The notes below the pieces were generated by a model, which was not told the origin of the DNA, did not search any database, and saw only the letters and a list, made by a program, of their open reading frames with translations. A DNA stretch of 64,000 nucleotides from the human T2T-CHM13v2.0 reference genome, Homo sapiens: NCBI RefSeq assembly GCF_009914755.1, contig NC_060938.1; one strand, given 5' to 3'. The first letter of the stretch is position 1, and every line of letters starts with the position of its first letter. Below, in pieces: positions 1 through 64,000 of the stretch. A program made the position numbers and the translations under genes.

Positions 1-296
1 TTTGTGAGTATCCTGTGAGTGCAACTTAAAACTTGTAGTTTTTTGTGACACCTTATGTAACTTATATTAGCTGCCATTGACACTTCAACGGTAGTCCTTC
101 AACTGTAGTTCTTTTTTTTTCACATGAGTTGCATCTAAGGTCTAAACAGGAGAGACCCATAGATTAAAAAACTGTTAGGAAACTATGTGAGTCGTATGCT
201 GTGTATGATCTAAGTCCAATGTGGAGACATTAAGTGGTCTTGTAACAGGCATATCCACTTGGTTTGCTAGGACCAAAGCAAAGCAGAAAAGAAAGC

Positions 297-677
297 TATG
301 TTAGTTTGTTCTTGCACCGCTATGAAGACATACCTGAGACTGGGTAATTTATAAAGAAGAGGGGCTTAATTGGCTCACGGTTCTGCAGGCTGTACATGAA
401 GCATGGCTGAGGAGGCCTCAGGAAACTTTCAATTGTGACAGAAGGTGAAGAGGAAGCAGGCACATCTTACTTGGCCGGAGCAAGAGGGAAGAGAAAGGGG
501 GAAGAGCTACACACTTTTATCAAACAACCAGATATCATGAGAACTCTCTATCACGAGAACAGCAAGGAGGAAGTCCACCCCCATGATCCAATCACCTCCT
601 ACCAGGCCCCTCCTCCAACATTGGGGATTATAATTTGAGATGAGATTTGGGTGGGGACATAGACCCAAACCATATCA
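297..677 (-). mobile_element. MaLR solo LTR, MST family (MSTA-like)
   Basis: Typical antisense MST text (atacctgagactgggtaatttataaag...gagatttgggtggggaca...ccaaaccatatca) with near-TSD aaagc/aaggc. Confidence 0.8.
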
Positions 678-1920
678 AAGGCCAAGAAACGGTTATTGCC
701 CAGTTTCTTTATATATTCCCATAATTTTGTCCTAATACTTTGCAGTTAGCATACAATGTGGCCAGTGAGTCTTGGACTTTCATTAGGATCCATTTCTTTA
801 GACTCATCATCTAAAAAGATCTTCTATTACACGTGGCGCATTTTGAGCAAGAAACATGCAAAGTAGAAAGGAAAACAAGGAATACAGAAGAATTTCTCAC
901 ATTTATGATAACTACTTCCTATAGAAATGGTGATTATGAAGTAGCTGGTGTAATAGTCACCTTTTCCTATTTCTTTTGGCTGTATTCGTTTGTTATGAGA
1001 AAACACGAAAGATGCTTTTTATAGCCCTTTTCTTTCCTTATCGTTAGCTTAGTGAAATTGGCAAAAGATTTCTGCTCTGCAAGTACAGAGACAGAGTGAA
1101 TTACATCCTTTCTGGATTTTTTTTCTCATTTTCCTTCTAGTGTCTTTTTTCCCCATCCACAAAGATGTAAGAATTCCAACTCATATTGTATCACTCTTTT
1201 TCCAACTATATATGATATCTTTGTATTTTTTTAAGATTAATACAGTACAAGAGCTCAATCTTGTTAGTTTAAACATACCTCACAACATTTTCCTTATGAT
1301 TTAACCCACTGCACTTTATAGAGTTGTCATTTTAAAAATGCCTTCTATCCAACATGGGCTCATCTCATGCCCATAGATGTGCCTTTGCTTCGCAGTTGCC
1401 AAAATTCCATTGTTTTGCTTCTATTTCCAGCAACATAAGAGGTTATACTGCAGTAGGATAGCTCCCATCAAACCTTATAGTGGGCAGAAAGTAAACTGAC
1501 ACAGAAATCCTGAAAACCAGTGACTAAATGAATGGAAATAAAGTCTTTTTCAAATATTACCTACCTGTGCTCGTTTAGGAGAGTGGTTCCTGTGCTTGAT
1601 AGTGTGTTCCAGGCTGGCCACCAGAGGGCATAGTGAGCCACTTCTTCCAAACCTCTTGGAAAGAGCTGTGAAGAAGCTCCCAACTCTAGGCTGACGTACA
1701 GGATTGTGTCCTCCTGATCTCTTGAAGCACCTTTATACCTTGTCTGTAAGATAAAGTCTTTTTCTAGCAACGTGAGTCATTGAAACTGAGACACATTAGT
1801 CAGAGAATCGGTGGCTGCTGACCCTCTCCCATTTTGCAAATGTGGGACCTAAGGGCAGACATTGAGACCTTGTGGTGGTCAGAGTCACATTGCCTGGGCT
1901 CAGTCCCGGCTCTACGTGTG

Positions 1921-2319
1921 TGTATTAGTCTGCTTGGGTGCTATAACAAAATTACCTGGGTGACTTTTCTTGGACTTGGGTCGCTGAAACAACAGACACT
2001 TATTTCTCACAGTTCTGGAAGCTGGGAATTCAGGATCAAGGTGCCAGTCAGTTCAGTTCCAGGTGAGGGCTCTCTTGCCAGCTTATAGATGGCCACGTTC
2101 TCACGGTGTCCTCATGAGGGAGAGGGAGGAAGACAGACACATAGGCTGTCTGGTAGCTCTTGTATAAGGACAGCAGTCCTGTTGGATCAGGATCCCACCC
2201 TTATGACCTCATTTAACCTTAATTACCTCCATAAAGTCCCTCTCTGCAAATAGTCACATTGGAAGTTGGGGCTTCAACATATGAATTTGGTGGGGGACAG
2301 AAGTGTTTAGTCTACAACA
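1921..2319 (-). mobile_element. MLT1-family MaLR LTR
   Basis: tgtattagtc...ctataacaaa...tctcacagttctggaagctggga...ttcaacatatgaatttgg. Confidence 0.75.
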
Positions 2320-3250
2320 CTTATTCTGGGCTTGTCACTGGCTTGTCACCTAATTTCTTTATCTTTGAAATTGATTGCTAATGCTGTTCATCCTAGAGTT
2401 TACTAAAGGACTTGGTGCACTAGCCCAAAAACAGCACCCAGTAAACAATATCTATTGAAGCTATTATCCTTGTTTTTTGTGCTTAGACTTACCCAGAAGC
2501 ATGTAACTTTTAGCAAACTAAACAAAAGCCAGGTCTCTTGACCATTGTTCTTTCTCAGCTAAATATCAGTTTATAGAGTGGCAGTCTTCCTTCTCATTTG
2601 GTAATTTTGAAAACATGAAATAGAGTTCCCTGCACTTTCTTCTGTGGCCAGAATGCACAGATGCATGCTGGTCTGTGAGCATCTCCATTCCAAACAGGAG
2701 CTGTGTTGTAACTCACCTGTGTATTCCAGTCGCCCATTACTGCCCCCAGCAAAGTTTCACCCATGTCATGTGGTAAGGAGGCTGGGGTAGGTAGTGGGGA
2801 GAGGTTGCAGTAGTGATTGCCACGATTATAGAGTGCCTATTGCATGCAGGCCCCCGTTGCTCAGCATTTTACATATGTGATCTCGTTCCTGACAACTCTG
2901 GATCTCAGAATGGTACCGTTTTAAAGAGGAGAAAGCTGAGGCATAGAGTTAGATGTATTTTCCAGAGTCATACAAAGTTGTGAAGGCAGGATTTGAGCCC
3001 ATGTACTGCGTTCCTAATTGTGAAACTTTTACGGTTATTTAAACTCTTTCATAATCTGCATCTTGTGACATATTCTGCTTAACCAAGATCTGGCATTAGT
3101 GGGTATTAGATAACATGTTTTCTATATACATACCCTCCATTAGTTTGTAAAGGTGTCATTTTATAACATGAAAATGGATTTCATATGTTTTTATTTTCAG
3201 CACTTGCTATGCTAATATAAGAACATTTCTATTTTAATTTAACATCCTAA

Positions 3251-3577
<327 letters not shown>

Positions 3578-3982
3578 TTCAGTGTTTCTTTTAAATATGC
3601 TCTGAAAACTGTGTACCATTAATTTCTGTATAAGCCAAATATCTAAAACTTTGCATAGAGACTCACTTGTTTTACTAGTTTTTTGTCAACTAAAGAATTT
3701 AGGCTTCTCAGTCCTAATTACTGTAATTAAAAATGTAGTATATATTCTGTAGTGTATAATCATTCTGGGTAACAAAATTTGTGTTTTTTTTTTTTTTTTT
3801 TTTAATGAGCGTCCCCAGATGCTATTATAAAAGCTGTCTTGTTATTCAAGGGCTTGCCTGGTAGAGATCAGTAAAAATAGTTTTAAAAAAAAAAGTTGAC
3901 CTGATTGCTTTCTAATGTAATTTCCAGTAGATATGGATATTAGTGAGTTGTTTTTAAATAAATGACTTCTTTTTCATCCTAG

Positions 3983-4017
3983 GCAAAGTTGGATATTGCG
4001 TTTGGAACACACCACAC
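3983..4017 (+). CDS. TDP1: TDP1 internal coding exon (35 nt; ~exon 7) AKLDIAFGTHH(T), includes catalytic nucleophile H263 (4013-4015)
   Basis: ttttcatcctag acceptor and ac|gtaagc donor. Translation matches recalled TDP1 and joins the next exon in frame (ac|g aaa atg = T K M). Confidence 0.95.
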
Positions 4018-4280
4018 GTAAGCACTTTTTGTGAAATAGGGGAACCCCTCAAGCATTGTCATTTGTCCATTACACGGTTATTCTTAGGAGAGACTGAGCA
4101 TGGTAGGCCCACCTAGGATCTAGCACAGCGATGCTTAACTGAGCCTGGGGGAGCTATTCTTTTATTTAATGCTCTTATAAAAATTATTTGGTCTTTCCTT
4201 TTAATTTTATAGATCAGGAAACTGAGGCCCAGGTTTAGGTATGTGATTTTTCCTTGGGCCAGTAGTGGAGACAGGAATAG

Positions 4281-4599
<319 letters not shown>

Positions 4600-4715
4600 A
4601 TTAACTTTAGCTTTAAATTTGTTCTTGTTTGCTCATTGCTAAAATTTACCTTATTATTTCCTTTGGTCCATTCACCACTACCCCCTCGCTCCTACACACA
4701 TACTTTGCAGGTTAA

Positions 4716-5374
<659 letters not shown>

Positions 5375-5462
5375 CTAGGAAAGTAATTACAGTTGAACTT
5401 TTCCCAATTAAGTATCTGTAGTTTACATTTTGTTGAAATGACATTATCTTGTAGAAGATTGA

Positions 5463-5798
<336 letters not shown>

Positions 5799-7494
5799 GT
5801 ATTTTTAAAATGTTTTAAGAATTAAATACTTCTTATGTTCTTGACACAGCTCAAGAGGATATAGAGTTTTTATTCTTACAGCTTTTTCTTTGGTGAGAGA
5901 AGCAAGACAAACATGTGAATTAGAAAAGGAGAATCACCTTCCAGATCATAGTGATGGAGGGTAAACTGCCTTCCCCACCTCACAGGGTAGAGCTAGAAAC
6001 AGTGAACGAGGCAGTCTTTGAGACTGCATACACTTTGGCACACAAGCCCTGCTCTGTCCAGTTTTGGTTGGATGCCATGCAATCCCGTGGTCTGTCTCAC
6101 AGTGTTTTAGAATGGGAAAGCTCTTTGGTTTCCTCTAGAGCTGGGAGCAGAGTTAATTCTTATGGCTCCAAGAATCGATAGAGGGGAAAGAGAAAGCCAA
6201 AGCAGCTGAATGTCAAATATCCAGATCCAGGTGGTGGCCAGTAGCAAACCACAGGATGGGCGAGGCATGCCTCTTTCCACTAAGATCTGTAGTCAGGCCC
6301 CCACCATGCATCATTTAGTCCTCTTTCCCACCAAGGCCATGTCTCCCCCCACCTCACCTACCCCTGTACCAGTAGCATGAAGTGTTCACCGTTGCTGCCA
6401 CCAGCCCTGTGAAACCATGTGTGGTGAAAGGAGTGCCCTGGCATCTGGCATTTGTGATCCCAACAAGCTCTTCCGCTGGCCCACTTTGTGACCTTGGATA
6501 ATCCCTGTTAAATGTCCAGCTGTAGATTCCACAATTGTAGAATGAGAATAACTCCTCTTCTGTATTGCTGTGAAGACTTGGTGTGGTAACATACGACAGA
6601 GCTTCTAGGATGGCACCTGGTAGAGAGGTGCTTGCCATATGTTAGTTCTCTTCCCCCTTTGCAGGAATAGCTGCGCATTTGGGTTGGGTCCCTTTTGCTG
6701 CCTCACAGCTTAGCAGACAGTATGGCAGGTCAGCATTCTTCAAGGGAGATCTCATTCCTCACCCTTTTCTATCCATTTTTAACTGTGACCTTATTAACAC
6801 TACCATTTTGTCTATGAAAAGATGAATATGGCTACTCTCAAGTTCATAATTCTATTTGATAGCATTCATTGACATTAGTGTGTGATTTGCCTGATAATCG
6901 ATGTCTTGACTAATGGAAATATTTGTAAACGTTCTATCATGAATCCATAACTGACTTATTCTTAATTACAATCAGCTGCTGATTTGGCAACTGTGTATGT
7001 AAATTTGCCCAGATTTCAGGGAGCACATTTCACAAATGGAAAGAAGATGGCACAGCAGCTGTCATTTCTCCAGCTTTGCATTAATTTACTGTTTGCCAGC
7101 TTGGGTTAATTTCTCGTTTTGGCAAGAGCTAAATATCTCATTCTCTTGTCTCTTCTCGTACCCTTTTTCTTATCTTTTTATGATAATTTCATCCTGCCCA
7201 GATAATGTTCATGTTGTTTATTTGGAGAGAGCCAGTGGTTCACTTTTTTTTGCCATGTGTGAATTGAGTTTCATCAGTAAGTATTAAGTAGCATTTTGGC
7301 CTCAATAGAAATGATAAAATAAGTCAAGACAGAGTTACAGCCATGAGAAGTGACACTTTAGTTGGAGAGAGAGAACTTAGATTCCTGAAATATTGAAATA
7401 ATCCTATTGAAAACAACAGGGAGATAAAAATCATCCATTATTAGATGAGAAAATAAAGCTGTGTACCAAAGGAGTAATAGGAATGTACAGGTGA

Positions 7495-7809
<315 letters not shown>

Positions 7810-8739
7810 AGCAAAATGTATTTTTGCATTTCACTCACAATAGTCCTGAAGTGGGGTTGATCCTTAGAGATACAAGTGGAAAACTGAGGCTCGGGGACAT
7901 TGAATGGCTTACCTAGGGTCAAAGGGCTTCTAAATGACAAAGTCTGGAGCTCAGGTCTTCAGACTTCAAATGGAAAGCTTTTATCTATATCCTATTCCCT
8001 CTCTCTCACTGCAATTAAAATAAGAGAAATGTGTTCGACTAGAGGCCTGGGGAGGTCACATGGAAAAAGAGTGGACCCCACTAAGTCTGATTTGGGTTAA
8101 TGAAGAATAGGCAAGACTTACCCCAAGCCCAGATAACACACTTTTGACAAGTGTGGCATCTATGGATACAAAAAACCACTAATGGTAATGAAGCATCTTT
8201 TAAACTTCTTAAAATTTCAACTCATAATAAGAAATACACTTTACATTTCAGTGTATTGTGCACTAACATACCTTTGTGCCAAAACAAAATTTCATGAACC
8301 AGTAATTAAATATATACAGTATACCAATTTATGCTATTTTAGTTGTTTAAAAAATGCCAGCCATGATGCAGCAAGAGGTTGTTGACCATACTTTGAATCT
8401 CAAACACCAGACCAGAAGGTTCCAACGGTCCCTAGTAGTAACAGGTAATGCTGAATAGATAATAAGGGGCCAGGCTGGAGGGATGTGAAGTGCCAGGACT
8501 GGCACTAGGGTTGAAAGTTCTTTTACCACCAAATACTCAACCTTTCTGAAAGGTTTTCATCCTATCACTTAGGCAGACTTTCATCATGGTAATGTATAGA
8601 AGGGAAGATTATAAATGTTAAGTTTGGGTAATATGAGAGTTTAAAAAAATTCCTTTAGCTATGTATTACATTTGCATTGGAAAGGTATTACATATTTTGA
8701 AAGTACTATTAATGCTTTTTGATCCTTTGCTGTTTTTAA

Positions 8740-8934
<195 letters not shown>

Positions 8935-9887
8935 TAAAAATAACACACATGGCCTAGAAAAAGAGTTGTATGCAGAAAAAGTTACTGTATTCTTTTACTA
9001 CCTGCCCCATTCTACCTTCTTGGGGTAACCAGTGTTAACAGGAGCATCATCATCCACAGCTACCTCTGCTGTACATGTAAACATACATTACTATTTACAC
9101 ACAGTAGTCTCTTCCTAGTTTTTAGAGAAGTGGCATCATATACACTCTACAGCTAAGTAGAGGGCACAGCACATGCAGAGATCTGAGGCAGAAAAGGGGT
9201 TACAGAATGAAAGATCTGAACCTATTGTTTTCCTAGTAGGATTTACCAGATAGCTTTTGTGATTTCTCCTTACTCATGTACCCACCTGTATTTTTGCTTA
9301 CCACTTCCCAAACAGGAATCAAAGGAAAAGTTGGGGTAGGGCCTGGTCATGTTAATAGTGTGCTAAATATTTCCCCACTCCCCCAGTTGGTGTATTTTCT
9401 TTGAAACAAATTTAAGCTGGTGTCTTTTTAGAGCCTTTAGTGTGTTAATAAAGTTGTGAATCTCCAAGAGAAGAACTGAATACGAAAGCTTTTATGAACT
9501 TTTTAAACTACTAACCCTCTGTACTTGGTGCACATATGCTAGATCCAGGTTTTGATCCCCTTTTCAAGAGGGGTTTGCTTTTTAAAAGGGAGCTTTAGGG
9601 ATTTGCTCAACAAGTTCAGCTATTGTTCTTGATTATGACTAACTTTAATTTTCTTTTGTTTAAGCCATTTTGTACATCTCTGCCTGTGCTAGAGAAGAGC
9701 TGGTTAACAAACAGCCTTCTGTGTTGGGAGAAACTCGGACGTTTGTCTAGCACCATTTCCAGGTTCACGTTTTCTCTGTCATCCTCCTCTGCCTCACCCT
9801 GCCCCATATCATTGCCTAGCTTGGGCTAGAACTCCTAATTTGGAGTGTATTACTTTCAGCTAAGCTCTGCTGAGCCCAGGTTACATC

Positions 9888-10162
9888 TTTGTTTTGTTTG
9901 TTTTTTTGAGACGGTCTCACTCTGTCACCCAGGTTACAATGCTGTGATGCGATCACGGCTCACTTTAACCTCAACCTCCTGGGCTCAGGTGATCCTCCCA
10001 CCTCAGCCTTCTGGGTAACTGGGACTGCAGGCACGTACCACCACACTTGGCTAACTGTCTTTATTTTTTGTAGAGACAAGGTTTTGCCTAGTTGCCAAGT
10101 GATCCGCCTGCCTCAGCCTCCCAAAGTGCTGAGATTACAGGCATGAACCACCGTGCCTGGCC
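9888..10162 (-). mobile_element. Alu, AluJ-like, internally deleted
   Basis: Antisense Alu. TSD gttacatctt. Confidence 0.85.
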
Positions 10163-12673
10163 CCAAGTTACATCTTAGTTTGAGCTGAAATAGCTTTCCA
10201 GTTTCCTTCAACAGGTCTTGCTTCAACCTGAGTGCACTGCGCAGGACAAATGTAATCTCCCTCCCTTAAAGCAGTCCTTCAGAGTTTGAAAGGGAGTCTT
10301 GTTTCTGAGCCTTACATCTCTTGTTCCCTCCCCACTCCCTTGCCCCACCATAGCATGTGGCTTTGAGACCCCTAGCTGTAATTCCTGGTCGCTTTTCTAT
10401 AAACATGTTATAATTTTTCAGTATCCCACTGAAAATATGCTTTTCAAAATGAAGTGTGGCTCTGACTGGTCCAGGGTTGAGGGGATAGCTGCTTGGTCTC
10501 TAAGTCTCAGCTGTAGCACTTTCTTGATCTACTGAATTTATGGTTAACTATGCCTTTGGTACCCCAAGAGCTTCTAAGCCAGTTCTCCTGAGCTGCCAGA
10601 TTGGGTTTGGGGATTCATGTGGCCCTATCAAAAGGCAATGAGATTAATGTAGCTTGTTCTCATGAAACAATGTTACTAAAGGGATTTCTCAGGTTAGCTC
10701 TCAGCCTCACGTGGTTCCAAGAATCCCACCCTGGGCCTCCAGCTCCTTCTGAAGTTGGAAGCTTAGCTTACAGGCAGTAGTACTGTCTTGGGATTCTCTG
10801 GGGTGGTTGCCAGGAGGGAAGAGGCAGGGATAAGGGCTTGGGTGTTTCTTTTATTTAAAAAAAGTATTTTTTAATTTAAAATTTTGGAAAACTTATTGAC
10901 TAGGTAGGAACGGTTCAAAACTCAGAAAGTACCAAGACTATGAAATCTTCCTCTGGCAGCCATCCTGGTGTGGGATCCTATTATTTCATGCTTGGCCTAT
11001 ATTCTACTCTCTAATGTTTTGCATTTCATGTTATTTGTGGTAATTTTAAAACTTTTGAAAGCAGTTTTTGTATACAATCTCACTTCATAATTGGTCTACT
11101 GTGGTTCTGCTAATCCCCTTCAGCTGCCTCATGATCCACCTGTTGATTTCTCACTTTTTAAAATTAGAACAAGAGTTGCATCCAAAGCTCACAGTAAAGA
11201 ATAAAATAAAATTATTTGGCTCATTATAATAATTTTCTCATTTTGTGATGTGTTAAAAATGCCTCATATCTCAGCATCTTAGTTTAGAAAGTCATTTGTC
11301 TTGTTTCTCATCCAGAACTCACCTGTGAGTGAATCTCTGATCCAGGAGGAGCCTCACTCAGCCTGGGAACTTTGAGGTGCTATTGCAAGGGGAGGTCCTC
11401 CACGTCTGTCCAGCCCAACCTGGTCATTTTACACACGGAGGCAAAGGCCCAGAGAGATCACAGAGCTTACCCAAAATGGTATAGTCAGCTAGTCGATCTG
11501 GGTCCAGAACATGGGCTCCAGCCCTCATCACACCATGCTACCTCCTGTGCTAAGTGTCTCCCCAGGGTGGGAAGCAGGGGTATGAAATGCCCCTTGCTAG
11601 AAACTTGCAGAGTTGAGAAGATGTACGGCCGAGAGTCCTTGCAGTTCTGGATGCCTTCTGCCCTGGTGGCCTGCATCTTGCCAGTCTCCTTCAGGGGCTG
11701 CCAGGTGAAAGAGAAATTGGGCAGTTTCTCTTTCAGCTTAATAGATAGAACCCAGGGTGGGGAAAAGGAGAGTAGCCACAGAAGGGGAAAAAAGTAACAC
11801 CTGATACTTTTGACTGCTCCTGTAAGTCATTGCTTTGCAACAGCCCAGTGAGGCAGCCTTGTTAACCCCACTTTTTTGCATTTGAAGAAACTGAAGCACA
11901 AGAGGTTTGAAGCCATTTTAGTAATCTACTGTGGAGCAGTTTATAGAAGGATTGGGATTAGATATGATTGTTTTCTATTTATGGATATAATGTAGAAGTT
12001 TTGGCAAAGAGCATTGTTTTCCTCTAGGGAAAAAGAATTAATGAAATGAAAGATGTCTGTAATGCTTCTTCAGTGAATTAAGTGTTGAAAGTTTGAGGTT
12101 ATTGTAATGTCACTGAATGTGATATATACTTAATCCAGGCACCAGAAAGTATAAGACATAAAAATATGCTGCTATAGGACCTACGTTATGAAAATGGGTT
12201 TGTTAATTGAAAATAGATTTTTCACATGCACTTTTGGTATAGATAACACAATTCTTATTTCACATTTGGCTGAAGAGCTGCATTGATGCAGACAAGGGCA
12301 AATTCTTGCTTGGGATTACCACTAGTAGCATGGATTTGCTTTAACCGTTAAGAGTAGAATTCTTAACTCTTGTCATCAAGTCTTAGAAAGCAATATATAG
12401 GTGCAGAGGTAAGAGGAGCAATAAGGAAGGTTTGGCAAGTGAGAGGGAGCATGGAGGGATGTGGGTTGGAAGAGGTGGGCAGAGCCCAGGTCTTACTGAA
12501 TCTTAAATTCATGGCAAGACATTCAGGAATAATTCTGAATGTGATGAGAAACCATTGGAGTGGTGTTCTCAGATTTATGTTTCATGTTTCCTAAGATTAC
12601 TTACCATGTGGAGATACCGAGAATTCACCTCTTTCTTAGGATGAAGGCATAATCGATACAGAGATCATTATGA

Positions 12674-12988
<315 letters not shown>

Positions 12989-13333
12989 TAGCCAAGCTTC
13001 AGGATGTGATGAGGGGATGAGCAGATTCTATCACATCTGTATCTTGTGGTTCTCAGGCATTAAAGTGACAGCCAGTGAATCCTCATGTTTACCTTAGCCT
13101 CCCACTGGGTTACTCTCACAATTATTGAGTTCTTTGTCTGGTACTTTACATCTTGTAGGCGTTCCATCATTAGTTGATTTGCTTGAAAATGAATTTGAGA
13201 GTCAATTCAAGAAAATGGATTGGCTCTTAGATCATTTCTTGATTATATTAGTTTTCATGTGTATTTTGTCATTTTTTTTGGTGCCCAAAGCACATCACTA
13301 TATTTTATAACTTGTGTTTTTATGTCTTTTTAG

Positions 13334-13412
13334 TGTTTATCTTATTGGTTCAACCCCAGGACGCTTTCAAGGAAGTCAAAAAGATAATTGGGGACATTTT
13401 AGACTTAAGAAG
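13334..13412 (+). CDS. TDP1: TDP1 exon (79 nt; ~exon 10) [26 protein letters not shown]
   Basis: tctttttag acceptor, aag|gtaaca donor. Hand translation matches TDP1. Confidence 0.96.
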
Positions 13413-13948
13413 GTAACAGAACTTTTACTATTTTAACATTTTTAAAAAATTTAATGTATATTCTCTCTTTTAAAATAATTATATATTTTGATGCAGCTTC
13501 ACAATATTTCTGCACAATTCTGGGCAAATAGATACTTGATAAATTGATAATTATAATTCTTAGTAATTACTGCTTTTTAATGTGTTTTGCCTCTTTTATA
13601 GCTGTAGGCTGTTAATGGCATAAATATATAGACCTTTTCTAGTTTTTATATTGTAATAAAGATAGAGGCTTCCTATTCATACACATACTGTAGCTTTGAT
13701 TATAGCTTTTGATTGTTCAGCATATCAAGTTTTAAGATATAAATTCAACAAACAGAAAATGTTGAGTAAAGACTACAACTGAGCTATAATATATTTTGAT
13801 TATTAAACCAGTGCCCTTAAGAAAACAAATTCAAAAATAATACTTGCTGCTGATATGAAAATGCACGAAGAAAGGTCATAAAATAAGTTGAAGATTAAAG
13901 TTTTTTTCATCTCTTTTTAGGTGGTTTACTGACCTTAATAAATTCCCT

Positions 13949-14278
<330 letters not shown>

Positions 14279-14439
14279 TTATTCCATAAACTATTTAAAG
14301 TCTAAGAATTTTCCCTTGGTTAATGAAACTTTTTATTTTAATTTCCTTTTATGAAATGAGACCACAGCTTAAAGCAGGCAAGATCTTGAAGACATCTTTA
14401 TGTCTTGGCCTAGAGAGGAAGTTCAGCACATTGGCCTGT

Positions 14440-14660
14440 GCCCAGTCTTGGAGGCAGATATCCATAGCTGGGTTCAAACCCTGCTTTGTTATCTACAAGC
14501 CGTGTGACCTCGACTTGTTCCTTAACATACATCGGTTGTCATCTATAAAGTGGACATAATAATAGTACTTCCCTCCCGTGATTGTGAGGATTAAATGAAA
14601 TGATGAATGTAAAATAGTACAGGGCACACAGTAAGTCTTCAGTGCACATACACAGTTGTT
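14440..14660. mobile_element. MIR SINE remnant
   Basis: ctgggttcaaaccctgc...gtgtgacct...catctataaagtgg...gattgtgaggattaaatga core. Confidence 0.6.
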
Positions 14661-15378
14661 TGTGGACAAATGTCTAATGGTTTAGATAGGCTAGATAATA
14701 GCACGTATTATGTGTGATCACCATCTGATACTGAAAGTTCAACTGTATGTTAAGAGTTTTCAAACCACTTTTTACACACAGTTGCTCATGTTGCACCACA
14801 GCTTTCTTCCAGGAAGGCCGGCCGGTGATTAGGTGCCTGTTTCCACTGAAGTGTAAATCTAAGCCAGAGGCTTGTCCAGGATAGGGTGGCCCTTCAGGGG
14901 CTGAGCACTGCAGTAGAAACTGGGTGTTGTAAGTTGTCGGTTCAGCTCTGTTTCCTACACCATGCTGTACCCAAGGTGGACATGGAAACTTTGGGCTTTT
15001 TGGGAAGTGTATGTGTAAGTATTAATGCCTAACCTGTGTTAAGGAAAATAATACATATTAAATTAAACAAAACGTCAGTCAGATGAGCTACAGTTTATTT
15101 TTCTGCTCTCTCCAGCCCTCTAGGTAGGCATTCAGTACATATTTAAGTGGATACAGTTTCCAAATGTTTTCTTAATTGTTTCTGCAGCTTTGCATAATTA
15201 TCAAAGCAGGAAATGCAGATCAGTCTTCTGCAGTGTTTTAGCTGGTATGTGTATGTAAATATTCTCTTTTATGTTTAGACCATCACAGCTGCCTGGAGCT
15301 CAAGTGTTAAACTATGACTGTTAAGCCTCTTTCAAATGATAGGAGTCAAAATATGTAATCCTTCTAGGTATTGTTTAA

Positions 15379-16742
15379 GTGTTGGTAGCAAAAAACTCAC
15401 TTTGTTTCCTCTGCTCTCACACTACAACAGTCAACACAGAAAACTGTGACCAAATATGTGTGGGGTTTTCCTCATACACTAAGCAGGGGACACCAGCTGG
15501 GTGTCCTCTAATTCACTTCAGTTCTTATGCTGTCTTCCTGGAGATGTATAAAGAAAGTGACTTTAAAGAAAGTGATGATATAAAGAAAGTGATGGTATAA
15601 AAAAAGTTATTTTTTATTCCAAAGCTGGCTTAGAGGAATAAGTACAGGCTTCCTGTCTTAAGGATACTGCTTTGCTCTTGGAGCAGAAAGTGGACACTTT
15701 TAAAAGGGGCCTAGCATGAATGGCACGCAGAGGAGGAAGCAAGCAGGTGGATACTTCCTTACTTTCTGCCTTCTCTACCAGGCAGTCCATTTGGTCTCTT
15801 CCTGGGCAGAACTAGGTTGTAAAGATGGCTGAAACTCTCCAGGTGGGAGAGTTTCTTAGTGGGCATACTTTGGGTTGTAAATTTACTGCTGTCCCTCGAG
15901 GCAGTCCCCTGGTGGGAGAAAGTTCTGCTCTGGAGCTTCTAAGCACATAGATGAACTTGCCCTGTAGGGAGTGTCTAGTAAAGGAAAGGTAAAAGGTTAT
16001 ATTGTATTTCTAAAGGTCTAAGTAGGAAGTGGGGAAGGAGTTGGGGAATAGTAGGGAAAAAATAATTGAAAAAATACATTTTTTTTAAAGAAATATGGGG
16101 GTAGCCTCAGATCCCATAGATTGAGGGCTCCATCCCACAAGACTGCCCCTCTCCCTCAGACACCAGTTGCAAGTCTGGGCCTCCAGAACTTCTGACTGAC
16201 CAGCTTCAAGTTGAGGTTCCCATGACCCTCTCTTTGGGCTTCATTTGCTAGAGCAGCTCGCTGAACTCAGGGAAACACTTAACATTTACTGCTTTATTAT
16301 AAAGGATACAGATGAAGAGATGCATAGAGCAAGGTATAGGGGAAGGGGCACAGAGCTTTCATGCCCTCTCTGGATGCACCACCACTGTCCAGCAGCCCGC
16401 AGGTGTTCAGCTGTCGGAAAGCTCCCTAAACCCTGTCCTTTTGGGTTTTTAATGGAGGCTTCATTACATAGGCATGGTTGATTACATCACTGGCCATTGC
16501 TGATCAGCTCAACCTTTAGCCCCTCCTATCCCTGGAGGATGGGGGGTTGTGCCAAAAGTCCCAATCTTCTAATCATGCCTTGGTCTTTATCGTGACCAGC
16601 CCCCATCCTGAAGTTGCCTAGGGTCTGCCAGCCATCAGTCTCATTAACATACAGAAAGACTTCACATTGGAGATCCCAAGGATTTTAGTAGTTGCATGCC
16701 AGGAAACAGGGATGAAGACCAAATACATATTTCATAGCATCA
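15379..16742 (-). mobile_element. MER21-family LTR interrupted by a nested ~550-bp LTR-like insert (~15545-16100)
   Basis: Right end is the reverse complement of the MER21 start (gaccaaatacatatttcatagcatca). MER21-like text breaks at cctggagat and resumes at agcctcagatccca. Confidence 0.65.
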
Positions 16743-17073
16743 AAGCTGCATTAAACACTTGTGATTTCAAGTAAAAAAAATCTAATTTCATATGACAAGT
16801 TGGTGGTTTATCTGAAATTTCTTCTGAAATGGGCCTTTTTAAACCTGTTTTTGCTTTTAGTACAAATCAAATAATTTTGGAAAGGAGAACTTCTGTCCAT
16901 CTACTCCATTAAAAATATGTTTTTAGTATTTAAAAAAAATTTCCCAAAGAAGAAGTATGTATGTGTGGGTATGAAATTGATCACTAGTATTTTCAGCTTT
17001 TCTTGTTAATTAGGCTTTCCAAGAGCAGAAAACTGTTTTCAAATATTGCAGCATTTCTGTTAAGATTATTTGA

Positions 17074-17310
<237 letters not shown>

Positions 17311-17918
17311 TGAGGTAGTTTACTTTTATTCTCTACACAGGAGAAGAATTGAAAATTGGTCCTCTTTGTAATGGAGAGATGTTTTATTCTGTGATTCTTT
17401 TTTTTTTTTTGGCGTGGCGGGGGCGGGGTGCGGAAAGAGCAGTACATTAGCATCGTCATTTGTAATCAAGTTGCCTTTGCCTTAATATCCAGTGCTAAGA
17501 GCTTGCCGATTCGTTCAGGAGCTCCATTGCAGACACAGACTGGCCTGTGATTTTTCTATCCTTTCTTTCAGGTTGTTGAACCAAGGTAGAAAATATTTGA
17601 TGTAGCACAGCCAGCAGAATTATGGGCATTTTAATTATTTAGAGAACTGTGAATTAATAATTAATTTTCCATTCAATGTTAACTTGAATTTCAAAGGAAA
17701 AAATACTCCAATTGAAGTATAATTTTACATCAAATATGGTTCCTGTTGTTTAATTACTAGTTCATTTTTTTCATAAGATGAGAACTTTTAAAAATTTAAA
17801 GCATATTTTCTAATTTAAAAGTATTTTTAACAGATTTTCATTTCCTTAAAAGCTGATTATCATTCCTTTTCTTCAACATGGTACATTCCGAGTTTTATTG
17901 TTTTCCTCTTATTTTTAG

Positions 17919-17967
17919 ATCTATCCTTCTGTGGAAAATGTGCGGACCAGTTTAGAAGGATATCCTG
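17919..17967 (+). CDS. TDP1: TDP1 exon (49 nt; ~exon 12) IYPSVENVRTSLEGYP(A)
   Basis: atttttag acceptor, ctg|gtaatt donor. In-frame translation. Confidence 0.96.
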
Positions 17968-19490
17968 GTAATTCTTGGGGAGACTGTCTTGATTGTGTTT
18001 TATGTATATTTCATGAATGTCCTGGTAAAGTTTTACTACTATTGCTTAGAAATTTGGAGATGGTTTTCACTTAACTATATAAGGATCATGAAAATAGGCA
18101 ATATGAAGCTCTGCATTCCGCAGATGATACCCTTCAGTTTGGGTGTGTTATTAATCCTTACAGAAACCCTCTGCACAATAGTTTTCATTTTTACCAGTAA
18201 GGTAACCAGCAGGTTGGTTGTCCAGACAAGATAGCCAAATAAAATCAGCTTCCCCTTACTCTTCAATGCGTTTTCAGAGCTTATCCAACATACCTTCCTC
18301 TCATCTCTGCATATCCTCCCTTCCTGTGTTTGAGGTACCATGTGGTCCTTTTAAATGCCTGCTATAGATAACATTTAAGGTCCGGAATTTTTAAAATTTT
18401 GCCTTTGGTATAACTTTGTTGATATGTCTATTCTGTCAAGGGTGTCATCTGCAAATGCCTAAGATTTTTTGTAGGCATCTGTCAACGCTGTCCCTTTCCC
18501 TTATACTCATACCAGGCACTAAACCTTTATTTAGAATTCAGCAGCCCCGCTAGTTAGTGTAATCAGGAGATGTTAACTGAAAACCCACATAGTGGTTGTC
18601 TCTGGAAAAAGCAAAGTCTAATTGGCATTTGTTGATGGCTGAAAGCAGAATGCACTGAATTAAACTAATTTAGTCCATTTATTGCTTATCAGGCTCAATA
18701 AGAAAAATCTGCCAGGAAAATTTCGCTAGCGTTTGGAGTGTATTAGCCCTTTTTTTTTTTTTTTTTTTTTTTAATGGCAAAACCAAAATTACTTCACCGA
18801 GACCCAGGGATACAGTGGTGGTTTTTCTTTGGTACTCTTTTTGTGCCTCTAATAGGCTAGATTCATTCAAAGTGTACTTTTAATGGGGGAACAACATGGT
18901 ATTTTTAACAAAGTTGTTTTATAACTGGCTTTGAAACTGAATGTTTTTAGTTATTTGAAGTTGAAGACAGGACATGCCCTATTTGATATGTCAGAGATGT
19001 TTGGATATAGATCTCTTTGGGTGTAGATCAGTGTGGAGAAGTTCCAGCATGTGTGTGGAAAGTCACTGATAATCCACTGTGGAGTTTTCTTCATTTTAAA
19101 AATGAGCAAGCATTGACTTCTAATTGTATTTCCACTTGGAACTTTCTTTATTCTCTTTGCAAGAATAAGGCTTTTAGAATTCCTTTTTTCAAACTGAACT
19201 GTTTACTGAACGTTTTGTTTTTTAGCCATTCTTTTCTGTTTGTCAGAATCTGCTCAGCCAGTACAAAGTCTGTTTGGAAATAGTGTGTAAAGGTGAAGTA
19301 GAAGGGGCACTGACATCTTGTCCTAGATTTTCCTCCCCAAGTCCCACGGTCTTGGGCAAAACAGAGGCTGTCCAGCTGTGTCTTATTTGCATAAGGAGGG
19401 TAGGATGGGCCAGGATTCTAACACTTCAGATCTGTGCAGGTATAGATGTTAAATTATCATCACCAAGTAATTCAATTATAATTTTTTGTT

Positions 19491-19915
19491 TTCAAAGTGT
19501 ACTTTTAATGGGGAACAACGTGGTATTTTTAACAAAGCTGTTTTATAACTGGCTTTGAAACTGAGTGGTTTTAGTTATTTGCAGTTGAAGCTTTTGCAGG
19601 AAAAAGCTCTATTCTGCTTTACTTGGTGCGTTCTCGTCCTCAATGAGGTAATTTACTTTTATTCTCGACACAGAAGAATTGTAAATAGTCCTTACATTCC
19701 TGATGGGAGAAATCTTTTTAATGTGTTCATAATTCTTGCTCTGAATGTTGAATGGGTTTCTAAAAAGTGATTAGCGAGTTGTCATTAGTTTTCAGTATGT
19801 TTGTGTTACATGAGCCTTATTTAAAGGCATCCCATGACTATACTTCGTAAAGTATATGATCATCACTTACTTTTGCTTATAAGTCTGGATGTTTATAAGA
19901 TTTGCATAAAGTTAA
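19491..19915 (+). repeat. Tripartite intragenic mosaic duplication (copies of 18866-18966, 17264-17351 and 21686-21922)
   Basis: Direct hand alignment: about 94%, 90% and 96% identity to the three source segments. Confidence 0.95.
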
Positions 19916-20048
19916 TACTGAAGGAAGGAAACCTCGTTAAGAGAACATATCTAGTGCAACTATAGACATTTTCTTTCAAATAACTATTCTATAAGATGAA
20001 GTAATAGAAGTAGTTTTTTTCCTGTTACCTTCTTGCTGTTTATTGTAG

Positions 20049-20186
<138 letters not shown>

Positions 20187-21548
20187 TAAGTAATTGGTTT
20201 AGACTGCTGCTATTGCTTCTTTAGGAATTAGAGTGTTATTTATGTCACTGGTTTGTTTTTTTTTTTAAAAGGAACTTTATGTAATATAGCTATATTCTTT
20301 CATCTACATATGTTAGTGATAGAAATAATTTAAAACAAGGTTTTGAATTTTTTTTGGAATAGGTTTTTAATACCAAAGAGGAAAATTTATTGCTGTGAGG
20401 TTTCTATTTAAATATTGGCATGCCAAGAAAGACAAATAGAAGATCATGTTGGGTAGTTTAGAATTTACATAAGCAGCATTTTAGTTCATTTTTCCAAAAT
20501 ATAAAGTATCATTATTCTGTCTGTACCGTCACACATGCAGCTGCAAGCTTGTTGAGGGCAGATTCTTTGCTGCCGTTTCCTGAGGATACAGGACAGTATC
20601 TGGCGTGTTGTCAGAGTTCAGTAAATGCTGAGTGGACAAGTGAAGGGAATGTCCTTCACCCTCCTCCAGCCACAGCAGTTGCACAGCCTGCATATGCAAG
20701 GCCAGTCTGTTTCATGCTTGTCTCAACAGGTGTTTGCTGTGCTGGTTAGCCAGAAATGAAAGCAGAATTACTTTGAATTATAGCTTTCAACTGTAAGTCA
20801 GTGTGTAATCCTAGAGCTTTTCTTTAGTGCTTTCTTGAGAGGTTTTTCCTTACAGAGGACATTTCTTTAAATTGAACTCATTTAAATATTATATTATTAA
20901 ATTCACTTGAATGAAGACAGTGATGGTACCTACCTAAACCTGATTCTGTTTTCACAGACCATCTGTTAATCTGGAGGGACCATCCTCTTATATTCATAAG
21001 TAAAGATTGTTGCTTCATGATATAGGTTCCCATAGAACCATAGTCTGCAATATTGGAAACTTAGAAACCAAACTCAGATTTGTGAATGTCAGCATTTGAC
21101 TAAAGTATTTCTGCCCTCGCTTTTCAACATTCATTTTTTTCATATACTGTTTGTATTTTGCCTTTTTTGTATTTTGTTTCATTCAACAAGCTTTTGCTGA
21201 GCCTCTACTCATAACACACCGTGGAAGCATGATTCTTCCCTTTAAGGAGCTCACAGTTCAGGCAGGAGACATATACACACATGCTGTTAAAAGCACAACA
21301 GAAATAATATGTATGCATGTATGTATGTTCATGGCAAAAATGGAAAGGCTATATGCTGAAAGGTTGCAGTGCTTCTTGTGAAAAGTGGGAAGTTTATAAT
21401 TCTAAAATGGGCATGCGTTACTTGAATGGAGTTTCATAAAATCTCACAGGTCACAGAGTCGTGTAGCCACTGTTGATTTTTAGATAATAGGCTCTTTGTT
21501 TTCATGCAGTTTCCTAATATTAGGATTATGATCAATTTTATTTCATAA

Positions 21549-21686
<138 letters not shown>

Positions 21687-22479
21687 TAAATAGTCCTTAC
21701 ATTCCTGATGGGAGAAATCTTTTTAATGTGTTCATAATTCTTGCTCTGAATGTTGAATGGGTTTCTAAAAAGTGATTAGTGAGTTGTCATTAGTTTTCAG
21801 TATGTTTGTGTTACATGAGCCTTATTTAAAGGCATCCCATGACTAATCCCTTTGTAAAGTATATGATCATCACCTACTTTTGCTTATAAGTCTAGATGTT
21901 TATCAGATTTGCATAAAGTTAACATTTACTTCTGTTATTTAATACCTCAATAGGGGTTATGCAAATTGACATTTGGGGTAAGTACAGAAGAATAATGAAA
22001 TGTTAAAATTAATATTTTTTTCTTAATTAGTTTCTCCTTAGGTAATTGAAATCTGAAGCAATCAAATCTCTTATGTGTCCTTTTCTAAAACATCTTTAAG
22101 GTGTAATTCACGTACCATAAAATCTGCCCATTAAGTCTCTACTGTTTAATGGTTTAGGATAGTCACAGAATTATGTAACCATTACCATAATCTAAATTTA
22201 GAATATTTTCATCACCCTATAAGAAACCACCTACCTGTTGGCATTTTTGTGTCTATTTTTATAGGAAGATAAATTGCTATGCCCTTTGAAAACTAGAACT
22301 TTAGTTCCTGACTCCCAGGCTGAACCCAACGATTAGGCATCTCTTTATGATTCAGTAACATAATTAATGTCAATAGCAACTAATTAAAGTATCACAGAGT
22401 AGAATTATTTCTTTAAGAGAGGAACAGCACTCATGAACAAACTTTTAAACAAAAGAGCCACTTACATCTTCTTGGCGAG

Positions 22480-22600
22480 AGAGAAAGATTTATTTTAAGG
22501 AATTGGCTCATGCAATTGTAGGGGCTGGCAAGTCCAAAATCCATAGGGCAAACCAGCAGCTTGGAGATTTAGTAAGACTTGATGTTGCAATCTTGAGTCT
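22480..22600 (-). mobile_element. MLT2 LTR fragment
   Basis: agatttattttaaggaattggctcatgcaattgtaggggctggcaagtccaaaatc motif. Confidence 0.6.
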
Positions 22601-25600
22601 CTTTCTACTTTATTGGAAAAGTTTAATTTAATGTCTGTTTGGGTGTTGTTTTCCCTCAAAGTGTAATAAAAAGGTGATGTACTTCACAGAAATTACGTAT
22701 TATTGATTCTGTTTCAAGGGCATTAAGGGAAGTGGAGATTAAAGTAACCCTGTGAGTAATCTTTTTCTAAAGGCAAAGTTTTTGTAGTTCAGTTCAATGG
22801 CAGTGTGTGCTTGACTGTGGGAACACAAAGAGCCAGGAAGCACGAGCCCTGCCATGCATGTGATGTTGTATCCTAGTTGTTTACCTGTGTGAGGACCATA
22901 GTGGAAGCACTGTTAGAAATGTATTGCCTTGCTGGGGCAGAGGCAGGATCAAATGAGAGATCAGCTAAACTAAGTAAAGAGGTGCTATTGTAAGTAGGCC
23001 TAGAAGTAAGCCTGAGAGAAAACCCAGACGGATTAGAAGGAACTAGTGAGGACAAAGGCCATGGAGGTGGGAAAATACACAGGATTTTCAGGGAAAATCT
23101 GAGTGATTCCATGAGGCTATGTAAAAGGAAACACAGGTTCAGATACCTTTGGCATGTATTTTCTAAAGTTAAGTCAAAAAACATCCACTGTCAGTTTACT
23201 CATTTAATATTTGTCAGTTTTGTACTGTGAATATCTGCTTTAATGTCGAATGGCTGTTACTAAATTAAGCAAATTATAGTTATTTGAAGTTTATTGTAAG
23301 AATTTGAAATTTGTCATTATGGCTTTGTAGCTTCTAGTTTTATTCTGTAATAACTGGACTGAAAGCTGTATCTACTTGCCTAAATGTTTAAAGATGAATA
23401 GCAACAACATTCATTCAGTAATTTCAATATGCCAGACTGTTCTGGGTGAGCAATCATGTGTATTTACTTATTTAATTCTCACAACAGCTGCATGAGGACC
23501 AGGAGGCACAGAGTGATTAATAAGCTGCCTACTATCATGCAGTAATAAGTGATGGAACCCAGATAGGAGCACACCTCTCCTCTACTGTCTGATGCCCCCT
23601 CTTAATCAACATAGAGTTTTAGTGTGCCTGTTTTCTACAAAGACTAGTTAATTCCAAAGAAATTGTGTCAGGCTTTACTTTGATTGCTGTATAAAAGAGG
23701 AAAAGGACATTGAGCATTCCAATATGATTAAAGGATTTCTAAGAAACATAACTTAAATAACAACTTAGATACATAGAACCCACTCTCTCAGCCCTTCCAT
23801 AATAAAGGAAAGTATAGTTTCCAAATATAAATGGCATCTACCAGTAAGGAGCTCCCTTGATTAGGTTTGGACATTTTGTTTTGTCTGTCACTTTTTCTGA
23901 ACCTGTCAGAAAGAATGTTCCCAAACCGAACTCATGTAGATGGAGATTTCTTTTCCCAGAATTCTTCTTTGCCCTTGTGGCACCTGTCTCTTATTACCAA
24001 GCTTAAAGCCTGAATGTCTCTTTCACTATTCCCTCAAATGTTTGGCAAACATTTGCTGAGGTCCTCCTGTGGATGCCAGGCACTCAGGATAAAACAGAAG
24101 ATTTAGATAGTGTCTTTTAGATGCTCACAGTCTCTGATGGAGGAGCCAGACACAGAAATAATTACAATAGGAAGAGACCAATTATGTGCTTGAGGTGGGC
24201 ACATGGATGCTTTGGAAATAGCTGTCAAAGCCTATTTATCTTTGAAATGTTTCAAAAGTTTCCTCTTCCAGTCCTTGCAATTACCAGGTCAGAAACTTAT
24301 CCTCTGGACTTCTGAAAGGGTTTCCTATCTGTTGTGTCATCACGTGGATGTTCTTCATAAGCCACTCATCCTGGTTGCCCATGCCCCTTCACCTTTCTGA
24401 AACATAGAGTTTCCTCATTGTTCCATGTTCAGAATTCCCCACGTCCTGTAGGCTAAAGTACAGATTCCTCAGTTTGGAAGTCATGCCCCAGCCACACCAT
24501 TTTCACCATTCTTACCCATTAATCCCCAAGAGGAGCCTTGAGAAGAAGCCAGGCTAGCCTCCTTTGCCCCTGAAGTCATCCAGCCAACAGCCCATGTAGT
24601 TTCTTCTCCTGATCCTTTCATCCCTTTTCTCTCTTTCTTCAGTTGCTGTTCATCTTTTAAGAGTTGTGTTCAGGTCCCATCTCCGCCTGGAGCCTCTTTC
24701 AGCCTCTGCTGGTCCCTCCCTGTCCAGATCCTTAGATCCGTGTGCCACCAGTGGAGCTCACAGCTCCTACCTCACTATTTTGTCTCTCAAGCATGAGCTT
24801 TAACATTGTCAGACAGTACTAGATGAGATGGTCATGTCTACTATTGAACAAGTCTTGCCTTGGACAAGTTTCTTAACCTCTCTGAGCCTCAGACTTCTCA
24901 ACTGCACAGCAACTATGAAGGTTTAAGGTGCCAACTATGGTGACCTGTGGGAGTAAGAAGAAAGGGGCAGGGGAGAGAATTGACCTGCATTAAGTAGCCA
25001 CCATGTGGCAGACACTTCTGGTGCTTTACCTACATAGTAGTGTCTTTCAGTCCCCACAAGAGCTGTGAGGTGGCGTTATCCCCTCCCTCCACTCAATGAG
25101 GAATAAGGCGGCAGAGTTGAGGCAGTTCTACCCATTACTCAGCAAATATGTATTGCCCGCTGTGGCAAGAATAGAGTAATTAAGATGAGGTTCTCACAGA
25201 ATTTACATTGGCATGAAAGAGATTTACCAAAGAATTCATTGTATACATATTAGTTAATTGCACTTGTAATGCTTTTTGACTATTCTACATAGGTGGGTTT
25301 TTAGCCAAAACATCACTTCTGGAGCCTGGTGGCTTCCATAATGCCCTAGATTCCTGCATTGTCAGCGTTCTTTCCCTATTCACTGTGGTTGCTTGTGTAA
25401 TTATCTGGCTTCCCCTCTAGACTCTGTGAGGCCAAGTCCATGCCTGTCTTGTTCAGCATACCCTGGTGACTGGCCAGGTGCCTGACATGTGGAGGCTGAT
25501 GAAGCCTAGGATTGAAGTGGTAACCATGAAAGCACTGCCTAGACTGCATAATGGAACATGGGAGGGCCCTCAAAGGTGATTCCTGAGTTTGGGGTATGTA

Positions 25601-26572
25601 GATGGGGATTGTCACTGATATCAGTATAGAAGTCAGGGAATGGAACTGGCCTACCACAGTGGGATGATGGTGAATTTGATTGAAGATTGATTTATCATGG
25701 TGGAGACTTCAGGTGGAATTGTTTGTTGGAGATGAACTTAAAAGTTTGGTGTACATATAGTATGTTTTGGAGTTTTGGTTAGTACTGATTGTTAACACCG
25801 TAATCCTTTGCGACTTCCAGAGGAGAATATAGCGGATCAACGCCTGGGCATTGAGGAACATACAAGAAATACATATCAGGTGGGCTTTTCATGCCTACCA
25901 GGTGTTCCATTGCCAAACAAATGAATTGGATTCAAGCCATCCCTCCTGGGTTGAAGAGCAACTGGTCACACATTCTCCATTACATAATTTTTCTTCTACC
26001 TAAGAAAAATGTTTTATATATATATTCTATTTTGGGTATCAGATTTAACCATTTATCCAGCACATAACTACTGAGCACCTACTATGCACCACACACTTTT
26101 CTAGGTGCTAAGAATGCAATAAACAATAAAACATCTTGACTTTTATGTTCTGGTGCTGGGAATTACACAAAAAGCAAAGAAGTGTGTTTATGTATGCAAA
26201 TGGTGGTAAGTGCTATAGAGAAAAAATAGAATGATAATTTAGGTGCACAATCCTTTATTCTAAATTCTTGGTACCAGATGTAGTTCAGTATTTGGATTTT
26301 AGAAAGATAATATGGTACCTATACTGTCTGTTAATATCCCTAGTGGTATCTGGACCAACACTTCATAATACAACATTTTGGAAGCAAAGATCACAGGTAG
26401 CCCCATGTCATCTTAGTTCAACTTTTGTTGCCCAATGAGTTAAGATCAAGTTTTGCTATCAAATGAAATGAGTTAAAAGCTTTATTTCAAATTTGGTTTA
26501 GGTTATTGTTTTTAAATTTTCAGAGCTAACATGTAGTTCTTAACCAGCAGTTCCAGGCACAGTTCCAAGCAC

Positions 26573-26574
<2 letters not shown>

Positions 26575-26629
<55 letters not shown>

Positions 26630-26664
26630 GTATGTATATGTATATGTATATATATGTATATATT
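26575..26664. repeat. (TA)n / (TATG)n compound microsatellite
   Basis: About 21 pure TA units followed by TATG and TA variants. Confidence 0.95.
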
Positions 26665-28059
26665 AATTCATGTAATTCTTATAGCCGTTCTACAGTGTAT
26701 CCATTAATCCCCTTTTCAGATGGAAGAACTGAAGCACAGAGGTTAAACAATGTGCCCAAGAATCCAGAGTCCCCACCCTCAAACACTGTCCTGTAGGGTG
26801 TGAGTGCTCGGGTTGGGGAGGGAGGCTGCTCCTTAAGGAAGAAGGTCAGGGAAGGCCTTCTGACGTGGTGACATTCATGCAGAGACCTGAAAGAAGTAGG
26901 GGAAGAGCCATGTGGATGGGTTGCTGAGGGACGCGGGGTGGGGAGTGGGAATATGCTTACTGTGTTTGATTAACAGCAAAGTGAGTGTTACTGGAGTCAA
27001 TAGGATGGGAGGGTAGGTGAGTTCAGAGCAGTAGTGGGTGGCCAGACTTTGCCTTTTTACCTGCTTTCAGATATTACCGTTTCTTTGATGTCTCCGGGGT
27101 TGCCTGAGGCCTTATTAGTCGTTGGTCTATGGAAAGCAGTTCAATGAATGTTATAATTTGAATTGATTGGAATAATTGAGTGCTTTTCTAAATGCTTGTT
27201 CCATGAGATTTTCTAGAATAAGATGTGGTTTTAAATAGTCGACTTCAGCTTATACTCAAATAGTGTGTCTCTCAACAGGGCACTATTGTTATTTTGGTCA
27301 AGATAATTTTTTGTTATACAAGATTGTCCCATGCATTATAAGTTATTTAATAACCTGGCCATCACATATTAACTGCCAAGTCCTAGTGAAAGCTGAAAAA
27401 AATGCCTTATACATTTCTAAATATTCCCTAGATTTTATGCTCTGGTGGACAATATCATCATCCTTGAGAATAAGTTCGTTATGAACAACTGATATATCCT
27501 TTCATTTAATATATTTACTTGCTTTAGAATAGTGAGGCAGGATTGTAGAGAGCACTGTGGATTCTAGTCCAAATGAAGTGCTCATGCCCAGCAAATCTAA
27601 TGCTCTGTCAGCAAAGTAGCAGACATACTAGTTTTAAGAATTGGATTTTAGCCAAAGGTAAATACATCAAAAGCTACGTAAATTTAACTTTTGATATTTT
27701 TCTACTTTATTATTACTGATCCGTATTAATGTTTGGGTTTGGAATGAATAACCCACTCCTCTTTATTAAGTACAATAAAATTAAAACAAATTCCCCAGAA
27801 AAAAATTATAGGAGTAATAAGCACAGAGAATTATAGGCAATATGAATTTTGACTTTTAACATGATAGACTTTAAAAAATAATCTAGAGCTGCATATCCAA
27901 AAAAGTATTATGATCACCCTTTGAAAGTAGGTGCTTTGGCCAAAAACATTGCCATTGCTCAAGTTTTCTTTCCACTCTTCCAAGTTCTTTCAAAATAAGT
28001 TGACATGACACATTAACAAATAAGTATTGTTTCTTAATAGACATTCTTTGTTTCCAGCC

Positions 28060-28878
<819 letters not shown>

Positions 28879-30782
28879 CACTGATATTTCTTTCCTGGTT
28901 CGATTTACCCATCTTATTCTCCAATTTTGGCTGGAATTAATTTTTTACTGTTTCCAAAATTGGGGTTTGTTTTTTGTAGTTAAGCAAAAGTACCCTTGTA
29001 CACACTCAAAAGACTGAACCTCTGGCTCCAAAGCTCTTTGAGAAGTTCTGTACTTTCTTGGAGCCAAAAGAGGCAGCTGTACTGGAGTAAGGGACCAACC
29101 CCGCAGCATGACTGCTTTGGAGAACCATATTTACTTGGGTATGTAGAGTTGTTAAAAATAATAGTCCTATAAAAGATTCATAGAATCACAAAAGATCTGA
29201 TTTCCTAATCTTAAAAAATCTCATCCCCTTAGGAAATGTATTTCGTATGGTTCCTATTGGGTCTACGTAATATCTTATTGCCTGTTATGTCTCTACCCAT
29301 CATAAGTAGAGGATGTTGACTTCCTGATCATTTGGACTTTGTTTCATCCAGTTGACATTTCACAAATGTGAAAACTGGCTACAGAAGGTCAGGAATTGGA
29401 ATCTTATAAAAATGCTAGCCTTAATATAGTTTTTAATCTTCCCTTTTATTATTTTAAATATAAATCATAGTTTTCATTTCCTCTCTTTCATTATGTGTTG
29501 TGATTGAGGTTCTGACTGAAAACATTTTTCATAGATCCTGGGTCACGTTTTAGTATATGGTTGCCATAGTTACCACGTCACCAAGAATCATAAAATCTGC
29601 ACCAAAACCTTTTTTAATGAAGTTTCTGTTGAACTATCTGCATTAGAAGTTTCCTTTTACTGTAGAGAAAAAATGAGTTTATAATTATCATGCTTCATTT
29701 CCTACCAGAATACTCATTGTGATCTTTGGTAATTATTCTTTAATGTTTGTGCCTTCTGGCAGATTGGCTAATATAGTGCCTAGTTCAGTACCTGGCCTGT
29801 AGTGGCTCAGAACTGAATGAATGGTATCCCCCTTAATCTAAATGCAGTTTATTTTCAGACTGCTTCTCAGGTTTTATTTTTTTCTGTACTGTCTACAATA
29901 ACTATACTTTTCTTTCAACTTCTAATTCAAATGCTCCCCTTAAAGTGAAACTTTTTCTAGCTCAGCAGGCATAATTATTTTTTCCTTTGTGTTTTCATGG
30001 CGCCTTTTGCTTGGTCCTTTTTTCATCTTCCCAGTTTATTTTATTTATTTTTTAATTTTTTGAATATCTTCTCACTGCTTCTGTAGGCATCGACCTGGTT
30101 GCTTCTTTATGGGTCTCTTTGCTTCCCTGTGTCATGAGCTTCAGGTGAGCAAGGTGCCTGATCTTACTCATCTTTTTCTGCTTAGCATCTAACACTGCAT
30201 GGCACATGGTTACTGACCAAAAATTATTTGAATCAGTACCCTTTTAAAAACTTATTTTTTTCCAATAGGTAACATACACAATAAAATAAATGGTATATAA
30301 AGAAGGTATGTCTTCCCATTCCTGTTCCCCAGCCACCCTGCTCCTCATCCAGAAACCACTACTACTAGTTGCTTGGGTTTAATAGCTGTAACCCATCAAC
30401 ATTTTCAAACCCAGGGTCCACAGATGGTGACATTACCCAATCATCCAGCATATTATGGAGGAAATAACCTGAGATAGAGTCCAAAGATCCAAGTCCTAAT
30501 TTGAGATTGCCACTTACTAGCCTTGCCACTTAAATTTTGGAAAACGCATTTATACCCTTGGCTTTTATCTCATTTATGGAATCCCAAGGATGATGATAGA
30601 AAACATGCGGTTGTTTCCTATTAAACAGTATGCTGTGTTTAATATTAGTTCACTGCTTGATTTTTCATGTCTCTCATATTCATTAGGCCTCTTAGGATTT
30701 AAGAAAGCACCTTATAAAGCCTTTATCTGTTTTGCCTGTGTAACACATCCATATAAAATATATGACCTTAAGACGTATTCAA

Positions 30783-31429
<647 letters not shown>

Positions 31430-34400
31430 ATATGTGGTTAATTTTTAAATTGGTCACAATTACTCTATTTAATCAGGACAAGTACCGTCAGCCAGATTTA
31501 TACATTCAGAGAAACTCAAAATTAACAGTTCACTTGAACTTATTAGGATGTTATATTAGCTGGCGATTTCCTCTTTTGATTGGTTACTTTTATGGAGAGA
31601 TATTTATGGTTTTAATAAGATTTCCCTCCCATCTGTTTTGATCCTACCGTAAAATCATCCCATGTTTGATGGGCAGCCGGTTGTTAGGGAAATTATTGGG
31701 ACATGATGACAAATGTGGTATTTAAATTTTACCACAGGACTAAGCAGGAGGAAGATGAGGTTTAAGAGAAGCCTTGGCTAAGAGGATAGTGCCTAGGTGT
31801 AATTGGCAAACCCAATGAGAACAGTTACGAAAGTTGTGTATTGTGGGTGGTCAGAAGCAAGGTGGGTACCTAACACATGCTGGATCACTGTTAGAGTTGC
31901 CTAGCAACTGACAGGCAATGCGGATAGTCAGGGATGAGCAGAAATGTTGGTGCTGCCACTTCGGGAGAAAACGAGACAAGTGCTTGACTGCAAAATCACT
32001 GGCTTTTTGAGGAAACATAAAAGACATTCTCTCTCCTCTGCTTTTCAATATTACTATGCAGTACTCCTTCTCTAATGTCTGTTGCTTTGATTCTGAAACA
32101 AATCATCTCTTTTTGTTCTCCTTTGTCTGAGTATTTTGGTGAAAATAAAATTGGATTACACAAGAAAATACTTACAGATGTCATTGGGTAGACTTGCTTG
32201 CCTGGCCCTGTGGCTCTAAGATATTGGGATTAGCTGGTATGCTTCATGTGCTTTGTTACAAATGATGGTTATCAGTACTAACGCCTACAAGTGACTTCCT
32301 TTATACGATAGAGATGACTCAAGGTCATATTACTACCCTCACCTGCCTACATCTGGTACAAGCAGAGTGAAGACAGAGCATACCCCTTTCTGTACTCATA
32401 TGAGAAAGTCTTGTGAGCATCATCACTGATGGAAAAAAGCTTGAGACCCCTGACTTAGTGCCTCTAGACCCTTTGTACACTGGCATTGCTAGTCACTAAG
32501 TGCACATCTGGCTTGAGATGAGGAGGTGCTACCTGGAATTTCCCACCAGGGACTGGCCTCCAAAGAAAGCCTCTCACAAGTAATATAGCAAATACTTGTA
32601 TGGTGCTTACTATATGCTGGCCAAGCGCTTTTTTATACTAGCTCATTTAATCACCCAAATTGGGAGCTAGGTACTGCTACTATCCCCATTTTAGAGATAT
32701 GAAAACTAAAGCATAGAGAGCTTAAATAGCATGCCCCCAAGTGACCCAGCTGGGAAGCAGGAAGAGCTAGGATTTAGACCCAGATAGTCTGATGTGACTG
32801 TTTCTTGTTTATGTGCCAGGTGCTATTCTAAGTTTTAGTTATAGATGATGGACAAGACAGGTGTGGTCCCTGCTCTCATGAACTTGCCTTCTAATTGATG
32901 TAGACCTATCGTCTCTCTGCTTTGGGATTGGCACAGAAACATTATTGCAGGAGAGTCAGCAGGATGGTGACAGGCTGAGAGAAGGAAGGGAGGAAGTAGG
33001 TTGCCTATAAGGTTGTGAGCACAGCTCTCTAGGAGAGTTAAACATGCTGTTAGGCTTTCTGGAGCTGATCAACAGCCCCAAGGAGGCTGCCCCTCCAGCT
33101 ATCTCAGGTCTTAGTGGAAACCTTCCTTGTGCTATGCAGCACCAATGCTTCAGGCTCCAAAAAGACAAGAATCATTCCCAGGACACTGTGTACTATGGGA
33201 CTCAGGAAAACAAAGGTAAGGCACCAGCCTTCACACACTTTATAAAGGAATCATCTTCAGAGAGCTTTTCAAGGTCTCCCAGGACCTTGACCAAATGCTG
33301 ACCATATATTGGACTATTCAGTCTTACTGGCCATGTGAACAGTCCATCTGCTCTGCAGCCACACTCTTAAGACATTTGTTTCTGCTTTCTAGGCCCATTT
33401 CCCCATCTGTAAAACCAGGGGTTGGGCTAAATCAGTGGATTTTATGCTGTGTTCCTTGGAGCCCTGTGGGCTCTGGAAACCCCTTTCAGAAGCCACCACA
33501 ACAGTGGGCAGAGAGAGATGAGTGCAAGTAATTCACCCAGAGATACTCGCCCTTGTTTGCTTAAAATGTTTCCTTTGAACAAAGGGTTCTCGAGGTTTAA
33601 AAAAAAAATTTTTTTAAATCATTATAATAGATCATCTCCCAAGGCCCATTCTAACAACCATATCATAGTTCTGTTAAAAGCATTAACCATTTCCAAACCT
33701 CACCTTTGTGAGGTGCATTAAAATTTACTAAGCACTTGCACCTAGATTATTTCATTCATTCCTCATTATAGCCCAGTGTAATGAGCAGATGGTGTTAAGT
33801 CCTTATTATAAGTGAAGAAATTGGTGACCTAAGTACTAACCACAAGGTAACAGAGCTAGCCAAAAGCAAACTCATATCTTACAAGTCTGTTGCTCTTTTC
33901 AAGTCCTTGTATTTATTGCCTTTCCACTATAGGAGATAGACTAAAACATTGGAACATTTCATTAGAAAATAAAACAGTAAGCAGTTTTTGGTTGTCACAT
34001 GGGTTACTATTAAATATATACTCAAATTATTTGGTATAGTATTCTAAATACCAATTTTGACCTGAAATTTGAAAAGCACTTTTTTTATCCTTGGCAGTAA
34101 TTTTTGTCATTTTGGATTATTGATGTGATGACTTCTAAAGTCCTTGTAATTCCATCTGTGGGATCAAGAATAGATGGATCCTTTTAAAGACTAGGTCAAC
34201 AGGTAGGCTGGACTATGCCATCGGGCACCAAGGCCTCCATTTAGAGTCCAACATGGCTATGAAAGACTGCTTGTCGGGGGAGGGTCATGATAGGCCTGTG
34301 ACTGAGGAACAAAGTGAGGTTGCAAGTAGATTTGTCCAAATCTATTTGGTGGTTTGTCAGACTTTACACTTGCAAAACCCCACACCCAAGTGTCTAATCT

Positions 34401-34586
34401 TCTTTAGTGTTTTGCTCTTATCTGCTTGAAAACATGCATCATAATCATTTTCATTTTTCTTTTCTTGCTGGCTTTTCTTTGTTAATACACTGTATCTGTA
34501 AGACCTGATAGCCACCCTGGAAACACAGCTGATGTGTTGCATCCTCTTAGTAGTTAATCTCCCAAGATTCTTCAACATCTGCAGAA

Positions 34587-35178
<592 letters not shown>

Positions 35179-35491
35179 TCCTCTTCCTCTTTATTATTCA
35201 CCAATATTTTCATTCCACCCTTTTTTGGCTTTCAAAATTAGTCATTGTCATTATTACTTTACAGTCACTTCTTGTTTACAGTTACCCATAAGTTTACTCA
35301 TTTCTTTGTTCTTTTTCTTCCCGGTAGCCCTGTCCTTTCAAACAAATTCAGTTTTATTCCTGAACTGTATCTTTTATAGTTATTTCACTGATGCCTTCTT
35401 ACTGGCAATAAGCTCTTATTTGTTTTTCTAAAACTCCCTTTATTTTTGCCCTCATTTTTGAGTGATAATTTAACTGAATTTAAAATTCTTT

Positions 35492-35782
35492 GGCCGGACG
35501 CGGTGGCTCACACTGCCCATACCTGTAATCCCAGCACTTTAGGAAGCCAAGGCCGGTGGATCAGTTGAGACCAGGAGTTCAAGACCAGCCTGGGCAACAT
35601 GGTGAAACCCTGTCTCTACTAAAAATATAAAAATTAGCTGGGCATGGTAGCTCACACCTGTAATCCCAGCTACTCAGGTGGCTGAGGCATGAAAATCGCT
35701 TGAACCCAGGAAGCAGAGGTGGCAGTGAGCTGAGATCGCTCCACTGCACTCCAACCTGGGTAATAGAGCAAGACCCTGTCTC
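35492..35782 (+). mobile_element. Alu (sense)
   Basis: ggccggacgcggtggctcac start, tail degenerate. Confidence 0.88.
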
Positions 35783-35820
35783 GGGGCGGGAAACTGGGAC
35801 AAAGTAACTGCCAACTAAGA

Positions 35821-36090
35821 TTTTTTTTTTTCCTTTTAAGGCAGAGTTTTGCTCTGCCACCCAGGCTTGGTTCACTGTAACCTCCACTTCTCGGGCTCAA
35901 GTCATCCTTCCACCTCAGCCTCCCAAGTAGCTGGGACAGGTATGCACCACCACACCTGGCTAATTTTTTATTTTTTTTTAGAGATGGGGTCTCACTATGT
36001 TGCTGTTCTCACACTCCTGAGTTCAAGCAATCCTTCCACCTCAGCCTCCCAAAATACTGGGATTACAGGCGTGAACCACCATGCCTGGTC
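35821..36090 (-). mobile_element. Alu, AluJ-like
   Basis: Antisense Alu with small deletions. Confidence 0.85.
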
Positions 36091-36905
36091 TTCCTCTAAG
36101 TTCCTTAAATATTTTTTTCCATTGGCTTTTGAGCTCAGTTGTTGGTATTGAGAAGTTGCCATCTAATTGTTGCTCCTTGTGGAAAAGCTGTCTCATCTCT
36201 GGCTGTTTTTAAGATTTTCTTTATATTTGGTATTCTTCAGTTTAGCTACGATGGATAAATAGGTATGGATTTATTTTTATTTAGTCTCAGCAGGGTTTGT
36301 TGTATTTCTTCACTCTAAAGAACTGATTTTTCAACAGTTCGGTAAAATTATTGGCTATTATCATTAAGCATATTGACTCACCCTCTCTCACTTCCTTCTT
36401 GCAACTCTTATGAGATGCTTGTCGGACCCTCTCATTCTATCTTCAGTTTCTTACTTTGCACCTCTTTGCCTCTGAGTTGCATTCTACCTAATTTCTTTAG
36501 ATCTTTCTTCTGTTTCATTAGTTTTGTTTTCAGCTGTGACTCATGGTATTTAATTCATCAGTAGAGTTTTTAATTCTAGTGACTGTATTTTACTTTTGGA
36601 CCTTCTTGGATACCATATGTTTCATGGTTTAGAGTTCAGCCCAGAGTCACGCTGCCTGAGTTCGAATTCTTACTCTACCACCTAGTACCTGTTGAAATCT
36701 TGGGCAAATGACTTCCATTTTCTCATCTGTTAAGTAAGTATAGTAATAGAATAGGTATCTAATAGTTAAGAATGAAAATAAATAGAATATATAAAGGTAT
36801 TAAAACAACATTTGGCAGTTAATAGATGCTGCATATTAGCTGCCATTATTAGCAAATTTGTTTTATGCTTGTTTCATTATTTCTTTTGTATGTTGTTTAC
36901 TTTGA

Positions 36906-37202
<297 letters not shown>

Positions 37203-38566
37203 CAAATCATTTTAAGTATACTTATTTTTAACTCGACATCTAATTGGTCAATCATCTGAAGTTCCTGGAGGTCTAATTATATTTTCTGTTGTCTTGCTCA
37301 TGATGGATTTGGATTATTTTCCCTTTTATTTTAAAATTTGTGTCTTCACTGAAGCTTTAACTATAAAAATTATCTGTGACTTGAGTGGACAAACCTCTGT
37401 ACCTCCAGATAGATTTTGTTGCTGCTGGTCTCTTCAAGAACCTGGAACCAATGTCTATGTTAATATCTTGACATAAGGTAGGGGCAGATACCTAGCATTC
37501 CAATATTTGAGAGATCAGGTGGAAGAAAAGGAGTGACCAGAGAGGTTGAAAGCAGAAAGGAAGCCACAAAGTGTAGCAGAAAACAAGGAAGAATAATTAC
37601 AGTAATGTTTCAATTATGCCAGGGGATAAGAGGCACTGATGGTAGAAGTCTCATGCTACAGAGAGATTAAGATGAGAGTAAAGAAGTTTCCATTGGATAT
37701 GGCAGTGTGGAGTGACTTTAAGTGGTTTCAGGATAGTGGTTTGGGGAAAAGTCTTATTGAAAGCACATAATAGATTGAAGGGTAAGTGTGGTTCTCTGCA
37801 GTATTGTACTGGAAGTTATAGCCAGTGCAATAAGGCAAAAAAATAAAAGACATAAAGTTTATTAAGGAAGAAGTAAAACTATATTTGCAGAAGATATGAC
37901 TGTGCATTTGTAAAACCCCAAGGAGTTTAAACATGATTTCAAGATTCACTATAAAAGCAGGGTAAGACTGTGATATCAGCATAACAATAGATAAATTGAT
38001 GAACAGAACAGAACAGAGTCCAGAAATAGACACATATATCATCAACCATTTTTGACAAAGGCACCAATGTAATTCAGTGGATGAAGGATGTTCTTTTCAA
38101 TAAATATTGCTAAAGCAATTGGATATTGATGCAGGAAAAAAAAACCTTAGCCTATCTTAGGACATAGACAAAATTAACTTCAGATGTATCATATGCCTAA
38201 GTGAGAACGCTAAAGCTATAAAGCCTAGAACAAGAATACCCTACAACCTTGAAGTAGGCAAGATTTAGTACATAAGACATAAAATGCACTTGCAAGAAAA
38301 GATTTACACATGTTTGGACTTCAGAATATTTTAAAACTTTATTTTGTCAAAAGACACCATTTTGGGATGGATGAAAAGGTTTTTCTGAGTAAGACCTCAC
38401 ACCCAGAAGCTATAAAGTCAAAAACTGCACCTTGGATAACTTCCTTCCTCGCCCCAAAATGGAAGAAAACAAGCAAAAATTACCTTCTGAACTATAAAGG
38501 TTTTCATAAACAAAGTTATAACTGGGCAAACATTTGCAACATAATTGTAATATATGAAAAGCACTG

Positions 38567-39031
38567 TGTGGTGGGCAGAATAATGGCCACCCAAAGATGT
38601 CTTTGTGTAAAATCCTCAGGGGCTGTGACTGTTAAATTATCTGGCAAAGGGGAATTAAGGCAGCAGGTGGGATTAGGTTTGCTAATCAACTGACCTTAAA
38701 ATGGGGTGGTTATTGGGGGAGGGCCCAGTATAATCACAAAGATACTTAAAAGTGGAAGAGGGACAAGTCGAGAGAGAGAGCACTGCATGAAAAAGGACTC
38801 AGCTAACCTCACTGGCCTTGAAGATGAAGGAACAGAGACATTCCAAGGGGAATGCAGACAGCCTCTAGAACTAGAAAAGGCAAGGAAATGAATTCTTCCT
38901 GAGGGCCTCTGGAAGAAACACAATCCTCCTAAAACTTTAATTTTACTTTACTTTGTGTAAGATAATGAATCTTTGTTTTAAGTCATTAAATTTGTGGCAT
39001 TTTGTTAGAGCAGCAGCAGGAAACTAATGGG
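38567..39031 (+). mobile_element. MLT1D-like solo LTR
   Basis: tgtggtgggcagaataatggcc...ccaaagatgtc start, ...gcagcaggaaactaat end. TSD cactg. Confidence 0.8.
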
Positions 39032-39110
39032 CACTGCATATCAAGAGAAAAAAACAGTATCATAGTTTAAAAATTGATACTTCACGGAGGTAAACATCAG
39101 CGTTCAGTAG

Positions 39111-41829
39111 TGATATGGGCTGGCTGTATCCCCACCCAAATCTCATCTTGAATTGTAGCACCCATAATCCCCACATGTTGTGGAAGGGACCTGGTGGGAG
39201 GTAATTCAGTCATGGGGGTGGGTTTTCCTGTGCTGTTCTCATGATAGTGAATATGTCTCATGAGATCTGATGGTTTTTATAAAGAGCAGTTTCTCTGCAC
39301 ACACACTCCTGCCTGCCACCATGTAAGGCATGCCTTTGCTCCTCCTTCGCCTGCTGCCATGATTGTGAAGCATCCCCAGCCATGTGGAACTGTGAGTCCA
39401 TTAAACCTCCTTTCCTTTATAAATTACCCAGTCTTGGGTATGTCTTTATTAGCAGTGAGAGAACAGACTGTTATAGTAAATTGCTACCGGTAGAGTGGGG
39501 TGCTGTTATAAGGATACCCAAAAATGTGGAAGTGACTTTGGAACTGGGTAACAGGCAGAGGTTGGAACAGTTTGGAGGGCTCAGAAGAAGACAGGAAAAT
39601 GTGGGAAAGTGGGAACTTCCTAGAGACTTGGAGGGCTCAGAAGACAGGAAGATGTGGGAAAGTTTGGAACTTCCTAAAAACTTGTTGAATGGCTTTGACC
39701 AAAATGCTGACAGTGATATGGACAATGAAGTCTAGGCTAACATGTTCCCAGATGGAGATGAGAAACTTGTTGGGAACTGGGGCATAGGGGACTCTTCCTA
39801 TGTTTTATCAAGGAGACTGGTGGCATTTTGCCCCTGCCATAGAGATCTGTGGAACTTTAAACTTGAGAAAGATAATATAGGGTATCTGGCAGAAGAAATT
39901 TCTAAGCAGCAAAGTGTTTGAGGTGATTTTGGGTGCTCTTAAAGGCATACAGTTTTATTCATTCATAGAGATACTCTTTGGAGTTGGAACTTATGTTTAA
40001 AAGGGAAGCAGAGCATAAAAGTTGGAAAATCTGCAACCTGACAATGCAATAGAAAAGAAAAACCCATGTTCTGAGGACTACAGAAATTTGCATAAGTAAT
40101 GAGGAGCCAAATGTTAATTGCCAAGACAATGGGGAAAATGTCTGCAGGGCATGTCAGAAGTCTTCACGGCAGACCCTCCCATCACATGCCTGGAAGCCTA
40201 GGAGGAAATGGCTTTGTGGGCCAGGCCCAGGCCCTTGCCGCTTTGTGCAGTCTTGGGACTTGGTGCCCTGCATCCCAGGCATGGCTAAAAGGTGCCAACA
40301 TACAGCTCAGGCCATTGCTTCAGAGGGTGCAAGCCCCAAGCCTTGGTGGCTTACACATTGTGTTGGGCCTGTAGGTACACATAAGTTAAGAATTGAGGTT
40401 TGGGAACCTCTACTTACATTTCAAAGGATGTATGGAAAAGCCTGGATGTCCAGGCAAAAGTTTGCTGCAGGGATGGAGCCTCATGTCATTAAGTGTTTAT
40501 GGCTTTTCCAGGCACATGGTGCAAGCTGTCAGTGAATCTACAATTCTGCAATCTTGAAGGATTCTGGCCCTTCTCACAGCTCCAGTAGGCAGTGCCCTAG
40601 TGGGGACTCTGTGTGGGGCCTCCGACCCCATAATTCCCTTCCACACTGCCATAGCAAAGGTTCTCCATGAGGGCCTCGTCCCTGGAGCAAACTTTTGCCT
40701 GGACATCCAGGCGTTTCTATACATCCTCTGAAATGTAGGTAGAGTTTCCCAAACCTCAATTCTTAACTTCTGTGTACCCGCAAGGCCATTGCTTCAGAGG
40801 TGTGCTGCAGGGGTGGAGCCCTCATGGAGAACCTCTGCTAGGGCAGTGCAGAAGAGAAATATGGGGTAGGAACCCCCACACAGAGTCCCTACTGGGGCAC
40901 TGCCTAGTGGAGCTGTGAGAAGAGGGCCACCATCCTCCAGACCCCAAAATGGTAGATCCACTGACAGCTTGCATGGTGGGCCTGGAAAAGCTGCAGACAC
41001 TCAATGCCGGCCCCTGAAAGCAGCCAAGAAGGGGGGCTATGCCCTGCAAAGCTACAGGGGCAGAGCCTGTCCAAGGTCATGGAAGCCTACCTCTTGGATC
41101 AGCGTGACCTGGATGTGAGACATGGAGTCAAAGGAGATCATTTCGGAGCTTTAAGATTTGACTGCCCTGACAGATTTTGGACTTGCATGGGGCCTGTAGC
41201 CCCTTTGTTTTGGCCAATTTCTCCCATTTAGAATGGCTGTGTTTACCCAATGCCTGTACCCACATTGTATTTAGGAAGTAACTGACTTGCTGTTGATTTT
41301 ACAGGGTCATAGGCAGAAGGGACGTACTGTGTCTCAGATGAGTCTTCAGACTGTAGACTTTTGAATTAATGCCGAAATGAGTTAAGACTTTGGGAGGCTG
41401 TTGGGAAGGCATGATTGGTTTTGAAATGTGAGAACATGAGATTTGGGAGGGGTAAGGGGTAGAATGATATGGTTTGGCTCTGTGTCCTCACCCAAATGTC
41501 ATCTTGAACTGTAGCTTCCATAATTCCCATGTGTCATGGGAGGGACCTGGTGGGAGGTAATTGAATCATGGGAGTGGGTTTTCCCAAGCAGTTCTCTTGA
41601 TAGTGAATAGGTCTCACGAGATCTGATGGTTTTATAAAGGGCAGTTCCCTGCACACGCTCTCTTGCCTGCCGCCATGTAAGATGTGCCTTTGCTCCTCCT
41701 TTGCCTTCTGCTATGATCGTGAGGCCTCCCCCGCCATGTGCAACTGTGAGCCCATTAAACATCCTTTCCTTTGTAAATTATCCAGCCTCGGGTATGTCTT
41801 TATTAGCAGCATGAGAACAGACTGATACA
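39111..41829 (+). mobile_element. Full-length THE1 MaLR element: 5' LTR 39111-39475, internal 39476-41464, 3' LTR 41465-41829
   Basis: Two direct THE1 LTRs (tgatatgg...ccacccaaatctcatcttgaa), purine tract before the 3' LTR, 5-bp TSD agtag (39106-39110 / 41830-41834). Confidence 0.92.
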
Positions 41830-41851
41830 AGTAGATACAGTTAAAAATACT

Positions 41852-42227
41852 TGATATGGTTTGGCTGTGTCCCCACCCAAATCTCATTTTGAATTGTAGC
41901 TCCCATAATTCCCACATGTTGTGAGGGAGACACAGTGGGAGATAATTAAATCTTAGGGGCAGTTTCCCCCATACTGTTCTCATGGTACTGAATAAGTCTC
42001 AGGAGATCTGATGGTTTTATAAGAGGAAACCTCTTTTACTTGGCTCTCATTTTCTCTGTTTGCCTGCTACCACCTTTGTAAGAAGTGACTTGTTCCCCCT
42101 TGCCTTCTGCCATGATTGTGAAGCCTCCCTAGCCATGTGGAACTGTGAGTCCATTAAACCTCTTTCCTTTATAAATTACCCAGTCTTGGGTATGTCTTTA
42201 TTAGCTGCGTGAGAACAGACTAATACA
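41852..42227 (+). mobile_element. Independent THE1 solo LTR
   Basis: tgatatggtttggctgtgtcccc...agactaataca with its own TSD atact (41847-41851 / 42228-42232). Confidence 0.92.
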
Positions 42228-43719
42228 ATACTTAATATCATTAGTAATCAGAGAAGTCAAATATAAATTAGATATATTTTGCCTATTAGACTTGTAAAAC
42301 TTTTAATAGATACTATCCACCCAGTGTTCTCAAGAGTCTAAGAAAAGAATACTTCTATACAATGTTGCTAATAATCTAAATAGGATAGATGCTTGAGACA
42401 GAAATTGGACAGAATTTATCAAAATTAAAGATTATGTTCCTGTGTATACCTGTATACAACTTGAATCTTTTACAGTGAGAATATCTTTACATATCACTTG
42501 TGAAATGTCTTTTCAATCCATAAAACAGAGCCTAAGAGTAATACACGAAAACCTACAGAGAATGCAAAATGGAAGGAAACCTACGATGTCTGTGTTTGTG
42601 GCACACACACTGCCGTGGAGTTTTAGGAAAGGGCAACAGCAGCATTGGCTGGAGTCATGGTTTCCCCTCCACGTCAGTACAGCTGCTTGGTCTCCATCTT
42701 CTCCAGCACACAGTTAACATTCTGTTTTATTGCAGCTGTCTGTGAACATGTCTGTCCCCTCATCCCTGGTCCTCTAGAAGTGCAGTGGCCAAAGCCTCAG
42801 TCTGTACATTGTCTCATTGTCTCTGTACTCTTTGTGCTGCTGCTGCTGCCTAGACTGTTAAGTAATTAATGATGAAAAAGAAATATTTTATCAGTGGACG
42901 TATGTTCCCATAACAGCAGTCACCCTTGGGGACTTGTACATCTTCTTAAAAAAAACTTAAAAGTGAATCTAATCAGCCACTCTAATTGGTGTTCAAGCAG
43001 GGATTGGTGATGGCAACTGTTCCCATTACCAAAGTTCAGGTTTTGAAAGATGCTTGGAGCAGGGCTTGGCCCAGAGGTCATCTTCATAGCTCCCCACTTC
43101 CTTTCTTAGGCAGTTGTTTCCCCCATGTGTTACCATGAACATCCAACAAGTACTCCACTCCCCAGTGGTAAACCTCCAGTGAAACTCAGAGATTTTACCT
43201 TAGGATGAGACTACATCACTGGAGGGGAACACTCTAGTTCATGTGAGCATGGGTGTCTCTCATCATTGTAGACTCTAGCCTGGAAAGGGATTTTTGGTCT
43301 CATAGGCTGACAGCCCTCATTCTGGATATAGGAACCTAAAGCCCAGGGAGGAGAGGAGTGGCTTAAGGAGTCACAGCTAATGGGGAAGCTGAGACATAAA
43401 CTGCTCCTGATTCAGGGTCCAGGGCTCTTTTCTCAGCATGTGCCTGCCTGCCTTCTCCATGTGCCTAACATGCCATTCCTGTGCTCTCCTGAGATTTCCT
43501 GTACGAATTTTTTGTCATACGTTTTCAAGTTTACTCTTAAAAATTTAATCTTTGGGACAGAATGTTCATATTGGGGACTCAGGTCAAACCTGTAATAAGC
43601 AGTCACACCTCACAAGCTGTGGCAGGGTATTCTGCCACCATTTGCACTCCTTGTAGGCAAGGGGACAATAAACTGCCAAATGAGCAACATATCATTAGTC
43701 AGCTTAGCTGTGGTGGCTT

Positions 43720-44105
43720 GGTGCCTCATTCAGCTCAGACTGCTATACAGAGCAGCTTATAAATATATTTCATAGTTCTAGAGAATGGAAGTTCAATGTC
43801 AGTGTGCCAGCATGGCCAGGTACCGGTGAGGGCCTTCTTCTGGGCTGCAGCCTGCTGACTTCTCACTGTGTCCTCACAAGGTAGAAAGAGGGCAAGGCAG
43901 CTTTCTGGGGTCTCCTTTATAAGGGCACCAGTCTCATTCATGAGGACCCCCTCCTCATGACATAATTAACCCAAAGCCCCTGCTCCTGACACCATCACAT
44001 TGGGGGTTAGGATTTCAACATATGAATTCTGGAGGACACAAACACATTGGGGGTTAGGATTTCAACATATGAATTCTGGGGGACACAAACATTCAGTTCC
44101 TAACA
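43720..44105 (-). mobile_element. MLT1A-like LTR with a 47-bp internal tandem duplication (43996-44089)
   Basis: catagttctagagaatggaagttc...catcacattgggggttaggatttcaacatatgaattctgg, repeated twice. Confidence 0.75.
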
Positions 44106-44109
44106 CTCG

Positions 44110-44985
44110 GTAATGGTCAACTTGTCTACCCTCAACCACAATTTCCAGAATTCCCTTTCTTGTATGTTTCCAATTAGGTGGGCCCCAAGGGAGATTCTTA
44201 TATTTGGAGAGCAAATGTGAGACAGCAGCCTTTTTTTTTCTTTTTTTTTTTTGAGATGGAGTTGTTTCGCTCTTATTGCCCAGGCTGGAGTGCAATGGCT
44301 CCATCTTGCCCCACAGCAACCTCCTCCTCCTGGGTTCAAGCGATTCTCCTGCCTCAGCCTCCTGAGTAGTTGGGATTACAGGTATGTGCCACCACGCCTG
44401 GCTAATTTTGTATTTTTAGTGGAGACAGGGTTTCTCCATGTTGGTAAGACTGGTCTCGAACTCTCGACCTCAGATGATCCGCTGCCTTGGCCTCCCAAAG
44501 TGCTGGGATTACAGGTGTGAGCCACTGTGCCCAGCCGAGACAGCAGCCATTTTTATAACTCATGCGTTGTCACTGTGTCCAGCAGAAGCTGGACCTCACA
44601 CCCTCCCAAGTCCTCCTTCAGCTTTTCTAACTCCTGGCCCTCACCAGGTATGTATTTTTTCTGTGATGAAGGCCCTGTCTTCTGCAAGACATCCACACCT
44701 CCAGTGCCAGAGGCACAAAAACCACATGGGTTTCCATCCTCACAGTCTTCAGTCCCTGCCTGTGGCTCCAGCTAGTTATTCTCCACTTTATGCCTGTCCT
44801 CCTCTGGCTTCTGCCTGCTCTGTAGACTTCTAGCTCCAGCATCAGGACAAAGATAACACCCTTATAAAGACTTTAACCAGCTCCTACAATTACATGATAA
44901 TAAATTCCTTTAAGAAATACACACACACACACATATGTATACAATTTCCTAGTTATGTTTCTGTGATTGAACCCTGACTGATACA
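44110..44985 (+). mobile_element. MLT2-family LTR interrupted by an Alu
   Basis: atggtcaacttg...start, aataaattcc-(CA)n-...gaaccctgactgataca end. Confidence 0.6.
44231..44536 (-). mobile_element. Alu, AluS-like
   Basis: TSD gagacagcagcc. Confidence 0.9.
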
Positions 44986-46654
44986 CCCCCAGAAGCTACT
45001 GTCACTCAACATGACTTTAGTAAGGGTTTGGGTAGTGTTTCTGGTAGATGGTAGACCATGGGACCTCCAGAGTTCTACCCTAATGATCTAAAGTAAATTA
45101 AATACCCCACCCCTCTTTAGTGATGAAGCATCACTCGGTATCCAGCAGCAACAACACAAACCACAGCACTTGGGAGAGAAAGCAGCCCAGTCCAGTAGAA
45201 AAAAGAACAATGGAAGAGTGAGGGCAGGGGGAACAAAATGGTGAAAACGAGTTTTCAACAGAAGCCAGGACAGGCAGTGGACAATGGATTCCATGTGGAG
45301 AACAGAAGCTAGAACTCTTTGGAGTTGTGGGAGCAAGAGACCCCTGTGGTGTCGCTGTGCCTCATGAAAGACATAGTGCTTTTGCTGTACATGACGGGCG
45401 TGTGTGTGCACGCACACACACACACTCCCCCCACCCTCCCTGCCTCCCAACCCCACAAGAGTTTGGAAATACCCCATCTTCCTGGCTGCCCCAGGTGCCC
45501 GTGATTCAAAGTATTAACCCAGAATGTAAAAAGTTATTAAAGATGATATCTCAGGGAATGTTGATTTATCACCTAGACAACCTGCAAGTGACTTTCAGGC
45601 TCTCAGTGTTCACAGTAGAGTTTCTAAGGTTCCAAATGCTTAGAAATCTGTTACAAGCCAAATAAAAGGAGGGATTGGAGGAAGCCATCTGAAAGGCTGT
45701 CCTTGTGATCTCTGTTGAACATTACTTTGGAATAAGCCCTCAAATCTTGGAATGCTAAGAAAACACAACTCATGGGGAAAGAATGAGAACAGCCTTCCAG
45801 AAGATACCTCCCGTCTTTGTTGTCATGATACTGATAGTCAAGAGTTGGCCAGAAAGCGATCATCTAAAAACTGAGAAAAACACCTCAGACCCACTGGTTG
45901 GTTTTGCCGTTAGACTTTCCTCTTCGCCCAGGAGATGACCTGTTTTACTAACAGGTGAAAGACCTAAAAGCAAGATGTCATCTTGGACTTTTAAAAAAAG
46001 TTTTTTTCCTAGAATCATAATACCAGTTTATCATAAACATCAGCTTCCTCTTCACTTTATGTCTCAACGACGTTATAGACAGTGATGTTCATGATTGTGG
46101 TCCTTGTGCAAAGGTTTCCTGTCCTCAATATGGTTCATTTAGGAAGCCAGGAAAGCTTGTAAATAATGCTCTATTTGCTTAAGTCAGCCTAATCGCTTCA
46201 AGAGTTTTCCTTAGCTCTGATTTCCACATTCTTCTTTCTCTGTTCCCATAGAACCCTTAACAAACTTTTTTTTTTTTTTTATCTTACTTGGTCGTTGTTT
46301 TTGTTTGACTCTCCAATTCCAGCAGACAATAGTTCCAGCACATAGCTCAGAAAACATACTTGGTGCACCAGTGAGTGAATCTCGAAATAGTCACAGTCAT
46401 CCACAAAGTCAGGCTCTAAAGAGTTTTCTGAATAGCTGAGGTTTATATGTTTTAAAAATGAAATAGAACTTGGGTGAGCCTAACTGAAAAAATGTTTATG
46501 GTGGGTTTATGTTAGTCTCTGCCACATTCGCTTATAAAAAGAGTCTCTGAAGACGCCTCAGAGCTTAGTGGTCTCCATTCCTGAGCACCTTAATATGCAC
46601 CTTGGCACCTCTTGCAAGTTCAGTGTCCAGTCTCCTTTGTCCTGCTGCAGCTTG

Positions 46655-46938
<284 letters not shown>

Positions 46939-47464
46939 GTACCATGATTTTTTTAGCCACAACTCTTTGAACATATAAAACATCATTCTGAATGTACCAT
47001 TTATCTCTAGATACAAATAACAGTCTTTGCCCTCAGAGCTGTTTTCTTCACATTGAAAGTAGAAATTAGCACTACCTGGCAAAAAAACTGAAAAAGGAAA
47101 TATGAAGCTTAAGATACTACTACATAAGATAATATTAACTTTCTTCTTAAATGCTAGTTTTATGTACAACAAAACCAGAAATCCTGGCTACTCCAGGATC
47201 GTGAAAAGAAAAGGGGCTTTAGAACGAAAAAAATAAAATCTAAGGAAAGATAATTATTTTAATAGCTGCCCTCAGGAAAATGCAGATGAGGGTGAAACTA
47301 TCCCAAATTAGCAATTAGATAAATCTCGAGGATTAGAGAACAGCAGATTTTAAATTCTCTTTTCAAAAATGCAGCAACTCTGCTAGAAAATGAATGAATG
47401 TGATTGCAGCTATATATTTTTTTGACCGGTGCTCTTGCAGCTGTGGAAGTTTGACCCACACTGA

Positions 47465-47653
<189 letters not shown>

Positions 47654-48525
47654 TGAATTGGGCTTTGTGTTCTCTTCCTTTAGTCACAACAGCTTGCCTA
47701 AGGTAGGCAGGAAACAGTCGGGATTCTTACCCAGAGCCTGCACTCTTAACCGCTGGTCTGTACCTCTGAGCTTACTGAACACTCACCAGTCTGGGTGCAG
47801 TGGGATACCTGCTTTCAAGGCATGTACTTGATTAGGAATTGACTGTGTGCTTCCAGCGAAATTAATAACATTTAAAATAAATATTGTGAACTACAATGTG
47901 AAGATTTATCTCGAGGTGGTAGATGACAAGTCACCAAAGGAATGGCCCAATCAAGCACAAGTTGTTTTAGGTAGGGGTGACTGGAGGATGAAGTTGGGAA
48001 GCAGGAGAGCTTGGCAGAGTATTTGAAAGATGCTTAGGATGTAGGCTGTATAGAGAGAGGTGGGAATGGCATCAACGTTGGAAAGGAATTGGTAGTAGCA
48101 CAAACTGGGAAGCAGAGATTGGTTCACATCATCGGCTAGAGTTTGGCTGGGCGGGGCCAGTGGGGTGGCACAAAGGACATGTGCTTCTGGCCCAGTAAGC
48201 CCCCTGGAAAAGCACCGTGTCGAACTGGTCTTTCGAGATGTCCAGCACAGCCAGCTTGTCTCCTAGCTCTGGAGCCACTTGAGATTTCTGTGTCCAAACA
48301 CCAGAAAGAGTGGCTGTGTCCAAACACCAGAAGGAGTGGCTTGCACATAGGGGCTGGGGTGTACAAGCCATCTGTTTCTCTAAATGCTAGAATCACGCTT
48401 GACCCAGAGAGATATTCTCACCATAAGAGGCACATGGACTGAGATCTCCCATGTCACCTCCTTATACTCACTGTGGGTACACACACACAGAATACAGAAT
48501 CGCCCACACAATGAGATGGCTAATG

Positions 48526-48868
48526 CTTTTTCCTTCCTTCCTCCCTTCCTCCCTCCCTCCCTCCCTCCCTTCCTTCCTTCCTGTCACTGTGGGCACACAC
48601 TCAGAATCGCCCACACGATGAGATGGCTAATGCTTTGCCCACATGATCAGATGGCTAATGCTTTTTCCTTCCCTCCCTCCCTCCCTCCCTCCCTTCCGTC
48701 CCTCCCTCCCTCCCTCCCTTCCTTCCCTCCCTCCCTTCCTTCCTTCCCTCCCTCCCTCCCTTCCTTCCTTCCCTCCCTCCTTCCCTCCCTCCCTCCCTCC
48801 CTCCCTGCCTGCCTTTGTCCCTCCCTCCCTCCCCGCCTTCCTTCCTCCCTCCCTCCCCTGCCCTCCTC
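48526..48868. repeat. (CCTT/CCCT)n polypyrimidine tracts inside a compound tandem duplication
   Basis: Two CCCT/CCTT arrays, each preceded by agatggctaatgctttttcc. Confidence 0.92.
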
Positions 48869-48994
48869 ACTGGCTATAGTTGAATTTATGACAAACACAC
48901 ATGACAAAGCTCCATTGTGGACAACACCAACTGGACCAGATGATTTAGCTGAGGGGTTGGTGTGTGCTTGTCCTCAGACTTCAATCTGGACTAA

Positions 48995-49285
<291 letters not shown>

Positions 49286-51890
49286 TAATCCAGTCTTAAG
49301 GCACGCTGGAGAGCACCCACCTTCCCAGCCCACCCCAGCGTCGTTCACTGTTTCTCACACCGTGCTCAGGTGAAGAGCTCTTTTCTCCCTTTCTCTCTCC
49401 TCTTCTCACCAGTCTATCCATTCTTTCTCTTTCTGTCTCAGTTTCACTACAAAACTATGTAACTAACCTCTTTTAGTTATAAGATTTCAGCTTTATCATA
49501 CAGCTTGTGGGAAACAATGAAGTCACATCACTAGGAGGTGTGATTATAGTGACTGTGGCTTTTATAATAACTGTGGCTGGAGTTCTCTCCCAATAATAAG
49601 TAATGGAATAAATTCCACATCACTCCTGTTTGGCTTCTGTTGTCAGCATTTACAAAAGTCTGGTCCTTTGTAACTGTTCTGACCATGAAAATGCTGATCA
49701 TGAAAATGCTAATAGGAAGAAATGTATTGCCCTTCCAGGTCCTCTAAACCCTTCTGAGCTATTCATTTTTTACCCCAGATATTCTTTCTCTGACTATCCA
49801 TTAATGAAGGCTAATAGAGAAAAAGAAATAATCATTTGGAATCCCTAAACCGACCTTATAGGGGGGCTCTTCTATATTTTGGAATAAGAAAGAGCCCCAT
49901 TATAGCACATTCCAGGTAAAATAGAGATTGCATTATTTATAAAGACCATCAGACAAGAATATAAAACAGATTCCACCCCTTCTAGACTATGCCAACTGAT
50001 TCAAGAGCTAGGCACCAATTAGGGTGACGATGTAATTAACAGTCTAAGATTGTAACAGATTTTCCAAGAGTTTGTTAGCACATCTCAAAAAACAGAGCCT
50101 GGAACAGTGCTTTCCAGCAGGCTTCCGTCATGACCCTGGTGAGGCCCCACTCACTATACCTATCTTGTCATTAGTCATTGTCCCTTTGGTTGGGCTGTGT
50201 CCTTCAGTGAATCACAAATGACTTGGGCAGAGTGCTCTAATCAGGCATTGTGGACGGTACACAGAATGGCTTTACCCTTCCCCTCCCAGGGAGCTCATAG
50301 GCTAGTTGGGCAGGGTGGTCATAGAGTCAGATGGCCACCTGATACACCTAAGCAATGAGACAGAGACATCCTTCCTGGGTGAGAGCTGGGTGCTGAGATC
50401 TGAGGGAGGTGCCTACCTGAGTGAGCAGAGCCAGAGGACTTTGTTGTGCATTACAGAAACCAATTTGTGCCCACAGAAGCCCACAGATGGAAGGAGTTTA
50501 CTGAAAAGATGCTGGGGGGATGTCATGGGATCAGAGGAGTTGCTGAGTAGCTGAGACTTGGGAGCAACGGGCCCAGGCCCTCTTAGGGGACTCAGCAGCG
50601 GCCCTTCTCCCTGGGTTCTGCAGCTAGCATGGCTCTGCAGCCCAGGTGCTGGCCAGTCCGCATCCCAGTGACACCTCAGGCCTAGATCTGCCTTCCATGA
50701 CTCAGGACTCTCCCAGCTCCATTCCCGGAGAAAGAGCCTGTTTCCAGAGAAGGGAGGATGGATGTGAGCGAGGAAGTCACCCTAAGGGGTAGATACTACC
50801 AAGGGGTTTCACCCATAAGTGAGTTGATGTGCGTCTTGTCAGTCTGTAAAAAGGGTTGTTGGGTTATTTTGATATAGGAGACTTTATCTTAAAGTGCTTA
50901 TATCACAACATCTATGTTGTCTACTGATATGTGAAGCTTCTGGAAAAAAAGTAGACCTTTGCTTGGCCTTCACAAAATTAACATTGATGGTTTTGACCTT
51001 GAGGATGACCCAGAGATTTGTGCCATGAGGTAGTTTGTCGTTTCGCTGAGTTTATACGTGCACAGGAGTGAGATGCTTAACTTGTGAAGGAGAGGCTGTC
51101 CAACGGAACAGCCCGACGGTTCCCTCCTCAAAGCATACCCCAGGCTCCTACCTGGACGTTCCAGTGGCCTGGGACTACCCACCTCCATACTCACTTCAGT
51201 CCCACACATACCCTGTGCCTGCTGTCTTCCAGGCCCCTGCGAAGAGAATAAAGGATGAAGTGGAGGCTTCGTTCTCTGGTAACGCATGGATAAGCTGAGG
51301 AAACAGACACTGGTGATTACAATATATGACAACAACTAGGGTGTGGGGCATTCAAAATACAGGGGCTCTGAGAAGAGGGACCATGTGGTCTGCCCGGGGG
51401 GCTTGGGAAAGGCTTTGTTAAGGAGGTGGCATTCGATCTCACTCTTGAGAAAGGAGTATGAGCTTAACTGCTGTCAGGGAAGAGGAGGCTTCCAGACAGA
51501 GATAATAGTGCAGGCTGTGTTTGGGAAAGAGCAAACAGTTCTGTGTGCTTGGAATGGGGATGGGGCGTGGGTATGAGAGGCTTGGAATTCCAATCTGAAG
51601 GAGACTGGAGAACAGAACACACCACTGGCCTTGGTTCCACGTGGATAGTAGAAAGGCATCAGTTTTTTAAGCAGGGCTAGTGGTCTTAGGCCAGTTTTCA
51701 GAGAATTTGAATCTTACAAAATATAATTCTGAAATTAGGATTATGATTTATACTATTTAAAAGGTACTTGAGGATATAGCACATTGCATGTATTATCAAA
51801 ATCATCATCTTAGCCATGTAAACCACACTGTTTAACAAACCTGATTATTAATGAGTCACTGTTACTATTCACCTCACTCTCTTGGCACGT

Positions 51891-52133
51891 CTTTTCTTTT
51901 TTTTTCCTTTGAGACAGGCTCTTGCTCTGCCGCCCAGGCTGGAGTACAGAGCTGCAGTCTCCACCAGGCTCAAGCAGTCCTCCCACTTCAGCCTCCTGAG
52001 TAGCTGGGACTACAAGTGTGTGCCACTACACCCAGCTGACTTGTTAATTTTTCTGTAGAGATGCGGTCTTGCCATGTTGCCCAGACTGGTCTTGAACTGC
52101 TGGGCTCAAGTGATCCTTCTCAGCCTCCCAAAA
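51891..52133 (-). mobile_element. Alu, AluJ-like, partial
   Basis: Diverged antisense Alu. Confidence 0.8.
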
Positions 52134-54657
52134 GATCTTGTCATTTCTCACTCCTTAATGCTTCTTGATAATCTGTTCCCTCTGAACACCCCCGCAACAT
52201 CACATGCTGGGCGAATCAGCTGTTACTGCCATGGCCCCCACTTCACCTCCCTGGGCCACATCTATGCTACTCCTCAGTCCACTGTGGGAATGGGCCTTGT
52301 AGACCACAGATCTGGTTTTGTTACCTGCTGGAGATCCTGTAAGGTAGAATCCAGCCTCCTTAGCAGGGCTTCTTTTCCCCTTCGTGCTCCGACTCCTAAC
52401 CTCTCGTTCCTGGTACTTACTGTTTATGCTGTGCAGAACTCATGGCTCTCACTACGAGCCAGGTCCACCCTGCTAGCCAGCCATAATCTGTACTGAGAAT
52501 GACACCTTTACGCCCCACCTCTGCCTGCTGCACCTGTCTCCACTCCAGGCACCCCTCCTCTGCATCCACAACTTTCTAGAACCTGGGGCTCAGCACATAT
52601 CCCACCTTGCATTGTGACCTTTGACTCTTGTCTCCTGGACCAGAGTGAGCTGAATGGGTCATGTGGGAGGCTTTTCCTAAGTGTCTGTTAGTTGAAGTTG
52701 TTTCCTTTAAGTTGATCCATACCGAACAATGTGAGAAGTGTGTGAAACAGTATGGAGACTGTGATTTTGGTCCAGTGGGTATTGTGTGCAGTAGGTGCTT
52801 AAATATGTTCACAAACTGTGTTGTAAAGCAATTTGCAGTATGGAATAGCTCATCTGTAGCTGTCTTGAAATTAAAATACACATACGCTTAGGAGTCCACT
52901 GCAGTACTTACAAATGCCAATCCCTATAAATTAATTTAATAAATATCTTAAAGATTTCTGTATCATAATCCTAAAATGTTTACTGACAAGAATGCAGTTT
53001 ATCATAAAATGAGGCCAGGAGTTAATATCTTTTTTTAGGTTTCCCTGTTCAGTACCAGCAAGACATGCCTTTTAGTGTTTTTGGCTTCATGTTTGCCAAA
53101 TAGACTTACTTAATACAGAATTTTTTAGACATCCTTCAGACTGGACATCATCCAGAATTTACTTCCTTGAGATCAGCCCTCCTTCATATCTCTTGGGTAG
53201 AACTCTGTGTCCGCACCACCCACATGTCTGAGGTATCAGCAGCCAGAGTTGCCACTTTTGTCCTTCACCAGTAGGCCGTGTCACTTGCTGTGTTCTGAGG
53301 GGCTCATTTGGAGCCATTGTTGCAGATAGTCAAGCTTAGTGCCCAGAATGGCACAGTGTCACACACTGCAGAGGCCTCACCTAGAAAAGGAATCCTGCAG
53401 TTCTCTACTTCCCCACAGCCATGATTAGGACCTGTCACTCTGGAACCAAGTTGCCGTGTGATGTGACACTACTGTGAACTAAAAATACAGCAGGTGGAGA
53501 ACCAGCATTTCCCATTCATGATAAAGATGCCATTTGAAACCTGGGATTGATCTGGAGGCTGATAAGTCGCTGGTACCATGTGTTCCTATTTTTTTTCTTG
53601 TTTTTTTAAGTGAATAAATCTGGAAATACATCCTTTTGAGAGAAACCTAACTTGTAAAGTATGTTGTCAATAGCTTCCCCTTTGACTAAGAACACTTTCA
53701 AGAGCTTTGGAGAGTCATGTCAAGGTACATTTGACTTTGTATGCCCAGTACTTAGTGATGTTTGGTGTATAGTAGTAGTAGTCGCCTAATAAAAGTTTGT
53801 TAATTTAAATCAAAGACTTTATTCTTTTCAGGTCTAAAATCAATTTATCAATTATGTAATGTTTTCTGGGTTGTCCCTTTAAGTGTATTTAACTTTTAAA
53901 TTAGACTACGGTTCAGAAAGTCTCAATATAGGAAAGCTGTGATTATTTCAAAGATCAGTAGCTGTATTCCAAACCCAAAGGCCTCTGTGAATATATCAGG
54001 GAGGTACAAGTACTTCTCTCTTTGGACCTCATTCCTTTGGTGTTTATTGAGCACATACTCTGTCAGCCACTGAGTAGGCACTAGACTTGAGCCTGCCTAG
54101 TGCACTGTGGCTAGAATTCCTCCTGCCTCTGGGAATAATATTGCACATAAGCATCTGAGAAGCCTGGATCAGGGTCCAATACTGCTTACTTCCGGATGAA
54201 AGTAGCCCAGGTGTCCCTGTGCTGGTCTCAGCCTCTTCTGAGCCCCAGGGTCACTTGGTCCTGTGCTAGTGGGTTCCAAAAAGTCAAGTCTCTACTTTCT
54301 CTTTTCTCTGTTCTGTTTAAATTTTTTCATTGTAAACATGGTGTGTACCAAAAGTACATGCACTCTTATGATGTGGCTCTGGCTGGAAGAACTAATACAG
54401 TTTACAAGAGCCACCACCTTAACCCTCTCTTTGTCTTCTTCCTCCTGACACCAATGCTGCCTACCTGCCTTGGGCCCAGCCCATCTGTTATGGGTCCCCA
54501 GGGTTTCCCAGGAGGCCACAGCCGGGCAACAATTTGACATGGCGTATCTTGGTACCTGCTGATGTTCTCGCATCCAGCGAATAAAGCCACGGCCCTTGCA
54601 TTCTACTCCTTCCTCTCACCTGTCCACATCCTATACCATCTGCCCTGGCAAGAATTT

Positions 54658-55425
54658 ATTTTCTTTTTTTTATTATTATACTTTAAGTTCTAGGGTTCAT
54701 GTGCACAACGTGCAGGTTTGTTACATATGTATACATGTGCCATGTTGGTGTGCTGCACCCATTAACTCATCATTTACATTAGGTATATCTCCTAATGCCA
54801 TCCCTCCCCCTCCCCCTGCCCCACGACAGGCCCCGGTGTGTGGTGTTCCCCACCCTGTGTCCATGTGTTCTCATTGTTCAATTTCCACCTATGAGTGAGA
54901 ACATGTGGTGTTTGGTTTTCTGTCCTTGCGATAGTTTGCTGAGAATGATGGTTTCCAGCTTCATCCATGTCCCTACAAAGGACATGAACTCATCCTTTTT
55001 TATGGCTGCATAGTATTCCATGGTGTGTATGTGCCACATTTTCTTCATCCAGTCTATCATTGATGGACATTTGGGTTGGTTCCAAGTCTTTGCTATTGTG
55101 AATAGTGCTGCAATAAACATACGTGTGCATGTGTCTTTATAGCAGCATGATTTACAATCCTTTGGGTATATACCCAGTAATGGGTTGGCTGGGTCAAATG
55201 ATATTTCTAGTTCTAGATCCTTGAGGAATCGCCACACTGTCTTCCACAATGGTTGAACTAGTTTACAGTCCCACCAACAGTGTAAAAGTGTTCCTATTTC
55301 CCCACATCCTCTCTAGCACCTCTTGTTTCCTGACTTTTTAATGATCGCCATTCTAACTGGTGTGAGATGGTATCTCATTGTGGTTTTGATTTCCATTTCT
55401 CTGATGGCCAGTGATGATGAGCATT
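54658..55425 (-). mobile_element. 5'-truncated L1PA (about PA4-PA5) 3' end, 768 bp
   Basis: ORF 54878..55249(-) is the L1 ORF2p C-terminus (WKTVWRFLKDLELEI...KTKHHMFSLIGGN). TSD cctggcaagaattt (54644-54657 / 55426-55439). Confidence 0.93.
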
Positions 55426-57351
55426 CCTGGCAAGAATTTCTCTGCCTGTTCCTACTGGTTGTCACCTTCTCTCTCCCCTGGATGAACTGACCCTTCCCTC
55501 CCTGTTTTCCCCATCTCAGGCTACTGCTGGGTTTCTACCCACATGTCAGGGTCTGTGTTCCTCTGCCCTTAAACCCTCAGCAGCAATCTTTGGCCCACGA
55601 GATGATGTCCGGACTCCTTTGTGTGACATCAAGGTCCACTGTGAGCTGGAACAGCATGTCCCCCAGGCTCCAGCCACCCACAAGTATTTGTTAGCATATT
55701 AATGCACGTAGGCTGTAGCAGCAATGGCCCCTTTTTACTAGCAGTGTGATCCTGGGATCTACTGCTCTTTGTCTCAGAGACTCTGAAGTAACTTGGTAAG
55801 AGAATATGGGGAAACACATTGGACAGATCCCTTAGGGACCTCAGATCTCTAGGAGCCAAAATGAGAGAAAGAGAATGAACTTTGAAGTGAGACAGAGAGG
55901 AGCTAGGATCCTGCTTACAAGCTGTGTTAGATTTGGCCTCCTTATTCTACTTCCGTAGGCCCCTTTTTCTCGTTGTACAATGGAAACAATGTAACTCATA
56001 GGATCTCATGTGAGATCAAGAGTTATAACCCATAAAGTGTTTACAACAGTGCCTGGTACTTAGCAAGTCTCAGTAAAGGTTGCAGTTGACATTAGCAGTA
56101 GCAGCAACAGCATATAAGCCACACAGTTCAACAGAAGGTTGAAAGCAGGGGCTGATACTCCATGGGTTTTCAGTCAAATCAGAATCTTGATGTCACTTCT
56201 GTGATGACGTTGCACTCTTTTCTTTCCTTCTGAACTGCATTCCCCCAGCCCCACACAAACAGCCCTTTGCTTATCAAAAACCCATCCTTCAAAATCCTGT
56301 TAGGTTTACACTTCTCCACAAAGCTTTTCCTAAGCCCCTAGCTGGAAGCACTTCCAGTTGTTGATCCTATACTGCCTTGCAGGAAAGATGCCACCACCTT
56401 CCTATAATTTACTTCCTTGCCAATTAGTTGGTCTTTGACTAAGTGTGCCCCTTCTGGGAAGTTCAGCTGCTATCACTGTTTTATCCAGGAAAGCCTGATG
56501 CCTTGTGTAGGGTTTTACCACTTGAGGTTGCTACTCGGATAGCTGCAAATAAAAACATAAATTACATCTCTAACTGAAACTGAAGCATGCCTCCTGTTCC
56601 CTATGATTGAGCTAAGCTGCTAAACATAAATCATCAGAGCGACAATCAGCTCTTTCACTCCCAAAGCTGAAGAAAGGAAAAGCCAGCAATTTCTCATGTG
56701 TGATATATGTCCACCCTCTCACCTGGTGTTTTATAAACGTATTGTCTTAACTGTCTTCTAAGTATCTGTGCCTGGGAGGGTGCCTTCCTCTGTTTTGTAA
56801 AATGCCAAGTGATACCACTGTGATATATAAATAATGATAATTAGAAGACAGCCTCAAATTATTTGACATTCAGATTGAAGGGGAAAGTAGTACTTTTTTT
56901 TGTAATAACCTAGAATTTGGATCAGAAATGGCATTCAAAATAAAAGCATATTGGTTTCTGTCAGACAGGGATAGTTCAAACCTTCTCATATCTGAGGTCG
57001 AATATCACAAAATGGAGTCATGGGTCGAGCACACAGCCTCAGATCTGGGCCCAGGCTGTAAAGAACCATAACCTGTGGCCACGATATATTTGAAAATATC
57101 AGGACTAATAGGAGCTAAAGAAGAGAGAAGTCATTTTTTACCTGAAACTCCATAAAAGTATAATAATCATTAACTTGGAATCACTTCCCAGCCACTAGCC
57201 TCTTTGTTTTTTAAAATGTCCAAATACCAGGGTTTCTAGAATTTGGCTCATCTTGACCCTGCCTGCCTTAAATTTTCAAGGAATTCTTCCTTTGTCATAG
57301 TTCCTGGTGGTGAATGTGAGACCATTTGTTTGCTTGGTGGAAGGAATGTAG

Positions 57352-58009
<658 letters not shown>

Positions 58010-58400
58010 TAATAGCTGTGTGGCCTTGGGCAACTATTTAACCTCCAAATATGTTTCCTTCTCTGTAAAATAGGAGTGATTACATCACAGAGAATTGTCC
58101 TGAAAATACTTATAATTATACTCATTTGTTTCCTGGAATAAGTACCATGGGCCAGTCATTGTTAAATAACTTAAATATCCTCACAGTAGCCCTATGAATT
58201 AGGTGCTCATATCATCTTCATTTCATAAACGAGGAAACCAGGGCCCAGAAAGGCTAAGTAACTTGCTTAGAGCCACACAGCAAGTAAGCAGTCTGCAAAA
58301 GCAAGAGATAATTAGGGACTTCCTCAGATCCAGAGTGTGTCAAAGGTAACATGTGAGCAGGGAAACCTGGGGGCAGGTGCTGCCGAGCTGGCCTGCCTGC

Positions 58401-58458
58401 CCTCTGTGTCTTCCCTGTCCCCCTCCTCTGTGTCTTCCCTGTCACCCTCCTCTGTGTC
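58401..58458. repeat. 24-bp tandem repeat, about 2.4 copies
   Basis: cctctgtgtcttccctgtc(c/a)ccct units. Confidence 0.85.
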
Positions 58459-58972
58459 AGTGCCCTCGCCCTCCCGGGATGTGCCTGCTCTGTGCTTTGC
58501 TGACCCTGCCTTTGATTATGCTGTTCTCACGCTTGGTATTCTTCCCTATCATCTCTCTGTTTATTAAAATTACACCAATTTTTCAAGCCCTAGCTAAAAT
58601 ATCCTCTACAAAGCCTTTCCTTATCCTTCTTGGATAAGGAAAATGACTAGAAGAAGGGCACTTCTTCCTATTCTGTCTAGAGTTTGTGCCTGGCATCTGC
58701 CACCTCCTGCCTTTCACTGTATTACTGATCACCATCTTCATCAGTGCTGTAACCCATACCTTTCTGTAGGTCTTGACATGCACAAAACACTTTCACACAG
58801 GTTGTGCCATTTGCTCTTATGCAGAAACTTATAAAGGAAGCAGGAAAGGAACTTTAGTTCCATTTCTACAGATCGGTATTTCTTGAACACCTACTATGTA
58901 CCAGGACTTGTGCTGGGTGCTAAAGTTAGAAATGGTAATGTCTCCAGAAGCTTGATTATCTCATTTTTACTC

Positions 58973-59273
58973 TTTTTTTTTTTTGAGATGGAGTTTCACT
59001 CTGTCACCTAGCCTGGAGTGCAGTGGCGTGATTTTGGCTCACTGCAACCTCTGCCTTCTGGGTTCAAGCTATTCTCCTGCCTCAGCCTCCCAAGTAACTG
59101 AGATTACAGGCACACACCACCACTCCAGTTAATTTTTTTTTTTGTATTTATTTATTAGAGATGTGGTTTCACCATGTTGTCTAGGCTGGTCTTGAACTCC
59201 GGACCTCAAGTGATCTGCCTGCCTCGGCCTCCCAAAGTGCTGGGATTACAGGTGTGAACCACCACACTCAGCC
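58973..59273 (-). mobile_element. Alu, AluS-like
   Basis: Antisense full-length Alu. Confidence 0.9.
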
Positions 59274-59297
59274 TTTCCCACTTTTACAAACACAGAA

Positions 59298-59557
59298 CAT
59301 TTTTTTTTAAATTTTATTATTATTATACTTTAAGTTTTAGGGTACATGTGCACAATGTGCAGGTTAGTTACATATGTATACATGTGCCATGCTGGTGTGC
59401 TGCACCCATTAACTTGTCATTTAGCATTAGGTATATCTCCTAAAGCTATCCCTCCCCCCTCCCCCCACCCCACAACAGTCCCCAGAGTGTGATGTTCCCC
59501 TTCCTGTGTCCATGTGTTCTCATTGTTCAGTTCCCACCTATGAGTGAGAATATGCGG
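59298..59557 (-). mobile_element. Short young L1PA2/PA3-like 3' end (260 bp)
   Basis: L1 3' UTR text. TSD acaaacacagaa (59286-59297 / 59558-59569). Lacks the L1HS-Ta ACA diagnostic. Confidence 0.9.
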
Positions 59558-59576
59558 ACAAACACAGAAATTGAAA

Positions 59577-59899
<323 letters not shown>

Positions 59900-60330
59900 T
59901 CAACATCTGTTTTAGTCCCTGGGACCTGCCAGGCTCTTTGCCACCTCTGGGCCTTTGCGGATGCTGTTCCCTCCACCTGCAACATAATTCTTTCCACTCC
60001 CACCTGACCAAACTCTGCTCATCTTTCAGAGTTTAATAAAGGTGTTGCTTTTTTAAGAGAGGCTTCCACTGATCACCCGCTCCTGCCAAGTCTAAAATAG
60101 GCCTGCTATTCTCTTATGGCACTCCTTTGCTTTTCTTTGCAGCACTTAGCACAAATAGTAATTTTTATTTTACTTTTATAGATGTATTTTATGTCCCTCC
60201 ACCAGACTGTATACTCCATGAGGACAAGGATATTGATGTTTATGTTAACTCTTGTACACTCAGTGCCTGGCACCATGCCTGACCCAGAAGAGGGACTCGA
60301 GAAATAAAGTGTCGAATGAACGAATGTGCA
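59900..60330. mobile_element. L2 3' end remnant
   Basis: gggcctttgc...tgctgttccctc...agactgta..ctccatgagg...cagtgcctggcac...gaatgaacgaatg. Confidence 0.65.
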
Positions 60331-61285
60331 GACATCAGTCATTTACTCAGCTTAATAAATGCCAGAGAAAAGTCTAGAACCCAGATTATCTGAAGCCCAG
60401 TCAACACGGACCTCCCCATGTTCTTTGACACTGCCCATGACCAGCCTCCGCTTGCTAAGTTGCACCTCAGTCTTTGTTCTTTTTATGGGTTCCTAAGACA
60501 TCAGCACTGTTGGGTATGTGCCTATTGAGGATTTGAAGGGTGGATATGTGTGTGGATGGGTGGACAGAAGGAATGAGAGACAGACGGACAAGCAGAATGC
60601 CAGGATGATCCACGAAGGGGCAGGAGTTGGTCAATGTATGGAAGCACGAGGGGGCACATCGGTCATGTGGTAAGCACCTGCACTGCGGCAGGCCTTGTGT
60701 TGGAAGGAAGTGGCAGTGTGAACATCAGCCTAGATATAGAACCTCCACTTCCACCCTGATTAAGATCTAAAATTAATACCCTATTCTAGAGTTCTTGGAA
60801 TAAACCTTCCATTTTGATAGGTCTTAAAGAATTTTCATTTTTATACTTCTGTCACATTATATTGGAACACTTTCATTATACATGAAAGCAGCTTTTATTT
60901 CTTCTTACTCCAGGCAGCCTGTTACTATAGCAATGTTGGAAGTATTTTGAGGTATTTTTATACAGTGAGTTCTACAAACTCCCTGCAAACTGTACATAAT
61001 GTTGGGTTGAAATGGGCTATCATATCCAAAATTGTCTCTCTTGTTTCTTTGTATCCTTTGAAAACTTTTGCAAACTTTGCTATAACTTAATTCCTGAAAA
61101 TTAAAGCTCTTATGTTTAGAAAGGAAAATAATTTGGGGCGGGGGGGTTGTAAATATATTTGCCTATGAACATTGAAAATACCTCCAAAATAATTTGAATT
61201 TTATTTAGGTACCATAAAGATATTATTGCTTCTTGAGGCCTTCTGGTTTTTTTTTTTAAACCCAGAAAATGGGGTGCAATCATAG

Positions 61286-61582
<297 letters not shown>

Positions 61583-61620
61583 TAGTCTTGGAATCCCTTT
61601 GCACTCCTATAATTACTATA

Positions 61621-61930
61621 CAGATCCTTCCTGACTTACACTGGGGCTACATGCTGATAAACCCCTCATGAATTGAAAATATCATAAGTCAAAAATGCAT
61701 TTAATGCGTCAAATCTACTGAGCACCATAGCTTAGTCTAGCCTACCCTAAACATGATCAGACCTCTTAAATTAGTCTACACTTGGGCAAAATAAATCAAA
61801 GACTGTTTTATAATAAATTGTTGACTATCTCATAGAATTTATTGGAGACTACTAAAGTACTGTTTCTACTGAATGCGTATCACTTTCACACCATCATAAA
61901 GGTCAAAAGGTCATTAAGTCTAACTATTAG
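61621..61930 (+). mobile_element. MER47-like (Tigger-derived) DNA transposon MITE
   Basis: TA|cagatccttcctgacttac...gataaaccc...gaaaatatcataagtcaaaaatgcatttaat resembles the recalled MER47A 5' end. Confidence 0.7.
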
Positions 61931-61966
61931 AAATTAAAACCAAGAAATGTAACAATAATAAATCTA

Positions 61967-62363
<397 letters not shown>

Positions 62364-63094
62364 TTAAAAGGTGACACCTGAATTCTCATTGCTGTGTTCT
62401 CATTGAGGCTGTTGTGATATCACATCGCATAGCCTCTGTATACCTGTGTAAAAATGAAAATGAAAACAACAAATGATGGCTTAATACTACAATGAAAATA
62501 ATGTTGACTTCACAGGCCCTCCCAACCACCATGCTCACAAACCCTCAAAAGGGAGGTCCCCAGGGGCTACACTTTGAAAACTGCATGCATTGAGTCTTAA
62601 GGGCAGTGACCAAGTATCTTTCACAGTAGAAACACAATAGGAATAGCTGCAGAAGGTTCAGTTGTGCTCAGAGGAAGGCTGGCTGGCATCAGTGTACCCA
62701 CCTATGTCTGGCCTGCGTGTGTCCCAGCCTCACAGGCTGCTCTGCTGCTTTTATCAGCCCTGAGAATATCTGTCTTTAAGGTGGGTCCACACTTAGCAAA
62801 CTCAGACAGGATGAGATATATAATCAAGACACACTTAATTTAAAATGGCAAATTACATCACCAAATCAGCATATTCTCCACTGGAAAGGAGAGGCCCACA
62901 TAGCCAAATTATAATCTGCAGGTTTCTGAGCCAGTGTTAAATCTGAACAGAGAAAAGATTTTTTTTTCAATTGGCAAATTTTAATGACATCACTCATTGA
63001 TACCCCAAAATCTCCAGTTCTTACCAAGCTTGGCCTTGCCCAGTGGTTCCTCTGTTCCCTCAACAATGTTTCATGGAATCTAACAACTTCCCTA

Positions 63095-63366
63095 CCCACT
63101 AACCTTCTCAGCTTTCATGGTGAACCAAGCCTCCTCTGTCGCACTAACCTTCCCAGCTTTCATGGTGAACCAAGCCTCCTCTGTCCCGCTAACCATTCTC
63201 AGCTTTCATGGTGAACCAAGCCTCCTCTGTCCCGCTAACCTTCTCAGCTTTCATGGTGAACCAAGCCTCCTCTGTCCCGCTAACCATTCTCAGCTTTCAT
63301 GGTGAACCAAGCCTCCTCTGTCCCACTAACCTTCTCAGCTTTCATAGTAAACCAAGCCTTCTCTGT
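63095..63366. repeat. Minisatellite, six units of 45/45/46/45/46/45 bp
   Basis: Unit ccc(a/g)ctaacc(a)ttctcagctttcatggtgaaccaagcctcctctgt counted directly. Confidence 0.95.
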
Positions 63367-64000
63367 CTGATGGGCCCTTTCTTAGATGGTGTTAACACAT
63401 CTGACAAAGTTAATCCTATCTCATGCTGTCCAGTGTGCCATCCTGCCTCTTGCTGGTAACTTTGTATTTCTCTAATCAATAGTTTGATGCTAAGTTTCAG
63501 GAGGCATTCTTTTTCTCCTTTCTAAAGTGTGGAAATCCCCTATGCCTTTCTGTTGAGTCCTCTAAATTTCTTGTGTATTCATGCATATTTCGTTTTCGGT
63601 AGCAAGGCTATCTAGATTTTTATCAGAATTTAAAGCAGTCTGTCAGGATCTTACCTGCCACCAAAAAAAAAAAAACCCCAGGAAAACCCTGCTTTAAAAT
63701 CAGGCCATGTTTCTGTGCCAACTCCACAACTTACTAAATAGACTTGGGCATTTAGTTACTTTCTCTAGGTTTTAGTGTGTCTGTCTACACAGTGAGGAAC
63801 TGTGAGTATCTACCTTATAGGGTTATTGAAAAGATTAACTGAGATTATCTATAAAGTACTTATCTTCCCTCTTTTGGCTTTGTGCTACTTTTGTCTTTTC
63901 TCCCCTTATCTGTTCTTCAGGTTCCTTTTCTTCCTTTTTTTTTTTTTTTAACCCAAGTTCTCCTCCTCCCTGTTGGAAGTGGGGACTGACTGACTAGGCT

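What the first reader, a model, noticed from the sequence alone, without database searches (positions are those of the whole stretch)
19491..19915. Three-piece self-templated mosaic in TDP1 intron 12, built from non-adjacent parts of the same gene
Seen: 19491-19590 copies 18866-18966 (5 substitutions + 1 indel). 19597-19681 copies 17264-17351, the exon-11 3' end, donor and intron start (7 substitutions + a 3-nt deletion). 19681-19915 copies 21686-21922, the start of intron 14, with the first ~94 nt identical. All pieces are in direct orientation but out of genomic order (upstream, further upstream, then downstream). Sources 1 and 2 share CAGGA at the first junction (18968-18972 vs 17264-17268). 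The second junction aligns gaaaat with gtaaat. Inference: a single serial template-switch event (FoSTeS/MMBIR-like or polymerase-theta templated insertion) fixed in the primate lineage. It is not a transposon: no poly-A, and I found no TSD.
Basis: partly seen in the sequence, partly recalled or inferred. Interest (0 to 1): 0.85.

Follow-up and report, generated by a model that had tools for sequence, protein, structure and literature searches.

The report
Three-piece copied patch in TDP1 intron
A 425-base stretch inside an intron of the human DNA-repair gene TDP1 is a patchwork copied from three nearby parts of the same gene, an old and probably harmless scar of error-prone DNA repair or replication.

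Summary
Window 19491-19915 (TDP1 intron 12) consists of copies of 18866-18966, 17264-17351 and 21686-21922. All three are in direct orientation but out of genomic order, and 6 unmatched bases separate pieces 1 and 2. In the whole CHM13 genome the stretch matches only itself and those three sources. None of these stretches is masked as a repeat. There is no target-site duplication and no poly-A.

Pieces 1, 2 and the last 75 nt of piece 3 are evenly diverged, about 7%, which fits one old event. The first 160 nt of piece 3 differ from their source at one CpG only (P about 1e-4 to 1e-3). I read that as later gene conversion with intron 14.

Best reading: one multi-template templated insertion of the MMBIR/FoSTeS kind, a known class. 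A serious rival is copying from TDP1's own RNA, because piece 3 starts exactly at the first base of intron 14 (post-hoc P 0.005-0.02).

The primate phylogeny and fixation could not be tested here. This is a new member of a known kind, of modest interest.

The parts
19491..19590 (+). Mosaic piece 1: copy of 18866-18966 (intron 12, 625 nt upstream)
   Evidence: 5 substitutions + 1-nt indel, 94% over 101 columns; whole-genome E 3.3e-34
19591..19596 (+). 6-nt filler (CTTTTG) between pieces 1 and 2, matching neither source
   Evidence: Global alignments of both sources break here. With its flanks it forms a 10-mer (19588-19597) that recurs once at 21188-21197.
19597..19681 (+). Mosaic piece 2: copy of 17264-17351 (last 29 nt of exon 11, donor, first 59 nt of intron 11). 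The donor copy reads GTGCGT where the source reads GTGAGT.
   Evidence: 7 substitutions + 3-nt deletion; exon limits
19681..19915 (+). Mosaic piece 3: copy of 21686-21922, the first 237 nt of intron 14. The G at 19681 is shared with piece 2.
   Evidence: 7 substitutions + 2-nt indel, 96.2%; whole-genome E 2.4e-104
19681..19840 (+). Near-identical sub-tract of piece 3 (1 difference in 160 nt, a CpG/TpG site at 19775 vs 21780): inferred later gene-conversion tract shared with 21686-21845
   Evidence: 1/160 against 18/260 elsewhere: Fisher p = 0.0014, Poisson 1.9e-4; binomial 1.3e-4, and 0.024 even at half the rate
18866..18966 (+). Source 1 (intron 12). CAGGA at 18968-18972, just past its end, also starts source 2.
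17264..17351 (+). Source 2 (exon 11 3' end, donor, intron 11 start)
21686..21922 (+). Source 3: begins at the first base of intron 14
21188..21197 (+). Candidate fourth micro-template in intron 13 for the filler plus its flanks (a weak lead only)
   Evidence: The 10-mer occurs 2 times in the window, one being the mosaic itself. Expected 0.28 from 100 shuffles; 3 of 100 shuffles had 2 or more matches.

Best explanation
One old copy-and-paste event put a 425-nt patch into TDP1 intron 12. A DNA end at about 19490/19916, from a broken fork or a double-strand break, was extended by a low-processivity polymerase. The polymerase switched template several times among single-stranded DNA within about 2.3 kb: the intron 14 start, the exon 11/intron 11 boundary, then intron 12. 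There may also have been a 6-nt detour. Synthesis then rejoined the original strand. This is a multi-template templated insertion of the MMBIR/FoSTeS/serial-slippage kind.

The junction homeologies fit synthesis of the minus strand, that is copying from right to left on the window.

Later, the first roughly 160 nt of piece 3 and the start of intron 14, 2 kb away, were homogenised by non-allelic gene conversion.

The patch now looks like a neutral intronic passenger. No annotated exon overlaps it, and both copied splice donors are weakened.

Shown: the anatomy, the uniqueness in the genome, the absence of retroelement marks, and the uneven divergence. Inferred: a single event, a DNA template, the direction of synthesis, the gene conversion and the age.
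For: - Three co-oriented, out-of-order copies abut at one site.
- The sources are intact and are the only other matches in the genome: 4 places in total, the mosaic and its 3 sources.
- Among 13 non-masked self-hits in the window, these are the only dispersed unique-sequence duplications. The other 10 are tandem arrays, one inverted pair at 40.4-40.8 kb and three hits of 35-55 nt.
- Two further independent insertions landing within 10 nt of the first by chance: 8.6e-5 with intron 12 as the target.
- Divergence of piece 1 (5/100), piece 2 (7/85) and the piece 3 tail (6/75) is homogeneous, chi-square p = 0.63.
- All templates lie within 2.3 kb of the insertion site.
- Junction 1: the sources share CAGGA. 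Junction 2: a shared G, then 11 of 13 matches with one gap. Each anchored score of 6.5 is reached by 0.65% of about 20,000 random position pairs. The left sides show no similarity.
- A filler of a few bases, microhomology and several templates are the stated hallmarks of MMBIR (passages of PMC2621351). [quoted passage not shown]
- No target-site duplication, no poly-A.
- Ts:Tv of 11:8 is compatible with ordinary drift (p = 0.47 against 2:1).
Against: - Piece 3 begins exactly at the first base of intron 14. On a DNA-template model this is a coincidence, with post-hoc P of 0.005 (three left ends against four intron starts) to 0.019 (six breakpoints against eight exon boundaries).
- The CAGGA microhomology is not a clean junction, because 6 unmatched bases replace one base there.
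- Junction 2 has only 1 nt of perfect microhomology. Its homeology helps only if synthesis ran right to left.
- The two outer junctions cannot be judged without the empty site.
- All three pieces are in direct orientation and in the sense of transcription. MMBIR allows this but does not predict it.
- No outgroup was available, so a single event, the age and the gene conversion all rest on one genome.
Confidence: 0.5

Rival explanations
1. An RNA-templated patch. A reverse-transcribing enzyme (LINE-1 ORF2p acting without its endonuclease, or a repair polymerase such as Pol zeta or Pol theta) copied TDP1's own nuclear RNAs at a break in intron 12.

On this model cDNA synthesis started 237 nt inside excised or 5'-cleaved intron 14 and ran off its 5' end at 21686. 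The cDNA end then re-annealed to the similar 13 nt in an unspliced exon 11/intron 11 transcript and copied 85 nt. It jumped again to intron 12 RNA, and the product was joined into the break.
For: - Piece 3 starts at the exact first base of intron 14. That base is a natural end of template for an RNA but not for DNA. The chance of this on the DNA model is 0.005-0.019.
- All pieces are co-oriented and in the sense of the TDP1 transcript, as jumps from RNA to RNA require.
- The homeology at junction 2 lies on the side expected for copying 3' to 5' along sense RNA.
- The lack of a target-site duplication and poly-A, the few non-templated bases and the microhomology match the description of class 2 templated sequence insertions. 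For those, RNA origin is supported by reverse-transcriptase inhibitors, and sizes are 73-414 bp (PMC5110952, parts 1-2 read).
- Transcript RNA can template break repair in human cells (abstract of PMC12065846).
- Tripartite chimeras from double template jumps of a LINE reverse transcriptase are described (search listing and start of abstract of PMC2104539).
Against: - The boundary coincidence was noticed after the fact and is a single observation.
- Class 2 insertions are defined as templated from distant regions, not from the same gene.
- The other two take-off points (17264, 18866) are not known RNA ends.
- No search I ran found a natural multi-piece insertion copied from a gene's own pre-mRNA or intron RNA. 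The search for lariat + templated insertion + reverse transcriptase gave 1 paper, on bacterial enzymes.
- Local multi-template DNA events are documented as common germline variants, so the prior favours DNA.
- No RNA family or unusual fold marks the intron 14 start.
Confidence: 0.3
2. A stepwise origin: two or three independent small duplications or insertions that happened to land next to each other at different times, for example pieces 1 and 2 first and piece 3 later.
For: - Overall, piece 3 (7/235) is less diverged than pieces 1 and 2 together (12/185). The difference is not significant (Fisher p = 0.10).
- The first 160 nt of piece 3 look young.
Against: - The tail of piece 3 (6/75) is as diverged as pieces 1 and 2. 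It is contiguous and in register with the young-looking part. So piece 3 as a whole is old and only part of it was renewed.
- Chance adjacency of independent insertions is about 1e-4 or less.
- No other such duplication exists in the window.
Confidence: 0.07
3. An assembly artefact of T2T-CHM13, or an interspersed repeat or retrocopy that RepeatMasker missed.
For: None found.
Against: - The copies differ from their sources by 4-9% with indels. A mis-join of reads would give identity.
- Only 4 places in the genome match.
- No masked repeat of 100 nt or more lies between 14251 and 26567.
- No target-site duplication or poly-A, and the exon 11/intron 11 boundary is unspliced in the copy.
Confidence: 0.02

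Closest known systems
Multi-template templated insertions attributed to MMBIR/FoSTeS (MMB-TIs; Hastings et al. 2009, PMC2621351; Osia et al. 2021, PMC8421209)
   Same: Several discontinuous nearby templates are copied into one site, the sources are left intact, and the junctions carry micro- or homeology and a few extra bases. Germline examples with up to five templates are reported (passages).
   Different: The germline events in that paper were called from short reads with a search threshold of 25 bp or more. Here the pieces are 100, 85 and 235 nt, all direct, the event is old (about 7% diverged), and one piece starts exactly at an intron's first base. A replicative origin is inferred, not shown.
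Class 2 templated sequence insertions (Onozawa and Aplan, PMC5110952)
   Same: No target-site duplication, no poly-A, microhomology and non-templated bases at the junctions, a size within 73-414 bp per piece, and transcribed or intronic templates.
   Different: Those are single patches templated from distant loci. This one is three patches from within 2.3 kb of the same gene.
Chimeric retrocopies made by LINE reverse-transcriptase template jumps (U6/L1 chimeras; tripartite pseudogene, PMC2104539, listing only)
   Same: Several RNA-derived pieces are fused head to tail in one orientation.
   Different: As I recall, those carry a poly-A and target-site duplications and use abundant small RNAs or mRNAs. 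Here none of these marks is present, and the pieces are unspliced pre-mRNA or intron sequence.
Non-allelic (interlocus) gene conversion between nearby paralogous segments
   Same: A tract of near-identity (160 nt, 1 difference) sits inside a duplicate that is otherwise about 7-8% diverged, between direct repeats 2 kb apart.
   Different: It applies only to the second step, and its direction and date cannot be told from one genome.

Membership tests
MMBIR/FoSTeS-type multi-template templated insertion | Insertion built from two or more discontinuous segments copied from elsewhere, with the sources left intact | tested here: met
   Three segments plus a 6-nt filler; all three sources are present at their own places
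MMBIR/FoSTeS-type multi-template templated insertion | Microhomology of about 2-5 bp at the junctions (criterion from PMC2621351 abstract) | tested here: inconclusive
   Junction 1: the sources share 5 nt (CAGGA), but the mosaic has 6 unmatched bases there. Junction 2: 1 nt perfect, then 11 of 13 homeology on one side (anchored P 0.0065 each). The outer junctions cannot be read without the empty site.
MMBIR/FoSTeS-type multi-template templated insertion | Templates lie near the insertion point | tested here: met
   Start-to-start spacings are 624, 2333 and 2005 nt
MMBIR/FoSTeS-type multi-template templated insertion | Made by DNA-templated replicative synthesis in one event | not testable with these tools
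   Needs the empty site in outgroup primates or experiments. Homogeneous divergence (p = 0.63) and adjacency are only consistent with one event.
Class 2 templated sequence insertion (RNA-derived break patch) | No target-site duplication, no poly-A, and end-joining features at the junctions | tested here: met
   No shared flank word of 5 nt or more and no A-run of 6 or more; the only run is TTTTTT at 19482-19487 in the left flank. 6-nt filler.
Class 2 templated sequence insertion (RNA-derived break patch) | [quoted passage not shown] | tested here: not met
   All templates lie within 2.3 kb in the same gene
Class 2 templated sequence insertion (RNA-derived break patch) | Template was RNA | not testable with these tools
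   Indirect only: sense orientation, and piece 3 starts at the first base of intron 14
LINE-1-mediated retrocopy / class 1 templated insertion | Target-site duplication of 5 bp or more, a poly-A tail, and a TTTT/A target | tested here: not met
   None of the three at the right-hand, 3' junction. The exon 11/intron 11 boundary is unspliced.
Interspersed repeat / transposon | Many dispersed copies in the genome, with terminal repeats or a target-site duplication | tested here: not met
   4 places in the genome, all in TDP1. 0 inverted repeats in 16500-23000. Not masked.
Polymerase-theta end joining with templated insertion | Short inserts, typically a few to tens of nt, copied from sequence close to the break (criterion recalled, not from a call) | tested here: not met
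   The pieces are 100, 85 and 235 nt, copied from 0.6-2.3 kb away. Only the 6-nt filler is of that scale.
Non-allelic gene conversion (second step) | A tract much more similar than the rest of the same duplicate | tested here: met
   1/160 against 6/75 within piece 3 (Fisher p = 0.0048) and against 18/260 overall (p = 0.0014)

The most novel reading that the evidence does not exclude
The patch was reverse-transcribed from TDP1's own nuclear RNAs. The enzyme ran off the 5' end of excised (lariat or debranched) intron 14, jumped by 13-nt homeology to an unspliced exon 11/intron 11 transcript and then to intron 12 RNA, and the cDNA sealed a break in intron 12. That would make it a natural, fixed germline example of break repair templated in cis by intron and pre-mRNA. 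It would also suggest a searchable signature, namely piece ends at intron first bases, for how often RNA templates scar genomes.
Probability: 0.3. Interest if true: 0.6.

Novelty: new member of a known kind. Interest (0 to 1): 0.3.

Why it matters
In itself this is a neutral scar in an intron. It is a clean, fully resolved, old example of a three-template insertion, in a gene that happens to repair DNA ends.

Its value is as a worked case:
- It shows that such patches can be fixed and then partly re-homogenised with their source.
- One breakpoint sits exactly on an intron's first base. That raises a testable question: are some local 'template-switch' patches in genes copied from nascent or intronic RNA rather than from DNA?

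The patch also placed two weakened copies of real splice donors inside intron 12, together with an AG-flanked 26-nt exon-like unit at 19600-19625. No RefSeq transcript uses them, but they could matter for cryptic splicing if mutated.

Tried and rejected
1. An ancient homology between the intron 11 start and the intron 14 start, which would have made pieces 2 and 3 a single duplicate. BLAST extended the piece 2 alignment to 19737/17406 at 79.6%. The extension is at chance level: local score 11.5 against a shuffle mean of 11.6, reached by 250 of 500 shuffles and by 108 of 245 control windows. Only the 13 nt anchored at the junction stand out. Rejected.

2. A lariat branch read-through, with the intron 14 5' end joined to a branch point at about 17350. 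It would need a non-A branch point 59 nt into intron 11 and a back-splice-like topology with no acceptor nearby (reading). Rejected as contrived. Run-off at the intron's 5' end is kept as the RNA rival.

3. A tandem duplication of 18866-19490 followed by replacement. No homology exists between 18967-19490 and 19591-20115. Rejected.

4. A structured or known RNA as the reason for the identical 160 nt. There were 0 Rfam matches at E up to 1 in 16800-22600, and fold z-scores were -0.97 and -0.78. Rejected.

5. The 6-nt filler copied from 21188-21197. The 10-mer recurs there, but 0.28 matches are expected in the window. Kept only as a weak lead.

6. Error-prone synthesis as the source of all differences. 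The Ts:Tv of 11:8 is ordinary. At three differences the mosaic reads CG where the source reads TG or CA, so a later change in the source is possible. This cannot be settled without outgroups, and it remains a caveat on the age. Raised point-mutation frequency at MMBIR junctions is noted in passages of PMC4352052.

7. Literature on this locus. The search for 'TDP1' with 'intron 12' gave 1 paper, on Arabidopsis and irrelevant. I found no description of this patch in that search. Other wordings were not tried.

I opened no supplementary file. The supplementary lists of germline events of PMC8421209 might hold comparable cases.

Full report
**1. The observation**

I read 19300-20250 and the three proposed sources. 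I also ran a repeat search on 16500-23000, a sensitive BLAST of 19200-20300 against the whole window and global alignments with 10-nt overhangs.

| Piece | Mosaic | Source | Differences |
|---|---|---|---|
| 1 | 19491-19590 | 18866-18966 | 5 substitutions, 1-nt indel |
| 2 | 19597-19681 | 17264-17351 | 7 substitutions, 3-nt deletion |
| 3 | 19681-19915 | 21686-21922 | 7 substitutions, 2-nt indel; first 94 nt identical |

All three are direct repeats. The repeat search found 0 inverted repeats in the region. E-values are 4.5e-31, 4.7e-25 and 5.8e-87 in the window.

By the exon table of NM_018319.4, the mosaic and source 1 lie in intron 12. Source 2 is the last 29 nt of exon 11, the donor and 59 nt of intron 11. 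Source 3 starts at 21686, the first base of intron 14.

**2. What it is not**

- Not a repeat family. A search of the whole CHM13 genome with 19400-20000 found 4 places: the query itself and the three sources, all in TDP1.
- Not masked. No repeat of 100 nt or more is masked between 14251 and 26567.
- Not a retroelement insertion. The flanks share no word of 5 nt or more, and the mosaic holds no A- or T-run of 6 or more. The only such run is TTTTTT at 19482-19487 in the left flank. The exon 11/intron 11 boundary is unspliced in the copy.
- Not an assembly error. The 4-9% divergence with indels rules out a mis-join.
- Not a known or structured RNA. There are no Rfam matches at E up to 1 in 16800-22600. 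Neither the intron 14 start nor the mosaic folds better than shuffles (z = -0.97 and -0.78).

**3. One event or several**

A self-comparison of the window gave 13 hits outside masked repeats. Three are these pairs. The other ten are tandem arrays at 63.1, 44.0 and 48.5 kb, one inverted pair at 40.4-40.8 kb and three hits of 35-55 nt. So the only dispersed unique-sequence duplications in 64 kb all abut at one site. If they were independent, that would have a chance of about 1e-4 or less.

Divergence supports one age:
- Substitutions are 5/100, 7/85 and 6/75 for piece 1, piece 2 and the last 75 nt of piece 3. These are homogeneous (chi-square p = 0.63).
- Pooled, the JC distance is 7.3% (CI 4.3-11.6%).
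- The spectrum of 11 transitions to 8 transversions is ordinary.

I therefore take one event as very likely.

**4. A second step**

The first 160 nt of piece 3 (19681-19840) differ from intron 14 at a single site, CG against TG at 19775/21780. The next 75 nt carry 6 substitutions and the indel.

- 1/160 against 18/260 gives Fisher p = 0.0014.
- P(1 or fewer) is 1.3e-4 to 1.9e-4 at the pooled rate. It is still 0.024 if the intron 14 copy had not changed at all.

Both parts are contiguous and in register in both copies. So the simplest account is a later non-allelic gene conversion of about 160 nt between the two direct repeats 2 kb apart. Its left limit is where the homology starts. The direction and date cannot be told from one genome.

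**5. The junctions**

*Junction 1.* Source 1 continues with one base and then CAGGA (18968-18972), and source 2 starts with CAGGA (17264-17268). The mosaic, however, has 6 bases there (19591-19596) that match neither source. With its flanks, the filler forms a 10-mer that recurs once, at 21188-21197 in intron 13. Because 0.28 matches are expected in the window, this is only a weak lead to a fourth micro-template.

*Junction 2.* Sources 2 and 3 share the G. To its right they share 11 of 13 positions with one gap, and the mosaic follows source 3 at every discriminating position.

An anchored alignment test gave a score of 6.5 on the right side of both junctions. That score is reached by 0.65% of about 20,000 random position pairs from 15-24 kb. 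The left sides scored 1.0 and 0.0, which is no similarity. A free local alignment of the two continuations is at chance level.

The one-sided homeology at junction 2 fits a nascent minus strand. Its 3' end, just copied from the intron 14 start, would re-anneal imperfectly at 17351-17363 and carry on leftwards. So synthesis probably ran from right to left on the window. This is an inference.

**6. Mechanism**

The anatomy is that of a multi-template templated insertion:
- several discontinuous nearby templates, with intact sources;
- micro- or homeology at the junctions;
- a few extra bases.

These are the hallmarks stated for MMBIR/FoSTeS, namely complexity, 2-5 bp microhomology and low-processivity synthesis with repeated switches (PMC2621351, abstract and passages). 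[quoted passage not shown] I put this reading at about 0.5.

The main rival, at about 0.3, is an RNA template. Piece 3 starts exactly at the first base of intron 14. With DNA templates this is a coincidence. The post-hoc probability is 0.005 if only the three left ends and four intron starts are counted. It is 0.019 for six breakpoints and eight exon boundaries in 5 kb, allowing 2 positions of ambiguity.

With RNA templates that base is the physical end of the template, whether the intron is excised or cleaved at its 5' splice site. A reverse-transcribing enzyme must stop or jump there. The following observations also fit:
- co-orientation of all pieces with the transcript;
- the right-to-left direction of copying;
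- the absence of a target-site duplication and poly-A;
- the non-templated bases.

These match the description of class 2 templated sequence insertions, for which an RNA origin is supported experimentally (PMC5110952, parts 1-2 of 4 read). Transcript RNA can template break repair in human cells (PMC12065846, abstract).

Against the RNA reading:
- Class 2 insertions are defined by distant templates.
- The other take-off points are not RNA ends.
- The coincidence was noticed after the fact.
- I found no precedent for a cis, multi-piece, intron-derived patch. The search gave 1 paper, on bacterial enzymes.

**7. Age**

A JC distance of 7.3% between copies in one genome corresponds, by recalled figures, to somewhat more than the human-macaque divergence and less than the human-marmoset divergence. 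That is roughly 25-45 million years. Two caveats apply. Error-prone synthesis at the time of the event would inflate the estimate (PMC4352052, passages). Gene conversion would deflate it. 'Fixed in the primate lineage' is plausible but untested here.

**8. Function**

None is apparent. No RefSeq transcript, of the 14 listed (three exon tables read) or in the merged exon list supplied with the finding, has an exon between 17967 and 20119.

The two copied donors are weakened. One reads GTGCGT where the source reads GTGAGT. The other has lost the exonic AG in front of GTAAAT.

The filler and one substitution created AG-ending pyrimidine stretches in front of the exon 11-derived 26 nt (19600-19625). 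A cryptic exon is therefore conceivable, but nothing shows it.

**9. Verdict**

It is a single templated mosaic and not a transposon, but the template type is unresolved, a later conversion step must be added, and the phylogeny is untested.
- It is a new member of a known kind, of modest interest. The intron-boundary breakpoint is the one feature worth following up.

Noticed in passing
window 19600-19625, with 19591-19599 and 19626-19631: The filler plus the start of piece 2 make a pyrimidine stretch ending in CAG. It is followed by 26 nt derived from exon 11 and a donor-like GTGCGT. This is an exon-like unit inside intron 12 that no RefSeq transcript uses.
   Followed up: partly
window 19520, 19629, 19667, 19775, 19846: At 5 of the 19 substitutions the mosaic copy has a CpG where the source has none, and never the reverse. 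Three are CG against TG or CA pairs. The asymmetry is unexplained. Outgroups are needed to tell which copy changed.
   Followed up: no
window 20075-20119 vs 21534-21578 (and 20010-20119 vs 21472-21578): The stretches just upstream of exons 13 and 14 resemble each other and both end at the first base of the exon. Identity is 71% over 45 nt, 16 of the first 17 bases match, and the BLAST E-value over 112 columns is 0.029. This may be only pyrimidine-tract composition.
   Followed up: no
window 14251-26567: A 12.3-kb stretch covering exons 11-14 has no masked repeat of 100 nt or more. Only 10,741 of the 64,000 bases in the window are masked in such stretches, which seems low for human intronic DNA.
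   Followed up: no
window 63095-63367: Tandem array of a 45-nt unit: 6 copies at 94% matches, also readable as a 91-nt period, in the intron after the exon at 61307-61415.
   Followed up: partly
window 40374-40485 vs 40666-40778: An inverted repeat pair of about 113 nt at 90% identity, not masked, next to masked repeats starting at 40781.
   Followed up: no
window 17397-17440: A T-run of about 14 nt is followed directly by a G-rich stretch with several G-runs, about 50 nt beyond the end of source 2 in intron 11. It could form non-B DNA near one of the templates.
   Followed up: no
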